From assembly GCA_963809795.1 (NCBI GenBank), contig CAWELN010000005.1, positions 23,772 to 87,771 of the forward strand: a stretch of 64,000 nt of DNA, given 5' to 3'. Each line of letters begins with the position of its first letter. Within the stretch, counting starts at the first letter, position 1. Under the pieces are notes generated by a model. It searched no databases. It saw nothing but the letters and a program-made list of their open reading frames with translations, and was not told the origin of the DNA. The translations under genes were made by a program, and so were the position numbers. The stretch is from an uncultured Actinomycetes bacterium (lineage in GTDB: Bacteria; Actinomycetota; Acidimicrobiia; IMCC26256; DASPTH01). Of the stretch, positions 1 through 64,000 are shown piece by piece.

Positions 1-77
1 GCCTCACGGACGCATTTGGCACTGGAAGCACGACGGCCTCGTCGTCGAAGACACCTAGAGGAGAGCGCGAGCGGGAC

Positions 78-134
78 GCGCCAGAACTGGCGATCGGCGG
101 TCGCGTAAGCACGCCGGTTCGGGCAATCTGGCGC
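78..134. repeat. Family-3 imperfect palindromic intergenic element
   Basis: Arms GCGCCAGAACTGGCGATCGGCG and CGCCGGTTCGGGCAATCTGGCGC are approximate reverse complements around a ~12-nt loop. The same cores recur at 566, 7244, 9051 and 10451. Confidence 0.6.
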
Positions 135-237
135 TGCTGAGACTGACCTGCGGCCGAGTTAGCTGGTGACCGAAGACTCCGTGCGTTCCAGCATCAGGGT
201 TTCCTTCCTTCGGTCGCTCGTCTCTGGACCGATCGCA

Positions 238-468
238 TCAGCGCGTGTAGGAGGAGCCTTCTGCGGTGACCAGCCATTCGAGCGCGAGCTCGGCGACCTC
301 CCGAGTGTCGAACTCGGCGAGGATCACCTCGCCCTCGTACGCGATCGAACCGCGGATCGCCCACGTCCGCTGATCGATCGGCACAAGACTGCACCACGCC
401 TCGCGGCGCTCCGCGAGCAGCTCCTGCAGGATAAGCACGGCCGATGCCGGAAGCTCGGGGAGCGTCAC
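238..468 (-). CDS. Small hypothetical protein (76 aa)
   Basis: GTG start at 468, 6 nt after an AAGGGAG Shine-Dalgarno. The protein-like tail reads ...AVLILQELLAERREAWCSLVPIDQRTWAIRGSIAYEGEVILAEFDTREVAELALEWLV. No family recognised. Confidence 0.35.
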   Translation of the reverse strand: MTLPELPASAVLILQELLAERREAWCSLVPIDQRTWAIRGSIAYEGEVILAEFDTREVAELALEWLVTAEGSSYTR

Positions 469-565
469 AGCGGTCTCCCTTCTTCTCCATGGCGGTTTGC
501 CGACGATCCGCGGGCGGGACAAGTCTTGCAAACAACGCCTCGTGACGCGTCGAGACCGGGCGAGC

Positions 566-622
566 GCGCCGGATCTGCCGTTCGGCGTTCGCGTAGGCAC
601 GCCGGATCGGGCAATCTGGCGC
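566..622. repeat. Family-3 imperfect palindromic intergenic element
   Basis: GCGCCGGATCTGCCGTTCGGCG ... CGCCGGATCGGGCAATCTGGCGC. Near-identical right arm to the copy at 78..134. Confidence 0.6.
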
Positions 623-654
623 GTCCGCGGCGCGTTCGCGTCGCCCCTCTGAAC

Positions 655-745
655 GAGCGCCGAAGTGCCGATCTGTCGCGGCGGGTGAGCCGTCAATTGC
701 CGCGATCTTGGCCGCGCGTTCTGGCGCGTCCCTGACCGGCACTTC
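655..745. repeat. Dispersed ~85-nt intergenic repeat (family-3 variant)
   Basis: By-eye alignment gives about 75-80% identity to 3566..3655 (GTGCCG..GTCGCGGCG.GTGAGCCGTC...CGCGATCTTGG..GCGC.GTTC.GGCGCGTC). Confidence 0.55.
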
Positions 746-858
746 TGGGGCTACCCCAGCAAGTCCGATCTCGCGGTCTTACGAGTCGCGCGGCGCCGTA
801 GCGAGTGCCGTCTGACCCACCTGCTCAAGGTCGCCACGCCCGACGGAGGACCTGCGGC

Positions 859-1869
859 TCATGTCAGCGCGGGTTCGAGGTAGCCGCCGTCGGTCTCGAG
901 CAAGCCGGTGAGCAGCCGGTCCGGGCGCCAATCTTCGAACCGGTCCTCGGTCCGGTCGCGGCCGAGCCAGATCTCGAGATCGCGGAGCTGGTCGAGCACC
1001 GCGGCGCCCAGGAGCAGCGCGCGACCGTGGACTGGATCCCGTTCACGAGCTGCGATGGCGAACGCGGCCGCGCCGGCGTCGTTGTCGGACCGCTGCCCAT
1101 CCTCGGATACGAGGGCCTCGCACACCAACCGGCACAGGTCGATCTCCACCGGGCCCAGCACGGCGAACTCGAAGTCGAGGAGGGCGACCACCTCGCCGTC
1201 CCACAGCGCGTTCATCAGCGCGAGGTCGCCGTGGTTGACGACCTGCTCGACGACGGGCGCGGCTCGGTAGTAGTCGCCGATGATCTCGTGGAACCGCGAC
1301 CGCTGCACATCCGGCAGACCCAACGCAGCACTGACGCGATCGGCTGCGGCCGTCGCGTCGTCAGCTGTTGCCGGTATGAAGCCCGCGTGCGATCCGACGA
1401 GCAGACGGAGCGAGGGCGTGGCGTCGTGCACGAGCCGCACGCGCGCCCACAGCTGGCGGATCGCTCGACGCCGCTCCTCGGGTGTCAGCGTGGGCCACGC
1501 CTCGTGCAGGTTCTGGCCTCGAACCTCCTCGGTCACGATCCAGTCATGACCCTCGATCGTGCCCACCCCGAGGATCTTCGGGTGTCCGACCTCGGGCGGC
1601 AGCGCGCGCACGAGCGCGACCTCGGCGGCCATGCCGTCGACGACCGACGTGTTCGCGATCCGCACGGCGAGGCCACTACCGACCCAGGTCGCGTTCGAGA
1701 TCCCGAGAGCCCGCCGCATCCCGCGGAGATCACCGCCGTGCTGGGCGACGACTTGGGCAGCCAGAGACCGGACGACGGCAGCCTCCGTCGGGTCGCCGTG
1801 CTGGTCGAGCCAGTGCGTATCCGCCTCGGGCTCCTTCATCGCTGGGGCGACCAGTTGTGAATACCCCAA
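859..1869 (-). CDS. Aminoglycoside/choline-kinase-like phosphotransferase (APH family)
   Basis: 336-aa ORF with the Brenner/APH catalytic region VVNHGDLALMNALWDGEVVALLDFEFA. The start could instead be the ATG at 1839. Confidence 0.8.
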   Translation of the reverse strand: MGYSQLVAPAMKEPEADTHWLDQHGDPTEAAVVRSLAAQVVAQHGGDLRGMRRALGISNATWVGSGLAVRIANTSVVDGMAAEVALVRALPPEVGHPKILGVGTIEGHDWIVTEEVRGQNLHEAWPTLTPEERRRAIRQLWARVRLVHDATPSLRLLVGSHAGFIPATADDATAAADRVSAALGLPDVQRSRFHEIIGDYYRAAPVVEQVVNHGDLALMNALWDGEVVALLDFEFAVLGPVEIDLCRLVCEALVSEDGQRSDNDAGAAAFAIAARERDPVHGRALLLGAAVLDQLRDLEIWLGRDRTEDRFEDWRPDRLLTGLLETDGGYLEPALT

Positions 1870-2722
1870 GCCTCAGCTGCTGCTGTGCCCATGTCCGGTA
1901 GCGGAGTGTCTAAGAACGCCACGGTCTCCGACGTTACGGCGCCATGCCGGCGGTCCTCTGATGACGGGTGCAGTTTCCCGGCGCCACTCCTGTGGTTGGG
2001 TGACCCTGATCGCCGGCTCCAGGACCGTCGATCTCTATGCGCGTTCCGCGCGTCGACGATCGTCGGCAGCCATGCGGGGACTGCTGCACGTTCGGTTGAC
2101 GGCGGTTGTGAGTGATCATGCTGCCAGCTCGGCGTCAGCTCTGAGCAAGGACGAGGACACCCGCAACAAACGCAATGCTCCAACGATCCAAAACGCCCAG
2201 CTGGCGGTTGTGGCCGTCATCACGGTCTCGCTGCCGACCATCTTCTGATCGCGCGCCACGTAACTGAGGGCGATGAGCCCCATGCCGGTACCTGCGACGG
2301 CTGGACCCACCGTCCATCGATGGCTGGGCTTCTCGAATCACCCGGCCCAGCGCTGCAATCCAGCCCGCACTTGCACTTGCCGACCTCCCGACCATCCCCC
2401 GGCGGCGACGCCCGGAGCATTGTCGGTCCGGTGCTGGCGGCCTGTGGTTACGCGAGCATTCACCTTCACCGCCGCGCCGTCGCGCGCGATGTGCCCGCCC
2501 GGCCACGGAGTTCATCGCATCAGAACGACGCCCTCAAGTGCCACCGATCGCCGGAAGTGGGTTCTGAAAGTCGGGCCTGTGCGTCGACTGCTGCGTGGGT
2601 CGGCCTCGTGGTGTGGGTGCAAGAATGGTGGGTGCGAGCGACTGGCGGACCAGAGGTGGGTTGAACCATCGGGGAGCGTCACTGCAGGGCCGACCGCCTG
2701 GGTCCCGTAGGTGGGAGCCTCC

Positions 2723-3487
2723 ATGTCCGTCTTCAGCAGTGTTGACGCGAGCGACAACCCCGAGGCTGCGGTCGACTATCTCGACAGGATCGCAGGTGCG
2801 CAGCGAGGGATGAAGCACTATGCGGCGGCTGCCCACGCGGGTCGTCGTCCTCAGGGCTTCGTCCTCGATGTGGGTTGCGGTGCGGGCCACGACATGATCC
2901 TGTTGCAGAAGGCGGGGCTGCGCACCGTCGGGATCGATCCGAGCTTGACGATGGTGCACGCGGCCGCGCGACGCGGCACCTCGCCACTGATCCAAGCTGC
3001 AGGAGAGCAGCTCCCGTTCCGGGCGCGTTCGCTCGCGGGCTGTCGGATCGAGCGGGTGCTCATTCACGTCGAGGATCCGGTCGCGCTGCTCAGCGAAGTG
3101 GCGGGTTGCCTGACGCGAGGCGCCTTGTTGACGGTGTTCGAGCCGGACTGGAGCCGCTACCTCGTGCGTGACGATGGGGAGATGGCCCCCGCGGCGTGGC
3201 TTGCGCCGGTGAGGCACGCGGATGCGGGAAGCCAGCTGTGGGGTTGGGTGGAAGCAGCGGGCTTCGTCGTGCTCGACCGAGTCGAAGAACTCTCGGTATG
3301 GCGAAGCTTCAACACGCTTCGCAGTGTCATCGACCTTGACGGAGCGATCGCGCGAGGCGTCGCCGACGGTCGCGTCGATGATGCTGCTGCCAGCGCGTGG
3401 CACGCTCGACAGGCTGCGAACCACGCCAACGGTGAGTTCTTGTCGCTCATGCCGAAGGTGCAGATCGTGGCCGAACGCTCCGAGTAG
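2723..3487 (+). CDS. Class I SAM-dependent methyltransferase
   Basis: Motif I is VLDVGCGAGHD. The ATG at 2723 follows a GGGAG Shine-Dalgarno. High GC3 throughout. Confidence 0.85.
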   Translation: MSVFSSVDASDNPEAAVDYLDRIAGAQRGMKHYAAAAHAGRRPQGFVLDVGCGAGHDMILLQKAGLRTVGIDPSLTMVHAAARRGTSPLIQAAGEQLPFRARSLAGCRIERVLIHVEDPVALLSEVAGCLTRGALLTVFEPDWSRYLVRDDGEMAPAAWLAPVRHADAGSQLWGWVEAAGFVVLDRVEELSVWRSFNTLRSVIDLDGAIARGVADGRVDDAAASAWHARQAANHANGEFLSLMPKVQIVAERSE

Positions 3488-3565
3488 TACCGGGGTCGGC
3501 CGTCATCTGCGGGGTGTCCCACATCTCCGACTGCACTAACTCTCGTTGCCCTCGAAGTTGCAGAC

Positions 3566-3655
3566 CGAGCACCGAGTGCCGGCCGGTCGCGGCGAGTGAG
3601 CCGTCCACTACGCGATCTTGGGGCGCCCGTTCGGCGCGTCTCCGATCGGCGCTGC
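3566..3655. repeat. Dispersed ~85-nt intergenic repeat (family-3 variant)
   Basis: Aligns with 655..745. It ends in TCGGCGCTGCTGAGC, like the copy at 78..140 (CTGGCGCTGCTGAGAC). Confidence 0.55.
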
Positions 3656-3799
3656 TGAGCGAAGATGGTGAGTGTGGTCACACTGTGCGGCAATGGAACG
3701 GCGCGGGCGCATGAGTGAGGTGCAGCCGGTGAACGAGGCCGCGGCGCGACGCCGTCTCGCCCGCTTGACCGTTCTCGCCGGTCTGGTCAGGCTGGGCCG

Positions 3800-4495
3800 A
3801 TGGCCGGTGCGTTCCCGCTCACGCTCGCGGTGCGCGAGAACGCGGCGTGGTGCGACCTGGTCTGCCGGCTCCACCGCTTCACGCCGGAGGGAGACGGGCG
3901 CCTGTGGTGGTCGGCCCGGCGTACCCCCGACCTCTTTCCCGATGCTGTCACCCTTGTCCCCGACCTCTCCGTGCTCGACGTGCTCGGCCGCATCAACGAC
4001 TCGTTTGGCGCGTCGGTCAAGGACTCCTTTGCGACGCTCGACCTCACGGACCAGGGGTGGACTGTGCTCTTCGACGCGACGTGGGTCGCGCGTCCACCCA
4101 GGTCGGGCGCGGACGACGAGGTCGCGTCCACATTCGCCATCGTGCGCGAGAGGTTCTCGTTCGCGGCCTGGTGTCGTGCCTGGGGCGGCCCGGCGGAGGT
4201 ACTGCCAATCGGATTGCGACGCGTGCCCGGAGTCACCGTGCTTGGCCGCGAAGGCGATGCTGGGTTCGCCGACGGGGCGATCGCGCACTGCACAGAGATC
4301 GGCGGCACTGCCGTCGCCGGCCTGTGGAACGCCTTCGGCGCGTGGGCCGACATCGCCGACGCGGTCTCCCACCGCCACCCCGAGGCCTGGATCGTGGGTT
4401 ACGAGCGCGGCGCCGGTCTGGACGCCGCGCTCGCTGCCGGCTTCACGGCGATGGGACCGCTGCGCGTCTGGAATCGGAACCACGCGCGCCCCTAA
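3800..4495 (+). CDS. Hypothetical protein (231 aa)
   Basis: Long ORF with non-repetitive, protein-like composition and high GC3. No motif recognised. Confidence 0.5.
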   Translation: MAGAFPLTLAVRENAAWCDLVCRLHRFTPEGDGRLWWSARRTPDLFPDAVTLVPDLSVLDVLGRINDSFGASVKDSFATLDLTDQGWTVLFDATWVARPPRSGADDEVASTFAIVRERFSFAAWCRAWGGPAEVLPIGLRRVPGVTVLGREGDAGFADGAIAHCTEIGGTAVAGLWNAFGAWADIADAVSHRHPEAWIVGYERGAGLDAALAAGFTAMGPLRVWNRNHARP

Positions 4496-4788
4496 CCATC
4501 CGCGCGTCACAAACTGCCGACCTCTTTGACCGCCTGTTCCATCGCGGCCGGGTGACGGATAACGCGACCGAGTTCCTCGTCGCCCTCAAGGAGAATCGAC
4601 GACGCGTCGCGATGCCATCCGAAGAGTGAGTCAACACTGCGATCGCACAGACGGCTCGACGACGTGCCCCAGACCGCCGGGTTGAGGATCCGGCGATATG
4701 GGGGCGCGAGAGCTTCGCTCGTTCGGTGTGCGTCCCACCAGCGAGAGCGACCGAGGCGTGCTCGCGACACGACGTTTCGCCGCGCTGG

Positions 4789-5730
4789 TCAACTTGTTGG
4801 TTGAGCCGTCCAGCGCGTGCACGTAATGGTTCCTGCGTCGGCGTCGAGGTCGGCGAGCGCTCCGATCGGGAGCGATACTTGGTCCGGGCTGCCGTCGGGC
4901 AGCTCGATGTCGTGTCCGGCGGGAATCCCCCCGAGGATCGGCACGGCCAGGTTGCCGAGTCGATCTTCGAGGACGTCGATGATCGTCCAGCCGCGGTCCT
5001 CGACGTCGCGGAAGCCCTCGAACGATCCGAGGACGATGCCCGCGATGCCGTCGAGGGACCCGGAGACGATGAGCTGGGTCAGCAGACGATCGACGAACCC
5101 GAGGCCCTTGTGCCGCAGGTCTTCGAAGAACACGATCGCGCCGGCGAGGCTCGGGAGGCGCGTCCCCACGGAGGTCGCCATCGCCGTGAGGTTGCCGCCG
5201 ACGAGTCGGCCCGAAGCGCGCCCCGGAACACTGATCGCAGCGGAGAACGCCGTCTCGTCGCGCTGCACGGTCAGCGGATCCGGGGTCATGAGCAGCTGCT
5301 GGACCGTCGCCGATGCCGTCGGTCCCGCGAGCGCGCCATGGATCGAGCCGAGCCCGCACCCCTGCCACAAGGCGAGGTGGATGTGCGTGGTGTCGCTGAA
5401 GCCGACCACCAGCTTCGGATCAGCTCGCACGAGGTCGAAGTCGATGAAGTCGGCGATCCGGTACGCGCCGGCTCCTCCACGGGTGGTGATGATCGCCCGC
5501 ACCTCGGGATCGGCGAAGGCACCGTTGAGGTCGGCAAGTCGGTCCTCGTCACGACCGGCGCAGTAGCCGTGCCGGTCGAGAGCATGTGGCGCCAGGTCGA
5601 CGCGCAGGCCCCAGGTCTCCAAGATGCCGATGGACGTCTGCACCCACTCCTCGCTGGGCCAACTCGCGGGTGAGACGAGGCGCACCAAGTCTCCCGGCTG
5701 CACCAAGCCAGGAACAAGAACGTCAGACAC
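4789..5730 (-). CDS. LD-carboxypeptidase (peptidase S66, MccF/LdcA-like)
   Basis: N-terminal LVSPASW...GYCAGRDEDRLADLNGAFADPEVRAIITTRGGAGAYRI is typical of the S66 family. Confidence 0.85.
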   Translation of the reverse strand: MSDVLVPGLVQPGDLVRLVSPASWPSEEWVQTSIGILETWGLRVDLAPHALDRHGYCAGRDEDRLADLNGAFADPEVRAIITTRGGAGAYRIADFIDFDLVRADPKLVVGFSDTTHIHLALWQGCGLGSIHGALAGPTASATVQQLLMTPDPLTVQRDETAFSAAISVPGRASGRLVGGNLTAMATSVGTRLPSLAGAIVFFEDLRHKGLGFVDRLLTQLIVSGSLDGIAGIVLGSFEGFRDVEDRGWTIIDVLEDRLGNLAVPILGGIPAGHDIELPDGSPDQVSLPIGALADLDADAGTITCTRWTAQPTS

Positions 5731-5836
5731 CCCTGCACACTCGCACTCTCAAGCGGAACCGCAGCGGATCCACCACGATCGCTCCCGCCGGCAAAGCTTC
5801 TTATCTCGGCCGCGGAATCCCTGCCCCGATCGCCGG

Positions 5837-6373
5837 CTAGCTGTAGTCACCGTCCGGGACCGTTGGGTAGTGCACCCAGGCGACCTGGTAGTCGGGTTCG
5901 GACAGCGCGTCGAGAGTGACCACTACGACCACAGGGGCGGGGCACACGGCCCAGGCGGGGTGACGGGCGCTGGAGCGTCTCCAACCTTCTGCGACCAGTA
6001 TCCCGAGCCGGGCGCCGCTTCTGGGGACGTAGTTTGCCGCGAGCTTGGCGATGTGGTGGTCGTCGGCTCGACCTCGCTGGGCTTCGATCACGGCGAACAG
6101 CCGGTCGCGCGGATCGTTGATGCCGACGTCGGGGAACTTGCCCGCAACGTGGAGCTGGTGAATGGCGCAGTGGCTTGGTCGAGGTTGGGCAACGCCGAAC
6201 TCGTCGCCTGTCGTCTCCGCAACGAGGGTGCCGAGGATTTCGTCCAGCGTCGCTGAAGTGTGCTCGGGAAGGTGCGCTCGACGTACGGCCTCGAGCAAGG
6301 CTCGCGCCCCTACGTTCGTGGCGAGGTGCTCAGTCCAGGCCCGTTCGGTGCTATCGCGACGCACGAAGGACAT
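5837..6373 (-). CDS. Hypothetical protein, possible PD-(D/E)XK-like fold
   Basis: ATG at 6373 (MSFVRRDS...). The segment DVGINDPRDRLFAVIEAQRGRADDHHIAKL resembles a D...ExQ/K nuclease core, but weakly. Confidence 0.45.
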   Translation of the reverse strand: MSFVRRDSTERAWTEHLATNVGARALLEAVRRAHLPEHTSATLDEILGTLVAETTGDEFGVAQPRPSHCAIHQLHVAGKFPDVGINDPRDRLFAVIEAQRGRADDHHIAKLAANYVPRSGARLGILVAEGWRRSSARHPAWAVCPAPVVVVVTLDALSEPDYQVAWVHYPTVPDGDYS

Positions 6374-6639
6374 GCTGCACACTGAGACACTGTAGACCGA
6401 ACACACGTTCGTCGAGAGTTCGGAACCACGCGGTGGAACGTGTCCCAGAACGCCGGGTCGGGGCGTACAGATTGCCGGTCGAATGGCGCAGGAGAACGTC
6501 TGAGAGTGCGCACCGATCCGGCGCTCTGTCGCGTCCACCGGCCAACCGGGCACGGATGGCGGCCGCGCCATAGCTGCCTGATTGAGTTCGTGGAGGCGTT
6601 GCGGGTGATTCTCAGGGGTCGGCTCATAGCGTCCCCGTA

Positions 6640-7188
6640 ATGCAGCGTTCGCTCGTAGCCGGGCTCATCCTGGCCGTACTCGTGGTGGCGGGCGCCGGAG
6701 TTGCAGCCTTCGTCGTGCTTCGGGACAGTCCACGAGCTGGACAGCCATGCACTGTGACTGTCGATGCCCACTCCTGGGGCCTCGACCGAGAACAGGTTAC
6801 CAACGCGCAGACCATCAGTCAGACGGCGACCAATCTTGGCCTCCCGCACCATGCAGTGACTGTGGCGCTCGCTGCCGCTTTCCAAGAGTCGACGCTGCAC
6901 AACCTTACGCACGGCGACCGTGATTCGGTCGGGTTGTTCCAGCAACGACCTTCGCAGGGGTGGGGTACACCGGCGCAACTGCTCGACACGTCGTACGCGT
7001 CAGAGGCGTTCTTGCGTGCCTTGTCGAAGGTTCCGGGTTGGGATGTCATGCCGGTAGCGGAGGCTGCGCAGAGTGTGCAGCACAGTGCCGCACCGGGTGC
7101 CTACGCGAACTGGGAACCCGAGGCACGCTCACTGGCACGTGCCGTAACGGGCGAAGTATCGGGCGCTCTGAAGTGTCGCCCCGGATGA
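6640..7188 (+). CDS. Membrane-anchored/secreted protein with transglycosylase-like conserved core
   Basis: N-terminal TM/signal LVAGLILAVLVVAGAGVAAFVVL. Conserved actinobacterial block ESTLHNLTHGDRDSVGLFQQRPSQGWGT. Confidence 0.7.
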   Translation: MQRSLVAGLILAVLVVAGAGVAAFVVLRDSPRAGQPCTVTVDAHSWGLDREQVTNAQTISQTATNLGLPHHAVTVALAAAFQESTLHNLTHGDRDSVGLFQQRPSQGWGTPAQLLDTSYASEAFLRALSKVPGWDVMPVAEAAQSVQHSAAPGAYANWEPEARSLARAVTGEVSGALKCRPG

Positions 7189-7243
7189 TCTACACCAGGC
7201 GAGCCGAACCGCGCCGACCCACACTCCCAACGAGCGCCATATT

Positions 7244-7292
7244 TGCCGATCGGCATTCGCTGAGCAGCGCCGGAGGCGGGCATTCTAAGCGC
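7244..7292. repeat. Family-3 palindromic element
   Basis: GCGCCATATTTGCCGATCGGCA ... GGCGGGCATTCTAAGCGC. Lies 56 nt downstream of the stop at 7188. Confidence 0.5.
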
Positions 7293-7391
7293 ACCCGCGG
7301 GTGACGCGATGAACGTCGATTGCGTTCGCTAACCAGCACCGAGCCACACGGCAGTGGCGAGTGCCCTGCCCCGACGAAGGGAGCGACGGAG

Positions 7392-7523
7392 ATGGGCGAG
7401 CTTCGGGCTGAGATCGAGATCGCCGCACCACCCGAACGGGTGTGGCGGGTGCTCAGCGATTTCGATGCCTATCCAGAGTGGAACCCGTTCATCCGTTCGT
7501 TCGTTGTAGCTGCCGATCGGTAA
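7392..7523 (+). pseudogene. 5' remnant of an SRPBCC (polyketide cyclase/START-like) gene
   Basis: MGELRAEIEIAAPPERVWRVLSDFDAYPEWNPFIRS is a typical SRPBCC N-terminus, but the ORF stops after 43 codons. No frame continues the domain before the next gene at 7629. Confidence 0.55.
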
Positions 7524-7628
7524 GGACGTCGTCGAAATCGTCGGCCGCTGGCTACGCGCTGGTGCAGCGGGCAGGATGGGCTTGTGGCGCCGCTTGGTGG
7601 GTGGCGTCGTCTGACGTGAGGAGGAACC

Positions 7629-8996
7629 GTGGCAGATCAGCCGGGCGTCGACCTGCCTGACGGGATGGTCGAGTGGATCGCTGAGGTTGGCGTGGGTCGT
7701 GTCACTCGTGTCGAACGTCATATCGCTCGGCGGGAGGCCTGGGTGGTCGATGTCGCACGCGCCGATGGGAGCGTGGGTGAGTATTTCTTGCGGCTCGACC
7801 GTGGATCGGCGCCGGCCGCAAGCCCATGGAGCGTGCACAAGGAGATGCGCGTGGTCGACACGCTCTTTCGCGCCGGGCTGCCGGTGCCTGAGGTACACGG
7901 TTGGAATGGCACGCTGCAGGCCGCGCTGTACGAGCGGGTGCGTGGGCGCGACGACCTCCCGGTCGACACGACTCCGGAGCAACGTCGCGCGGTGTGGGAC
8001 CAGTTCATAGGGTTCGTCGTTGATCTCCACGCGCTCGAGCCGCGCGAGCTGGATCTCGCGGACGTGCTCGCGTGGCCGGAGGACGCGCGGGCAGCTGCGC
8101 TGGACGAGGTCGAGAAGCTCGAGCAGCTGATGAGCGTCGACGTCGTGGAGCCGCTGGTCACGTTCGGGTCGCAGTGGCTCCGCCGGTACGCGCCGACTGA
8201 TTTGGACCGTGTCGTGCTCGTGCAGGGAGACACCGGGCCCGGCAACTTCCTGTTCGAGAATTCGCAGCTCACGGGGGTGATCGACTTCGAGTGGGCACAC
8301 TTCGGTGATCCCATGGAGGACTTCGGGAACATGGCGGTGCGGGAGTTCTTCTACCCGTCCGCCAATCTCGCCGAGGTGTTCCCGCTGTACGAGAAGCTGG
8401 GTGGCGACGCGATCGACTTCGACCGTGTGCGCTACTACCGGGTGCACCAGATGGTGCGTTCGGTGATCGCGCTGGTCCAGATGACCACCCTCAACGATCC
8501 GACGACGACCGTCGCGCTCAATCTCTGTTACCGCGTGATCTGTGACCGCGCGGCGTGTGAGGCGATCGCCGACGCGATGCACGTCGATCTCGAACGGCCG
8601 CCGCCGTTGGGCACGGCGGCGTCCAACGGCGGGTACACCATCGGTGAGGTTGTGCTCGACAACCTTCGGCGCGAGGTCTCCCCGTCGATCGATGACACCT
8701 GGGCGCGCCATCAACTCGAACATTCGGCCCTGCTCGTCGAGTGCATGGACCGCGTCGCCCGACTTGGCGCCACCGTGGACGCGATCGAGGTGGACGAACT
8801 CGCGGTGCTCCTGGGCGAGCGACCCGTGACCGCCGAAGCCGGTCTGGCGAGCCTCGACGCGGCGCTGCGGGAGTCGGACGGAGATCGCGACGACGACGTG
8901 CTGCGGTACCTCGCCCGGCGCGCCTATCGCGCCGAAGACCTCTACGCACCAGTGGTCGCACTCTTTCCTGCCCGTGAGTTCTCGCCCCTCATCTGA
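7629..8996 (+). CDS. Phosphotransferase family protein (APH/acyl-CoA-dehydrogenase-associated kinase type)
   Basis: The GTG start is preceded by GAGGAGG. Catalytic region VLVQGDTGPGNFLFENSQLTGVIDFEWAHFGDPMEDF. Confidence 0.85.
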   Translation: MADQPGVDLPDGMVEWIAEVGVGRVTRVERHIARREAWVVDVARADGSVGEYFLRLDRGSAPAASPWSVHKEMRVVDTLFRAGLPVPEVHGWNGTLQAALYERVRGRDDLPVDTTPEQRRAVWDQFIGFVVDLHALEPRELDLADVLAWPEDARAAALDEVEKLEQLMSVDVVEPLVTFGSQWLRRYAPTDLDRVVLVQGDTGPGNFLFENSQLTGVIDFEWAHFGDPMEDFGNMAVREFFYPSANLAEVFPLYEKLGGDAIDFDRVRYYRVHQMVRSVIALVQMTTLNDPTTTVALNLCYRVICDRAACEAIADAMHVDLERPPPLGTAASNGGYTIGEVVLDNLRREVSPSIDDTWARHQLEHSALLVECMDRVARLGATVDAIEVDELAVLLGERPVTAEAGLASLDAALRESDGDRDDDVLRYLARRAYRAEDLYAPVVALFPAREFSPLI

Positions 8997-9050
8997 CGAG
9001 ATCAGCGCCATCAAAACGACGGATTGTCGGGGGACACCGCGTCGCTCCGC

Positions 9051-9134
9051 GCGCCATATCTCTGCCGCTCCGCACGCGCCGAGACTCCGGCCGAACCCGG
9101 GCCGCGTATCTGCTCCCGAGCGGGCATTCGGTGC
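9051..9134. repeat. Family-3 palindromic element (long-loop copy)
   Basis: GCGCCATATCTCTGCCGCTCCGC ... CGAGCGGGCATTCGGTGC. Lies between the convergent stops at 8996 and 9198. Confidence 0.5.
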
Positions 9135-9197
9135 TACCTGGGCACTGTGCTTGCCGGGCCGCGAGCGTGGGCGTCGGTACTGCCGCGGGCGCGGTCA

Positions 9198-10232
9198 TCA
9201 TCGGCGTCGGTGGGCGCTCCGCGTCGGGCAGATCGCCACCGCGTACGGAACCTTGCCGACGGTGATGGGGGCCGACACCGCACCCGTCGCGGTGGTGATC
9301 ACCGACACTGTGCCGTCCACAGAGTTGGTCACGTAGGCGTGCTTGCCGTCAGGGGTGAACGCCACCGCGTCTGGACCCCCGCCGACGGTGACGGGCGACA
9401 CCGCACCCGTCGCCGTCGTGATCACTGACACCGTGTTACCCGCGCCGTTATTCCCCTCGTTGGTCACGTAGGCGTGCTTGCCGTCAGGGGTGATCGCCAC
9501 CGAGACCGGAAACGCGCCGACGGTGATGGGGGTCGACACCGCGCCCGTCGCCGTCGTGATCACCGACACCGTGCCGTCGCCGCCGTTGATCACGTAGGCG
9601 TGCTTGCCGTCAGGGGTGATCGCCACCCCAACCGGAAACTTGCCGACGGTGATGGGGGTCGACACCGCGCCCGTCGCCGTCGTGATCACCGACACCGTAC
9701 CGTCACGGAAGTTGGGCACGTAGGCGTGCTTGCCGTCAGGGGTGATCGCCACCTGCGGCGGACCCCCGCTGACGGTGATGGGGGCCGACACCGCACCCGT
9801 CGCGGTGGTGATCACCGACACCGTACTGTCGTCACGGTTGATCACGTAGGCGTGCTTGCCGTCAGGGGTGATCGCCACCGTGGTCGGACCCTTGCCGACG
9901 GTGATGGGCGCCGACACCGCACCCGTCGCCGTCGTGATCACCGACACCGTGCCGCCGAAGACGTTGGTCACGTAGGCGTGCTTGCCGTCAGGGGTGATCG
10001 CCACCCCACCCGCACCCGGACCCCCGCCGACGGTGATGGGCGACACGGCACCCGTCGTCGTGGTGATCACCGACACCGTGCCGTCCAGGTAGTTGGTCAC
10101 GTAGGCGGTGCCCGGACACCCTCCGGCCGCAGCCGCAGCGGACGCAGCCGATGTCGCGACCACAATCCCCGCCCCCGACAACGCGACCACGACAACGGCA
10201 ACGAGCTTCCGGCACCCAGCGACGCCGTGCAT
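9198..10232 (-). CDS. Secreted 7-bladed YVTN-family beta-propeller protein (paralog 1)
   Basis: The ATG at 10232 follows GGGAGGG. Signal peptide KLVAVVVVALSGAGIVVATSAASA. Seven repeats of AYVxN....TVSVITTATGAVS.PITVG..P..VAITPDGKH. Confidence 0.9.
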   Translation of the reverse strand: MHGVAGCRKLVAVVVVALSGAGIVVATSAASAAAAAGGCPGTAYVTNYLDGTVSVITTTTGAVSPITVGGGPGAGGVAITPDGKHAYVTNVFGGTVSVITTATGAVSAPITVGKGPTTVAITPDGKHAYVINRDDSTVSVITTATGAVSAPITVSGGPPQVAITPDGKHAYVPNFRDGTVSVITTATGAVSTPITVGKFPVGVAITPDGKHAYVINGGDGTVSVITTATGAVSTPITVGAFPVSVAITPDGKHAYVTNEGNNGAGNTVSVITTATGAVSPVTVGGGPDAVAFTPDGKHAYVTNSVDGTVSVITTATGAVSAPITVGKVPYAVAICPTRSAHRRR

Positions 10233-10450
10233 TGGCCCTCCCGCGTGTTCGAACGGAAGAGGCGGAGGGCTCAAACTCGAGCAGGGTCTAGACCAGGCTC
10301 AAACTCGGCGTCGCTCCCGAAAGGTGAACAAGGTGACCGTACACCCGATGCCCAGCGAAGGAAGGAGTGCCGTCACGTAACGGGCGGCAATGCTCGTGCA
10401 TTCAGTCCCGTCACCCGACGAGCGCATGGTGCCCGTTCTCGTGCGGCGGT

Positions 10451-10545
10451 GCACGCAGATCTGCCGATCGGGCGTGTCGGCGGCGTCGGCGCGACTCACC
10501 GCGTGCTCTAGCGCGCAACTGCACCCGAGCGGGCAATCTGGCGCG
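10451..10545. repeat. Family-3 palindromic element (long-loop copy)
   Basis: GCACGCAGATCTGCCGATCGGG ... CGAGCGGGCAATCTGGCGC. Lies in the 440-nt gap between propeller paralogs 2 and 1. Confidence 0.5.
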
Positions 10546-10671
10546 ACCAGTGGCCAGGCCCTCAAACGCTACGAGCGAACCCGCAACGCCTGCACGAGAT
10601 CCTCTATCAGGCATTGTGCTACCTCAGCGCTTTACGCGCCTTCCGGTGGCTTTCGCGACGGGAGGAGGTCT

Positions 10672-11730
10672 CTACCGGCGATTGTGGGTGCCCCGCGCCG
10701 GGCAGATCGCCATGAAGATCGGACCGTTGCCGACAGTGATCGGGGGCGACACCGCACCCGTCGCGGTCGTGATGACCGACACCGTGCCGGCGCCGTTACT
10801 GACCACGTTGTTGGTGACGAAGTTGGCGACGGAGGAGTTGACCACGTAGACGTGTTTGCCGTCAGGTGTGCTCGCCACCCCATTGGGACGGCTGCCGACG
10901 GTGATGGGGGCTGCCACCGCACCCGTCGCGGTCGTGATCACCGATACCGTGCCATCGGCGTTGTTGGCCACATAGGCGTGCTTGCCGTCAGGAGTGATCG
11001 CCACCCCAATCGGAGCCTTGCCGACGGTGATGGGGGCTGCCACCGCACCCGTCGCGGTCGTGATCACCGACACCGTGCCATCGGCGTTGTTGACCACGTA
11101 GGCGTGCTTGCCGTCAGGGGTGATCGCCACCAGTTCGGGAGCGTTGCCGACGGTGATGGGGGCTGCCACCGCACCCGTCGCGGTCGTGATCACCGACACG
11201 GTGCCATCGGCGTTGTTGGCCACGTAGGCGTGCTTGCCGTCAGGGGTGATCGCTACGCCGCTGGGACCGTTGCCGACGGTGATGGGGGGTGACACCGCAC
11301 CCGTCGCGGTCGTGATCACCGACACCGTGTCAGCGAAGGCGTTGGTCACGTAGGCGTGCTTGCCGTCAGGGGTGATCGTCACCTCGTTGGGACCGTTGCC
11401 GACGGTGATGGGGGGTGACACCGCAGCCGTCGCGGTCGTGATCACCGACACTGTGCCGGCGATGATGTTGGCCACATAGGCGTGCGTGCCGTCAGGAGTG
11501 ATCGCCACTCCGACCGGACGGCTGGGCACGGTGATGGGGGGCGACACCGCACCCGTGGCGGTCGTAATTACCGACACCGTGCCATCGGCGTTGTTGTTCA
11601 CATAGGCCTTTCCTGCGCACCCCTCGACAGCCGCCGCGGGCGCAGCCGACGTTGTGACCAGCACCCCCGACCCCGACAACGCGATGACGATCACGGCTAC
11701 GACCTTCCGGCGCAAACGGACAGCGTTCAC
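10672..11730 (-). CDS. Secreted 7-bladed YVTN-family beta-propeller protein (paralog 2)
   Basis: The GTG at 11730 follows GGAGAGGGA. Signal peptide RRKVVAVIVIALSGSGVLVTTSAAPAAA. Seven YVTN blades; blade 7 carries the insertion SSVANFVTNNVVSNGAG. Confidence 0.9.
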   Translation of the reverse strand: MNAVRLRRKVVAVIVIALSGSGVLVTTSAAPAAAVEGCAGKAYVNNNADGTVSVITTATGAVSPPITVPSRPVGVAITPDGTHAYVANIIAGTVSVITTATAAVSPPITVGNGPNEVTITPDGKHAYVTNAFADTVSVITTATGAVSPPITVGNGPSGVAITPDGKHAYVANNADGTVSVITTATGAVAAPITVGNAPELVAITPDGKHAYVVNNADGTVSVITTATGAVAAPITVGKAPIGVAITPDGKHAYVANNADGTVSVITTATGAVAAPITVGSRPNGVASTPDGKHVYVVNSSVANFVTNNVVSNGAGTVSVITTATGAVSPPITVGNGPIFMAICPARGTHNRR

Positions 11731-11788
11731 AGGTCACTCCCTCTCCAAGTGCCCGCGGGCACGGCAAAATTTCAGCGCTTCGCGAACT

Positions 11789-12982
11789 TCACGCTGGGCA
11801 GATCGCCATGTTGATGGGACCTTTGCCGACAGTGATCGGGGGCGACACCGCACCCGTCGCGGTGGTGATGACCGACACCGTGCCGGCGCCATTGGCGGCG
11901 ACGTCGTTGGTGACGAAGTTGTTGACGGACGAGTTGGTCACGTAGACCTGCTTGCCGTCAGGCGTGATCGCCACGCCGATCGGACGGCTGCCGACGGTGA
12001 TGGGTGGCGACACCGCACCCGTCGCGGTCGTGATCACCGACACCGTGCCATCGGCGTTGTTGGTCACGTAGGCGTGCGTGCCGTCCGGAGTGATCGCCAC
12101 CTGCTCCGGACCGTTGCCGACGGTGACGGGGGCTGACACCGCACCCGTCGCGGTCGTGATCACCGACACCGTGCCGCCACCGTTGTTGGCCACGTAGACG
12201 TGCTTACCGTCCGGAGTGATCGCCACGCCGTGAGGAGCGTTACCGACGGTGATGGGCGCCGAGAGCGCGCCCGTCGCGGTCGTGATGACCGACACCGTGC
12301 TGCCACCATCGTTGGCCACGTAGACGTGCTTGCCGTCGGGAGTGACCGCTATCCCATCCGGACCGTTGCCGACAGTGATGGGGGGCGACACCGCACCTGT
12401 CGCGGTCGTGATCACCGACACCGTGCCATCGGCGTTGTTGGTCACGTAGACGTGCTTACCGTCGGGAGTGATCGCCACCCCGACCGGAGCCTTGCCGACG
12501 GTGATGGGGGCTGACACCACACCCGTCGCGGTCGTGATCACCGACACCGTGCCGTCGATGACGTTGGTCACGTAAGCGTGCGTGCCGTCGGGAGTGATCG
12601 CCACCCCGGTCGGACGGGCGCCGATGGTGATGGGGGCTGACACCGCACCGGTCGCGGTGGTGATCACTGAGACCGTGCCATCGGCGTTGTTGTTCACGTA
12701 CGCCTTTCCCGCGCACCCCCCGACAGCCGCGACCGGCGGGAGCGTGGGCGTCTGCACCGAGGACGGGTGGTTGCCACCGGAGAAGAGGAGTACCCCTCCT
12801 ATGACCAGCGCGACGACGAGACAGGCGGCAATCACGGCAATCACCGGCACACGACGCGCGACCCGCTGCGCCGTGGGCTCGGCTGTCGTCGTCAAGGACG
12901 TCGGCCGGACCTCGATCTGGCCAGCAGCGTCGCGCAGCGCGGTCCGCAACGCGGATTCGATGGATTGGTCCCTGCCGTTCAC
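11789..12982 (-). CDS. Membrane-anchored 7-bladed YVTN beta-propeller, putative anti-sigma/sensor partner of the upstream ECF sigma
   Basis: The GTG start overlaps the sigma stop (GTGA). About 45 cytoplasmic aa (IESALRTALRDAAGQ) precede one TM (VPVIAVIAACLVVALVIGGVLLF) and seven YVTN blades. No HxxxCxxC zinc anti-sigma motif. Confidence 0.85.
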   Translation of the reverse strand: MNGRDQSIESALRTALRDAAGQIEVRPTSLTTTAEPTAQRVARRVPVIAVIAACLVVALVIGGVLLFSGGNHPSSVQTPTLPPVAAVGGCAGKAYVNNNADGTVSVITTATGAVSAPITIGARPTGVAITPDGTHAYVTNVIDGTVSVITTATGVVSAPITVGKAPVGVAITPDGKHVYVTNNADGTVSVITTATGAVSPPITVGNGPDGIAVTPDGKHVYVANDGGSTVSVITTATGALSAPITVGNAPHGVAITPDGKHVYVANNGGGTVSVITTATGAVSAPVTVGNGPEQVAITPDGTHAYVTNNADGTVSVITTATGAVSPPITVGSRPIGVAITPDGKQVYVTNSSVNNFVTNDVAANGAGTVSVITTATGAVSPPITVGKGPINMAICPA

Positions 12983-13425
12983 TGCGGGATCGCCTTTCTC
13001 AGCGTCGCGAGTCCGCGATGCACAAGCGATCGCACCGTCGCGGGCCTACACCCCAGTGCCTGCGCGATCTCGGAGTCTGGGCGGTCCTCGTAGAAGCGCA
13101 AGACGAGCGCGGCCCGTTGGCGATAGGGCAGCTCCGAAAGGGCGTCCAAGACGACCGGCGTCTCTGGCACCACCGTGTCAGTGACCAGCTCGGGAAAATG
13201 CGATCGTTCACGACGGTTCCGCCGATGATGCGCACTGCACCCGTTCACGACCGTGACGCGCAGGTACGCAGATGGCTGCCGGACCCCGTCCCAATGACGA
13301 TGCAAACGAACGAACGCGTCCTGAACGACATCCTCCGCCACCGCACTGCTGCCGGTCAGCAGATAGGCGACGCGCACCAGCCGCTCGTGCTCTCCGGCAA
13401 ACACCGCACCCATCGACCGAGTCAC
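12979..13425 (-). CDS. ECF-type RNA polymerase sigma-70 family factor
   Basis: Region 2: HERLVRVAYLLTGSSAVAEDVVQDAFVRLHRHW. Region 4: LPYRQRAALVLRFYEDRPDSEIAQALGCRPATVRSLVHRGLATLRK. The start is uncertain (GTG 13425, ATG 13413 or GTG 13482); a GGAGGGGGAG run lies at about 13438-13447. Confidence 0.85.
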   Translation of the reverse strand: MTRSMGAVFAGEHERLVRVAYLLTGSSAVAEDVVQDAFVRLHRHWDGVRQPSAYLRVTVVNGCSAHHRRNRRERSHFPELVTDTVVPETPVVLDALSELPYRQRAALVLRFYEDRPDSEIAQALGCRPATVRSLVHRGLATLRKAIPQ

Positions 13426-13534
13426 ATCGTCTGGGATCTCCCCCTCCAATACCAGCCTCTCGCTACCTCGCGACAACCCCACACTGAGTAGATGCCGCAG
13501 ACGCCAACTCTGTTGCGCGTACACCCAAGAAACC

Positions 13535-13567
13535 AAAAAAACCCGGGCGTTCCCACAGGCCGCCCGG
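13535..13567 (-). terminator. Intrinsic terminator between the SARP-cyclase-STAND gene and the sigma operon
   Basis: The minus strand reads CCGGGCG-GCCTGTGGGAA-CGCCCGG-G-TTTTTTT. That is a 7-bp GC stem, an 11-nt loop and a 7-U tract. Confidence 0.65.
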
Positions 13568-13765
13568 ACCCCCGCGTTCTCACACGCCACCTCACCAGCC
13601 TGATCTTGGGCTCGCGACCACCGCGCTGACCCTCCCTGAAATCAGCCTCTCGTAGGCACTTCACACCTCGCCTGGTCCCGGCGCACGCGCTGTATCTGTG
13701 ACCAATGTGTGACCACAGGCGGGTCCAGGCCACGAGAACGACCGAAACGCTTGGTGGCGAAGGCG

Positions 13766-13832
13766 CACACGCATATCTGCCGCTCGGTACTCGCGCAACT
13801 CCAGCTGCGCAGCTGAGCGTTCGGAGCGCGCG
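13766..13832. repeat. Partial family-3 element abutting the stop of the SARP-cyclase-STAND gene
   Basis: CACACGCATATCTGCCGCTCGG core, plus GCGCGCAACT shared with the copy at 10451..10545. The second arm is weak. Confidence 0.35.
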
Positions 13833-16800
13833 TTATGGCGCGCCGAGGGCTCGGCCGGCTTCGGCGCGTAGGTAGGTGACGGCGTCGGCCATGTCGAGGG
13901 CGGCGCCCCGTGCGGCGAGCGTCGCGACCTGTTGTTCGCCGAGGACTTCGAGGAGGGCGACCTCGGTCGCCGCGAGCATTTCGAGGCTCCAATCGAATCC
14001 CCATCGTCCCGCCATCGCGTCGGATTTCCCGAAGAGGACGGCCGCCGGCTCGCAAGACCCGAGCGCGCACAACGCGACACCAGCCGTGTAGAGGGACCTA
14101 CTCGCAACGCCATGGTCACCGAGTTCGAGCGTCTGTTCGGCGGCGTCGACGGCCCCTTGGAGGGCTGTTGGCCAGTCACCATGTCGCATCGCGATCCTCG
14201 CTTTGTAATGGATCGCGTTCGAGACGCCGTTACGGTCACCGATGCGGGTACCGATCTCGATGGCTTCGTCGAGCAGCCCGAGCGCGCGTTCGGACTCCTC
14301 GTACGGGAGCCAAGTCGCGACGATTGTGAGGCCGATCGCGAGCGCCGCGTCGATGCCGGCGGCACGGGCGACGCGCACCGCTTCGTCAACGGCGGCGGTC
14401 GCGGCGTCGAGCGTCGGTTCAGTGATCTGGAGCGCGCCTCCGAGCATGATGAGTGCGTGTGCGAGTTCGCCAGGGTCCCCGGATGCCCGCGCGAGCTCGA
14501 CCCATTCCTCGGCGTGACGTCGTGCCTCCTCGAAGTCAGTGCGATAGAACGCGAGGGTCGCCTGAGCCCGCGCCACGTACCCAAGCCGTATACCGAGCGC
14601 GGCTTGGGCTCGTTCCGCGGCGGCGACGAGGTCTGCGGCCCGCTCGAGATCGCCGCCCATCGTTGCGCCCCACGCGGCCCAGGCGGCGACCACGGGAACG
14701 AGCGGGTGACCGTCGCCGCCGGGGATCGCGATCGCGGTCGTGGCCCAGTCCATCGCGAGTTCGCCGATCCTGCCGTGCACCGCCAGCGGGGCGACGAGGC
14801 GCAGCGCGTGCTCGGGTGAAGGTGTCTCGACTGCCCAATCGAGCGCCGCGCGGAAGTTGTCGATGTCGCGCGCGACGACGTTGGTCCACTCCAGGTGGTC
14901 TCGGCCCCGCAGGTGGAGACCGGCCGCTTCGGCCAGCGCGACGTAGTAGTCGGCGTGGCGACGTCGCACCACCGCCGGATCGCCACTCGCGTCGAGCCGC
15001 TCACGCGCGTACTGGCGGATCGTCTCCAGCAGCCGGTAACGCACCCCGCCGTCTGCGTCGTCGGTGACGACGAGGGACTTGTCCACCAGTTGACCCAACA
15101 CGTCGACCACATCCAGCGCGTCGAGGTCGTCGTCGGGCAGCACCGCTTCCGCGGCCCCAAGATCACAGCCACCCGCGAACACCGACAGGCGGTCGAACGC
15201 ATGACGCTCGGTCGGGGTGAGCAGGTCATAGGACCAGTCGATCGTGCTCCGCAACGTCTGGTGGCGTTCCGGTGCCGCGCGACTGCCGTGCGTGAGGAGC
15301 TTGAACCGTTGATCGAGGCGGGACACGAGATCCTCCGGTGACAACGACCGCACCCGCGCCGCCGCCAGCTCGATCGCGAGCGGGATCCCGTCCAGGCGTC
15401 GACACAACACGCCGACGGCACCGACGTTGCGGTCGGTGAGCGCGAAGTCGCGCTTCGCCGTGCTCGCCCGATCCCAAAACAGACACACCGCCTCCGCCCG
15501 CCTCACCTCGTCCACATCCGCATCACCGGCCGGGACACCCAGCGGCGGCACCGCGACGATCCGCTCGCCCGCCAACCCGAGGCCCTCCCGGCTTGTCGCG
15601 AGCACCGACACGTCTGGGCAACGATGCTCGATGGCATCGACCTGACGCGCGACCGCATCGAGGAGATGCTCGCAGTTGTCGAGCACCAGCAACAACCGCT
15701 TCGCGGCGAGATAGTCGAGTACCGACTCGTCGAGCGCCCGACCCGGCAGCGGCAGCACCCGCAGGCACGCCGCGACGGTCTCCCACACCGCCTCCGGATC
15801 GGTGACCGGCGCGAACTCGCACAACCACGCACCGTCGGGGAACTCGTCGATGATCTCCGCCGCAATCTGGAGTGCGAGACGGGTCTTGCCGACCCCGCCC
15901 ACCCCGGTCAAAGTCACCAGCGACGACCGACAGACCAGCTCCGACAGTGACGCGATCTCGGCCTCGCGTCCGACGAACGTCGTCGCCTGACGCGGCAGGT
16001 TGTTGCGTGCGAAGGCGTCCAAAGTGCGGAGCGGCGCGAACTCCCGCTCCAGATCGGGATGGGCTACTTGAAACAAGCGCTCCGTCCGCCCGAGATCACG
16101 CAGCCGGTGCTCTCCCAGGTCGATGAACCCGTACTTCTCGGGGAGGGCGTCGTGCAGCACCTCTTCCGTCGCGGCTGACACGACGATCTGGCCGCCGTGC
16201 GCCACCGACATCAGCCGCTCGGCGCGATTCACCGCGCCGCCGCTGTAGTCGCCGTCGCGGACCTCCGCCTCGCCGGTATGGATCCCCATCCGGACGCGCA
16301 CGGTCTGCGCGATGTTCCAGTCGTCCGCGAGCAGCGACCTTTGGGCGGCAACCGCAGCCGTGACCGCATCGTGGGCGGTCGCGAACACAGCGTGGAACCC
16401 ATCGCCCGCGTTCTTGACGATGAAGCCACCCTGTGACTTGACCGCATCGCGCAGCAGCTCGTCGTGACGCGGCATCGCATAGGTCATCACGTCGGGACTC
16501 TCGTCCCACAGGCGCGTCGAACCCTCCACCTCGGTGAAGAGGAACGACACGGTCCCCGACGGCAGATGTGCTGAGTCTGGGTCCTTCGTCGGCGATCCCG
16601 CCCACCCGACGTCGGGGTCCTGCCGCACGATGTCGTCGTTGAGCGCCTGCAGTCCGGGCGACGGGACCACACCGACCTCGTCGGTCAGGCGCCGACGAAA
16701 CTCGTCGTACGCGCGCAGTGACTCGACCGGCCTACCGGCGCGGGCGAGCGCGAGCATCAGCAGCGCTCGCAGTCGCTCGCGAAACGGCTCAACCGCGATC

Positions 16801-17384
16801 TGGGCCTCGAGTTCGCCGACGACGTCCTCGGGGCGGCCCAACTCCAAGAGCGCGGCGGACCGTTCCTCGATCGCCCGGGCGCGCAGCTCAACCAGTCGAG
16901 CAACCTCCGCGGTGGCGAACTCCTCACTCGCGAACTCCGCGTAGGGGGACCCTCGCCACAGCCCGAGCGCCTCGTCGAACGCGCCGAGCGCTACCTCCGG
17001 GCGTTCAGACGCCCCGAGCCCGACCCGCACCAGCTCCTCGAAACGCAACGCGTCGACCTCGCCGCTCGCCACCCGCAGCCGATACCCCGGTGGGCGTGTC
17101 TCCAGGCGGTCGTCACCAAGCGTCTGGCGCAGCCGCGACACCAATCCCTGGAGCGTCTGCGTCGCACTCGGCGGCGGCCCGTCACCCCACAGAACGTCGA
17201 CGAGACGATCCCTCGAGACCACCTCGTTGGCGTGGACCACCAACGCCGCGAGCAAGCGGCGCTGCTGCCCGCTTCCCAGCCGAACCCGCTCGCCGTCGCG
17301 CACGACCTCCAACGGGCCCAGCACACACAGCGCCGTCGCCACCCGGTCCTCCACCGGCCCTCCAACCCCACCCACACTCAACAT
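13833..17384 (-). CDS. Multidomain regulator: SARP winged-helix + BTAD, class III adenylate/guanylate cyclase, NB-ARC/STAND P-loop ATPase, TPR-like C-terminus (1183 aa)
   Basis: wHTH/BTAD: VLGPLEVVRDG...LLAALVV...LVDVLWGD...PGYRL, EALGLWRGSPY. Cyclase: VSFLFTEVEGSTRLW, KNAGDGFHAVF, MGIHTGEAE, GGAVNRAERL. P-loop: LTGVGGVGKTRLAL, LLLVLDNCEH, GIPLAIELAA. Helical repeats run to the stop. Confidence 0.92.
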   Translation of the reverse strand: MLSVGGVGGPVEDRVATALCVLGPLEVVRDGERVRLGSGQQRRLLAALVVHANEVVSRDRLVDVLWGDGPPPSATQTLQGLVSRLRQTLGDDRLETRPPGYRLRVASGEVDALRFEELVRVGLGASERPEVALGAFDEALGLWRGSPYAEFASEEFATAEVARLVELRARAIEERSAALLELGRPEDVVGELEAQIAVEPFRERLRALLMLALARAGRPVESLRAYDEFRRRLTDEVGVVPSPGLQALNDDIVRQDPDVGWAGSPTKDPDSAHLPSGTVSFLFTEVEGSTRLWDESPDVMTYAMPRHDELLRDAVKSQGGFIVKNAGDGFHAVFATAHDAVTAAVAAQRSLLADDWNIAQTVRVRMGIHTGEAEVRDGDYSGGAVNRAERLMSVAHGGQIVVSAATEEVLHDALPEKYGFIDLGEHRLRDLGRTERLFQVAHPDLEREFAPLRTLDAFARNNLPRQATTFVGREAEIASLSELVCRSSLVTLTGVGGVGKTRLALQIAAEIIDEFPDGAWLCEFAPVTDPEAVWETVAACLRVLPLPGRALDESVLDYLAAKRLLLVLDNCEHLLDAVARQVDAIEHRCPDVSVLATSREGLGLAGERIVAVPPLGVPAGDADVDEVRRAEAVCLFWDRASTAKRDFALTDRNVGAVGVLCRRLDGIPLAIELAAARVRSLSPEDLVSRLDQRFKLLTHGSRAAPERHQTLRSTIDWSYDLLTPTERHAFDRLSVFAGGCDLGAAEAVLPDDDLDALDVVDVLGQLVDKSLVVTDDADGGVRYRLLETIRQYARERLDASGDPAVVRRRHADYYVALAEAAGLHLRGRDHLEWTNVVARDIDNFRAALDWAVETPSPEHALRLVAPLAVHGRIGELAMDWATTAIAIPGGDGHPLVPVVAAWAAWGATMGGDLERAADLVAAAERAQAALGIRLGYVARAQATLAFYRTDFEEARRHAEEWVELARASGDPGELAHALIMLGGALQITEPTLDAATAAVDEAVRVARAAGIDAALAIGLTIVATWLPYEESERALGLLDEAIEIGTRIGDRNGVSNAIHYKARIAMRHGDWPTALQGAVDAAEQTLELGDHGVASRSLYTAGVALCALGSCEPAAVLFGKSDAMAGRWGFDWSLEMLAATEVALLEVLGEQQVATLAARGAALDMADAVTYLRAEAGRALGAP

Positions 17385-17420
17385 GCCGCCGCGAGCCCGC
17401 CGCGAGCCCGCCGCGAGACC
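17385..17420. repeat. Three tandem 11-nt direct repeats (GCCGCGAGCCC x3) next to the annotated ATG of the SARP gene
   Basis: Read directly: GCC GCCGCGAGCCC GCCGCGAGCCC GCCGCGAGACC, located in the divergent intergenic region 17385..17540. Confidence 0.85.
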
Positions 17421-17540
17421 TCTCTCTCACTCTGTGGTCGAGGAAAACATCCTCCCACAGGCCGGTCTGGAAGGAGATCGGATCGTGGAAGCCGTAGGCC
17501 TGCAGGCGCCCACGGCCGTCGACAACCAAAGGAGGAAGTC

Positions 17541-18017
17541 ATGACCGAGCTGCAGTCACCGCAGCGAAGGAGTTTCACGGCGAAGACAATCTTCGGATTG
17601 CTCCTGGCCGTCGTCATGGTCGCAGCGTTCGCCACCGCAGGCTCTGCCACTCCCCGCAGCGGAGACCAACTTCACGTGACGAAGGAGTGCTCTCAGTACT
17701 CCGGTCTCTCCGGTGGGTTCTGCACGATCACCGGGTCGAACCTGAACGCGATCGACGCCGGTATGAAGGTCATCTACGCCTCAGCAGCCGATTTCAAAAC
17801 CATGACCTTGGACAGCAACCTCGTCCTCGATGGCCCAGGTAACAACAATGCCTACGGCCACGTCGTGCTGGACCTCAGCACGGGTCTCGGCATCCTCACG
17901 TTCACAGGCGGGACCGGCCGGTTCAGCGGGTTCCAGGCAAAGGTGAACGTCACGTGCGCCGCCACCTGTGCGTGGGACGGGTCGTACAGCTTCACCCCAC
18001 CCGGCCACGACAAATAA
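17541..18017 (+). CDS. Small secreted hypothetical protein (158 aa)
   Basis: GGAGGA lies 4 nt upstream of the ATG at 17541. Signal peptide IFGLLLAVVMVAAFATAGSA. The mature region contains 4 Cys. Confidence 0.7.
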   Translation: MTELQSPQRRSFTAKTIFGLLLAVVMVAAFATAGSATPRSGDQLHVTKECSQYSGLSGGFCTITGSNLNAIDAGMKVIYASAADFKTMTLDSNLVLDGPGNNNAYGHVVLDLSTGLGILTFTGGTGRFSGFQAKVNVTCAATCAWDGSYSFTPPGHDK

Positions 18018-18303
18018 GCCGAAGCGCAACCGTAATCACCGCCACAACCGACTTGGGACGGGTCCGCCCGTCCCAAGCCGCCTGGCTCAGCGTCCGCTCG
18101 AATGGCCGCAAGTTCCCGGCCGGCGACGAACACGAGTTCTCCAGCGGAGAACGCGTATTGGGGCGAGTTGCACGTGGTCCGACGCGAAGGCGCCCCGCGC
18201 TCGGCCTACTGCGGATGATCCCTTATCCACGGCCAGCTCGCCTCGAGCGCAACCTCCCACGAGGCGAGCGATTGAGCGTCGGCAGACGTTGTCACGCGCG
18301 TCG

Positions 18304-18720
18304 TCAGTACCGCGCGCTCCACCCGGATGGATTCTCGCCGCTCACTTGGGCGGCGGCGAGGTCACTGCCGGCTTGACCGCCGTTGACGCCCCAGCAGTCC
18401 GCGGGCACGTCGTAGTACGTGATCTTGGTGTTCATCGGATCGACGCCGACTTCGGCGAGCTTGTTCACCATCGCCTGGTAGATGTCTCGCTTGACGTCGA
18501 TCGAGCGCGGATAGCCGATCACCTCGATCAACACATACGAGACGAGGTCGTCCTTCTCGGGGAGCAAGATGTTGTCGGGTCCGAACTCGAACAGCCGGAC
18601 TTGGCGGTCCCACTCCGGAATCCCGGCGCCTTCGACGAGGCCCTGGTGGGCGGCCTCCAACAGCGCCCGCTTCTGTTCGGGCGTGCGACCGGCGGTGGCG
18701 TAGAGCTTGATGTGAGGCAT
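18304..18720 (-). CDS. Tautomerase-superfamily protein (Pro-1 type)
   Basis: Starts MPHIKLYATAGRTPEQKRALLEAAHQGL, i.e. Met-Pro then a beta-alpha-beta unit. Begins 4 nt downstream of the ADH stop. Confidence 0.65.
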   Translation of the reverse strand: MPHIKLYATAGRTPEQKRALLEAAHQGLVEGAGIPEWDRQVRLFEFGPDNILLPEKDDLVSYVLIEVIGYPRSIDVKRDIYQAMVNKLAEVGVDPMNTKITYYDVPADCWGVNGGQAGSDLAAAQVSGENPSGWSARY

Positions 18721-18724
18721 GTCG

Positions 18725-19798
18725 TCAGTCTCCAATCCGAAGGACGGTGCGAGCTTCGACCCGCCCGGCCACCATGTCGTCAAACGCAGCCGGGGCTTCG
18801 GCCAGCGGAAGAGTTCGGGTGACGAGCTCGTCGAGCTTGAGTCGTCCCGCGAGGTACAGCTCGGCGAGCAACGGGATGTCGCGATGTGGGCTCGAGGTTC
18901 CGTATCGGCAGGCGAGGATCGACTTGTCGTGATAGAGCCGTTCGAGCGGGATCTCTGCGTTGATCCCGGGACCCGGGAACCCGACGATCACAGCCTGTCC
19001 GCCTGCGTCGAGCAGCGATACGGCGAGCGCGACCAGCGGAGCGCTGCCGATGCACACGAAGGCGTGGTCGACGCCTGTCGGCTCGATCTCCCGGATGCGG
19101 TCGCCGACGCCATCGCCTCCGAGCACGAACTGTGTCGCGCCGAACGTCCTGCCGACCACCTCCTTGTCGGGATTGGTGTCGACCGCGATCACGACCGAGG
19201 CGCCCGCGATTGCTGACGCTTGCACGACGTTCAGCCCGACACCGCCGAGGCCGAGTACAACGACGCGATCACCGCGCGTGACGCGTGCGCGGTTGAAGAC
19301 CGCGCCGGCGCCAGTGAGGACGCCACACCCGAGCAGCGCGGCGCACTCGGGACGGATCGCCGGATCGATGGCGACGACCTGCTCCTCCGACACGATCGTG
19401 CGCTCAGTGAACACTGACGTGTTCGCAAACTGGTTGACGGGCTCGGTACCGATGACGAACGGCTGGCCGATCCCCCCGAGACCCCTGCGACACTGCGTCG
19501 GATACCCAGCGGCGCAGCGGTGGCACCGGCCGCAGAAGCGCAACGTATGGATCACGACGGTCTCACCAACAGCAACGGATCCCACGGCGTCGCCGACGTC
19601 GACGACGCGGCCGGTCCCTTCGTGCCCCAGGACGACCGGCAAGGGATAGGGCGTCGCTCCGGTGATGACCTTCAGGTCGCTGTGACAGACCCCGGCCGCC
19701 GTCATCTCCACGACGACTTCGTGGGGCGCCGGTCGACGCGCCAACTCGACGTCGTCGCGCCAGCACAGACCCGTTTCGTCGAAGACGATCGCTTCCAT
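18725..19798 (-). CDS. Zinc-dependent alcohol dehydrogenase (MDR family)
   Basis: GVCHSDL catalytic-zinc motif, structural-zinc Cys cluster CGRCHRCAAGYPTQC and a GLGGVG NAD(P) fingerprint. Confidence 0.9.
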   Translation of the reverse strand: MEAIVFDETGLCWRDDVELARRPAPHEVVVEMTAAGVCHSDLKVITGATPYPLPVVLGHEGTGRVVDVGDAVGSVAVGETVVIHTLRFCGRCHRCAAGYPTQCRRGLGGIGQPFVIGTEPVNQFANTSVFTERTIVSEEQVVAIDPAIRPECAALLGCGVLTGAGAVFNRARVTRGDRVVVLGLGGVGLNVVQASAIAGASVVIAVDTNPDKEVVGRTFGATQFVLGGDGVGDRIREIEPTGVDHAFVCIGSAPLVALAVSLLDAGGQAVIVGFPGPGINAEIPLERLYHDKSILACRYGTSSPHRDIPLLAELYLAGRLKLDELVTRTLPLAEAPAAFDDMVAGRVEARTVLRIGD

Positions 19799-19934
19799 GA
19801 CAGACCCTATTCACCGACGTAGGCGGGACATGAAGCGGTGTCGTACCCGAGCCGATCGGCCACATGCAACACCGACAGCACAGTGTCTCGCGACGCCTCC
19901 GGACCCGCCGCCGGGATCGCGACGCCGAACCTCA

Positions 19935-20249
19935 TCAGGTCGCGGGCTGCAGGAAGATGATCGGTCCCGGCACGAGGCAATCGTTCGTGGGCAGGCTCCC
20001 ATCGGTGAACGCGGTCACCAACGCGTCGAGGATGTCGTTGAAGTCGTCAGCTTCGACGTCGTAGATGGCGAGGTACTTGCCGGGCGTGTCAGCGGCGGGC
20101 GACTCGGCAACCTTGAAGCGGGTGCAGCCGATGATGCCGTCGATCTTCAACACGTCAGGAACGTGCACCCTGTCGTACCACGCGTTGAACTCCGCGTCGC
20201 GCTCCGGGCTGATCGAGTCCGTGTAGACCAGCATCTTTCCCTTCGGCAT
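19935..20249 (-). CDS. Dimeric alpha/beta-barrel protein (EthD/DUF4286-like)
   Basis: 104 aa, MPKGKMLVYTDSISPERDAEFNAWYDRVHVPDVL. First gene of the ADH/tautomerase operon. Confidence 0.5.
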   Translation of the reverse strand: MPKGKMLVYTDSISPERDAEFNAWYDRVHVPDVLKIDGIIGCTRFKVAESPAADTPGKYLAIYDVEADDFNDILDALVTAFTDGSLPTNDCLVPGPIIFLQPAT

Positions 20250-20884
20250 ATGCGTTTCCTTACGTTGACGCGCACGGGCGTGCGCTTTGAACCGGTGGTC
20301 ACCTGGTCGAGGGACGCAGCACCAGGAACTGCTCGACGCGCACATAGAAAGCAGAACCAAAGTTCAGTGCCACGTCGATTGGGAGGATCGAATGGACGTT
20401 AAGCATCAGCGTTGGCTCGCGCGCAGCATTGACGACGGGATGGCGACGTACGCGACTAGGGAGACGCGTGCGAGAGACGAGTCGAACGGTCGAAGGACCT
20501 GGTCGGTATCAAGACGGGCCTTCGTGACAGGTCCGGCTCGTGCTACGCGGGTACGCATGGGTCACTGTGTCGCGCAGGTGTTGACTGGCGGGTTCCAGGC
20601 GCGAGGGTTCAGACGTTAAGGTCTGGTATCGGAGAACTGACGACTGAGAAAATCGCGGCAAAATAAGGAGGAACGACTACGAGGGGAAGGGCAAATGCCC
20701 TGATAGGGGATCGCGTGCAGGCGTTGCGGGCGTGCTCGTAGGTGTGAAGCCCCGAGTCTCAAGCGACTCGGACCCTCACGGGGAGCGGAGGCCCCGCTCC
20801 TTCATCGCATCAGCTCTGCACTCGATGCCGCGACTCTCGGGGCGCTGGTAGCGGGCCCGCGGCCGCGGGACGCCCGGCGGGTAG

Positions 20885-20929
20885 GCCGGGTGCCTGGGTC
20901 AGCGGTGGTGCTGCACCCAGGCACCCGGC
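20885..20929 (-). terminator. Perfect 15-bp hairpin 14 nt downstream of the stop at 20943
   Basis: GCCGGGTGCCTGGGT (15-nt loop) ACCCAGGCACCCGGC. There is no U-tract, so this is a terminator or RNA-stabilising hairpin only by position. Confidence 0.45.
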
Positions 20930-20942
20930 AGTTTGTTGCTGT

Positions 20943-21713
20943 TTAGGGGCAGGCCGTCGGCTTGGAGATGGTGAACTGGGTGCCGTTCACGTCGGACTGA
21001 TGACCAGTGACGTTGGCGGAGAAAAAGAAGTTCGTGATCCCGCCATCGGGGGTGTACGCGCAGCTCGTGTCCCAGCCCGCGGGGTTGGTCACCCAGGCGG
21101 AGAACTGGTACTCGACGTTGGGGTCGAGGTCGGCCATCTGCACCACACCTTGGTTGTCGGTCCAGTTGTGGAGCTGTACCACGCCGTTGGCGTCCATCCC
21201 GACGAACACGCAGCTGCTGGCCGTGCACGCCATCACGCCGCCCCCGGTCCCGGCGGGGAACGCGGTCCCCGTCTCACCATTGAGCACCGTGGCCGTCCCG
21301 GTGCAGTTCGGCCGCGTCACGACGAAGGTCGCTGGGCGCGCAAAGGTCCGTCCAAGCCCGTTGCTCGTCGGTCCGAACCACCACAGCTTGTCGTTCAACG
21401 GGTAGCCACCACAGCCCCAGCCGGTGTTGGTGGCAAAGCCGAAGACGCGGTATTCGATGTTCGGATTGACGAAGAAGGGATTGACGTTGCCGTTCTGATC
21501 CGTCGTTGCCGCCTGGCACGGGTCCGTTCCGGCGCAGTAGACGACGCCGGCTTCTCCGGGGAACGGGTGCCCGTCACCGTCGAGCACTTTCAGGTTGTTC
21601 AGTTTGACTTGGGCTTGAGGTGGCGCGGCGGGTTTCGCCCCCGCCGGAACACTTGTCAACATGAACGTGGCCGCGCCGATCACGACGAGCGGCGCGAACC
21701 AGCCTCGCTTCAT
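20943..21713 (-). CDS. Secreted Cys-rich hypothetical protein with internal duplication
   Basis: The ATG at 21713 gives MKRGWFAPLVVIGAATFMLTSVPAGA. Two related modules: NPNIEYRVFGFATNTGWGCG and DPNVEYQFSAWVTNPAGWDTSC. Confidence 0.7.
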   Translation of the reverse strand: MKRGWFAPLVVIGAATFMLTSVPAGAKPAAPPQAQVKLNNLKVLDGDGHPFPGEAGVVYCAGTDPCQAATTDQNGNVNPFFVNPNIEYRVFGFATNTGWGCGGYPLNDKLWWFGPTSNGLGRTFARPATFVVTRPNCTGTATVLNGETGTAFPAGTGGGVMACTASSCVFVGMDANGVVQLHNWTDNQGVVQMADLDPNVEYQFSAWVTNPAGWDTSCAYTPDGGITNFFFSANVTGHQSDVNGTQFTISKPTACP

Positions 21714-22761
21714 TCGAAACACAGAGCCCTCCCAGGTCCTGCCAGCGACGAATCGCCCGTGTATGCGTTCCGTCCTCAGCGAACGCCGCGGGAGCATGAC
21801 ACGCACGAAACGCACGTGCACTACCAATTGCGACACTTTCACCTAACCATGAGGCATTAGGACAGTGTCCAACCCGCCATGGCAGTGCCAGAAGCCGAGC
21901 AGTCAAGCGTCTGCTCGGCACAGGAGAACGGAACGATCCAGCCCCGCCGCACGGCGATCTGGCGCGGGGCATGACTAGGCGCCGAGGTCGTTCGAGGCAG
22001 GTATCTTCGGCTCAGCGGGTGAACGGCGAGCGCGGGCAGAGGCGGCAACCCGACAGTGGTCAGGCGGGTGGCCGTGGCGGGCGAGCCGGAACCAAAACTG
22101 GTTGGGCAGCGTTAATCCGATGACCCGTCGCCGCCGAAGGCTCGCCCGTAGGCGCGTCGCGCTTGGCGAAGGCGGTGGACGCGCCCCGCAGGTCGAAGCT
22201 TGCAGTGGGCGAGCAGCAACCACGGACTTTGCCGTCCGTACCTCTTCGCTCATCTCGTCGACACGAAGGAGACATCGTTCTTATGCGCAGGGCCGCCCCT
22301 CAAACGATGTTCTACGGATCCCCCGCGGGACTGCGACGGTGAGCAGCATTTGGGACACCTACCACGGCGGAGCAGTGGGTGGCGTCGTGTCAGTGCTGTT
22401 TACATTGGACCGCCGCCTGTTCTTCAAGCACGACGACGGCACGATCCGTATTGCGCTCGATTGGGAACGCGACGAGGTATTCCTGCAGATGCTCTCCTGG
22501 CGCGATTCGGCTGCGATGCAATGAGCAAACGCGAGAGGGCCCCGACCGAAGCCGGGGTCCGTCACGTTGCTCGCCTGTTACAGCTGACGCTACCCGTGCG
22601 CCGCCCTCATGGCCTCGCCGACGAGTTGCTCCCACACAGATCGGCTGCGGTCATGGCGCGCAGTCGTGCACCCTTGATCCTGCGTTAGGGGGCGGGACGA
22701 CGACGGACGGTCACGCCATAGCGCGCCGTACGATGGCTTTCCGTCGACGGTTGGATGCTGG

Positions 22762-23075
22762 CTATCGATAGTCGATCTCGAGCGCGGTCATGCGGAGTTC
22801 GAGCTCGTCGATCCATTGTCGGGGTGTGCCACCTCCTGGGAGCGCGATCCCGGCTTCGGTTCGCCAGAGGGCGTCGCCGAGCACGGTGCGGATGTGCCAG
22901 CCGATTACGCGGTCGATCGCGACGGAGCGCTCGGCGATCGGTTCGTACGCGTCCACGGTCGCTAGGAACAGATCGAGCGTGGGGGCTTGCGCAGAAACGC
23001 GTCACTGAGCCGGCGTTCGGGGATGCTGCGAAGGACATTCTTGGCGTGGTCGCGGTGGGCGCGTTCATGTCGGGT
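22762..23075 (-). pseudogene. Frameshifted hypothetical gene
   Basis: One frame gives ...ARTRHERAHRDHAKNVLRSIPERRLSDAFLRKPP. A second gives TLDLFLATVDAYEPIAERSVAIDRVIGWHIRTVLGDALWRTEAGIALPGGGTPRQWIDELELRMTALEIDYR*. They join near 22970. Confidence 0.35.
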
Positions 23076-23082
23076 GCGGGCT

Positions 23083-23998
23083 TCAGTCGGGGAGGCCCGC
23101 TCTTCCGGTGAGGACCCAGGGTGTTGCATCTCGCGTGAGAGCGCCGAGACGTTCGTTGAAACGCTCGATGTCGGAGTCTGTGAGCAACGACGCCCACTCT
23201 CGGTATCCGCCGGACCGGAAGAAGGTGTGAGGGTCGCGCCACAACGCGGACATGCGCGTCTGGTGCGGTGTCGGCAGCTCGGTCTCTCATCGAGTCGAGT
23301 GTCGCCCCTTCCACGAACTCGGGCCAGCGTACCTCGTCGACAGTGATGTCGAGCGCGTTGGCGACCAGCCGCATCTCGCCGGCCAGGTTCTCCCACAGGT
23401 CCGTGTAGTGGAAGAGGTGAACGTTCGGCGCGTTCCGCGCGTCCCAGTAAGTGGTCGCTTGTTGACAGAAGTCGGCGAGTCCGTTCGGACCGCTCCCCGT
23501 AGGAGGCACATCGTTGTCGATAAACCAGCGCAGGTAGTCAACGACGTCGAGCGGCTCCGGTTCGCGCCTAAGCGAAGGATCGGGTGCGCCGGCGGCTGCG
23601 GCTCGGAGTTCGAGGGCGCGCCGCTGGTCCATGTTCGAGCGGTGGTCGCGATCGGAGAGCGCGACATCGAGTGGGTGGCGGATCACCGCGATGTAGGTGA
23701 CGGTGGGATGCAGAGGAAGCCCGTCAAGCGGCGTGTGGGTCTTGATCCAGCGACGATGCGGTTGCGCATCAAGCAGGCCGAAGACCTCGTCGTCCGTGCG
23801 GATGAGCATGTCCAGCCACGGTGACAGGGTGCTGATGGGTACGCCGAGCACCGGGCGATCCAAGACGAGGGATCCGACGATGTTCTGCATCCACGTCGTG
23901 CCGCACTTCGATGGTGTCGAAATGACGATGTCGTCGTCCCGGAACCGGAATCGCTCCCAGCGGGCACTATCAGCGAAGAAGCCGTGATACCGGGGCAC
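23083..23998 (-). pseudogene. Sulfotransferase, one apparent frameshift near 23245-23265
   Basis: The 5'-PSB loop TPSKCGTTWMQNIV and about 245 good aa come first. The listed ORF then turns Arg-rich. The -1 frame continues MSALWRDPHTFFRSGGYREWASLLTDSDIERFNERLGALTRDATPWVLTGRAGLPD* (stop 23083..23085). Confidence 0.75.
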
Positions 23999-24091
23999 AC
24001 GCCGACGCTAGGGCCACCGCAACGGCCCACGCCGACCAGATGTCTCTCCGGACCGGCGGTGTGGGGCAGTCGCGATGCGTACGCTGGCCTG

Positions 24092-24859
24092 ATGACGGAT
24101 CGCGAGTTCGGCATCGTGTGCGAGATCGAGCCGGCAACCCGTCCTGATCTCATGCGCGTGCGACACCAGATCGGGGTGTTGAGCCGGGCCGCATCGTCGT
24201 TCTTGATCCCGGACAACCACATCGGGCGAGCGACCGTATCGAGCATCGCGGTCGCACACGAAGTCGCGCTGATGGGCGGCCGATCGATCGCGTGTCTCAA
24301 CGCCAGAGACCGCAACATGCTCGGTTTCCGCCGTGATCTCCTGACGGCGGCTGCGTACGGAGTCGACGAGTTCCTCTTCGTGTACGGCGATCGACCTGAG
24401 ACGGGAAGTCGATCCGACGACCTCACTGTCCGGTCGATGCTCGACGAAGCGAAGCGCTTCGCGAGTCGCGAGCAAGGTCTTGCGGGACTGCGCGTCGGCG
24501 TGACCTCACGGCTCACTGCGCTTCCATCCTGGAAGCGCAGTGCCGACTTTCTCTTCGTTCAGGTCAGCTGGTCGGTGCCCGCCCTCCTCGAGTGGCGGTC
24601 CGACGTGGCCTTCGACGGGCCGGTGTTCGCCGGTGTCTTGGTGCCGAGCTCCGCGACGATGGCCCGCAAGCTCTCGGCCGATACCCCCGAGTTGACCGTT
24701 CCCGAGCACCTCATCCATGCCTTGGACGAAAACCCGGACGCAGGAGTCGACTTCGCGTGCCAGATGCTGCACGAGATCCGCGCTTCAGGCGCGTTCGACG
24801 GAGTGCATCTCATCCCCGTCTCCCGGTACCGCCAGATCGCAGCTCGCCTCGAGACCTAG
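24092..24859 (+). CDS. Methylenetetrahydrofolate reductase family protein
   Basis: MTDREFGIVCEIEPATRPDL...FLIPDNHIGRATVSSIAVAHEV...LNARDRN...VDEFLFVYGD resembles MetF/MTHFR TIM-barrel proteins. Confidence 0.8.
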   Translation: MTDREFGIVCEIEPATRPDLMRVRHQIGVLSRAASSFLIPDNHIGRATVSSIAVAHEVALMGGRSIACLNARDRNMLGFRRDLLTAAAYGVDEFLFVYGDRPETGSRSDDLTVRSMLDEAKRFASREQGLAGLRVGVTSRLTALPSWKRSADFLFVQVSWSVPALLEWRSDVAFDGPVFAGVLVPSSATMARKLSADTPELTVPEHLIHALDENPDAGVDFACQMLHEIRASGAFDGVHLIPVSRYRQIAARLET

Positions 24860-24873
24860 GAAGATTGACCCAG

Positions 24874-25361
24874 GTGGTGGATGTTCAGTGTCGTCTGGCC
24901 GGTGACGAGGACTTCGCCTTCCTCGCGACGATGCTCGGCGAGGCCGCAGTCTGGCGGCCGAGCAAGCCGACACCGACCGGTGACCAGGTGCTCGCCGATC
25001 CGCGGTACGCGATGTACCTCGCTGGATGGCCGAGGCAAGGCGACTACGGGCTGGTTGCCGAACAGGACGGGCCGGTGGGCGCAGCCTGGTACCGGACATA
25101 CACCGAGGCGATCCACGGCTATGGCTTCGTCGCCGAGGACGTCCCAGAACTGTCGATCGCAGTCATCGCGATCCCGTCGGCACGAGGGAATCGGACGACG
25201 ACTCCTCATGGACCTCATCGACGCCAGCGTTGCTCAGGGACACTCGGCGATGAGTCTCAGCTGTCAGCGACGAGAATCCGGCGCGTGACCTCTACGAGTC
25301 GGTCGGCTTCGTGGAGGTCGAGAAGCGCGGATCAGCCAGCACCATGATCCGACACGCCTGA
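24874..25361 (+). pseudogene. GNAT N-acetyltransferase with two apparent frameshifts (about 25186 and about 25260)
   Basis: Frame 1: VQCRLAGDEDFAFLATMLGEAAVW...VPELSIAV..PSARG. Frame 2: IGRRLLMDLIDASVAQGHSAMSLS. Frame 3: VSDENPARDLYESVGFVEVEKRGSASTMIRHA*. Confidence 0.7.
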
Positions 25362-25578
25362 TCCCTCAAACTGAGCCACTACCTCACTGAGTACGGCCGC
25401 CGATCACCAGGCGAGCACCGCACAGCGCTGCGGATGACCCATCCGTCGACGCCTGAACATCGCCGGGGCAGCTGGTGTTGGGATACGCATGCACCGCCTC
25501 GTCCCTCTGGGCTTGACGACCTCGACGGCGTCCTCAGATGTGCCGTTGGAGGTCAGGGCGAACGTTGCCTGACGCGCA

Positions 25579-25902
25579 CTAACCCCGCGCCGGACGCCAG
25601 CGGAGCTGCTGCGGGGTCTCGCCCGGCTCGAGCGCGACCCCGAGCGCGAGGTCGAGCAGCTCGTTGGTCCGCTGCTGGGCGACCAGCATCTGCTCGAGGC
25701 GCCGGCGCAGCTCGAGCGCGGCCTCGTTCGCGGTCGCGCTCGTCGGGAGGTCGTCGATCACCGCCACCGCCTCGTGCAGACGGGCGGCGGAGTCGCTCAG
25801 CGCCGCGAGCACGTCGTCGAGCTGGTGCTGCAGGGCCGTGAGACGCGCCTCGGCGTCACGGGTGCGGGCGTCGAGCTCGTCCCAGCCCGGCCGGGCGTCC
25901 AC
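25579..25902 (-). CDS. Coiled-coil hypothetical protein (107 aa)
   Basis: GTG start. Helical heptad-like sequence DAEARLTALQHQLDDVLAALSDSAARLHEAV. A K/D-rich in-frame stretch upstream (25903..26005) lacks a start codon. Confidence 0.5.
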   Translation of the reverse strand: MDARPGWDELDARTRDAEARLTALQHQLDDVLAALSDSAARLHEAVAVIDDLPTSATANEAALELRRRLEQMLVAQQRTNELLDLALGVALEPGETPQQLRWRPARG

Positions 25903-26005
25903 CCGCCGCGCCAGCTTCGGGTCGCGCTTGGCGTCGCGCTTGACGTCGCCCTTGGCGTCGTCCTTCGCGGACGCGCTTCCCGGCCTTCTTGCCCGACCCC
26001 AAGCC

Positions 26006-27412
26006 TCAGAGCCTCTCCACGTTGGGCCCCGACAGCCGGAAGCGTGTGTCGAGCACGTAGCTGGCCTCGGCCACGACGAGGTCGAGATCCAGCCGGTCGT
26101 GATCCGTCAGCAGCACGACCGCGTCGGCCTCGGCGACCTCTTCTTTGGTGAGGTCGACGAGGGAGATCCGCGAATCGCGCGTCTCCTCGAGGTACGGCTC
26201 CACCGCCCGGACGTCGGCGCCCATCTCGACCAGGCGCTCGGCCACCATGACCGCGGGCGACTCCCGCACGTCGCCGGTGTTCGACTTGTAGGAGAGGCCG
26301 AGCACGAGGATCCGGCTGCCGTTCACGGCCATGCGGAACCGCTGGTTCAGCGCCGCGGTGAGCCGCCGGACGACGTGGTCGGGCATGTGGTCGTTGATGT
26401 CGTTCGCCAGCTCGATGAACCGGAAGCTCCGACCCAGCGAGTGCTGGACGCTCCACGAGAGGTAGCTCGGGTCGATCGGCAGGCAGTGGCCACCCACGCC
26501 GGGACCGGGCACGAAGCGCATGAACCCGAAGGGCTTGGTCGACGCGGCCTCGATCGCCTCGTAGATGTCGATGTTCATGTCGCCGGCGAACATGGCGAGC
26601 TCGTTCACCAGCGCGACGTTGACGTGGCGGAAGGTGTTCTCGAGCAGCTTGGTGAGCTCGGCCTCCGCGGTGCCCGACACCGGCACCACCGAGTCGACGA
26701 GCGTTTCGTAGAAGTCCTGCACCGAGCGCAGCGACGCGGCGTCGACGCCGGAGACGACCTTCGGCGTGTTGACGAACGTGTGCTGCGTGTTGCCGGGGTC
26801 GATGCGCTCGGGGCTGTACCCGACGTGGAAGTCCTCCCCCGCGCTGAGGCCGGAGCCTTCCTCGAGGATCGGGACCACCAGCTCCTCGGTGGTGCCCGGG
26901 TAGGTCGTCGACTCGAGGATGACGGTCGCGCCGGGCCGGAGGTAGCGGGCCAGGGTGGACGCCGCCGACTCGATGTAGGACAGGTCGGGCGCACGCTCGG
27001 TGAGCGGCGTCGGCACCGTGATGACCGCATAGTCGAAGCCCCGGCACGCCCGGGCTTCGCTCGACGCGGTGTACCGCTCGCTGGCGAGCGCCTCCCGCAG
27101 GGCGGCGTTGGAGACGTCCTCGACGTAGGACTCGCCGCTGATGAGCCGCTTGACCCGGTCGACGTCGGGATCGAAGCCCACCACCCGGTAACCCACTTCG
27201 ACCGCCCGCATGGCGACGGGCAGGCCGACGTATCCCTGGCCGGCCACGACGAGCTTCGGCGGCGCCGACGGCCCCGGGGCGTCGCGCGATCCGGGCGGGT
27301 GGGTCTGGTCGTCGTCGATCACTCGTGCCCTCGATTCGGAGGTTGCCGCCTGCCCGGTCAGTTTGGGCGTTCCCCCGCCGTCCCCAGGTCCTGCTCCGGG
27401 CAATTCAAGCAC
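26006..27412 (-). CDS. Nucleotide-sugar dehydrogenase (UDP-glucose/GDP-mannose dehydrogenase family)
   Basis: Rossmann VVAGQGYVGLPVA and catalytic PGPGVGGHCLPIDP. The first ~50 aa of the ORF look non-native, so the start is uncertain. Confidence 0.9.
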   Translation of the reverse strand: MLELPGAGPGDGGGTPKLTGQAATSESRARVIDDDQTHPPGSRDAPGPSAPPKLVVAGQGYVGLPVAMRAVEVGYRVVGFDPDVDRVKRLISGESYVEDVSNAALREALASERYTASSEARACRGFDYAVITVPTPLTERAPDLSYIESAASTLARYLRPGATVILESTTYPGTTEELVVPILEEGSGLSAGEDFHVGYSPERIDPGNTQHTFVNTPKVVSGVDAASLRSVQDFYETLVDSVVPVSGTAEAELTKLLENTFRHVNVALVNELAMFAGDMNIDIYEAIEAASTKPFGFMRFVPGPGVGGHCLPIDPSYLSWSVQHSLGRSFRFIELANDINDHMPDHVVRRLTAALNQRFRMAVNGSRILVLGLSYKSNTGDVRESPAVMVAERLVEMGADVRAVEPYLEETRDSRISLVDLTKEEVAEADAVVLLTDHDRLDLDLVVAEASYVLDTRFRLSGPNVERL

Positions 27413-27437
27413 GTTCCCGACCGCCGCTCGGCCAGGG

Positions 27438-28499
27438 TCAGCCCGGCGTGGTCGGGGGCGTGACCGTCGTGCTGGTGGCGGGGACGACCGTCGTCGCCGG
27501 CGGGGCGGTGGTGGAGGGCGCGACGGTCGTGGTGGGCGGCGCCGCCGTGGTCGGCGGTGCGAGCGTCGTCGGGACCGGGACCTCGCCGCGCAGGTACGGC
27601 CACGCCCACGAGCCGGTGGTGGCGTAGTCGTAGATCGACCAGCCCACGGCGTTCGTGGCGCGAGCGGCGCGCGTCATGTCGAGGTAGTCGTCGGGCGTGC
27701 TGTCCTCCGCGAGCCCACCGATGACGTGCACCGGCGCCGCGGGATCACCGAGGTGACGCCGCAGGCGATCGACGCTGTCGACGGTGTAGCGGTACGCGCT
27801 GCGGAGACCCGACTCCGGCGAGCGGAACGTGTAGTAGCTCATCGGCATCCACACGTCGACGTACTTCGCCAGCCCCCGGTACGGGAAGTCGGGCCACAGC
27901 GTCGTGTTCAGCAGCTCCAGCTGCACCGCCGGGTAGACGATCGACGCCACCGGCACGGAGGTGCCGACGAGCGTGCGGACCTTGCGGGCGAAGGCGACCG
28001 TCCGCCGGTTGCGGAGGGCGACGTCGGCGACCTCGGTGGACTCGAGGTCGAGGGCGATGCCGTCGACGCGCTCACCTCCGGCGCGCAACGCGACGATCTG
28101 CTTCATCATCGCGAGGTCGTCCGCGGGCGCGGTGAGCGCGGGCAGGAACCACGGGATGACGGCCATGCCGCGGTCGTGGGCGCGCTGGAGGATGGCACGG
28201 AGCTCGGCGCGGTCGGTGAGCTGGTTCGACGGCGCGCCGTCGGGGTTGGCCACCTGCACGTAGAGCGTGCGGACACCGAGCGCGGCCATGTCCGACACCG
28301 AGTCGGGCGTCACCCGCGGCGCCGTCCCCGCGGTCTGCAACCGGGGCGCGTAGTCGAACACGTCGATCCAGGCCCCGACCCGACGGAACGGCGTCAGCGA
28401 GGCGCCGTCCGCGCCCGCCGGCGTGACGGCCGCGAGCATCGGCACCAGGATCAGCCCCGCCACGACGGCGACACAAGACCGAACCGCCGCCTGCTGCAT
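27438..28499 (-). CDS. Secreted glycoside-hydrolase-like (GHL/DUF4015-type TIM barrel) protein with Pro/Thr-rich tail
   Basis: The ATG at 28499 gives a signal peptide VAVVAGLILVPMLAAVTPAGA. Core: GAWIDVFDY...RTLYVQV...IPWFLP...DGIALDLE. C-terminus: PTTLAPPTTAAPPTTTVAPSTTAPPATTVVPATSTTVTPPTTPG. Confidence 0.7.
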   Translation of the reverse strand: MQQAAVRSCVAVVAGLILVPMLAAVTPAGADGASLTPFRRVGAWIDVFDYAPRLQTAGTAPRVTPDSVSDMAALGVRTLYVQVANPDGAPSNQLTDRAELRAILQRAHDRGMAVIPWFLPALTAPADDLAMMKQIVALRAGGERVDGIALDLESTEVADVALRNRRTVAFARKVRTLVGTSVPVASIVYPAVQLELLNTTLWPDFPYRGLAKYVDVWMPMSYYTFRSPESGLRSAYRYTVDSVDRLRRHLGDPAAPVHVIGGLAEDSTPDDYLDMTRAARATNAVGWSIYDYATTGSWAWPYLRGEVPVPTTLAPPTTAAPPTTTVAPSTTAPPATTVVPATSTTVTPPTTPG

Positions 28500-28628
28500 T
28501 CGCTCGCTGCGCAGTGCGGCGCAAGGCGGCACCTGGAGCCGAGCGGTCGAGCGCGGGTGTCGCTGGCGAGCCTCCTCCGCTCGCTGCGCACGTACTCCGG
28601 CGGCCGCATCGGCGCAGGCTAGGGGCAG
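28500..28628. repeat. Family-2 intergenic repeat, partial copy
   Basis: ATTCGCTCGCT ... TCGCTGGCGAGCCTCCTCCGCTCGCTGCGCACGTACTCCGGCGGCCGC aligns with 31540..31640 and 42954..43050. Confidence 0.5.
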
Positions 28629-29024
28629 CTATGTGCGGGCGACCTTCAGGCGGGTCTCGGCCCGGTCCAGTGCCGCCAGCGCCTCTTCGTTGTCCGGGTC
28701 GCGGGCGAGGGTCTCCTCGGCCCGGCGCTTGGCCGATTCGGCCCGGGGGACGTCGATCTGCTCCCGGAGCTCGGCGAGGTCGGAGAGCACCACGAGGTTG
28801 TCGCCGGTCATCTGCACGAACCCGCCGTGCACCGCCGCCGCCTCCTCGCCGGAACCGGGGAGGATGATGCGCAGCTCGTCGTCGGCGAGCGCGCCGAGAT
28901 AGGGCACGTGCCCGATGAGGAACGCGATGGAGCCCTCGATCGGACGGCAGACGACCATCTCGGCCTCGCCGTCGAACAGGATCTTCTCCGGCGAGACCAG
29001 CTGCACCGGGAACGCGGTGGGCAT
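28629..29024 (-). CDS. atpC: F1 ATP synthase epsilon subunit
   Basis: VQLVSPEKILFDGEAEMVVCRPIEGSIAFLIGHVPYLGAL. Last gene of the atp operon. Confidence 0.95.
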   Translation of the reverse strand: MPTAFPVQLVSPEKILFDGEAEMVVCRPIEGSIAFLIGHVPYLGALADDELRIILPGSGEEAAAVHGGFVQMTGDNLVVLSDLAELREQIDVPRAESAKRRAEETLARDPDNEEALAALDRAETRLKVART

Positions 29025-29040
29025 TACAGACTCCCTAACT

Positions 29041-29092
29041 GGTCGATTCCGCTCCGCCGTCCCGCCCTCCGGGCACGGCTCCGCTGCATCTC

Positions 29093-29093
<1 letters not shown>
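29041..29093. repeat. Family-1 repeat unit filling the atpD-atpC spacer
   Basis: GGTCGATTCCGCTCCGCCGTCCCGCCCTCCGGGCACGGCTCCGCTGCATCTCC is the reverse complement of the 62-nt unit at 58877..59070, with 3 mismatches. Confidence 0.9.
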
Positions 29094-31535
<2,442 letters not shown>

Positions 31536-31539
31536 CTCT

Positions 31540-31640
31540 ATTCGCTCGCTCTCTGCGAGGCGGGATACCCGCCTCGCGGACGTTCGCTCGCTGGCGAGCG
31601 CCCTGCGCTCGCTCCGCTCGTCTCCGGGCGCCGCGTCGTG
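31540..31640. repeat. Family-2 intergenic repeat with a perfect 10-bp hairpin (31555..31577)
   Basis: ATTCGCTCGCTCTCTGCGAGGCGGGATACCCGCCTCGCGGACGTTCGCTCGCTGGCGAGCG..., in the unusually long (173 nt) atpA-atpG spacer. Confidence 0.85.
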
Positions 31641-31708
31641 CGGACCGCTGTGGGCACCACGGCCCTACTTGCTCTCTGCGAGACGGCGAGCACGTCGGTC
31701 ACCATGGC

Positions 31709-33319
31709 CTATTCGCTCGCTGCCACTTCGGCTTCGGTTTGTGCGTCTGCTTCGGCTTCGAGGGGACTGCCCTCGACGACCACGGTCTCGGTCGCACCGG
31801 AGTCGAGGCCGGCGACGAACGAGTCGTGGAACGCGTTCACGGCGTGGGCGAGTGAGTCGTCGTCGGGCAGGGCCCCGGTGTCGCGGATGGTCGCCAGCAG
31901 GCCGGTGTGGCGGGTCTGCACCCACTCGTGGAGCTCGTTCTCGAAGCGGCGCACCTGGTCGACCGGCAGGTCGTCGAGCGCGCCGGAGGTGCCGGCGTAC
32001 ACCGACACGACCTGGAGCTCGACCGGCATCGGCGAGTTGAGCGGCTGCTTCAGGAGCTCGACCAGGCGGTACCCACGGTCGAGCTGTGCCTTCGACACCG
32101 CGTCGAGGTCGGAGGCGAAGGTCGCGAACGCCTCCAGGTCGCGGAACTGCGCGAGGTCGACCTTGAGCGTGCCGGCCACCGAGCGCATGGCCCTGATCTG
32201 CGCCGCGCCACCGACCCGGGACACCGAGATGCCCACGTCGACCGCCGGGCGCACACCCGAGCGGAACAGGTTCTCCTGCAGGTAGATCTGGCCGTCGGTG
32301 ATCGAGATCACGTTGGTGGGGATGTACGCCGAGACGTCACCCGCCTTGGTCTCGATGACCGGGAGCGCGGTGAGCGACCCGGCACCGAGCGCCTCGCTCA
32401 GCTTCGCGGCGCGCTCCAGCAAGCGGCTGTGCAGGTAGAAGACGTCGCCCGGGTAGGCCTCACGACCCGGCGGGCGGCGCAGCAGCAGCGACAGCTGGCG
32501 GTACGCCTCGGCCTGCTTCGACAGGTCGTCGTAGACGACGAGCGCGTGCTCGCCGTTGTTCATCCAGTGCTGGCCGATGGCGCAGCCGGCGTAGGGCGCG
32601 AGGTACTTGAACACCGCGCTGTCGGCCGCGGGCGCGTTGACCACGACCGTGTACTCCATCGCTCCGTGCTCATCGAGCGTGGCGACGGTCTGCGCGACGG
32701 TGGAGCCCTTCTGACCCACCGCGACGTAGATGCACTTCACGCCCTGGCCCTTCTGGGCGAGGATCGTGTCGATCGCGACCGTGGTCTTGCCGGTCTTGCG
32801 GTCACCGATGATGAGCTCCCGCTGGCCGCGCCCGATCGGCGTCATGGCGTCGATGGCCTTGATGCCGGTCTGCAGCGGCTCGTGCACCGGCTGGCGGCCG
32901 ACGATCCCCGGGGCCTGCACCTCCAGGCGTCGCACCTCGGTGGCGTTCAGCGGGCCCTTGCCGTCGATCGGCTGACCGAGGCCGTTGACGACGCGCCCGA
33001 CGAGCGGGTCGCCGACCGGCACCGAGAGGATCCGGCCGGTCGCCTTGACCGCGCTGCCCTCCTCGACGTGGCTCGCCTCACCGAGGATGACCGCGCCGAT
33101 CGACTCCTCGTCGAGGTTCAGGGCCAGCCCGAGGGTGCCGCCTTCGAACTCGAGCACCTCGTTCACCGAGGTGTCGGGGAGGCCCTGCACCCGGGCGATG
33201 CCGTCGCCGACCTCGAGCACGCGACCGACCTGGTCCTTCTCGAGGGTGGGCGAGAACGTGGCGACGTGCTCGCGCAGCGCGGCGGCGATCTCGTCTGCAT
33301 TGATCGTCAGTTCGGGCAT
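31709..33319 (-). CDS. atpA: F1 ATP synthase alpha subunit
   Basis: Walker [14 protein letters not shown], and the typical length. Confidence 0.98.
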
Positions 33320-33320
33320 G

Positions 33321-33851
33321 TCAGATCTGCTCCCGCAGTTGTTCGAGCCGGTGACGGACGGAGCCGTCGATCACGAGGTCACCCACCCGGGCGACGACGC
33401 CTCCGAGCACGGACGGGTCGACGACGACCTTCACCTCGACGTCTTTCCCCGTTGCCCGGTTCAAGGCCTCACGGAGCCGCTCGGTCTGCTCGGGCGTGAG
33501 CTCGATCGCGCTCCGGACCTCGGCCACCGCCCGCCGCTGCTCGGCCGCCGCCAGCTCCACGAACCGGTCGATGATCGCGGGCAGCTCGCTGGCCCGGCCG
33601 GCGGCGATGATCAACGATGCCAGCGCCGCGCTCGCCTGGAGCGCCTTGCCGCCGAGCAGGTCCTCGACCACCGCCACCCGCCGTTCGGTGGGCAGCGCGG
33701 GATCGGTGAGCGCGGTCCGCAGCTCGTCGGACCCCTCGAAGGTCCGCGCGAAGCGGAACAGCTCGTCCTGGATGTCGGCCATGTGCCCCTCGGCGCGGCT
33801 CACCTCGAGCAGCGCGTGGGCGTAGGCCTCGACGCGAGGGGTCGACGGCAC
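33321..33851 (-). CDS. atpH: F1 ATP synthase delta (OSCP) subunit
   Basis: 176 aa. C-terminal [30 protein letters not shown] is the OSCP signature region. Confidence 0.9.
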
Positions 33852-33853
33852 GG

Positions 33854-34393
33854 CTAGTTGCTCCCTACCTGGTTGATGTAGCTCTCGATGAGGGCGGTCT
33901 GGGTCTGGCGGTCGAGGTTGCGCTCGACGACCTTCTCGGCCAGCTCGATCGACAGCTCGGCCACCCGGCCCTGGAGGTCGGCCATGGCCCGCTGGGTCGC
34001 GAGCCGGATGTCCTCCGCGGCGCGGGCACGGAGCTCCGCGATCTCGCCGTCGACCGCCGCGATGCGCTCCTGGCGCACGCTGTCGGCCTGCGCCCGGGCC
34101 TCCTCGATGATCTGGCTGGCGTCGTTGCGGGCGTCGGCCAGCTGACGCTTGTACTCGTCGAGCGACGTCTCAGCTTCCACGCGAGCCTGCTCCGCCTTGT
34201 GGAGGTCTTCCCGGATGCGTTCCTGACGGGCCTCGAGGCCCGCCTTGATCGCCGGCCACGCCTTCCACGCCAGGAGTCCGAAGACGATGAGGAAGGAGAT
34301 CGAGCCCCAGAGCAGCTCCTTGCCTTCCGGCAGGATCGGGTTCTTGGCCTTGACGTTGACCTCTTGGGCCGCGAGCAACAGGGTTGCGAACAC
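33854..34393 (-). CDS. atpF: Fo ATP synthase b subunit
   Basis: The GTG at 34393 follows GGGGAGGGG. One N-terminal TM (LLWGSISFLIVFGLLAW) is followed by a long charged helix. Confidence 0.85.
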   Translation of the reverse strand: MFATLLLAAQEVNVKAKNPILPEGKELLWGSISFLIVFGLLAWKAWPAIKAGLEARQERIREDLHKAEQARVEAETSLDEYKRQLADARNDASQIIEEARAQADSVRQERIAAVDGEIAELRARAAEDIRLATQRAMADLQGRVAELSIELAEKVVERNLDRQTQTALIESYINQVGSN

Positions 34394-34407
34394 CGTCGTC
34401 CCCTCCC

Positions 34408-34701
<294 letters not shown>

Positions 34702-35478
34702 CTAGTGCTCGGGGTGGAGCGCGTCACCGAGGTACACCGCCGTGAGCAGGGTGAAGATGTACGCCTGGAGGAACGCGACGAGGAGCTCGAATGCGATCAC
34801 ACCGATGTTCAGCAGGAACGGGCCGACCGCGATGACCTTGAGGATTCCGGGGTTGTGAGACAGGGCGTACGCGGTGAGCAGCGACAACGCCGTGAGCAGG
34901 ATGTGGCCCGCCATCATGTTGGCGAGGAGTCGGACGGCCAGCGAGAAGGGCCGCACCAGGAAGAGCTGCACGAACTCGATCGGGGTGACGAGGAGGTACA
35001 GGGCCTTGGGTACGCCCGGCGGGAAGAGGTGGCCGGTGAGGTACTTGAACCCCTGGCTCCTGAAGCCCACGACGAGGTAGATGACGTAGGTCTGGAGCGC
35101 CAGGTACCCCGGGATGCCCATGCGTGCCGTCGGCGGGAACTGGATCCCCGGGATCACTTCCCAGATGTTCAGGAAGAGGATGAACAAGAAGAGCGTGCCG
35201 AGGAACGGCGTGAAGCGGCCGGCGTCGTGCCCGACGACGTCCTTGGTGATGCCGTTGTCGACGAACTCGTAGGTCATCTCGACGACGTTCTGCACACCCG
35301 TGGGTTGCAGCTTCATCTTCCGGCTGCCGGCGAACATCAACACGAGGATCGCAATTGACGAGATGATCACCAGCAGCGCGGTCTTGTTGATCGCGAAGGG
35401 TGTGCCCTCGAACCAGATGTCCTTCCACCGGAAGATCTCGTCGATGGGCGGGAACGTAAAGGCGCCGAGCACAGGCAC
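34702..35478 (-). CDS. atpB: Fo ATP synthase a subunit
   Basis: FSLAVRLLANMMAGHILL contains the essential Arg motif. Multiple TM segments. Confidence 0.95.
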   Translation of the reverse strand: MPVLGAFTFPPIDEIFRWKDIWFEGTPFAINKTALLVIISSIAILVLMFAGSRKMKLQPTGVQNVVEMTYEFVDNGITKDVVGHDAGRFTPFLGTLFLFILFLNIWEVIPGIQFPPTARMGIPGYLALQTYVIYLVVGFRSQGFKYLTGHLFPPGVPKALYLLVTPIEFVQLFLVRPFSLAVRLLANMMAGHILLTALSLLTAYALSHNPGILKVIAVGPFLLNIGVIAFELLVAFLQAYIFTLLTAVYLGDALHPEH

Positions 35479-35493
35479 GGACAGCTCCCCTTC

Positions 35494-35946
35494 CTACTGC
35501 CGGCCCGGCTTCAGGCCGGGGTAGCCCAATGTGAGACTGACGTGACGCGACTCCCAGGTGAGGAGCGCGAGGTGGACGACGGCGACGGTGAGCAGCAGCA
35601 CGCCGATGTCGATCCAGGCGATGGTGTCGAGCGCGAGCGCGATGCCGAACAGGATCCCGAGCCGCACGATGTATCCACCGAGCACCACGCCCATCACCGC
35701 ACCGGGCGAGCGCCGGGCGGTGTAGGTGATGAGGGCGGCGGACGCGAGGAAGTTGAGGCTGACGAGCACCAGGCCGATGGCCGCGCTGATGAGACCGTCC
35801 ACGCCGCTGACCAGACCGGCCACCAGCAGCACCGCGGGCGACACGATCAGGACCCGCCGCACGAGGTCGCCGGCGATCTGGCCCTCGTAGGCGACCGACG
35901 GGTCGGCGGAGGCGATCTCGGGGTTCACTGCGTGTGTCGCGCCCAT
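35494..35946 (-). CDS. ATP synthase protein I-like membrane protein
   Basis: ATG at 35946. Four hydrophobic segments. The position immediately upstream of atpB matches other actinobacteria. Confidence 0.65.
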   Translation of the reverse strand: MGATHAVNPEIASADPSVAYEGQIAGDLVRRVLIVSPAVLLVAGLVSGVDGLISAAIGLVLVSLNFLASAALITYTARRSPGAVMGVVLGGYIVRLGILFGIALALDTIAWIDIGVLLLTVAVVHLALLTWESRHVSLTLGYPGLKPGRQ

Positions 35947-36185
35947 GGCTTCCCCTCGTCGTGTCGGGCGATGCGGTCGCGGTACTCGTAGTAGGCGGTG
36001 ACGCACGACGCGAGCACGCCGAAGAGCCCGAACGTGAGGAGCAGCGCGGGCGACGTCCCGAGCTTGCCGTCGAGGAACGCCCCGAAGAGCCCGAAGAGCA
36101 CGGGGCCCACGACGAGCGTCAGTGCCTGGGTCAGGCCGTCGCCGTACCCCTTCTTCTCACGTGCCGACTGGTCGGCTGCGTCCAC
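35925..36185 (-). CDS. AtpZ/AtpI-like small membrane protein
   Basis: GTG at 36185. GDGLTQALTLVVGPVLFGLFGAFLDGKLGTSPALLLTFGLFGVLAS. Overlaps the next gene by 22 nt. Confidence 0.55.
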   Translation of the reverse strand: MDAADQSAREKKGYGDGLTQALTLVVGPVLFGLFGAFLDGKLGTSPALLLTFGLFGVLASCVTAYYEYRDRIARHDEGKPWARHTQ

Positions 36186-36330
36186 CCGGGAAATCCCTCC
36201 GTACCTGGGCGCGTCACAAGCACCAGGCGCTTGTGAATGTATTCGCAAGCTATCCGACACCCTCTCGAAACGTCAAACCGGGCGCCGTCTGGAGGCCGAT
36301 ATTTTCCGGCCGGGAGGACCCTAGTCCAAC

Positions 36331-36417
36331 GGTCGATTCCGCTCCGCCGTCCCGCCCTCCGGGCACGGCTGCGCTCCATCTCTTGCCCAACGGTCGATTC
36401 GGCTCCGCCGTCCCGCT
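36331..36417. repeat. Family-1 repeat: one full and one partial copy
   Basis: 36331..36383 is GGTCGATTCCGCTCCGCCGTCCCGCCCTCCGGGCACGGCTGCGCTCCATCTC. 36392..36417 is GGTCGATTCGGCTCCGCCGTCCCGCT, which runs into the wecA stop codon. Confidence 0.85.
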
Positions 36418-37555
36418 ACCGGCCCCGCCGAGCCGCCCGGCGCGGCTCCAGGTCGACCACCTCGGCGGCGTCGTCGTCCTCCCCGGGCTCCCCGGGCGCC
36501 TCGGCCGCCCGGGCGCTGCGCACCCCGGGGTGGAAGTAGATGTAGAGGAGCAGGGCGAGGGTGAGGACGGCGAGCGGCACCAGCGAGTTGCCGCGGTCGG
36601 TGAAGGTGGGCAGCAGCACGATCGCCGAGAGCAGGGCGGTCCAGAGCCAGAGGATCACGACCGCCCGCCGGGGACCGTGCCCCATGCGCATGAGCCGGTG
36701 GTGGAGGTGCTCGTGGTCGGCCTGGGCGAACGACTGGCGCTTGACCAGGCGGCGCACGAACGAGAACGCGGTGTCGAAGATCGGTACGCCGAGGATCACC
36801 AGCGGGATGGCGAGCGGGGCGAAGTAGAAGTAGGTCTGGCCGCTGAACGGGTCGGCGGTGCGCCCACCCACCGTGATGGTGGTGGTGGCCAGCAGCAGGC
36901 CGAGGAACATCGCACCGGCGTCGCCCATGAAGATGCGCGCCGGGTTGAAGTTGTGGGGCAGGAAGCCCACGCAGATGCCGACGGTGATGGCGGCGATCAG
37001 CGGGCCCATGTTCGAGCCCTCGAGCAGACCGGCCTTGAACAGCCGGTCGGCGTAGAGGAACAGCGCCGCCCCCGCGATCATCACGATGCCGCAGGCGAGG
37101 CCGTCGAGGCCGTCGATCAGGTTGATGGCGTTCGCCATCACCACCACGGTCAGCACGGTGACGAGCGGGGCGAGGTCGGGCGAGAGCACGACGTACTCGT
37201 AGCTGGCGAACGGGACCCGGAAGTAGAGCATGGTGACGCCGAGCAGCGACAGGACGCTGCCGCTCAGCACCTGGCCCGCGATCTTGGCCGGGGGCGAGAC
37301 CTCGCGCAGGTCGTCGAGGGCGCCGACCACGAACATGACGCCGCCCGCGAGCAGCAGGCCGAGGGGTTCGGAGTTGTCGGCGAAGATCTCGTGGAACTGG
37401 GTGAGCTGCGACGCCACCGCCATCGCCACGAGGAACCCGACGAACATCGCCGCCCCACCGAGCGTCGGCGTCGGGCGCGTGTGGATGCTGCGCGGGCCCG
37501 GCATCGCGACCGCACCGATGCGGGGCGCGACCTTCCGCATCACGAACGTCAACAC
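36416..37555 (-). CDS. wecA: UDP-GlcNAc:undecaprenyl-phosphate GlcNAc-1-phosphate transferase (GT4 MraY/WecA family); the 5' end probably extends to ATG 37604 but is out of frame by 1 nt
   Basis: HTRPTPTLGGAAMF, NAINLIDGLDGLA, FMGDAGAMFLG. The conserved position upstream of the atp operon matches rfe in mycobacteria. Confidence 0.9.
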   Translation of the reverse strand: MLTFVMRKVAPRIGAVAMPGPRSIHTRPTPTLGGAAMFVGFLVAMAVASQLTQFHEIFADNSEPLGLLLAGGVMFVVGALDDLREVSPPAKIAGQVLSGSVLSLLGVTMLYFRVPFASYEYVVLSPDLAPLVTVLTVVVMANAINLIDGLDGLACGIVMIAGAALFLYADRLFKAGLLEGSNMGPLIAAITVGICVGFLPHNFNPARIFMGDAGAMFLGLLLATTTITVGGRTADPFSGQTYFYFAPLAIPLVILGVPIFDTAFSFVRRLVKRQSFAQADHEHLHHRLMRMGHGPRRAVVILWLWTALLSAIVLLPTFTDRGNSLVPLAVLTLALLLYIYFHPGVRSARAAEAPGEPGEDDDAAEVVDLEPRRAARRGR

Positions 37556-37792
37556 GAACGTGACGACGGCGGCGATCCCGGCGACCGTCAGGTACCCGCG
37601 GCATCTAGACGGCGCTCTCGGACTGGTCGAGCCGTGCGGCGATGCACGTGGCCTGCGAGAGGTTCCGCCCGGCGGCGGAGACCCGGCTCGGAGAGCCGAG
37701 CCTCGCCGGCGGCGAGGCGAGCAGGGGCTCCGCCGCGTGAAGGGCGGATCTCGCAGGGTGCGGGCGTCGACGCACGGCGTCAGGGGTCGCGA

Positions 37793-39046
37793 TCAGAGAT
37801 CCGGATACGGGGTGAAGCGGCCGCAGAGGTCGGCGGCCTGGGCGCGGACGTCGGCCGCGATGTCCTCGTCGTCGACCTTGCGCAGCACCTGGGCGATGAG
37901 CGAGGAGATCTCCCGCATCTCCGCCTCGCGCATGCCCGCGGTCGTGACCGCGGCGGTGCCGAGCCGGAGCCCGCTGGTGACGAACGGCTTCTCGGGGTCG
38001 TTCGGGATCGCGTTCTTGTTGCAGGTGATCCCGGCGCGGTCGAGCGACTCCTGGGCCGCCTTGCCGGTGACGCCGAACGGCCGGAGGTCGACCAGCATGA
38101 GGTGGTTGTCGGTGCCGCCGGAGACGATGCGGAAACCCTCGGCCGCGAGCGCGTCGGCGAGGGCGGCGGCGTTGCGCACGATGGCCGCCGCGTAGTCGGC
38201 GAACTCGGGCTGCATCGCCTCTTTGAACGCGACCGCCTTGGCCGCGACCACGTGCATGAGCGGCCCGCCCTGCAGGCCCGGGAACACCGCCTTGTCGATC
38301 GCGGCGGCGTACTGCTCACGGCACATGATCACGCCGGCGCGTGGTCCGCGCAGGGTCTTGTGCGTGGTGGTGGTCACGACGTCGGCGTACGGGATCGGCG
38401 ACGGGTGGACACCGCCGGCGACGAGCCCGGCGATGTGCGCGGCGTCGACCATGAGCAGCGCGCCGCAGGCGTCGGCGATCTCGCGGAAGGCGGCGAAGTC
38501 GATGAGGCGCGGGTAGGCGGTGGCTCCGGCGATGATGAGCTTCGGCCGCTCGGCGAGGGCGAGGGCCCGCAGCTCGTCGTGGTCGATGCGCTCGGAGTCG
38601 CGGTCGACGCCGTACGACACGAAGTCGTAGAGGCGGCCGCTGAAGTTGACCGGTGACCCGTGGGTGAGGTGCCCACCCTGGTCGAGGCGCATGCCCATGA
38701 CCTTGTCGCCCGGATCGAGCAGCGCCAGGAACGCGGCCATGTTGGCGTTGGCCCCGGAGTGCGGCTGCACGTTCGCGTGCTCGGCGCCGAACAGCTCGCA
38801 GAGCCGGTCGCGCGCGAGCACCTCCGCCTCGTCGACCACGAAGTTGCCGCCGTAGTAGCGCTTCGCCGGGTAGCCCTCGGAGTACTTGTTGGTGAGCACC
38901 GAACCTTGGGCGGCGAGCACCGCGGGCGAGGTGAAGTTCTCCGATGCGATCAGCTGGACGGTGGTGTTCTGGCGCACCGTCTCGCGCCGGATGATGTCGG
39001 CGATCTCGGGATCGGTGGCGGCGAGCGCCTCGGCTGGTGTGGTCAC
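37793..39046 (-). CDS. glyA: Serine hydroxymethyltransferase
   Basis: [13 protein letters not shown], and the PLP-Lys region [14 protein letters not shown]. Confidence 0.97.
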
Positions 39047-39495
39047 GTCGGAATTTCCCCGTTCTCGATGGCGGTGATCTCGTCGATGCGGCGCTGGTGG
39101 CGGCCACCCTCGAAGGCGGTGGTGAGCCAGACCTGCAGGATCTCATCGGCGAGGCCCTCGCCCACCACCCGGGCGCCGATCGAGAGCACATTGGCGTCGT
39201 TGTGCCGACGCGAGTACTCGGAGGTGTAGAGGTCGTTGCAGAGCGCGGCGCGCACCCCCTTCACCTTGTTGGCCGACAGCTGCTCGCCCTGGCCGCTCCC
39301 GCCGAGCACGATGCCCCGCTCGGCCCGGCCGGCGGCCACCTCCCGGCCCACCGCGGAGCAGTAGATCGGGTAGTCGACCGGCTCCTCGGAGTCGGTGCCG
39401 AGGTCGTCGACCTCGTGGCCGCCCTCCTTCAGGGCGGCGATGAAGTGCTCCTTCAGGCGGTAGCCCGCGTGGTCGGAGCCGATGGCGATCCGCAT
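39043..39495 (-). CDS. rpiB: Ribose-5-phosphate isomerase B
   Basis: [16 protein letters not shown] ... [24 protein letters not shown]. Its stop overlaps the glyA GTG (GTGA). Confidence 0.92.
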
Positions 39496-39636
39496 GGGCG
39501 CTCCCGCGTCGGCAACCGGGCCAGTGTAGGGAAGGTGACCTGCACCCGGCGTGACAGATCCGGGTCCGAGCGCGACCCGCGCCCGGTGCCCAGACGTGCA
39601 AGACTGCTCCGGCGACATCGACCCGGGGGGGCATCA

Positions 39637-40965
39637 GTGGTCAAGGTCCGGAACGCGATCGTGATCGGCGCGCTGCTCGTCAGCCTGGCGGCACTCGGTG
39701 CGGGGCCGGCGACCGCACAGTCGAGCAACGAGAAGCCGCAAGCCACCGAGGTCGGGGTCACGGCGACCGAGATCCACATCGCGGTCATCGCCGACGTCGA
39801 CAACGCGCCCGCACCCGGCCTGTTCAAGGGCTCGGTCGACGGCGTGAAGGCGGCGCCGCCTACCTGAACAGCAAGGCCGGGGGTGGCGGACTGGCCGGCC
39901 GCAAGGTCGTGGTCGACTTCTACGACTCGAAGCTCAACCCGAACGAGGCGCGCAACGCCACCATCCAGGGCTGCGGGAACGACCTCGCCCTGGTCGGCAC
40001 GGCCGCGTTGTTCCTGAGCCAGGTCGACGACATCGTCAACTGCAAGGACCAGGCGGGGCAGGCGACCGGCATCCCCGACATGTCCTCGGTCACCACCGGT
40101 GTGCCCGAGTCGTGCTCCCCGCTGTCGTTCCCGGCCTACGGCATCGCCATCGACTGCGCCGCCGTCACCGCAGAACCCGCAGACCTACTACGGCAACCAG
40201 GGGCCGGCGAAGTGGGAGCTCTCCAAGCACAAGGACGACCTGCACGGTGTGACCATCGTGGGGAACGACACCAAGGACGCCGCCCGCGGCGGCACGATCC
40301 TCGGCCTGACCGCGCAGCATGCGGGGATCAAGCCCGATCAGGGAGACCCCGTGGTGTCCGTGTCGGGACGTGACCCGCAGAGCGTGTTCACGCCCATCGT
40401 GCAGAAGATGAAGCAGGACGGCTCGAACTGGTCGTTGAACGTCGGGGCCGTGAACCAGGGACTGTTGCTCCGCAACGAAGCCGCGCTGCAGGGGATCAAT
40501 CCGACTTCCGTGCTCTGGGAGTGCGCGTCCTGCTACGGCAACAAGGTGGTCACGGACAACGCGAAGGCGTTCGAGGGTGAGGTGCAGTTCCTCGGGTTCC
40601 TGCCCTTCGAGGAGGCCTCGGTCAACAAGACCGTGGCCAACTTCGTCAAGTACATGAAGCAGGTCGGCGGCACGCCCGACCAGTTCTCGGCGTACTCGTA
40701 CGCGGCCGTGCTGGCGTTCGCCGACGCGGTGAACGCGGTGGTCAAGACGGACGGCGTCAACGGCCTCACCCGCACGAGCCTCATCAACGGGATCAAGGGA
40801 CTCACCGACTTCGACGCCGGCGGCATGCTGGGCAAGCGCTCCTTCAAGGACGGCAAGACCACGTCGTGCTTCATGATGGTCCAGTTCAAGGGCGGCAAGT
40901 GGGTGCGCCAGTACCCGACGAAGAAGGGAACGTTCGACTGCAAGGCATCGAACGGGATCACCTGA
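39637..40965 (+). pseudogene. Leu/Ile/Val-type ABC substrate-binding protein with two apparent frameshifts (about 39860 and about 40170)
   Basis: Segment 1: VVKVRNAIVIGALLVSLAALGAGPATAQSS...GVKAA. Segment 2: YLNSKAGGGGLAGRKVVVDFYDSKLNPNEARNA...DCAAV. Segment 3: NPQTYYGNQGPAKWELSKH...TFDCKASNGIT*. Confidence 0.8.
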
Positions 40966-41040
40966 AGGCGAACCTGATCGGCTGAGTCGATCCGGCGCAA
41001 GATCCCGGCCGCACGGCGGGCGGCCCGTAGCCTGAGCACC

Positions 41041-42552
41041 ATGGCGGAGACGCAGGTCGCACCGCGGGTGACGCCGTTCCTCCTGCAGCGGGCGGACACG
41101 ATGTGCGGCCGCCGCCTGGCGCGTGCCTTCGAGGGCGGTGAGCGGTCGCACGATCCCGTGCACCGCAGCCGGCTCCGGGACGCGTTCCTCGCCGCCGCCC
41201 GCGACGCGCACGCCGAGCTGCGCGCGCCCACCGCCGCCGACTTCGACGGCATGGGCGCCGCCCTCCAACCCGAGCTGCTCCCCGAGGAGCAGGCCGTCCT
41301 CACGCAGGCCGCGCACTGGTACGCGCAGATCTTCGCGGCGCGCCCGGCGCGGTGGGACGACCCGGGCACCGACCAGCCGACGGAACGGCGCGGGGTGCGC
41401 GTCGGCGGATGGATCGACCTCCCGGTGCGCACCGCCGACGGCGGTCACGAGCTGCGTCAGGTCGAGCTCTGGGGCCGCCGGGTGGCGCCGCACGAGCCGC
41501 TCGACCTGCCCGCGCTGCAGACCGCGTTCCTGCGGCTCACGCCCTGGCTCGACGGCAAGCCGCTGCGCGTGGTCTGGGTCGACCTCCTCCGCGGCCTCGT
41601 GCGGGAGCAGGTCGTCGAACCGGACGCCCGCCCCGCGGTCACCGAGTGGTTCGACACTCGGCTCGGGATCGTGCTCGACCGCGCCGCCGAGCCCACCACG
41701 ACCCCCGGCGACGACTGCGGCACCTGCGCGGTGGTCGCGGCGTGCCCCGAGCACCGGAAGGGCGCGCACTACGGGCGCCGCCGCGACCTCCTCCCGGGCA
41801 TCCTCCACGTCACGCCCACCAACCTCGACACGTGGCGCCGGTGCCCGCGCGAATGGCGCAACGCGTGCCTGTTCGGCATCCCGTCGAGCGACACCGATCC
41901 CGGCACCGTGCACGGGCAGCAGATGCACGACGTCCTGCGCCTGGTGCACGAGCGCGGCACCTGCCGCGACGACGCGCACGTCGACGACGTGCTCGTGAGC
42001 CACGGCTTCGGCGACGACGAGCGGATGCGCGCCGAGCTGGCGCGGCACACCGCGCGCTGCCCGACTCCCGCCGACGCGCTCGGCCACGAGGTGACCCGCG
42101 CCCGCTTCGGCCCGCACCCGACCGCGCCGTTCATGGCGACCGCGCGGCTCGACGCGCTGTGGGTGCACGACGGCATCCTGGACGCGCGCGACTACAAGAC
42201 CGGCCGCGTGTGGACCGACCGTGTCGCCGACGACTCGCAAGCACGGCTGCAGGCCTGGGTGGTCGCACCGCTCGCCGAGCGCCTCGGGCTCCGCCTGCGC
42301 ATCACGTTCGAGCACCTCGCCACCGAGGTGCTCGACGACCCCGAGCCGTTCGAGCCCGACGCCGACGACCTGCGCGCGATCGAGGACGAGCTGCGGTGCG
42401 AGGTCGTCGCCATCCGTAGCGAGGTCGACTTCGCCGGCGTGGCCGACGCCGACGTGTGCCACCGCTGCCGGTACCGCTCGATCTGTCCCGACTCCGCGGT
42501 CACGGGTGTGCCGGTGTGGCCGGTGGTCGAGCACGAGGAGGAGGCGGGATGA
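41041..42552 (+). CDS. Tandem PD-(D/E)XK (Cas4/RecB-like) nuclease-domain protein with two Cys4 clusters
   Basis: Half 1: Cys22 plus CGTCAVVAAC, with QVELW at the catalytic position. Half 2: RRCPREW plus CHRCRYRSIC, with an intact LDARDYKTG. Confidence 0.8.
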   Translation: MAETQVAPRVTPFLLQRADTMCGRRLARAFEGGERSHDPVHRSRLRDAFLAAARDAHAELRAPTAADFDGMGAALQPELLPEEQAVLTQAAHWYAQIFAARPARWDDPGTDQPTERRGVRVGGWIDLPVRTADGGHELRQVELWGRRVAPHEPLDLPALQTAFLRLTPWLDGKPLRVVWVDLLRGLVREQVVEPDARPAVTEWFDTRLGIVLDRAAEPTTTPGDDCGTCAVVAACPEHRKGAHYGRRRDLLPGILHVTPTNLDTWRRCPREWRNACLFGIPSSDTDPGTVHGQQMHDVLRLVHERGTCRDDAHVDDVLVSHGFGDDERMRAELARHTARCPTPADALGHEVTRARFGPHPTAPFMATARLDALWVHDGILDARDYKTGRVWTDRVADDSQARLQAWVVAPLAERLGLRLRITFEHLATEVLDDPEPFEPDADDLRAIEDELRCEVVAIRSEVDFAGVADADVCHRCRYRSICPDSAVTGVPVWPVVEHEEEAG

Positions 42553-42950
42553 CGAGGGCGTCGCGGGGCCGCATGCTCTGGTGGGGTGCGACGAAGCGGT
42601 GCGCGCGCTGCGGGAGCGGGCACCTCTTCCGGCGGTACTTCACGATGGTCGACGACTGCCCGCGATGTGGCCTCCACTTCGAGCGGGAGCAGGGCTACTG
42701 GGCGGGCGCGCTCGCGATCAACATCGGGCTCGCGGGCGCGACGTTCGTGGTGGCGTTCGCCGTCGCGCTCGTGCTGACGGTGCCCGACGTGCCGGTGGTG
42801 CCGCTGCTGGCGATCCTCGTGCCGTTGATGATCCTCGTGCCCACGTTGGGCTACCCGTTCTCGAAGACGATCTGGGTCGCGGTCGACCGCGCCTTCCTCC
42901 AGCACCTCGACCCCAACGAGCGGCTCGACGAGCAGATGCGGCGCCACTGA
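42549..42950 (+). CDS. DUF983-like zinc-ribbon membrane protein
   Basis: CARCGSGHLF...CPRCGLHFEREQGYWAGA, then two TM segments. Its ATG overlaps the upstream stop (ATGA). Confidence 0.75.
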   Translation: MTRASRGRMLWWGATKRCARCGSGHLFRRYFTMVDDCPRCGLHFEREQGYWAGALAINIGLAGATFVVAFAVALVLTVPDVPVVPLLAILVPLMILVPTLGYPFSKTIWVAVDRAFLQHLDPNERLDEQMRRH

Positions 42951-42953
42951 CTG

Positions 42954-43050
42954 ATTCGCTCGCTCCCTGCGGGCCGGGATACCCGGCCCGCGGCCGTTCG
43001 CTCGCTGGCGCAGCGACCTCCGCTCCTCCGGCTCGCGGCCGGTCGCCGCT
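42954..43050. repeat. Family-2 intergenic repeat with a perfect 10-bp hairpin (42969..42991)
   Basis: ATTCGCTCGCTCCCTGCGGGCCGGGATACCCGGCCCGCGGCCGTTCGCTCGCTGGCGCAGCG. The stem differs from the 31.55-kb copy by paired compensatory changes. Confidence 0.85.
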
Positions 43051-43063
43051 GGCGGCGACTGGT

Positions 43064-43279
43064 TCAGCTGCTCAGCTGGATGCGCAGGGTGAGGACGCCG
43101 TCGGTGAACTCCCAGGACGCGTCGCCGATGATGGCGAAGTCCTGGAAGTCGCGCTGGGCCTGCTCCACGAACCGTTGTCGCTCCGCGCCGGCGACCGGCG
43201 GAAGCGCCCGTTCGCGCACCGCGTCGGCGCGCTCGCGGAAGCGGGCGATCATGGCGTCGACGTCGAGCTCGTCGGCCAT
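43064..43279 (-). CDS. Small hypothetical protein (71 aa)
   Basis: MADELDVDAMIARFRERADAVRERALPPVAGAERQRFVEQAQRDFQDFAIIGD... Begins 5 nt after the esterase stop. Confidence 0.5.
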   Translation of the reverse strand: MADELDVDAMIARFRERADAVRERALPPVAGAERQRFVEQAQRDFQDFAIIGDASWEFTDGVLTLRIQLSS

Positions 43280-43284
43280 CGCGC

Positions 43285-44226
43285 TCAGCCGGCCGCTCGC
43301 ACGAGGAAGTCGTCGATCCGCTCGTTCGCCCGCTTCGCCAGCTCCATGGGGAAGCCGGTGAAGCCGTGCACGCAGTCGGGATACACCGCGAGCTCCGCCT
43401 CGTTGCCGTACGCCGCCCACCGGGCCGCCATGAACAGGCTGTCGTCGAGGAGGTGGTCGGCGCTGCCGACGGTGAACAGCGCGGGCGGGAGGTCCTGCAG
43501 GTCGGCGTACAGCGGCGAGATCTCGGGGATGCGCGCCTGGTCGCGAGTGTGGTCGGGCAGGTAGCACTCGTGCACGAAGGCGAAGGTGTCGAGGTCGAGG
43601 ATGTCGGGCGTGTCGGACGGCCGGAACCCGTGGGTCGCCGGCGTGCCGCCGAGGTCGTAGACCCCGAACACGAGGTTGGCGCCTCGGACGCGGTCGATCG
43701 CGCCGAGCTCGTCACGTATGCGCAGCAGCGTGAGCGCGGCGAAGTACCCGCCGGCCGACTCTCCGCCGACCAGCAGGTCGCCCGTGCCGAACCACGCTTC
43801 GGCGTGCTCGACCAGCCACGCCGCCACCGCGAGGCAGTCGTCGGAGCCCGCCGGGAACGGGTGCTCGGGTGCCAGGCGGTAGTCGACCGACACCACCGCG
43901 AGGCCGAGCCGTTCGGCGAGATCGGCGTTGCTGACGTCGTTCATCAGCGGTGAGCCCAGGATCATGGCGCCGCCGTGGAAGTGCAGGTACACCGCCTTCG
44001 GCGTCTCGATCGGCCGGAACACCCGGCACGTGACGCCGGCGATGTCCTCGTCGACACCCGCGGGCGAGGGCACCTCCATCCCGGCGAGCAGCTCGCGTTG
44101 CGCCCGGACGCGCTCGTCCCGATCGGTGGGCTGCGCAACGCCGGCCATCAAGGCATCGGCGATCGTGCGGGCCATCGTGCGGGCCTCCTCGCGGAGGCCT
44201 TCGTAGTCATCGGGCCAGAGCGCCAT
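43285..44226 (-). CDS. Alpha/beta hydrolase, hormone-sensitive-lipase-like esterase
   Basis: Oxyanion HGGAM, nucleophile elbow GESAGG, and a distal DxxH region (DCVHGF). Confidence 0.88.
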   Translation of the reverse strand: MALWPDDYEGLREEARTMARTIADALMAGVAQPTDRDERVRAQRELLAGMEVPSPAGVDEDIAGVTCRVFRPIETPKAVYLHFHGGAMILGSPLMNDVSNADLAERLGLAVVSVDYRLAPEHPFPAGSDDCLAVAAWLVEHAEAWFGTGDLLVGGESAGGYFAALTLLRIRDELGAIDRVRGANLVFGVYDLGGTPATHGFRPSDTPDILDLDTFAFVHECYLPDHTRDQARIPEISPLYADLQDLPPALFTVGSADHLLDDSLFMAARWAAYGNEAELAVYPDCVHGFTGFPMELAKRANERIDDFLVRAAG

Positions 44227-44249
44227 GCGGGTGACGATAGCGGCCGGCG

Positions 44250-45160
44250 CTACGCCGGGACGCCGACCCGGCCGACGAGCACGCGGTCGCGGTCGGCGAG
44301 GTCGCGCACGACGCCCACGTCGTCGAACCCGGCGGCGGTGGCGGCCCCGACCGCGGCGTCGGCCTGATGGGGCGCGAGCTCCACGACGAGCGCGCCGCCC
44401 GCGGGATCGAGCCAGTCGCGCGCGCCGGCGAGGATCGCCTCGATGGCCTCCATCCCGGACGGCCCGCTCACCAGTGCCTGGCGGGGTTCCCAGTCGGCGA
44501 CGTCGGCGGGGAGGTCGGCGACCTCGTGCTCGGCGACGTACGGCGGGTTCGACACCACGAGCAGCAACCGGCCGCGCAGCGCTTCCGGGAGCGCGTCGAA
44601 CCACGAGCCGGACTCCAGCCGCACCCGGGTGGCGGCCGAGCCCACCCCGGCGAGGTTGGCGCGGGCGACGGCCAACGCGTCCTCGCTCACGTCGGTGGCC
44701 CACACCTCGGCGTCGGGGAGCTCACGCGCCAGCGCCAACGCGATCGCGCCCGAGCCCGTGCCCAGGTCGGCGACCGGGAACGACGTCGTCGCGCCGCCCC
44801 ACGGATCGTGCGCGCCCCGGCGCGCGCCGAGCCGCACGACCTCGTCGATCGCGGTGCGCGCCACCACCTCGGTCTCCGGACGCGGGACGAGCACGCGCCG
44901 GTCGACCATGAGGTCGAGCCCGAGGAAGTCCCACCGGCCGAGCACGTACTGCAACGGCTCGCCGGCGGCGCGCCGCGCCAGCATGTCGTCGAGGTGCTGG
45001 ATCGCCGGCGCGGTCGCGGCCTCGTGCTCGCCGACCACCAGCTCGACGCCGTCGTAGCCGGAGACGCGCTCCACCATCCAGCGCGCCTCGATCTCCGGCG
45101 CCGGCGCGGTCGTGTCCCGCAAGCGGGCGGCAGCGAGCACCCGCAGGTCGGCCCAGGTGG

Positions 45161-45164
<4 letters not shown>
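44250..45164 (-). CDS. prmC: Peptide chain release factor N5-glutamine methyltransferase
   Basis: DLGTGSGAIAL SAM motif and the NPPY catalytic motif. Its GTG overlaps the prfA stop (GTGA). Confidence 0.93.
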
Positions 45165-46231
<1,067 letters not shown>

Positions 46232-46256
46232 GTCGACCAGGGTACGGGCTGACCGG

Positions 46257-46440
46257 TCAGGCGACGACGGCCAGCGGCGCGAAGCCGCGGCCGACCACCG
46301 GCTCGGCCTCGACCCCGAGCCACTCCTGCAGGGCGGTGGCGTAGAGAACGCGGAAGTCGGTGGTCGGTCGCGGCCGTGTGCCGTGAGCAGCGATCTTCGG
46401 GCGGACGACCGACGCCCGCAGACCGACGATCGTCCATGCC
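46257..46440 (-). pseudogene. C-terminal remnant of a DUF1501-like gene
   Basis: The frame reads ...TTDFRVLYATALQEWLGVEAEPVVGRGFAPLAVVA*. This matches my recollection of the conserved DUF1501 C-terminus. There is no N-terminal part and no start codon. Confidence 0.4.
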
Positions 46441-46464
46441 GACCGGTACGCGGACTGCGTCCGG

Positions 46465-48092
46465 CTAGGCCGCGCCCCCTGCCAGGTAGATGTCGAGCAC
46501 CGAATCGGCGATGTCGTCCGGCGTGCCTGCGAGTGCGATGCGTCCGTTGGCCATCACCGCGGCGCGATCCGCCACGTCGAGTGCGGTCCGAGCCGACTGC
46601 TCCACGACGAGGATCGTCAGGCCGTCCGCGGCGAGGTTGGCCACGATGGCGTAGAGCTCGGCGACGATGAGGGGCGCCAGCCCCATCGAGATCTCGTCGA
46701 GCAGCAACAGCTTCGGCTCCGTCGAGAGCGCGCGCGACATGGCGAGCATCTGCTGCTCCCCGCCGGACAGCGTGCCGGCCACCTGCTTGCGGCGCTGACT
46801 GAGGATGGGAAACTTCGCGTACGCCCGTTCCTCGATTTCCCGGCGTCGGAGACCGCCGCGGTACGTCCACATCTGGAGGTTCTCAACGACGGTGAGGTTC
46901 GGAAAGACCCCACGTCCCTCGGGAATCGTGCAGAGCCCCGCGCGCGTCAGGCGCTCCGGATGCCATCGCGTCACGTCCTGACCGGCGAACCGGACCGTGC
47001 CCGCTGAGGGACGGAGTCGGCCCGACGCCACCTTCAACGTCGTCGACTTCCCGGCCCCGTTGGCCCCGAGCAGAGCGAACACTGTGCCCCGCGAGACGAC
47101 GATGTCCACGCCGTGCAGGATCTCGATCTCGCCGTATCCGGCCTTGATTCCGGCCAGCTCGAGGATCGGCGCGCACTCGCCGTCCGTCCCGGCGGGCGAC
47201 GCGGTGGGGTGCGGCGCCTCGCCGTCGTCCCCTCGTGCCGTTGCGTTCACGACGATGCGAGGCACGTCGGTGTGCTCGTCGTTCCCGCGGGCGATGACCT
47301 GCGCGACGTCGTCCCCCGGGAGCATGTCGTCGGGCACCGCCGCGTCGAGCGCGGTGGCGCGACGGCCCTCCACGTGCGCCTCGGCTCCGAGGTAGGCGAG
47401 CCGGACGGCCGGGTCGGCTTGGATGTCGGCCGGACGCCCCGTCGCGATGACCCGGCCGAACTCGAGCACGTACAACTCGTTGGACACGCGCATGGCGAGC
47501 TCCATGTCGTGCTCGACGAGAAGCACCCCGATGCCGGACGCGGTGAGCGAGAGCAGCACGTCGCCGAGGGCGTGGGTCTCCGCCGTGTCCAGTCCCGAGC
47601 CCGGCTCGTCGAGGAGAAGCACACTCGGCTCGGTGGCGATCGCTCGTCCGAGCTCGACGAGCCGCGCGATTCCAGTGGGCAGCGTGTCCGCCTGGACGTC
47701 CGCGACGGCTGAGATGCCGAGCCGCTCGAGGATCTCAGCTGTCGCCGCACGGGGCTCGGGGGCGCCGCGCGCCCAGCGGCGGTGCAGCTCGGCTGCGACC
47801 TGGATGTTCTCTCTCGCCGTCATCGAACCGAAGACCTCGAGGCGCTGGAAGGTGCGCGCCAGGCCGCGCCAGCGCGCCGCGCCGGCGACAGCCTGGTGAT
47901 GTCCCGGTCTGCGAGCAGGACACGGCCCTGGTTCGGCCGCTGCAGTCCGTTGATGACGTTGAAGAGGGTCGTCTTCCCGGCGCCGTTGGGCCCGATCAGG
48001 CCGGTGATGGTCCCGGCGCCGACGCCGAGCGTCAGCTGGTCGAGCGCGTGGACGCCCCCGAAGCGCACGGAGATCTCTTCAACGCGCAGCAC
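46465..48092 (-). pseudogene. Fused LivG-LivF type ABC ATPase (two NBDs), interrupted by one apparent frameshift near 47865-47880
   Basis: N-terminal piece 47820..48092 has GPNGAGKTT and ends ...[10 protein letters not shown]... out of frame. 46465..47823 continues ([14 protein letters not shown])MTARENI.., LLLDEPGSGLD, a ~65-aa linker, then GANGAGKST, LSGGEQQML, LLLDE. Confidence 0.8.
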
Positions 48093-49056
48093 GGGCGGCC
48101 TCGCTCTGGTCGTCGGAGCTCGCGACGACGATCGACGCCGCGGCGGCCTGGGCCGCGCGCTTGTCGCGCCGTCGTTGCAGCGGCGTGTTCCCCCCGAAGA
48201 TGCCGTTCGGATTCCGGCCGATGCCGATCGCCGCGAGCCCGGTTCCCAGGTACAACAGGTCCCGCAACGCCGGGAAGTGCGACTGGATCACCGGGAAGAA
48301 GGCGAAGAGCAATCCCGCGACGAGCATGCCCGTCATCGTGCGGATGCCCCACACAACTGCGAGCAGCACCAACGTCAGGCTCAACAGGAGTTGGAAGTCG
48401 GGCTCGCCGACCAGACCCTGCTGTTGCCCGTAGAGCGCGCCTCCAAGACCGGCCAAGCCGGCCGAAATGGCGAACACCGTCAACTTCGTGGCCGTGAGGT
48501 TCATCCCGACCGTGGCCGATGCGGCCGGACTGTCGGCCAGGGCCCGAAGACGGCGTCCGTAGCGGCCGCGCCGGAGCGCGAGCAGGCCGATCGCCACGAG
48601 GGCGAAGATCACGGTCAGGAACACGAAGAACGTCTGGTCGCTGTCAAGCGAGATACCGGGTAGCTGCACCCGCCCGACATCGAGCGACCCGCTGATGCCG
48701 AACGTGTGCTCGTTCAAGAAGAACCCGGTATCCATGGCCTGCGCGAACGCGAGGGTCGCCAGCGCCAGGTAGAGCCCGCGCAGGCGCAGCGCGGGGAGCG
48801 CGATGATCGCCCCGACCGCGGCGGCCAGCCCCACGGCTGCGAGCACGCCCCACCACGATGCGCCGTTCGCCACCTGTCCCATCGCGAACGCCCCGAGACC
48901 GGCGAAGGTCATCTGGCAGAGCGAGACCTGACCTCCGTATCCAATCAGCAACACGAGTGACAGCATGATGACGCCGAGCACGACGCCGTGCGACGCGGTC
49001 TGGAGGTTCGACTTGGACAGGGTCGGGCCGATCAGGAGCGCGAGCCCCACGAGCAC
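48079..49056 (-). CDS. livM: Branched-chain amino acid ABC permease (LivM type)
   Basis: [20 protein letters not shown]. Tentative GTG start at 49056, overlapping the livH end by 25 nt. A G5 run at the junction could instead fuse it to LivH. Confidence 0.75.
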
Positions 49057-50018
49057 GCCCCCGCGATCAGCGATTCCCAGAGGCCCACGACGCGCGGTGC
49101 CCGCGGGGACACCGTGCGGCCGGCGATCCGGCGCTCGGGCAGGAGGATGAGCACGATGAAGAGAAACACCATCGGGACGGTCGGCTTGACCTGGCTCAGG
49201 AAGGCGCCCACCGGCAGGTACCCGACGAGGTACGCCTCCGTGAGCCCGAGTGCGATGCCGCCGATGAAGGTGAGCGGCAGGTTCCGCAATCGGCCGACCA
49301 TCGCCGCGGCGAAGCCGTTGATCACGAGCAGCGTCAGCGTCGTGGCGTCCAGGGGCGACACGATCGCGGCGAGCAGCACGCCGGCCAGGGCGGCGAGCAT
49401 CGAGCCGATCGCCCATCCGAGCTGACCGAACCGCTCGGGCGAAGCCCCGGCGAGGGCGGTCAGCTCGGGATTGTCCACCACTGCTCGCAGGGCGGTGCCG
49501 GTGCGGGTCCGGTAGAGGAAGAGCCGCAGGACGATCGCCACCGCCGCGGCGGCGGCGACGACCACGAGCTGGTGCTCGGTGACGACCACACCGAAGATCG
49601 TCACCGAGGCTCCGCGGAAGAACGGGTAGATGATGCGGGGCTTCGTCGGGTCCCACAGCACGACCGCGAGCCCCAGCAACAGCAGGAGGAGACCGAGCGT
49701 CACGGTGAGCGTGACGTCGAGCGAGGCGCCGCGGAGCGGGCGCATGAGCACCCACTCGACGGCTGCCCCGAACAGGGGCGCCATGACGAAGATCACCACG
49801 AGTGCAGCCACGGGTTGCGACAGGTGGAACGAGAGGGGCCCGATTGCGTCGGCCGACGACAGCTGCCAATACGCGAACGCCGAGACCATGCCGACCGCCC
49901 CGTGCGCGAAGTTGAAGATGCCGGTTGTCGTATAGGTCACGACAAGGCCGGCGGCCGTGATCGCGTAGATGCAACCCGCGACGATCCCCACCACGGTGTA
50001 CGCCAGGAACTGATTCAT
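49032..50018 (-). CDS. livH: Branched-chain amino acid ABC permease (LivH type)
   Basis: MNQFLAYTVVGIVAGCIYAITAAGLVVTYTTTGIFNFAHGAVGM. Confidence 0.9.
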   Translation of the reverse strand: MNQFLAYTVVGIVAGCIYAITAAGLVVTYTTTGIFNFAHGAVGMVSAFAYWQLSSADAIGPLSFHLSQPVAALVVIFVMAPLFGAAVEWVLMRPLRGASLDVTLTVTLGLLLLLLGLAVVLWDPTKPRIIYPFFRGASVTIFGVVVTEHQLVVVAAAAAVAIVLRLFLYRTRTGTALRAVVDNPELTALAGASPERFGQLGWAIGSMLAALAGVLLAAIVSPLDATTLTLLVINGFAAAMVGRLRNLPLTFIGGIALGLTEAYLVGYLPVGAFLSQVKPTVPMVFLFIVLILLPERRIAGRTVSPRAPRVVGLWESLIAGACSWGSRS

Positions 50019-50097
50019 CCGCGGCGGTCACGCTCCTTGTCGAAGGTTTGGCGGGACGCGACGCGTCGTCGCGCCCCACCCGGGCGTCGCGGTTCTT

Positions 50098-51351
50098 CTA
50101 CGACTTCGCGTAGTAGTAGCCCGTCGGCTTGCACGTGTAGCCCTTGCTCTTCGGGAGGACCCGCACGAACTTCCCGTTGTCCACCTTGAGCAGCATCCAG
50201 CACGCGGGCGGCTTCTTGTTGCCGACGTCTGCGGGCGCAACCATCCCGTTGTCGTCGAAGCTGTGGATATTCTTCAGCGCGGCGATCAGCCCTGCCCGCG
50301 TCGGGTTCTGCCCGGCCGCCTTGAGCGCATCGACGAACAGCGCCGCCGATGCCCAGCTGTACATCGCGAACAGGTCGGGCGTCACGTCCGAGTGCGTCTT
50401 CTTCATCCACGTCTGGAAGAGCTTCACCTCGGGAACGTTCTTCGCGTCCTCGCCGAGGAACATCGCGAACGGCTGGTCGGTCAGGACCCCGTTCGCCGCC
50501 GTCGGATCGGGGATGAGCTTGAAGAACGATGCGTCGTACTCGCTGTTGGTGATGACGACCTGCGGGTGGAAGTTTTGCTGCGCGGCTTCGGACAGCATCT
50601 TGGCGATGAACGAGGCGTTCTGGTTCCGCAGGTCCCAGAACTGCACGCCGAGGTTCTTCATCCGGATGATGTCGGTGGTCCAGTCCGTCTCGGTGGGTGC
50701 GACCGCGCGCTCGTAGAGGATCTTGTAGCCGAGCGATTGCTCAGCGGCCTTCTGGTTGTCCCAGGTCGTCGGCGAGGTGCTCGCGAACAGGCTGCCGACC
50801 TTCTTCACCGCATCGGGGTACTTCTGCTTGTAGTACTGGTACGGTCCCGTTCGGAAGCCGGGAGGCGCCGGCTGCGGGCTGAACCCGTTCGCTTCCTTGT
50901 TCGCGTCGTCCGACAGTAGATAGTGGACGTCTGCCACGTTCGGGTTCTGCGCGAAGACCTTCGCCCCGCAGTTGTCGAAGACGGCGAAGGATCCGACAAA
51001 GGCGAAGACGGATCCGACCAGATCCTCGGTCTGGGTCTGGTTCTGATTGCAGTTCAGGGCGTCATCCGCGCTCTTCATCACGAGCTTGCGCTTGTTCACG
51101 CCGCCGAGCGAATTGATGTACTTGAAGTACGCGTCGGTGCCGGCCTGCGATCCCTTGAACAAGCCGGGGATCGGCCCGGTCAACGTCACGACGTTCCCGA
51201 GCGTGATCTGCGTCGGCGTGATGCCGACGTCAGACGCGGTGTTCGTCTGACGCCGGACGGCGGCATCCGCACCCATCTGCGCGCTCAGCCCTACGACCAG
51301 CGCAACCACGACGGACGTCGCCGCTAGACGCCGGAACCTGATCCTTCTCAT
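50098..51351 (-). CDS. Leu/Ile/Val-type ABC substrate-binding protein
   Basis: The ATG at 51351 gives signal peptide LAATSVVVALVVGLSAQMGADA. This is a type I periplasmic binding fold sequence, paralogous to the decayed gene at 39.6 kb. Confidence 0.88.
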   Translation of the reverse strand: MRRIRFRRLAATSVVVALVVGLSAQMGADAAVRRQTNTASDVGITPTQITLGNVVTLTGPIPGLFKGSQAGTDAYFKYINSLGGVNKRKLVMKSADDALNCNQNQTQTEDLVGSVFAFVGSFAVFDNCGAKVFAQNPNVADVHYLLSDDANKEANGFSPQPAPPGFRTGPYQYYKQKYPDAVKKVGSLFASTSPTTWDNQKAAEQSLGYKILYERAVAPTETDWTTDIIRMKNLGVQFWDLRNQNASFIAKMLSEAAQQNFHPQVVITNSEYDASFFKLIPDPTAANGVLTDQPFAMFLGEDAKNVPEVKLFQTWMKKTHSDVTPDLFAMYSWASAALFVDALKAAGQNPTRAGLIAALKNIHSFDDNGMVAPADVGNKKPPACWMLLKVDNGKFVRVLPKSKGYTCKPTGYYYAKS

Positions 51352-51679
51352 CTTCTTCCCCCCGTTTTCGCTTCGTCCCAGCGTCCCGTTCTGAGTCCGT
51401 TCCCTCCGCGTCGCGTACTCGATGGGCCTCGGCACGTGCCTCATCGCCTGAGACTCCGTCCGAGAGCCCGCAACGACGGTAATACGCGAACGACATGCGC
51501 GAAAGCGCGCCATCGCGGACGCTGCCCGCAGCGTCAGCCGCTCAGGACCTCGCCGGACCCGAAAGAGAGCGATGTGATGCCGCGTGACTGATGCGGCAGG
51601 CTGCTCGGTAGAAGTCGAGGATGCCAGCGGTAGGCATCGTTCGGATTTCACGGAGCGGGTACGCTGGCGACTCCGCCGT

Positions 51680-52954
51680 ATGTCCGACCCACTCGTGATC
51701 GTCTCCGCGGACTGCCACATCGGGCCCCGCCTCGTCGAGGACCTTCGGGCCTTTTGCCCGCCCAGGCTGCTCACCGACTTCGACGCATACGCCGCGAGCG
51801 GCAGTCGTTCGCGCGGCCGCTATGTGGAGGAGGACGCGGTCCCCACGCCTCGGGAGGAGAGCATGTCGCCGTGGCGCAACCGTGCGACCGCAGGGCATCA
51901 CGACCCCGTCGCCCGCAGGCGCGACCTCGACTTCGAGGGTGTCGCCGCCGAGGTGATCTTCCACGGAAGCCAGAATGACGAGCCGGTCCCGTTCCAGACG
52001 TCGATGCTCGGACCGCCCGACGACGCGGACCTCGCGCGCGAAGGCGTCCGGATCTACAACCGCTGGCTCGCGGCCGTCTGCTCCGACGCGCCCGACCGCC
52101 ACGTCGGGCTCGCGCAGCTCCCGATCTGGGACGTCGACGCGTCGGTCGAGGAGCTGCGCTGGGCGCATGCCGCCGGGCTGAAGGGTGTGAACTTCCCCGC
52201 ACCGAGGCCGTGGGTCCGCGCCTACAACGACCGTGTGTGGGAGCCGTTCTGGGCCGCGGCCGCCGAGACAAGGATGCCGCTCTCCACACACTCGGGCGGC
52301 GGCGACGCCGGTGTGCAGACCGGGCCCGAGCTCGTGGCGCTCGTGTCGATCGAGAGCGGCGGCTGGTTCAGCCGGCGGGCCGCGCACCTCCTCGTGTTTG
52401 CCGGCGTGTTCGAGCGCCACCCCGACCTCGAGCTCGTGCTGACGGAGCAGCCCGGTATCTGGTGGCCGGGGCTGTGCAACGAGCTCGACTCGGTGCACAT
52501 CTCGATGACGTCGAGCAACGAGGCGCTCCGTGCCCAGGTGCCGCGCCGCCCGAGCGAGTACCTGCACCGCAACGTGTACATCGGCGGGAGCTTCCTCTCC
52601 CGCGCCGAGGCCGAGGCTGCGGTGGAGGGTGGCTACGCAGACCGGATCATGTGGGGCTCCGACTACCCGCACATGGAGAGCACCTTCCAGTACCCGGGCA
52701 CCGACGACTTCACCGGTGCGACGTCGTACGGGAGGCTCGCGCTCCGCTTCACGTTCGCGAGGCTCGAGGAGGGGCCGGTCCGCACGATGCTGGGGGAGAC
52801 CGCGGCGGCCGTGTACGGCCTCGACCTCGGCGCGCTCGCGCGCGTCGCCGCCGTCATCGGAGCCCCGACGTTCGAGGATGTGAGCGAACCACTCGAAGCC
52901 GTCCCCGCCGGCGCGAGCGCATTCGCCTTCAGGACCTTCGGCCCCTGGGCGTGA
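51680..52954 (+). CDS. Metal-dependent amidohydrolase (amidohydrolase-2/ACMSD-like)
   Basis: VIVSADCHIGP at the N-terminus (HxH-like metal site), then ..THSGGG.., WGSDYPHMEST. Confidence 0.8.
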   Translation: MSDPLVIVSADCHIGPRLVEDLRAFCPPRLLTDFDAYAASGSRSRGRYVEEDAVPTPREESMSPWRNRATAGHHDPVARRRDLDFEGVAAEVIFHGSQNDEPVPFQTSMLGPPDDADLAREGVRIYNRWLAAVCSDAPDRHVGLAQLPIWDVDASVEELRWAHAAGLKGVNFPAPRPWVRAYNDRVWEPFWAAAAETRMPLSTHSGGGDAGVQTGPELVALVSIESGGWFSRRAAHLLVFAGVFERHPDLELVLTEQPGIWWPGLCNELDSVHISMTSSNEALRAQVPRRPSEYLHRNVYIGGSFLSRAEAEAAVEGGYADRIMWGSDYPHMESTFQYPGTDDFTGATSYGRLALRFTFARLEEGPVRTMLGETAAAVYGLDLGALARVAAVIGAPTFEDVSEPLEAVPAGASAFAFRTFGPWA

Positions 52955-52998
52955 CGCCTGGGGTCATGCGGGGGCTCGAACGAGGCGACGACCTTGGC

Positions 52999-54369
52999 TC
53001 ACCCCAGCAGGTCGTTGAACTCCCGGCCGCCACCGAGCGCGGTCTTCCCGGCGAAGTCGTCGAGCCACTGGTGGAACGCGTCGCCGCCGGCGCGATCGGC
53101 GAGCCCGCGCGGGATGGCGGGGAACGCGTAGTCGTCGGCCGGGAGGGGCGGGTGGTCGTCGGCCGGCTTGCGCGCCAGCGCGGCCGCCACGACCGGCTCC
53201 AGGCGCGTCGCCTTCTCGCGCTGGCGGCGCTCGTCGCGCTCCATGAATTCCGGCAGCACCTTCGTGCCGAAGAGCTCGAGGCTCTCCATGATGTGCTCGT
53301 GGCGGTTCTTCCCCGCCTGGCTGCAGAAGATCACCTGGTCGACGCCGCAGTCCTCGTACCGTCGCAGGTAGTCACGGATCTGGTCGGGGGTGCCGATCGC
53401 GCCTCGCAGCCCGAAGAACCCGCCCTCCTGCACGATCTGCGCGCCGAGGCGATCGCCGTCGCGCGCCGCGGCTTCGACCGCTTCCGGCGCGTAGCCCCGC
53501 TCACCGCGCTGCGCGCGGTACTCCGACCAGACGTCGGTGCGCCCGGGGCGGTGACGACCGAACACGTAGTAGTGGGCGAGCGAGTACCCGAAGAAGTTCG
53601 CGCCCTCGAGCCCGCGCCGCAGGGCTTCCTGCTCGTCGTCGTGGCACATGAAGGTGGTGACGCACGCGACGTTGGGGTTGACCGCGTCACCGATGGGAAC
53701 GCACTCGGTGGCGAGCGTCTGGTGGTAGTCGGCCATCCAGTGGCGGGCGTCCTCGGGGTCGATGAACGCGAACGCCAGCGCACCGATCCCTTTCTGCGCC
53801 GCGAGGTGGATGGTGTCGCGGCGGCTGCACGCCACCCACACCGGTGGGTGCGGCTTCTGCACCGGCTTCGGGACGACGTTGCGCGGTGGCATGGTGACGT
53901 ACTGCCCGGCGTGACCGGTGAACGGCGTCTCGGTGAGGCAGCGGAGCGCGACCCGCAGCCCCTCCTCCCACATCGCCCGCTTGTCGAGCGGGTCGATGAG
54001 GAACCCGCCGAGCTCGGCCTCCGACGAGGACTCCCCCGAGCCGAAGTCGGCGCGGCCGTTCGACACCAGGTCGAGCATCGCCACCCGCTCCGCCACCCGC
54101 GCCGGGTGGTTGAACGGCGGCGGTGTCTGCACGATGCCGTGGCCGAGGCGGATGCGCTGGGTGCGCTGCGAGACGGCGGCGAGGAACACCTCGGGCGCGC
54201 TGGAGTGGCTGTACTCCTCGAGGAAGTGGTGCTCCACCTCCCACACGTAGTCGATGCCGAGCTGGTCGGCGAGCTCGCACTGCTCGAGCGCGTGCTGGAT
54301 CAGCGTGTGCTCGGAGTCTTCCTCCCACGGGCGTGGGAGCTGGTGCTCGTAGAAGATCCCGAACTTCAC
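52999..54369 (-). CDS. Luciferase-like monooxygenase (LLM) family oxidoreductase
   Basis: VKFGIFYEHQLPRPW...DYVWEVEHHFLEEYSHSSAPEVFL. The GTG start overlaps the DUF1385 stop. Confidence 0.85.
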   Translation of the reverse strand: MKFGIFYEHQLPRPWEEDSEHTLIQHALEQCELADQLGIDYVWEVEHHFLEEYSHSSAPEVFLAAVSQRTQRIRLGHGIVQTPPPFNHPARVAERVAMLDLVSNGRADFGSGESSSEAELGGFLIDPLDKRAMWEEGLRVALRCLTETPFTGHAGQYVTMPPRNVVPKPVQKPHPPVWVACSRRDTIHLAAQKGIGALAFAFIDPEDARHWMADYHQTLATECVPIGDAVNPNVACVTTFMCHDDEQEALRRGLEGANFFGYSLAHYYVFGRHRPGRTDVWSEYRAQRGERGYAPEAVEAAARDGDRLGAQIVQEGGFFGLRGAIGTPDQIRDYLRRYEDCGVDQVIFCSQAGKNRHEHIMESLELFGTKVLPEFMERDERRQREKATRLEPVVAAALARKPADDHPPLPADDYAFPAIPRGLADRAGGDAFHQWLDDFAGKTALGGGREFNDLLG

Positions 54370-55316
54370 GCCGGGCCGAGCGCCGGGCGCACGCCTGCAC
54401 TGCGCAGGCGCTGCGGCCGGGACTCGACCTCGGCCAGCTGCTCGGCGGTGAGCACCGCCCGCAGCGACGCCACCGCCACCTCGACCTGGTCGAGCGACGG
54501 CTGGCGGGTGGTGAGCCGCTGGAGCCACAGGCCCGGCTTCATCAGCACGCGCACCCAGGCCCAGTCCATGTGCTTGGCCGCGAAGCGGATCACCTCGTAG
54601 CTCACGCCGGCGATGATCGGCAGCAGCACGATCCGGGACAGGATGAGCAGCGCCCAGCCGGGACGGCCCACGAACGAGTACACGACGATGGTGATCACCA
54701 TCACCGTGAGCAGGAAGTTGGTGCCACAACGCACGTGCGACGTGTCGAACCGCTGCGCCGACTCGGCCGTGAGCTCGACGTCGTTCTCGTAGGCGGCGAT
54801 CGCCTTGTGCTCGGCGCCGTGGTACTGGAAGACGCGCTTGATGTCCTTCATCTGGCCGATGAGCAGGAGATAGCCGAGGAAGATCCCGAGGCGCAGCGCG
54901 CCTTCGGCGACGTGGAACCAGAAGCCGTCGAGGCCGAGGACGTCACCGAGGCCGTTGGCGGCGACGGCGGGCAGGACGATGAAGATGGCGGTGAAGAACG
55001 TGAGCGCGACCCCGATCGTCCACCCCATCGCCTTGGGGGAGATCTGCTCCTCCTCGGGGATCTGGCGGTTGGCCGACCAGGTGAGCGCCTTCATGCCCAG
55101 CGCCAGCGACTCGGCGAGCGCCATGACGCCGCGCACCAGCGGGATCTTCGCCCACTTGTCCGCCCAGGTGGGCGTCTCGTGGGTCTCGATCTCGATCTCG
55201 CCCTCGGGCGTGCGCACCGCGATGGCCCAGGTCGACGCCCCGCGCATCATCACGCCTTCGACGACCGCTTGGCCGCCCATGTAGCGCGGGCTCGACGAGG
55301 GTGCCTCCGAGCTCAT
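54366..55316 (-). CDS. DUF1385 membrane protein
   Basis: GGQAVVEGVMMRG ... FQYHGAEHKAI ... RCGTNFL are the characteristic DUF1385 blocks. Confidence 0.85.
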   Translation of the reverse strand: MSSEAPSSSPRYMGGQAVVEGVMMRGASTWAIAVRTPEGEIEIETHETPTWADKWAKIPLVRGVMALAESLALGMKALTWSANRQIPEEEQISPKAMGWTIGVALTFFTAIFIVLPAVAANGLGDVLGLDGFWFHVAEGALRLGIFLGYLLLIGQMKDIKRVFQYHGAEHKAIAAYENDVELTAESAQRFDTSHVRCGTNFLLTVMVITIVVYSFVGRPGWALLILSRIVLLPIIAGVSYEVIRFAAKHMDWAWVRVLMKPGLWLQRLTTRQPSLDQVEVAVASLRAVLTAEQLAEVESRPQRLRSAGVRPALGPA

Positions 55317-55328
55317 CGCCGGTGCGTC

Positions 55329-55553
55329 CTACTTCGCCTTGGCGCCGGCGGCCTGTGACTTCTGCATCCGGCGGTTGAAGCGCTCGACCCGGCCACCGGT
55401 GTCGACCAGCTTCTGCTTGCCGGTGTAGAAGGGGTGGCACTCCGAGCAGAGCTCGACGCGCAGCGAGGGGACGGTCGAGCGGGTGGTGAACTCGTTCCCG
55501 CAGGAGCAGTGCACCTGGCACTCGACGTAGTCGGGGTGGATTCCGGTCTTCAT
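55329..55553 (-). CDS. rpmE: 50S ribosomal protein L31 (Cys-containing, type A)
   Basis: MKTGIHPDY...CSCGNEF...[13 protein letters not shown]. Confidence 0.97.
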
Positions 55554-55664
55554 GATCCGTCCAGTCTAGAGGAACGTTGGCGCGCGAGTTTCACGCCCAG
55601 TGGTGGTCTCAACCCCGGCGCACCGCCATTCATGCCCGGAGGGACCGCACCTTGCGGGAGCGGG

Positions 55665-57497
55665 TCAGTTGCCGGGCGTCTTGCCGATCTCGCTCAGGAA
55701 CACGTCGTTGTCGCGGGTGGTGCGGATCTTGTCGATGAGGAGCTCGAGGCCCTTGCCCTCCTCGAGCGCGTTCAGCACCCGGCGCAGCTTCCAGACCTGC
55801 TGGAGCTGCTGACGGTCGAAGAGCAGCTCCTCGTGGCGGGTGCTCGACGCCTCGACGTCGATGGAGGGGTAGATCCGCCGCTCGGCCAGCCGCCGGTCGA
55901 GCCGCAGCTCCATGTTGCCGGTGCCCTTGAACTCCTCGAAGATGACCTCGTCCATCCGGCTGCCGGTCTCGATCAGCGCGGTGGCGATGATCGTGAGCGA
56001 TCCGCCCTCCTCCACGTTGCGCGCCGCCCCGAAGAACTTCTTCGGCGGGTACAGCGCGGTGGAGTCGACCCCGCCCGACATGATCCGGCCCGACGTGGGC
56101 GCCGAGAGGTTGTAGGCCCGGGCCAGGCGGGTGATGCCGTCGAGCACGATCACGACGTCCTTGCCCATCTCCACCAGGCGCTTGGCCCGCTCGATGGCGA
56201 GCTCCGCGACCTGGGTGTGCTCGTCGGCGGGGCGGTCGAACGTGCTGGCCACCACCTCGCCGTTGAGCACGTGGCGCTTCATGTCGGTGACCTCTTCCGG
56301 TCGCTCGTCGACGAGCAGGACCATGAGGTGCACCTCGGGGTTGTTGCGTTCGATCGCGTAGACGAGCTGCTTGAGGATCGTCGTCTTGCCCGCCTTCGGC
56401 GGCGACACGATCATCCCCCGCTGACCCTTGCCGATCGGCGAGATGAGGTCGACGATGCGGCCGGTGATCTCCTGCGGGTCGGACGGCAGCTCGAGCTTGA
56501 GCTTCGAGTCCGGGAACAGCGGCGTGAGGTCCTCGAACCGCGGTCGGACGCGGGCGTCCTCGGGCGTGAGGCCGCTGATGTCGTCGACGCGGAGGAGCGC
56601 GGGGTACTTCTCGTTGCTCGCCTGGGGGCGCGACGTGCCGGTGACGAAGTCGCCCTTGCGCAGCGCGAACCGTCGCACCTGCGACGCCGACACGTACACG
56701 TCCTTCTGCGCGGGCAGGTAGCCGCCACCGCGCAGGAAGCCGTAGCCCTCGGGGCGGAGGTCGAGCAGGCCCTCGACCGGGATCGGATCGCCCTGGAACT
56801 CGGTGGCGCGGGCGTCGCCGCCCTGCTGCTCCTGGCCGCCGCGACCGCGGCGACGGCGCCGGCCCCGGCGGTTGCCCTCGCCGAACGACTGCCGCTCGTC
56901 CTCGACGTCGACACCGTCGCTGCGACCGTCGTCGTCACGCTCGTCGGGCGCGCCGTCGTGCGCGGCGGTCGCCTCGGGCGCGGCTGCCGCGGCGGGCGCG
57001 CGCGGCGGCTCGGGCTCGTCGGCGGGCTCGTCGGCGGGTGCGGTGCGGGCCGCGACCGAGGCGTCTTCCGTGGTCGAAGCCTCCGCGGTCGACGCCTCCC
57101 GGGTCGAGTCCGTGGTGGTCGAAGCGTCGGTGGTGGAGTCGGTGGTGGTCGACGTGCTCGACCGCCGGGTCCGGGGGCGCGGCATCGGCGCGTCGTCGCC
57201 GTCACCGGCGTCGGCGCCCAGCGCGTCCTCCTCCGCCGCCAGCGCCGCGATCGGGTCGTCGGCCTGGACCTGCGAGGCGCGGGCCGAGCGCACGCGGCGC
57301 GTCGCGGGCTTCTCGGCCGCGCCGTTCGCGTCGCCGGCGTCGTTCCCACCGTTGGCGGCGTTGAGGATGGCATCGATCAGGTCGGCCTTGCGCATGCGCG
57401 TCGCGGCCTTCACCCCGATGGCACCGGCGATCGTGTGGAGCTCGTCGCGGTCCTTGCCGGCGAGCACCGACCGATCGATCTGTTGCTCCGGGCTCAT
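55665..57497 (-). CDS. rho: Transcription termination factor Rho with a ~200-aa low-complexity N-terminal insertion
   Basis: The Rho N-terminal helix bundle [10 protein letters not shown] is followed by a D/T/A/R-rich insert. Then come the CSD-like RNA-binding region GYGFLR, Walker A PPKAGKTT, and the C-terminus. Confidence 0.97.
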
Positions 57498-57706
57498 TCG
57501 CTCTCTCCCTCGACCCGACGGGCGACGGCGCGATCACGCCGCGACGTTCGACGGGCACGGTTGTCAGACCTCGACAGATCGGGGCTCCTGCCGGGGTTAC
57601 GCGGAACACCTGAAACCGGGATCGTCACCCGGGGATGGGCGAAGAATCGACCGGCGGCGCCGACAACTGTACCGCCCGGGGATGGCCCGGGCAAGCATCG
57701 GGCGGG

Positions 57707-58861
57707 TCAGCGCAGCAGGCGCGCCATGAGGCCGTGGGCGGGCACCGGGATCGCGCCGGCGACGCCGCGCTCGGAGTACTCACCGCCGGGACCGGGCTCG
57801 TCGCGATCGAAGAGCAGGTACGGCACCGGCTCCGACGTGTGGGTCCGGGCCGCGCACGGCGTGGCGTGGTCGGGCAGGAGGAGCACGCGGAACGGCTCGT
57901 CGCCCAGTGCGGCGACCAGCGGACCGATGATGTCGGCGTCCCAGCGTTCGAGCGATGCGACCTTCTCGTCGACGGCACCCTGGTGGCCCGCCTCGTCGGT
58001 GGCCTCCACGTGGAGGAGGAAGAGGTCACGGTCCGCGAGCGACGCCAGCGCCGCGTCACGCTGCGCGACGTAGTCGTTGTCGAAGCCGGCGGTGGCGCCG
58101 GGCACGTCGAGCACCTCGATGCCGGAGAGGACGCCGAGGCCGCGCACGAGGTCGACGGCCGACGACAACCGGCCGCGCACGCCGAAGCGGTCGGTGAAGT
58201 CGGGCAGGCGGGGTCGCGTCCCCTGGCCCCACAGCCAGATCTGGGTGGCGACCGAACCGACCTCGGCGGCGGCGGCCGCGACGACCGGCTTCGACGCGTC
58301 CATGAGCGCGGTGAGCTTGGGCGCGGCGGGACCGACCGGGAGCACGACGGGCTTCCCGGTGAGATCGTGGGGTGGCACGCACTCGGCGTCGCCGAAGTCG
58401 CGGGGCACGACGCACAGGTGCCGGTACTCGACGCCGGGGTGGAAGCGAACGCCGTCGCGCCCGTTGCCGAGCACGTCGTCGAGCGCGGCGACGATCACGT
58501 GACTCTGCTCACTGGTGACGTGACCGGCGGCGAAGTCGACCATGGTGCCGGCGTCGTCGACGGTGACCAGGTTGCAACGGAACGCGACCTCGTCGGGCGC
58601 GAGGTCGACGCCCATGGCCGCGGCCTCGATCGGCGCCCGGCCGGTGTGGTACTCGGTGGGGTCGTAGCCGAGGATGGCGAGGTTGCCGACGTCGCTCCCC
58701 GGCGGCAGCCCGGGCGGGATCACCTCGGCGAGCCCGACCTCGGCGGCGGCGGCCAGGCGGGCCAGGTTCGGCATGTGCGCGGCTTCGAGGGGCGTGCGCC
58801 CGCCGAGCTGGGCGAGCGGTTCGTCGGCGCACCCGTCGGGCACGAGCACGAGGTACTTCAT
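57707..58861 (-). CDS. Cofactor-independent phosphoglycerate mutase-like (ApgM family) metalloenzyme; candidate non-canonical homoserine kinase
   Basis: MKYLVLVPDGCADEP...TPLEAAHMPNLARLA...PGSDVGNLAILGYDP...HVEATDEAGH...LLLPDHATP, i.e. alkaline-phosphatase-superfamily metal ligands. Confidence 0.85.
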   Translation of the reverse strand: MKYLVLVPDGCADEPLAQLGGRTPLEAAHMPNLARLAAAAEVGLAEVIPPGLPPGSDVGNLAILGYDPTEYHTGRAPIEAAAMGVDLAPDEVAFRCNLVTVDDAGTMVDFAAGHVTSEQSHVIVAALDDVLGNGRDGVRFHPGVEYRHLCVVPRDFGDAECVPPHDLTGKPVVLPVGPAAPKLTALMDASKPVVAAAAAEVGSVATQIWLWGQGTRPRLPDFTDRFGVRGRLSSAVDLVRGLGVLSGIEVLDVPGATAGFDNDYVAQRDAALASLADRDLFLLHVEATDEAGHQGAVDEKVASLERWDADIIGPLVAALGDEPFRVLLLPDHATPCAARTHTSEPVPYLLFDRDEPGPGGEYSERGVAGAIPVPAHGLMARLLR

Positions 58862-58876
58862 TCCCCAAGGTTAGGT

Positions 58877-59070
58877 GGAGATGTAGCGGAGCCGTGCCCG
58901 GAGGGCGGGACGGCGCAGCGGAATCGACCCGAGGAACAGGAGATGTAGCGGAGCCGTGCCCGGAGGGCGGGACGGCGCAGCGGAATCGACCCGAGGAACA
59001 GGAGATGTAGCGGAGCCGTGCCCGGAGGGCGGGACGGCGCAGCGGAATCGACCTGAGGAACCGGAGATGC
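58877..59070. repeat. Tandem array of 3.1 copies of a 62-nt unit (family 1)
   Basis: GGAGATGTAGCGGAGCCGTGCCCGGAGGGCGGGACGGCGCAGCGGAATCGACCCGAGGAACA starts at 58877, 58939 and 59001. Copies 1 and 2 are identical and copy 3 has 2 changes. A partial fourth copy starts at 59063. Confidence 0.97.
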
Positions 59071-59084
59071 CGGTGGGCGGTTGC

Positions 59085-59432
59085 CTACTTGCCTTGGCTG
59101 TAGCTGTAGACACGCGGTTGGAAGGCAGCGACGGCGGCGCGAAGCGCCGGTGACGGCTCGCCGAACACGTCCAGCTCGAGGCCGCCGCCGAGCTCGACGA
59201 GGCGCGCGAGGAGCGGCCCTGCGCCGGCGAGGTGGGCAAGAAACGCGTCGGAGCTGGCATACGCCTCGCGCACGACGCATTCAGCGCCGTCGTCGCTGAA
59301 GAACCAGTCGTGTCGGAGCGTTCCCGGCTCGCCACGTATCGTCGCCAACGCCTCGGCGGCGAGCTGTTTGAACTCGTCGACCGCGTTCGGCGAGATGCTC
59401 GGAAAGGTCGCGTTGACCTGAAGCTGGCTCAT
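59085..59432 (-). CDS. ABM-like (antibiotic biosynthesis monooxygenase fold) protein
   Basis: 115 aa: QVNATFPSISPNAVDEFKQLAAEALATIRGEPGTLRHDWFFSDDGAECVVREAYASSDAFLAHL. Confidence 0.6.
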   Translation of the reverse strand: MSQLQVNATFPSISPNAVDEFKQLAAEALATIRGEPGTLRHDWFFSDDGAECVVREAYASSDAFLAHLAGAGPLLARLVELGGGLELDVFGEPSPALRAAVAAFQPRVYSYSQGK

Positions 59433-59459
59433 GGACTCTCTCTCGTCGTGTGAGGTTCG

Positions 59460-60902
59460 TCAGCTCGTTGGCGACGGCATGACGTTCTGGTTGAAGCGGA
59501 ACAGGTTCGACGGGTCGTAGCGATTCTTGAGCTGCTGGAGGCGTCGGTACGTGTCGGGGGCATAGGCCGCCCTGACGTTGTCTTCGCCCGCTTCCCCGGT
59601 GAAGTTCACGTAGGTGCGCCCAGCGCCGTAGCGGGCCATGGCTTCCCGTGCCGCCTGGGCCCACTCGCGGTGGCGTGGGAGATCGTCGGCATCAGGAGTG
59701 CGAGCGATGCAGTTGACGATGTACGACGATGTGCGATCGGTGAAGGGGGTGGCGTCGGAGGGGACACGAGCCATTGCGCCGCCGAGGTGGTGCATGTGGA
59801 GCTCGGCCTGCACCGGGAGGTCGGCGGACCTCCGATGGAAGTCGGCCAAGGTGCCGACGGCGTCGTCGGGGAGCTTCTCGATGAAGGCAGAGGTGAAGTA
59901 GTTCGCCGACCCCGGGCTCCACAGGCCGTCGAGGAGCTGTTGCAGCTCGACGTACGGCAGCGGCCCGATGAGGTCTGCCACCACGTTGCCGAGCGTGCGG
60001 AGGGGCTTGACCACGTCCGTACCCTCCGCCGGATCGCCGGCCCAGCAGACGGCGATGGCGGCGACCTTCTTGAAGTGCCACTCGACGGGCAGGAAGGGTG
60101 CCGGTGGCGCGGTGGCGAGGTTGACCAGCGAGCTCAGCTCGTCGGGCGCATCGGCGACGTGGTCGCGCCAACCGGCGACCACGTCGGCGGCGTCCTCGCC
60201 GGCGTAGAACACGACCCCACCGAGGACGGTGGGGCCGACGGGGTGGAGCGCCAGCTCCAGCGACGTCACGACGCCGAAGTTGCCGCCTCCGCCCCGAAGC
60301 CCCCAGTAGAGCTCGGCGTCGTCGTCGGGGCCGGCCCGCACCACGGAGCCGTCGGCGGTCACGACCTCGGCGGCGAGCAGGTTGTCGCACGCGAGGCCGT
60401 AGGCACGAACGAGATGGCCGATCCCGCCGCCCAGGGTGAACCCGCCCAGTCCCGTGCTCGAGACCAGCCCGCCGGTGGTGGCCAGGCCGTGGGCCTGCGT
60501 GGCGGCGTCGAACCCGGCCCACTTCGTCCCGCCGCCGGCGACCGCTCGGCGCGCGGTGGCGTCGACCGCAACGGTTGTCATCGCCGACAGGTCGACAACG
60601 ATGCCGTCGTCGCAGGTCGAGAAGCCGGCGACGCTGTGGCCTCCGCCCCGGATGGCCACCGGCAAGCCCTCGCTCGCGGCGAAGCGAACGGTCCGGACCA
60701 CGTCCTCGGTGCTCGCGGGACGCACGATCATTGCCGGGTGCTTGTCGATGGCGCGGTTCCAGACGTGCCGTGCCTCCTCGTACTCACCGTCGCCGGGCCG
60801 CACGAGCGAACCGGTGAGCCCCGTCTCGAGCTCGTTGATGGTCGCGTCGCCGAGCGCCTGTGTCATGTCGTCCTCTTTCGGAGTCGGTGCTGAGGACGTC
60901 AT
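59460..60902 (-). CDS. FAD-linked oxidase with C-terminal BBE-like domain
   Basis: PCMH FAD-binding domain [20 protein letters not shown]...[13 protein letters not shown] and [12 protein letters not shown]-terminal [23 protein letters not shown]. An alternative start is ATG 60866. Confidence 0.88.
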
Positions 60903-63900
60903 CGTGACGGCACCTTCTTTGCGCGCTCTTTGCAGGGCTCGCTCACCTCGCCGATCGCCGAGCGCCTGGAATCGCACCGCCGCCTCGGCCGCGGCACGGG
61001 CCGATGCGTCGGCGTCGCCGACGGCGCTGCGGAGATGCGCCACGAGCAGGTACTCCCAGCCGATGGCGTATGCCGGCGTGACCCCCCGGTCGGCCAGGAA
61101 CAGGCTCCTCTCCAGCGGTGGCAGGGCGGCGTCGACGACGCCGAGCTCCAGCTCGATGAGCCCTTGGATGTTGAGGGTGTGGGCGACGCCGGCGATGTCG
61201 CCGCTTCGCTCCATCATCGACACCGCTTCCTCGACGCGACGGCGGGCGATCGTCGGCTCCCCCAGCAGGGCGGCGACGTAGGACCTGCCCGGCGAGTTGC
61301 CATGGCGATGGAGCGCAGATCTCGCAAGGATCGGTGGACCTGCTCGGCGGCCTCGAAGCAGGCGAGCGCATCCGCCAGGTCGCCTGCCCACCGGAGCGTG
61401 TGTCCTCGCTGGCCGAGCGCGTAGCCGATGCCGAAGGTGTCGCCCACCGCGGCGAACCGGTCGATGGCGTCGTCGAGGAGCGCGAGCGCGAGATCCGTCC
61501 GGCCGCCGAGGCGCTCGGTGAGGGCGGCGGCCACCGCCAGGTGCCCGCGCGCCTGGGCGGCGCCGACGAGCCGGCCCAGCAGCATGGTGTCCTCGGCGAC
61601 GGGGAGGGGCACGGGTCCGCGATCGTCGACGATCCAGGACACGGTCAAGGTGGTGAAGAACGGCGATGACGCGTCGGGCACACGGTCGAGGGCGGCGCCC
61701 GCCTCGCGCAGGAGAGCCCGGGCGTCGTCCACCTCGCCGAGCGCCAGCGCCAGGACGGCCGCGAAATGGCGGGTACCGACGGCGATCGCCGGTTGCGACC
61801 CCGCCTGCGCCAGTGCCGCCGTCGAACGTCGCTTCACGCTCGGCCAGTCGTGTGCCATCAACATGAAGATCGACTCTTGATCGAGGGCGATGGCCATCGC
61901 GTCGTCGCCCAGGCCCTGCGAGGCCTCGGTGATGGCGACGGCAACGCCCACCACCGGCTCGAGGTCGCCACGACGGAGGTGCAGTACCGCCTTGGCGAAC
62001 AGGGCACGTGTCCGCAGCGCCGAAACCTCCGGGCACCGGTGGAGGGCACCGGTGAGCCAACCCAGGGCTTCGGCCAGCTGTCCACGCGACAGCTGGGCTC
62101 GCCACGTGCTGGCGGCGAGCTGCAGGGCCAGGCACGGCTGCTCGTTGGACGCGCTCGCGAACGCGGCGCGCAGGTTGTCCATCTCGACGTCGAACCACGG
62201 CGGAGGTTCGAGGACGACGGGCACACCGCGGTCGGGATCGTGTCGCGCCGCCTCCCGCGCGTACCAGGCCCGATGGCGCTCGACACATGCGGGCAGTTCA
62301 CCGGCATCACGGAGCTGAGCCTCGGCGTATTGCCGCACCACCTCGAGCATGCGATAGCGGGCGGCCTGCCCCGTCGTCTCGGCCGTCACCAGGGACTTGT
62401 CGACGAGACGACTGAGCACGTCGACGACGTCGCTGATCGCGGACACGGTGGCGGCGGCATCGAGGTCGAAGCCTCCTGCGAACACGGCCAGACGACGGAA
62501 CGCGACGCGTTCGTCGTCGAGCAAGAGGTCGTGACTCCAGTCGAGGGTGGCGGCCAGGGTCTGCTGGCGGTCCGGATGGCCGCGCCCGCGACGGGACAGG
62601 ACGGTGAGCGCATCGCCCAAGCTGGCGGACAGCTGTGCGACCGAGAGGTGGACGACGCGCACGGCGGCCAGTTCGAGCGCGAGGGGGATGCCGTCGAGAC
62701 GGCGACAGATCTCGGCGACCGGGGAAGCGGTGGCGGCATCGAGCACGAAGCTCGGCGACGCGTGCTGCGCTCGCTCGACGAACAGCTGGACGGATTCGAG
62801 ACGAGCCAGACCGTCGGGCGCGTGGTCATCTCCCGGAAGCTCGAGCGAGGGCACCCGCCAGGCGATCTCACCGGGATGGCCGAGCGGCTCGCGGCTCGTG
62901 GCCAGGATGACGAGATCGGGGCACCGCGCCAGGAGCTCGGTGGCCAACGGCACGACGGCGTCGAGGACGTGCTCGCAGTTGTCGAGAATGAGCAGGATCG
63001 CGCGGCTCGAGAGCTGGTCGACGAGCGCAGGGATCCACGGCCGGTTGCCCTCGAGGGAGAGGTCGAGAGCGCCGCCGACCGCCGACGGGACGCCGTCACC
63101 GTGCGTCACGCCTGCCAGCTCCACGAGCCAGACGCCGTCCGCCCAGCGCGAGCCCGCCACCTGACCGTGCGCCAGCTCGACGGCCAAGCGGGTCTTGCCT
63201 GCGCCGCCGGGGCCGGTGAGCGTGAGCAGGCGCGTCCGGTCGAGCACCCGGCCCAGCTCCGCCAGTTCACGATGACGACCGACGAAGCTCGTCGACAACG
63301 TGGGCAGGTTGTGCGGACACATCCCCGGATCGGGGGCGCCACCGACGAAGAGCCGCCGGTAGACGGCGGTCGTCTCCGGCTCGGGCGCGACGCCGTACGA
63401 CTCGGCGAGCCCGTCCCGTAGGCGCTCGAACGCCGCCGCCGCGTCCCAGCGTCGCCCGGTTGCGGCCAGCGCGACGAGGAGAGTCCGGTGCACGGCCTCG
63501 TCGAGCGGCCGCTCCGCCGCCACCGGTTCCAGCAGCTCGAGGGCTTGGTCGGCCAGTCCGTCGGCCATCAGGGCACGAGCGAGGTCCCCCACCAGCCGGT
63601 TTCGAACCGCGCTCAGCCGGTCGCGATGCGGCGCCGCCCAGTCCTCGTAGCGGTCCTCGGGGAGGAGGTCACCCGACCACAGGGTGAGCGCGTGGCGAAG
63701 GTCCTCGGGCGCACCGGTCGAGGCCGCGATCGCGGCCGCGGCCTCGAAGTCGTCGACGTCGACGGTGACGCCGCCCCCGCCAGCCGCCGCCGAGGACGAC
63801 GATCTCGTCCTGGAGAACGAGGTTCTCGGCGCCCACCACCTTGCGGGCCGCATGCAGCGCCTGATGGAAGTTGTTCGTGCCGACCGCCGGGTCGGCCTCG

Positions 63901-64000
63901 GGCCACAGCTGCTCGATGAGCACATCACGATGAACCCGATGGCCCGTCCCGAGCGCCAGGAGCTTGACGATCGTCTTTGCCTTCCGCAGCCGCCACGGTG
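60903..64000 (-). pseudogene. SARP/BTAD + NB-ARC/STAND ATPase + TPR regulator (AfsR-like), 5' end beyond the window, at least 2 apparent frameshifts (about 63775-63785 and about 61300-61320)
   Basis: wHTH frame: WRLRKAKTIVKLLALGTGHRVHRDVLIEQLWPEADP...LVLQDEIVVLGGG. Main frame: VTVDVDDFEAAA..LWSGDLLPEDRYEDW.., LTGPGGAGKTRLA, LLILDNCEH, GIPLALELAA. The third frame carries further TPR-like helices down to 60905. Confidence 0.8.

Follow-up and report, generated by a model that had tools for sequence, protein, structure and literature searches.

A probable SigE-family sigma factor locus of the Acidimicrobiia with a membrane-anchored YVTN propeller as putative anti-sigma sensor

Introduction

What is a whole β-propeller doing in the position where an anti-sigma factor is normally encoded? 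The question is raised by a locus from an uncultured member of the Acidimicrobiia, in which, within the 64-kb stretch of DNA that we analysed (the window), an ECF sigma gene is followed by genes for one membrane-anchored and two secreted YVTN propellers. The text of Casas-Pastor et al. 2021 lists putative anti-sigma factors with a single transmembrane (TM) helix at position +1 for most ECF groups (a putative anti-sigma factor in 114 of 157 groups, typically at +1, and a single TM in 82 groups; PMC7826278), and it notes that the groups of one actinobacterial clade, ECF222/51/38/39, have an anti-sigma type in common. Neither a YVTN propeller nor a secreted paralog is described for any member in that text.

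Results

Gene organisation of the locus

Four ORFs run in the same direction on the minus strand, as originally predicted: those for the sigma factor, the anchored YVTN propeller and the secreted paralogs secA and secB (Table 1). The three YVTN genes are the only ones in the window, as is the sigma gene of SigE type. The gene upstream combines Trans_reg_C, BTAD, Guanylate_cyc, NB-ARC/STAND and TPR domains, which agrees with its earlier description as a SARP-cyclase-STAND gene; PADLOC found no match to its anti-phage defence models for this STAND gene or the four locus proteins. An intrinsic terminator had been placed between this gene and the locus, at 13535..13567. A hairpin is present there (about 13571..13535; an 8-bp GC stem, then U7; folding energy −23.5 kcal/mol), but folding gives a z-score of only −1.28, and the hairpin does not recur in relatives when the flanks are aligned.

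Table 1. Features of the locus, with positions in the window
Feature	Position	Strand	Basis
ECF sigma factor, probably SigE family, 156 aa, TTG start (the more likely one)	12979..13449	-	Pfam, TIGR02983, ribosome-binding site, homologs
Anchored YVTN propeller protein, 397 aa, putative anti-sigma sensor	11789..12982	-	ORF, profiles, AlphaFold2, Foldseek
secA, secreted 7-bladed YVTN paralog, 352 aa	10672..11730	-	ORF, profile, blade count
secB, second secreted 7-bladed YVTN paralog, 344 aa	9198..10232	-	ORF, profile, blade count
ECF-type promoter-like block GCAAC-N17-CATCTAC, 5′ of sigma gene	13488..13516	-	Alignment of five relatives
Membrane protein codons 4-21, amphipathic N-terminal helix SIESALRTALRDAAGQ, candidate sigma-binding element	12920..12973	-	AlphaFold2 and conservation
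Perfect 14-bp palindrome GTGCCCGCGGGCAC, between anchored gene and secA ribosome-binding site	11749..11762	.	Sequence
Terminator-like hairpin with U7 tract, between SARP-cyclase-STAND gene and sigma promoter	13535..13571	-	Sequence, folding

The sigma factor matches Sigma70_r2 (PF04542; 1e-11) and Sigma70_r4_2 (PF08281; 2e-14), with r4 also matched and no region 3 match in Pfam; with this layout and its 156 aa, it falls among the ECF (group 4) sigma-70 factors. Its best NCBIfam match is the SigE family (TIGR02983), where its 132.9 bits lie just under the cut-off of 141.55 and far over the 70.9 bits of the next family, and a homolog with 73% identity carries the NCBI name SigE family. There are 2173 homologs at E ≤ 1e-10, and those that are named come from Acidimicrobiia or Acidimicrobiales; the match to BldN is weak (2.4e-5). 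While the gene and its 3′ end are as first described (12979..13425), TTG at 13449 is a better candidate for the start codon than GTG at 13425, since a GAGAGG ribosome-binding site lies 6 nt upstream of that TTG, homologs reach to it, and the gene call is 156 aa. At the 3′ end, the reported overlap can be read directly in cgcaGTGAacg, where the stop codon (TGA, 12981..12979) runs into the GTG start (12982..12980) of the anchored propeller gene.

The promoter-like block 5′ of the sigma gene has its −35 AAC at 13514..13512 and its −10 TC at 13492..13491. It hardly varies among five relatives with otherwise divergent flanks, and it is the only exact copy within the 64 kb window. Promoters of Streptomyces coelicolor sigma-E conserve AAC and TC with spacers of 16–17 bp (PMC6767563). 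This conserved AAC…TC promoter probably autoregulates the sigma factor, the anchored propeller and secA. Because no copy of the motif was found upstream of secA (nor was one upstream of secB), secA is best read as an operon member; 58 nt separate it from the end of the anchored gene, with which it probably shares an operon.

The anchored propeller protein

A short cytoplasmic tail, one TM helix and a seven-bladed YVTN propeller had been predicted for the second gene product; AlphaFold2 agrees, as does Foldseek for the propeller. The tail (residues 1–44) is followed by the TM segment (about 45–67), a conserved juxtamembrane HPSSVQTP and the propeller (about 90–397). AlphaFold2 models the propeller (93–394) with pLDDT above 95, a TM helix at 48–67 and an N-terminal helix at 4–21 (pLDDT 67–81), with residues 23–46 at low confidence. 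The TIGR02276 search that had been suggested recovered YVTN repeats in all three proteins (E = 1e-62 to 1e-64, the anchored protein at 1e-64), each with seven blades at 42-residue spacing. The closest solved relative, both in sequence (9e-66) and in fold (first in Foldseek; TM-score 0.70, 43% identity), is the S-layer YVTN propeller of Methanosarcina mazei (1L0Q), which, by contrast, comes from the surface layer of an archaeon, carries a PKD domain and has no signalling context. The family of PQQ-dependent catabolism-associated propellers (TIGR03866) was rejected, with scores of 174, 253 and 147 bits against a requirement of at least 287.3.

The variable residues of the blades cluster in two loops, at blade positions 21–25 and 38–41. 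Since successive blade loops alternate between faces, this topology would put both variable loops on one face of the propeller. At these loop positions, which were chosen after their variability had been viewed, dN/dS is 2.5 versus 0.21 elsewhere.

The tail contains neither Cys nor His and hence no HxxxCxxC, which upholds the earlier statement that the zinc anti-sigma motif is absent. No Pfam or NCBIfam anti-sigma model matches it, and zf-HC2 and RskA are among those missing.

A tail motif shared by partners of SigE-family sigma factors

The architecture is no isolated case: the locus is one of a common actinobacterial sigma/partner family in which the outer domains are modular and already include other propellers. 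In most of about 150 SigE-family loci that we fetched, the next gene begins at an offset of −3, a 4-nt overlap with the sigma stop, and the genes that overlap sigma in these loci encode a short tail and one TM helix. A tail motif, ExxLRxAL...A...VxP followed by a basic stretch, is common to the proteins encoded directly after about 115 sigma genes of the SigE family in a range of Actinomycetota, with a single TM at about residues 40–55 (median onset at residue 44 in 115 partners). The most conserved columns of the 115 tails are E (96), L (84), R (86), A (63), L/F (82), A (86), V/I (85) and P (68). The anchored propeller possesses every one of them (E9, L12, R13, A15, L16, A20, V25 and P27, all family-conserved), together with the basic stretch and the single TM, which bears out the claim that it occupies the anti-sigma position. 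Bearing in mind that nearly all partners overlap the sigma stop and enter the membrane at about residue 44, we regard this locus as one case of a sigma/partner family that is widespread in actinobacteria and apparently uncharacterised. The outer domains of the partners include Gmad2, PD40 (6 of 112 partners) and Kelch (2 of 112) propellers, FtsX_ECD, or nothing known.

Exchange of outer domains and of sigma factors

Sigma orthologs that are 69–90% identical bear the same tail on non-propeller domains: in L082 (sigma 90%), L084 (83%), L167 (73%) and L168 (69%), the tail E[SA]ALRxALxDAAxQ[IV][DE]V is kept while the outer domain is unrelated. Where the outer domain differs between loci, their homology at the nucleotide level ends at about 12905, in codon 25. 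The exchange also runs in the other direction. Anchored YVTN homologs are near-identical in the TM and juxtamembrane segments and differ in their tails, and the TM-plus-YVTN module adjoins unrelated ECF sigmas, with 8-nt overlaps, in L170/L171 (26% identity) and L172 (33%). In a Mantel-type test, sigma similarity followed the similarity of the tails (rho 0.46) more closely than that of the outer domains (rho 0.36). The tail follows sigma while the outer domain swaps, a pattern that at sequence level points to the tail as a specificity determinant. The locus and its relatives are an example of natural domain swapping: a tail of about 25 residues, specific to its sigma, has been joined to interchangeable sensor domains, and a single sensor module to different tails.

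We consider it reasonably likely that the locus is a SigE-family sigma/anti-sigma signalling module in which the anchored propeller serves as anti-sigma sensor. Several points count against this reading. Co-inheritance alone could give the correlation between sigma and tail; the tail, at 44 residues and with a single predicted helix, falls short of the size of class I and class III anti-sigma domains and matches no anti-sigma model; some sigmas of this clade do without an anti-sigma factor; and the promoter motif is missing upstream of secA and secB.

A different reading, which we hold to be unlikely, is that the anchored propeller is a co-transcribed envelope effector; sigma would then be controlled elsewhere, for example transcriptionally, the tail would serve insertion, localisation or another cytoplasmic partner, and the three propellers would be an envelope-stress output. 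Its attraction lies partly in the tail itself, so short and so unlike known anti-sigma models, and partly in precedents. S. coelicolor SigE is an example of a sigma in this clade that has no anti-sigma factor and is controlled at the level of transcription (PMC8999054). In Starkeya, a YVTN gene adjoins an rpoE1/anti-sigma pair; a promoter activated by RpoE1 lies just upstream of it and probably drives its expression (PMC6527743). Furthermore, Rv1057/MSMEG_5308, a mycobacterial seven-bladed propeller of an envelope-stress ECF regulon, is induced via SigE and MprAB and stabilises the MmpL3–TtfA complex (PMC6593404). Rv1057 is an output; its gene does not adjoin sigE, and the protein lacks a sigma-coupled tail. 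On the other hand, we reject Rv1057-like membership here because the match to the MmpL3/TtfA stabiliser model (NF048007), at 88.7 bits (the other scores being 73.4 and 64.9), falls below its cut-off of at least 600. Nor is a mere effector expected to keep a sigma-specific tail through the exchange of its whole outer domain, or to present the same outer module with different tails beside different sigmas. The near-universal overlap with the sigma stop suggests a fixed stoichiometry, as in sigma/anti-sigma pairs.

Position and co-variation show coupling without its sign, and the partner could in principle act positively, its tail being needed for the activity or stability of sigma and its propeller turning sigma on; the N-terminal part of FecR, with FecI, is a precedent for a partner tail that sigma needs. 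We regard this as very unlikely: nothing in the sequence points to activation, and in the text of Casas-Pastor et al. 2021 most characterised single-pass partners at +1 are inhibitors (PMC7826278).

The secreted paralogs

The N-termini of secA and secB have basic residues, a hydrophobic segment and Ala-X-Ala sites at which their sequence predicts cleavage, and in an alignment the hydrophobic segments coincide with the TM anchor of the anchored protein. These N-termini, with the blades, agree with the prediction of two signal-peptide-bearing seven-blade paralogs. All three reading frames are intact, and the repeats are 80–90% identical at the DNA level. secA and the anchored protein share a 55-residue spacing of the last blade, and their last blades are 88% identical at the DNA level. 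The palindrome ahead of secA is unique in the window; of 172 loci, just L164, L083, L170 and L171 have it, each at the equivalent position. In L164, the closest relative, secA is conserved inside a 2.9-kb block of 94% nucleotide identity.

secB lies beyond a spacer of 439 nt and is absent from L164, which has only secA; in L169, the unit that contains it (10241..9115) has a solitary counterpart of 91% identity next to an IS110 transposase. secB is not a conserved part of the locus, and we propose that it was acquired later and separately. No secreted propeller is found in L165, L083 or L173, although L083, like L170, retains a remnant of a secA-like 5′ end. An arrangement of one anchored and one secreted propeller does recur, in L164 and also in L172, where a secreted paralog again stands behind the anchored propeller next to an unrelated sigma. 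The claim of novelty must be divided accordingly: we found no paper in the literature that describes a YVTN propeller as anti-sigma sensor, but the layout of one anchored and two secreted propellers is not conserved.

That the whole three-propeller cluster arose incidentally, through recent duplication and mobile DNA, with neither secreted copy tied to the sigma module, is highly improbable, even though it is quite likely for secB alone and the repeat identity favours recombination, for the order sigma/anchored/secreted recurs with the unrelated sigma of L172, secA follows closely behind a conserved palindrome and a ribosome-binding site, secA-like starts persist as remnants, and the frames are intact with low dN/dS at the non-variable codons.

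Relation to characterised systems

The nearest known groups are those of the SigE family (TIGR02983; ECF39, with neighbours ECF38/51/222), which share the sigma type, an overlapping downstream partner, one TM and a short conserved cytoplasmic region; the ECF group assignment of the present sigma is indirect. RsbN–BldN of S. venezuelae (PDB 6DXO; PMC6101532) similarly pairs an ECF sigma with an adjacent single-pass anti-sigma factor that has no zinc motif, a large extracytoplasmic domain and no similarity to classical anti-sigma domains. However, the cytoplasmic part of RsbN, the class III anti-sigma factor, has 117 residues with three helices in residues 1–91, and these are absent from our 44-residue tail, whose single helix spans 4–21. 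A class I domain is a three-helix bundle plus a fourth helix (PMC6101532); membership in this or the zinc-binding type was likewise rejected for a tail with one predicted helix and no Cys or His. Class II factors (CnrY, NepR) are also very short and zinc-free (PMC6101532), but they form a two-helix clamp, whereas here one helix is predicted, with the rest of the tail from residue 23 on modelled at low confidence, there is no sequence similarity and the sigma group is another.

Propellers have been linked to sigma control before. In ECF57, WD40-like C-terminal extensions are fused to sigma itself (PMC8999054), whereas the present locus has a separate YVTN membrane partner with secreted paralogs. 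As a whole propeller that serves as the extracellular sensor of a single-pass actinobacterial signalling protein, PknD of M. tuberculosis (PDB 1RWI; sequence match 7e-10) offers a further likeness. It differs in its cytoplasmic output, a Ser/Thr kinase and not a sigma-binding tail, and in the six NHL blades of its propeller.

Discussion

We infer that the locus works as follows. Translational coupling would ensure that sigma and its single-pass membrane partner are made together, and the 18-residue amphipathic helix, with the short conserved V-x-P stretch, would hold sigma at the membrane. The extracytoplasmic seven-bladed YVTN propeller would be the sensor, binding an envelope or external ligand, probably via the face with the hypervariable loops. 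A signal, or regulated cleavage near the juxtamembrane SVQTP, would free sigma, which would transcribe its own AAC-N-TC promoter and so yield more sigma, more anchored propeller and more of the co-transcribed secA. Because freed sigma is proposed to raise secA, the latter would act as an output, and it may bind the same class of ligand outside the cell; secB would be a later, separately acquired copy.

As a more far-reaching and doubtful extension, the 18-residue helix and V-x-P might represent a minimal, structurally new anti-sigma class used by very many SigE-family sigmas across Actinomycetota, while in this Acidimicrobiia lineage the tail would be joined to a portable sensor made up of the TM and the YVTN propeller. 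The secreted near-copy of that sensor, induced by sigma, would then bind the same ligand in competition with it, on a face that is diversifying, and the locus would have its own decoy or negative-feedback circuit.

Much of bacterial signalling runs through ECF sigma factors, and most of their membrane partners are unstudied. As the loci compared show, the sigma/partner layout is common in actinobacteria, and the propeller sensor with its secreted twin is a recurring variant of it for which we found no description. The tail is a very small candidate anti-sigma element that may be usable in engineered switches, and the anchored and secreted propellers, with variability on one face, suggest a receptor/decoy arrangement in uncultured Acidimicrobiia, hosts for which almost no signalling biology is known.

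A probable SigE-family sigma factor and its anchored propeller partner

All four minus-strand reading frames of the original prediction were confirmed: an ECF sigma gene, a gene for a membrane-anchored YVTN propeller, and the genes of two secreted paralogs, here secA and secB. The overlap between the sigma TGA stop and the GTG start of the anchored gene was also recovered; on the other hand, the sigma start proposed at GTG 13425 (12979..13425) gives way to TTG 13449, which we prefer because a GAGAGG ribosome-binding site (RBS) lies 6 nt upstream, homologs reach this position, and the collection's gene call is 156 aa. Coordinates are collected in the table.

Features of the sigma–propeller locus and its surroundings (window positions)
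Feature	Position	Strand	Length	Remarks
APH-family phosphotransferase	7629..8996	+		convergent with secB
secB	9198..10232	-		seven blades
secA	10672..11730	-		seven blades
Palindrome GTGCCCGCGGGCAC, perfect	11749..11762		14 bp	between anchored gene and secA RBS
Anchored YVTN propeller	11789..12982	-	397 aa	AlphaFold2, TIGR02276, 1L0Q match
ECF sigma factor	12979..13449	-	156 aa	Pfam, NCBIfam; RBS and homologs for TTG start
Promoter-like block GCAAC-N17-CATCTAC	13516..13488	-		near-invariant 5' of sigma gene in five relatives
Hairpin and U7 tract	about 13571..13535			terminator-like
SARP-cyclase-STAND protein	13833..17384	-	1183 aa	Trans_reg_C and BTAD, adenylate/guanylate cyclase, NB-ARC/STAND, TPR

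A Pfam search of the sigma factor found Sigma70_r2 and r4_2/r4 and no match to region 3. Its top NCBIfam model is TIGR02983 (SigE family), at 132.9 bits against a curated cut-off of 141.55, with the runner-up family at 70.9. The protein has more than 2000 homologs, of which those with names belong to Acidimicrobiia or Acidimicrobiales; no second sigma factor of this kind is encoded within the 64-kb window. Upstream of the gene, the GCAAC-N17-CATCTAC block is the sole exact copy in the window, and the aligned flanks of the five relatives otherwise differ around it. Sigma-E promoters of S. coelicolor are defined by AAC at -35, TC at -10 and spacers of 16-17 bp (PMC6767563); the block is compatible with an autoregulated ECF promoter of this type. 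A motif search found no convincing copy 5' of secA or secB: GCGAC-N15-GGTCTA at 10314..10289 was rejected as weak and wrongly spaced, as were matches within the blade coding sequence, which look like by-products of the repeats.

The anchored product matches the TIGR02276 YVTN repeat at 1e-64 (NCBIfam), as the original prediction had anticipated. AlphaFold2 places a helix at residues 4-21 (pLDDT 67-81), joined by a linker of low confidence to a TM helix at 48-67; the propeller spans 93-394 (pLDDT above 95). The nearest solved structure, 1L0Q (9e-66 by sequence, 43% identity, TM-score 0.70), is the YVTN propeller of a Methanosarcina S-layer. The cytoplasmic tail of the anchored protein (residues 1-44) lacks a zinc motif, as proposed; read from the sequence, the tail helix carries a single hydrophobic stripe (I8, A11, L12, A15, L16 and A19).

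A widespread family with a common tail and unrelated outer domains

Scans of a genome collection and of metagenomes yielded 160 loci with distant sigma relatives (35-53% identical) across Actinomycetota. The genome-collection scan, run with a sigma alignment, returned distant relatives only, at most 53% identical, and no YVTN gene was found near them; the metagenome scan with the sigma protein, its results swamped by generic peptide patterns, gave one close relative (L084). A blade HMM run over the 160 distant loci matched only in L140 and in L127, where the match lies 4.5 kb away from sigma. Most of the distant loci that could be read have the window's gene arrangement, in that the next gene begins 3 nt before the sigma stop codon ends and its product, which we term the partner, consists of a short tail, one TM helix and an outer part. 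Across 115 partners, the median TM onset is residue 44, and the tails have a common motif (E in 96, L 84, R 86, A 63, L/F 82, A 86, V/I 85, P 68), every residue of which is present in the window protein (E9, L12, R13, A15, L16, A20, V25, P27). The outer, extracytoplasmic domains are mutually unrelated: among 112 partners searched against Pfam, most had no match for this domain, and the remainder included Gmad2 (11), PD40 propeller repeats (6), Germane (6), Kelch, FtsX_ECD and DUF4232 (2 each), and LytR, YkuD and PASTA (1 each).

This arrangement can be set beside that of ECF systems at large. According to Casas-Pastor et al. (PMC7826278), a putative anti-sigma factor accompanies most ECF groups, as a rule encoded at position +1; in 82 groups it has one TM helix, and one anti-sigma type is common to the clade ECF222/51/38/39. 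We infer that this type is the tail motif described here.

Exchange of tails and outer modules in both directions

Linkage of orthologous sigma genes to propeller genes exists at four other loci of the window's sigma clade, each with an anchored YVTN partner (L164, L165, L173 and L083, with sigma identities to the window of 99%, 93%, 90% and 85%), but not at L082, L084, L167 and L168 (90%, 83%, 73% and 69%), where the outer domain is unrelated. These last four retain the tail, E[SA]ALRxALxDAAxQ[IV][DE]V, together with the TM helix. The nucleotide sequences of L082, L081 and L084 cease to be homologous to the window at about 12905, which corresponds to partner codon 25. A matrix correlation over 114 pairs gave rho values of 0.46 for sigma versus tail similarity and 0.36 for sigma versus outer domain; in the closest 5% of sigma pairs, outer domains were unrelated in 37%.

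The converse exchange emerged when the complete anchored protein served as query. It retrieved anchored YVTN proteins whose tails are quite different, although their TM and juxtamembrane segment (TRRAP..AIAACLVVALVxGG..L....DPxSVQTP) is nearly the same. Two of them are encoded behind unrelated ECF sigma factors, with 8-nt gene overlaps (L170/L171, 26% sigma identity; L172, 33%). From these exchanges we conclude that the tail stays with its sigma factor and that the TM-plus-propeller unit is a portable module, the putative sensor. No other evidence at hand argues as strongly that the tail would be the sigma-specific contact.

A juxtamembrane motif, (D/N/H)-P-x-SVQTP (HPSSVQTP at about residues 70-78 of the window protein), is kept in six anchored homologs (P0122, P0123, P0148, P0176, P0191 and P0196) despite their differing tails, while secA and secB lack it; the motif may serve as a stalk or be cut by a site-1 protease. 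The tail and TM segment alone, used as a homolog-search query, returned no matches. Three gene calls that join a sigma factor to the anchored propeller (P0121, P0127 and P0128) were rejected owing to garbled junctions; they are probably not natural fusions but the result of frameshifts in error-prone assemblies.

Predicted secreted twins of the anchored propeller

The N-termini of secA and secB comprise a basic stretch, a hydrophobic stretch alignable to the TM helix that anchors the membrane protein, and Ala-X-Ala sites, features from which signal-peptide cleavage may be predicted. There are no further YVTN genes in the window. As secA lies 58 nt downstream of the anchored gene with no terminator found between them, its best reading is as a member of the operon.

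One secreted paralog recurs elsewhere. A 2.9-kb block of L164, 94% identical to the window in nucleotide sequence, spans the sigma gene, the anchored gene and secA; beyond it the two loci diverge, with secB absent and the flanks different. At L172, with its unrelated sigma factor, a secreted YVTN paralog follows the anchored gene after 153 nt. 'One anchored plus one secreted' is thus a layout that recurs; the proposed one-anchored-plus-two-secreted layout is specific to the window genome. For the secB unit (10241..9115), a copy of 91% identity stands alone at L169 (8762-9894), where it adjoins an IS110-family transposase on a 1.63-Mb contig, with further transposases nearby. Within the secA-secB spacer, 10569..10615 resembles other intergenic spots (20694..20741 and 6575..6606), and 10512..10548 resembles 9103..9138, just downstream of secB; these matches are 81-88% identical over 35-48 nt.

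At L083 and L170, a secreted 168-169 aa protein stands instead of the secreted propeller; the two proteins are mutual homologs, and neither matched a Pfam family. In both loci the palindrome of the table is followed by approximately 45 nt resembling the 5' end of secA, then by a new RBS and this gene (L083 1877-1950; L170 6399-6480), and it looks as if the secreted propeller has been replaced. A window ORF at 17535..18017 (GGTGRF motif) was considered as kin of these proteins and rejected, as phmmer found no similarity. The palindrome, GTGCCCGCGGGCAC, occurs once in the window and, among 172 loci, only at the equivalent spot in L164 (9648-9661), L083 (1863-1876) and L170/L171 (6385-6398), the last of these adjoining an unrelated sigma factor. 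Its role may be that of an operator, or it may form a hairpin in the RNA. An alternative fold at this site would mask the secA RBS and start codon.

Unusually similar blades with a probable variable face

The 13 canonical 42-residue blades have a mean amino-acid identity of 77% (80-90% for DNA), and variability is limited to positions 21, 22, 24, 25 and 38, 40, 41. Blade likeness is unusually high across window positions 9198..12715, which hold all 21 blades. The variable positions lie in the loops that follow strands 2 and 4, both of which, by blade topology, are on one propeller face. At these codons, which were picked after their variability had been seen, dN/dS is 2.5, versus 0.21 elsewhere. 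In this the window blades resemble propellers described in other bacteria, which are highly repetitive and have a hypervariable binding face. Furthermore, C90 at the start of the propeller and C395 in its last strand are invariant or nearly so, which suggests a ring-closing disulfide; both columns are also present in secA, secB and homologs.

Surroundings of the locus

Domain content bears out the SARP-cyclase-STAND assignment of the gene directly upstream. That gene is unlinked to the sigma locus in relatives, where the flanks differ, and PADLOC models matched neither it nor the four locus proteins. The intrinsic terminator proposed in between does look like one, although its fold does not stand out statistically and relatives do not conserve it; an Rfam search over 8500..14200 found nothing. 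In L164 a gene with weak APH likeness (6992-7486) is found upstream of sigma, whereas the APH-family gene of the window converges on secB, which indicates that the surroundings of the cassette have been rearranged between close relatives.

Relation to known ECF systems

The tail of the anchored protein is shorter than a class I anti-sigma domain or the class III type of RsbN, whose cytoplasmic region has 117 residues, with 1-91 making up the domain (PMC6101532); class II anti-sigma factors are similarly short, but a single helix is predicted here. Propellers have been tied to ECF control in ECF57 sigma factors, to which WD40-like extensions are fused (PMC8999054), as an ECF output in Rv1057/MSMEG_5308 (PMC6593404), and probably as an output in the Starkeya YVTN gene beside rpoE1 (PMC6527743). 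The ECF-focused papers that a literature search retrieved on YVTN proteins and sigma factors do not describe an anti-sigma factor that senses through a YVTN propeller. That the anchored propeller acts as an anti-sigma factor is plausible and, from the comparative support, somewhat probable. The system is a sigma/partner pair, probably of the SigE family, in which a YVTN propeller is the exchangeable putative sensor and a secreted twin of it is encoded alongside. The singularity originally claimed for it is lessened, in that this sensor-plus-twin layout is found repeatedly in uncultured Acidimicrobiia.

Follow-up and report, generated by a model that had tools for sequence, protein, structure and literature searches.

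Three YVTN beta-propeller genes of a soil actinomycete with a nearly uniform blade scaffold and loops that keep their position

Three neighbouring genes on the minus strand of a soil actinomycete genome encode P1, P2 and P3, which are exported seven-bladed YVTN beta-propellers. Their blades share one nearly uniform scaffold and differ from each other mainly in two loops, which raises the question of what keeps the scaffold uniform and what the loops may be for. The reading favoured here, with a probability of about 0.6, is that these are three extracytoplasmic YVTN propellers whose scaffold would be maintained by gene conversion and purifying selection, whose loops keep their position, and one of which, P3, would be the partner of a sigma factor. 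The stretch of DNA that was analyzed, 64,000 nt in length, is called the window below.

The propeller genes and their fold

Each of the three proteins contained seven YVTN repeats of 42 residues, giving 21 blades in total with a period of 126 nt. This count and periodicity, already proposed in an earlier note on this DNA, were borne out by the open reading frames, by the TVSVITT anchors (seven per gene, 42 residues apart except at insertions), and by Tandem Repeats Finder (a period of 126 nt in each gene, 6.1–6.9 copies, 82–87% matches). A blade HMM run against the six-frame translation of the full window also detected 21 blades, seven per gene, and no blade outside P1, P2 and P3. The 36-mer quoted in the note occurred six times exactly and 13 times with three mismatches or fewer, against 0 expected.

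The longest open reading frame of P1 extends over 9198–10274 (minus strand, 358 aa); its start is likely the ATG at 10232, with GGGAGGG just before it, and the gene would then occupy 9198–10232. This protein begins with a signal peptide, after which comes Cys-x-G-x-AYV; the seven blades found by the HMM lie at 9222–10106 (minus strand), and the C-terminal sequence is AICPTRSAHRRR. P2 (10672–11730, minus strand, 352 aa; HMM blades at 10696–11607) also has a signal peptide, and its gene starts 58 nt downstream of P3, with which it is probably co-transcribed. P3 (11789–12982, minus strand, 397 aa; HMM blades at 11792–12703) would be a single-pass membrane protein, with a cytoplasmic N-terminus of about 45 residues, the TM helix VPVIAVIAACLVVALVIGGVLLF, and a seven-bladed propeller with an AICPA end. 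The signal peptides of P1 and P2 and the TM segment of P3 were read off the sequence.

The three proteins are members of the YVTN beta-propeller repeat family TIGR02276, with E-values of 1.4e-62, 3.5e-62 and 1.2e-64 and scores of 207, 206 and 214 bits (cut-off 27.85) over 7, 6 and 6 stretches for P1, P2 and P3, respectively. In the Pfam search, YNCE and Lactonase (PF10282) also passed their cut-offs for P1. An AF2 model of P2 (pLDDT 90.5, pTM 0.86) had four regular strands per repeat, at columns 42–5, 10–15, 20–26 and 31–36 of the blade. Its top Foldseek match was 1L0Q (E 9.6e-26, TMq 0.79, 41% identity), which phmmer matched at 5e-69, and the predicted fold is a seven-bladed propeller like that of 1L0Q. 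Orthology to E. coli YncE (NF052280, 66–82 bits against a cut-off of 400), to the MmpL3/TtfA stabiliser (NF048007, 65–89 against 600) and to the PQQ-associated propellers (TIGR03866, 147–253 against 287) was rejected.

A uniform scaffold and two variable loops

When the 21 blades were aligned, 15 of the 42 columns were invariant, while entropy was high (1.3–3.25 bits) in columns 4, 6, 7, 8, 29, 30, 32 and 33 and moderate in columns 9 and 23. All of the loop strings listed in the earlier note were present, and every blade had its own unique loop combination. The term near-identical, applied to the blades in that note, stands here for a mean pairwise amino-acid identity of 0.78 in P1, 0.76 in P2 and 0.74 in P3, and a DNA identity between blades of 72–94%. 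Nor was loop 1 hypervariable in every blade, NNADG being common to seven blades of P2 and P3, with identical DNA (AAC GCC GAT GGC).

Judged by how strands and loops are arranged in the AF2 model and by the standard propeller convention, rather than by measured coordinates, the conserved turns TATG and TPDGKH would lie on one face and the two variable loops on the other. These loops would correspond to columns 6–9 (the B-C loop) and columns 27–33 (the D-A loop and the first inner-strand residues), and would ring the mouth of the central channel. The proposal that variation is restricted to two loops of one face was supported by this topological argument. The insertion reported as common to blade 7 of P2 and P3 was also present in the alignment. 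In P2 it is an extended loop 1 with 13 extra residues (SSVANFVTNNVVSNGAG, 10786–10836, minus strand), which seems to derive from duplication of part of the YVxN strand (NFVTN) and was modelled by AF2 as a short extra hairpin of lower confidence (pLDDT 75–84); its homologue in P3 is SSVNNFVTNDVAANGAG (11882–11932, minus strand). The two blades were 94% identical in DNA, and P1 had a shorter insertion containing NGAG in blade 6.

A related metagenome-assembled genome (MAG) of another species, L003, shares the block 10512–13651 of the window, carries an intact orthologue of P2 (at 9250–10314 of its own sequence), retains both blade-7 insertions in its P2 and P3, and was used as the reference for synonymous states. 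An orthologue of P1, 91% identical in nucleotides, was found in another relative (L001), where it is frameshifted and adjoins an IS110 transposase.

The codons of the different blades mismatched at a rate of 0.20, against 0.46 expected from amino-acid conservation and the codon usage of the window, showing an excess of codon-level identity over the codon-bias expectation. The rare codons GGT (frequency 0.15) and CCT (0.03) dominated their own columns, and GAT, another rare codon, was also common to several blades. Furthermore, synonymous states common to five or six blades within one gene were specific to each lineage. Column 19 of P2 was GGT in five of blades 1–6 of the window (GCT, Ala, in blade 2) and GGC in 6/6 in L003, column 17 of P3 was GCG in all seven blades of the window versus GCC in five in L003, and a similar pattern was observed in columns 22–23 of P2 and column 38 of P3. 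The scaffold of several blades was nearer to paralogous blades than to the positional orthologue, in a blade-by-blade test that is noisy with segments as short as 69–72 nt. Regarding the loops, identity was 0.81 between orthologous and 0.62 between non-orthologous ones, the positional orthologue was the best or tied-best match in 10 of the 14 blades, and the triplets at columns 31–33 of P3 (PTG, PVG, PDG, PHG, PEQ, PIG and PIN) were the same in the window and L003. Because the synonymous states of the scaffold are lineage-specific, yet the loops hold their blade position between species, the comparison favours gene conversion over fresh re-amplification as the mechanism. The concerted evolution of the scaffold suggested earlier was supported by the excess codon identity, the sharing of rare codons and these lineage-specific states.

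In the three orthologue comparisons, omega was 0.03–0.25 for the scaffold and 0.70–1.02 for the loops. The pooled nonsynonymous and synonymous differences were 72/28 in the loops and 27/81 in the scaffold (Fisher p = 1e-11). These values come from one intact orthologous pair per gene, all of them in metagenome assemblies, which are too few sequences for site models. The loops appear to evolve at a nearly neutral rate, and positive selection or rapid adaptive diversification is therefore not demonstrated. At columns 32–33 of P3, the most variable between blades, 0 nonsynonymous changes were observed versus 6.9 expected under neutrality (P = 0.001), so that these residues are differentiated between blades and yet conserved over time. 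Repeat-number polymorphism was not found in the two genomes compared, P2 and P3 each having seven blades in either species. The diversification of a ligand-binding face, in the form claimed for this locus, was not supported by these results, given the loop omega, the conserved tips of P3 and the fixed number of blades.

The proposed mechanism is that gene conversion repeatedly copies short tracts from blade to blade, both inside one gene and across paralogues, and would thereby keep the scaffold uniform, acting alongside the strong purifying selection on it. The blade-specific residues of loop 2 escape homogenisation and hold blade position across species, and they may form an asymmetric binding surface. 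The remaining loop positions drift at a nearly neutral rate.

A possible but rather unlikely alternative is that each propeller was recently and independently re-amplified from one blade, as in the cycle described by Pereira and Lupas in which blades are amplified and then differentiate, and that the least constrained loops diverged first, so that neither gene conversion nor any particular role of the loops would be required. Blade identities of more than 60% occur in many propellers, those of lactonase-like families and of Actinobacteria among them, and nucleotide differences in all blades between close homologues have been read as independent amplification (PMC9218822). High internal identity was also frequent among the homologues analyzed here (median 0.63, maximum 0.81), blades 4–6 of P2 were 90–92% identical, and the loop omega is near 1. 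Nevertheless, a re-amplification after the split of the species would erase loop positions, so the blade-specific loops that hold their place between the two species and between P2 and P3 count against it, as do the shared synonymous states that differ between the same two species and the significant conservation, rather than freedom, of columns 32–33 of P3.

It is improbable that the locus encodes immune-like hypervariable receptors, in which diversifying selection and repeat shuffling would respond to changing non-self ligands as in those fungal or bacterial NLRs whose WD40, TPR or ANK repeats are internally highly conserved. The pattern fits formally, the scaffold being conserved and the variable positions lying on what may be a binding face (PMC4986451; PMC5587647). 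In the comparison of blades within the genome the loop dN/dS was 1.3–2.4, for columns picked after seeing the data, and between orthologues the loop-2 tip of P2 (not significant) and column 23 (P = 0.02) changed slightly faster than neutral. However, the orthologue loop omega, the conserved loop tips of P3 and the seven blades in both species speak against this reading, and so do the export of the proteins without a NOD/STAND domain and the neighbouring genes surveyed, mostly metabolic or unannotated, with 0 matches to defence families. There was also no adenine-specific mutation bias, and hence no signature of a diversity-generating retroelement; substitutions away from the blade consensus amounted to 2.9 (A), 2.3 (C) and 2.9 (G) per site, and a retroelement target was rejected, variation not being limited to adenine positions. 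None of the three proteins matched an NTPase domain in searches with Pfam and NCBIfam profiles, and none is fused to a STAND NTPase. A separate neighbouring gene (13833–17384) encodes a STAND-type regulator (an NB-ARC protein) and lies outside the block common with L003. The parallel with STAND-linked arrays was reduced to an analogy, P1–P3 being extracytoplasmic and without an NTPase domain, and assignment to the NLR-type receptors was not borne out, with neither a NOD/STAND fusion nor, in the two genomes, repeat-number polymorphism.

Very unlikely, too, is an enzyme or cofactor-associated propeller, either lactonase-like or a periplasmic protein associated with PQQ catabolism, with the loops as the active site. 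The Lactonase family was over its cut-off, and P2 came near that of TIGR03866 (PQQ-dependent catabolism-associated beta-propeller) with its 253 bits. Nevertheless, this model and those for the YncE equivalog, 6-phosphogluconolactonase, the hydrazine synthase beta subunit and the MmpL3/TtfA stabiliser all stayed under their cut-offs, and neither a PQQ dehydrogenase nor an ABC transporter was present among the neighbouring genes surveyed. An active site requires conserved residues, whereas these loops vary by blade, and the closest match by structure and sequence is a non-enzymatic S-layer propeller.

Finally, there is hardly any chance that the uniformity or the count of 21 stems from collapsed or mis-joined metagenome reads, a concern fed by closest relatives that are long-read metagenome assemblies with frameshifts, possibly sequencing errors (L001 and L002), and by short-read contigs that are fragmented over the arrays with chimeric joints, but contradicted by three intact reading frames (3/3) with a unique loop combination per blade, by seven blades closing into a confident AF2 propeller, by the independent MAG L003, which likewise has 7+7 blades and loops that match by position, and by pieces from independent soil runs that correspond to unique array segments at 99–100% identity (for example 10677–10928 and 10018–10168, 0 differences each).

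Linkage of P3 to an ECF sigma factor gene

Directly upstream of P3, a gene at 12979–13590 (minus strand, start codon uncertain) encodes an ECF (SigE-like) factor of the sigma-70 family, with Pfam Sigma70_r2 and r4_2; it scored over the cut-off of TIGR02937 and 132.9 bits on TIGR02983 (cut-off 141.55). The GTG start of P3 overlaps the stop of this gene by 4 nt, an arrangement that indicates translational coupling. The sigma gene was also directly upstream in L003, L002, L017/L018 and L019, and the linkage was observed in five relatives, in two of them solely as a fused gene call that includes the sigma factor (P0004 and P0008). The relatives adjoining sigma genes had a P3-like architecture. No Pfam anti-sigma family matched the N-terminal 89 residues of P3 or three relatives at E ≤5. 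The gene order thus offers the adjacent, predicted co-transcribed gene with conserved linkage that is expected of an ECF sigma/anti-sigma pair, without a recognisable anti-sigma domain, and on this basis P3 is a candidate partner of the upstream factor, as its anti-sigma factor or as a sensor.

ECF sigma factors paired with a single-pass membrane anti-sigma factor that has an extracytoplasmic sensor domain form a general class. P3 resembles it in the 4-nt gene overlap, the short cytoplasmic N-terminus, the single TM helix and the large external domain, and differs from known anti-sigma factors in having no detectable anti-sigma domain such as zf-HC2. A YVTN propeller as anti-sigma partner was not found described in the literature searched. 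Judging from gene arrangement and topology, the short N-terminus of P3 may hold the sigma factor, which would be released when the propeller senses ligand binding or a perturbation of the envelope, and P2 (co-transcribed) and P1 would be secreted paralogues binding related envelope or extracellular ligands. In the related MAG, synteny with the sigma module did not extend to P1, so P1 is only a possible member of the P3 regulon.

Additionally, two Cys residues, one preceding the first strand and the other within the last (AICP), occurred together in 5 of 120 homologues, all five of them TM-anchored and P3-like. These conserved residues probably form a disulfide, which would stand in for the A-B loop that is missing and seal the ring by a covalent bond.

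More speculatively, and with rather low confidence, the locus may represent a soil actinomycete family of membrane-anchored YVTN sensors coupled to ECF sigma factors. Short-tract conversion within and between paralogues would continually reset the scaffold, selection would guard the blade-specific contact residues by the channel mouth, and the secreted paralogues P2 and P1 would try new loop combinations. If true, receptor arrays under concerted evolution would have an extracytoplasmic counterpart in bacteria, and the locus would be a natural case in which nucleotide differences in all blades come from conversion and not from re-amplification.

Comparison with known propellers and repeat arrays

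The closest structure, 1L0Q, is a surface-layer protein of Methanosarcina mazei that shares the 42-residue YVTN repeat, the seven-bladed propeller and the extracellular location. It is, however, an archaeal S-layer component with fused PKD domains and more diverged blades, while P1–P3 consist of the propeller alone behind a signal peptide or TM anchor, have an N-/C-terminal Cys pair, and include one copy, P3, coupled to an ECF sigma factor. E. coli YncE (PF21783), the PQQ-associated periplasmic propellers (TIGR03866) and the mycobacterial MmpL3/TtfA stabiliser (NF048007) belong to the same superfamily and are likewise exported propellers with seven blades.

In fungal NLRs (HNWD family), the WD40, ANK and TPR repeats are internally highly conserved (Paoletti 2007; Chevanne 2010; Dyrka 2014, PMC4986451), and, as would be the case in P1–P3, the scaffold evolves in concert within and between paralogues and the variable positions lie on the binding face (PMC4986451). 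In contrast, the arrays of the fungi are located in the cytoplasm and joined to NACHT or NB-ARC domains, and they are polymorphic in repeat number and under positive selection at the codon level, whereas P1–P3 have no NTPase, a fixed set of seven blades, a loop omega of about 1 or lower, and conserved P3 tips.

Highly repetitive propellers, including lactonase-like ones of Actinobacteria, have already been described, and P1–P3 belong to this documented class. With blade identities of 0.74–0.78 they exceed both the median or mean of 60% used by Pereira and Lupas (2022, PMC9218822) and the minimum of 70% of Hu et al. (2017, PMC5587647). They share with such proteins the actinomycete host and a lactonase-like family with repetitive members (PMC9218822; PMC5587647), as well as a few variable "hotspot" positions amid uniform repeats (PMC5587647). 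Unlike the WRAP homologues, P1–P3 combine positional orthology of the loops with lineage-specific markers in the scaffold, a pattern that points to gene conversion and not to the independent re-amplification proposed for those homologues.

Genes, blades and fold of the propellers

Three paralogous YVTN propeller genes were located on the minus strand of the window: P1 (ORF 9198-10274, with a likely ATG start at 10232 preceded by a GGGAGGG motif), P2 (ORF 10672-11730) and P3 (ORF 11789-12982, with a GTG start). Each carries seven TVSVITT anchors spaced 42 residues apart. A blade HMM built from these anchors and run on all six reading frames of the window detected 21 blades, all of them in these three genes; this is the number counted in the earlier note. 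The 126-nt periodicity described there was recovered in all three genes by Tandem Repeats Finder (period 126 nt, 82–87% matches), and the recurrent 36-mer that it quoted was present in 6 exact copies and in 13 with ≤3 mismatches, against 0 expected. In the 42-column blade alignment, 15 columns were invariant and the variation was centred on columns 4, 6-9, 23, 29-30 and 32-33, the entropy peaking at 3.25 bits in column 32. Variation in two loops, namely loop 1 (around columns 6-9) and loop 2 (columns 27-33, with its tip at 32-33), was therefore confirmed as a pattern, except that loop 1 is NNADG, encoded by identical DNA, in seven blades of P2 and P3. The blade-7 insertion common to P2 and P3 was also present, and its NFVTN segment suggests that the YVxN strand was partly duplicated.

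With regard to possible assembly artefacts, none of the three ORFs is interrupted, no two blades have the same combination of loops, and the seven blades close into a confident propeller in the AF2 model of P2 (pLDDT 90.5, pTM 0.86). The same number of blades and matching positional loops were found in the related locus L003, which belongs to a different species and an independent MAG. Pieces 99–100% identical to parts of the arrays were found in independent soil short-read runs; the share of the region's 31-mers present in any one public run is at most 24%, so that these data show presence and not copy number. Short-read contigs cover only pieces, with chimeric joints inside the repeats.

The three proteins matched TIGR02276, the YVTN beta-propeller repeat model (E about 1e-62), and scored above the cut-offs of Pfam YNCE and Lactonase. 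All of the curated equivalog and subfamily models (YncE, PQQ-associated propeller, 6-phosphogluconolactonase, hydrazine synthase beta subunit and MmpL3/TtfA stabiliser) remained below cut-off for P1-P3. More than 6000 matches were obtained at E <1e-10, with the source names "YVTN family beta-propeller protein" or "YncE family protein". The nearest solved structure was 1L0Q, the YVTN propeller of the Methanosarcina mazei S-layer protein (phmmer 5e-69), which was also the best Foldseek match of the P2 model (TMq 0.79, 41% identity). As read from the sequence, the N-termini of P1 and P2 are signal-peptide-like segments, and in P3 the propeller is preceded by approximately 45 cytoplasmic residues and a single TM helix.

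A Cys pair was observed in P1, P2 and P3, with one Cys in the motif C-x-G-x-AYV, three residues ahead of the first strand AYV, and the other in the last strand (AICP); in P2 these are Cys38 and Cys343 (about 11617-11619 and 10702-10704, minus strand). The pair sits at the ring junction, at the very site that lacks the A-B loop (TPDGKH), and may form a disulfide closing the propeller ring covalently. It co-occurs in 5 of 120 homologues, all of them TM-anchored and P3-like.

The DSSP analysis of the P2 model placed the four strands of each repeat at columns 42-5, 10-15, 20-26 (with a bulge at 22-24) and 31-36. Since consecutive loops of a beta-meander alternate between the two faces, loop 6-9, loop 27-30 and the strand-initial residues 32-33 would share one face, with the invariant turns TATG (16-19) and TPDGK (37-41) on the opposite one. 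In this model, GVAIT, with its small residues, resembles an innermost strand A, and the strand with the bulge an outermost strand D; by this assignment the variable loops would correspond to the B-C and D-A loops. The face carrying these loops is by convention the "top" of a propeller, around the channel mouth, and the topology suggests this position for the variable loops.

Uniform scaffold and differentiated loops

The uniformity of the scaffold DNA exceeded what selection on the protein would give. In scaffold columns where blades share the same amino acid, the mean codon mismatch was 0.20, against the 0.46 predicted from the codon usage of the window. The rare codon GGT (genome frequency 0.15) was found in 17 of 20 blades at its column, and CCT (genome frequency 0.03) in 13 of 21. 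Over all 210 blade pairs, the Nei-Gojobori method gave a scaffold dS of 0.29 and a dN/dS of 0.21, the scaffold dS within P1 being 0.13.

Orthologous loci were used for comparison. L003, from a MAG of an uncultured actinomycete (MFD04944.bin.1.334), is 90% identical to the window in nucleotide sequence over the sigma gene, P3 and P2, and both propeller genes are intact with seven blades each. L002 is a 96% identical contig with frameshifts, and L001 holds an orthologue of P1 with 91% identity. This last copy, on a related metagenome contig (L001 7999-9201 and 9683-11161), is broken by two frameshifts and adjoins an IS110-family transposase, with more transposases nearby; it is either a decaying copy or contains long-read assembly errors.

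Several synonymous states were lineage-specific and repeated across blades. In column 19 of P2, five of the first six blades read GGT in the window (the exception, blade 2, being GCT, Ala), whereas all six read GGC in L003; in column 17 of P3, GCG occupies seven blades of the window and GCC five of L003. Similar states were found in columns 22-23 of P2 and column 38 of P3. Parallel independent mutation is an implausible source of these common states at a dS of about 0.15–0.3. The DNA identity of the loops between the window and L003 was 0.81 for orthologous and 0.62 for non-orthologous blades, the positional orthologue being best or tied-best in 10 of 14 blades over only 24 nt. The corresponding scaffold identities were 0.918 and 0.875, and here the orthologue was strictly best in only 4 of 14 blades.

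The usual reading of highly repetitive beta-propellers is that they attest to single blades being re-amplified continually. Pereira and Lupas attributed nucleotide differences in all blades between close WRAP homologues to independent re-amplification, in a text that mentions neither gene conversion nor recombination (PMC9218822). Such a re-amplification after the species split would, however, have erased the blade-specific loops, so that the locus is better explained by short-tract gene conversion. Such conversion would operate inside single genes as well as between P2 and P3, as their common NNADG DNA shows. Hence, the concerted evolution of the scaffold proposed in the earlier note was supported by the lineage-specific synonymous states together with the retained positional loops. 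This combination, seen in two species-level orthologues, separates gene conversion from re-amplification, and the locus constitutes a test of the published re-amplification model. A diversity-generating retroelement was discarded, no adenine bias being present in the blade substitutions.

Entropy within the genome defined the column classes, and orthologue comparisons, as independent data, were used to test them. The omega values of scaffold and loops were 0.07 and 0.70 in P3, 0.25 and 1.02 in P2, and 0.03 and 0.92 in the in-frame blades 2-6 of P1. The pooled nonsynonymous/synonymous counts were 72/28 in the loops versus 27/81 in the scaffold (Fisher p = 1e-11), and the equal distribution of synonymous and nonsynonymous differences, which the earlier note had named as refuting its reading, was rejected. 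The loop omega was never clearly above 1 in the orthologue comparisons of P1, P2 and P3, and positive selection was not demonstrated. The loop dN/dS of 1.3–2.4 between blades of the same genome was not accepted as positive selection, since the loop columns were picked as variable ones in the first place and the paralogue comparisons are saturated and affected by conversion.

In P3, loop 1 and the base of loop 2 changed at the neutral expectation, and the tip of loop 2 (columns 32-33, the most variable between blades) showed 0 nonsynonymous changes versus 6.9 expected (P = 0.001). In P2, the same tip showed 8 versus 5.0 expected, which was not significant, and column 23 showed 6 versus 2.1 (P = 0.02); the secreted P2 is freer in loop change than P3. 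The loops are thus differentiated between blades and, in the membrane-anchored P3, conserved through time, which fits an asymmetric specific binding surface and not a rapidly diversifying one. The observation of the earlier note was confirmed and its interpretation supported in part: the loops of its diversifying ligand-binding face do differ between blades, but the loop-2 tips in P3 are conserved and loop omega does not clearly exceed 1.

The sigma factor gene and the neighbourhood

The GTG start of P3 overlaps the stop of an ECF sigma factor gene (12979-13590, Sigma70_r2 and r4_2), whose product scores just below the SigE-family cut-off. Relatives with the same TM-anchored architecture have a homologous TM segment (RRAPV..AIAACL.VALVIGG) and a sigma gene directly upstream. 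The two genes overlap by 8 nt in the related loci L017/L018 and L019, and the homologous proteins P0004 and P0008 come from fused gene calls of sigma and TM-YVTN. No known anti-sigma domain was detectable in the N-terminus of P3 at E values up to 5, so that the putative anti-sigma role of P3 is suggested by arrangement and topology only; the literature searched held nothing relevant on propeller-type anti-sigma factors. P2 begins 58 nt downstream of P3, and its synteny is kept in L003. The synteny does not extend to P1, as the common block (10512-13651) ends at 10512, and the P1 orthologue in L001 lies amid transposases.

Directly upstream of the sigma gene, and outside the block common to L003, a gene on the minus strand (13833-17384) encodes a multidomain regulator of 1183 aa. 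This protein combines an OmpR-type winged helix and BTAD (SARP/AfsR-like), an adenylate/guanylate cyclase domain, an NB-ARC/STAND NTPase and TPR repeats, and is therefore a STAND-type regulator. Pfam analysis of ten further neighbour ORFs identified APH kinase, LD-carboxypeptidase, tautomerase, zinc alcohol dehydrogenase, MTHFR-like and UDP-glucose dehydrogenase families, with no match in four of the ten. The neighbour genes surveyed, mostly metabolic or unannotated, showed no defence family match and no functional theme. Two APH-family phosphotransferase genes lie within 9 kb of each other (859-1869, minus; 7629-8996, plus), and an LD-carboxypeptidase gene at 4789-5730, none with an obvious link to the propellers.

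Secretory-lipase genes (LIP, PF03583) were observed beside the sigma/TM-YVTN pair in two distant relatives (L017 3209-4444 and L019 6274-7578), upstream of the pair in one and downstream in the other, and were not among the window genes surveyed. The lipase may be a regulon partner of the pair.

The sigma-70 promoter scan of 9000-14000 gave 0 sites, and the three terminator-like matches in that interval are on the opposite strand, two of them inside repeats. Global alignment revealed no shared ECF-type promoter upstream of the sigma gene and P1. A 15-nt motif, CGGCAGAT[C/A]TGCGTG, which contains the palindrome GCAGATCTGC, occurs at 10452-10466 upstream of P1 and at 13768-13782 upstream of the sigma gene, both on the minus strand and just outside the block shared with L003. 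These are its only two copies in the window, versus 0.03 expected by a post hoc estimate for a motif chosen by eye. The motif may represent an operator or else the scar of a recombination event; as regulon evidence it was rejected, being absent from all of the fetched loci.

Proposed function and comparison with known systems

The most likely picture is that of exported YVTN propellers whose scaffold would be kept uniform by gene conversion and purifying selection and whose blade-specific residues, on one face, would form a binding surface. P3 would be the extracytoplasmic sensor partner of the ECF sigma factor, with P2 and P1 as secreted paralogues. A TM anchor followed by a YVTN propeller, perhaps disulfide-closed, is apparently an undescribed class of ECF sigma partner, and the ligand of P3 would tell what these soil actinomycetes monitor at the envelope.

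The internal blade identity of P1-P3 (0.74–0.78) compares with a median of 0.63 and a maximum of 0.81 among the 120 best homologues, a list biased toward consensus-like sequences. Highly repetitive propellers are known across families, including the lactonase-like PF10282, and are prevalent in Actinobacteria (PMC9218822), and variable hotspot positions in otherwise uniform repeats have been described in highly repetitive WD40s (PMC5587647) and in fungal NLR repeats (PMC4986451). The repeat pattern itself is therefore of an already documented kind. The comparison with NLRs, which takes up the STAND-attached arrays of the earlier note, holds as an analogy of evolutionary mode and not as membership, because the STAND-type regulator is outside the block shared with L003 and none of the neighbour genes surveyed matched a defence family; no evidence of an immune-like hypervariable system was found at the locus. 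Less expected here are the signature of conversion with protected loops, the sigma-coupled TM-YVTN subfamily and its conserved Cys pair.
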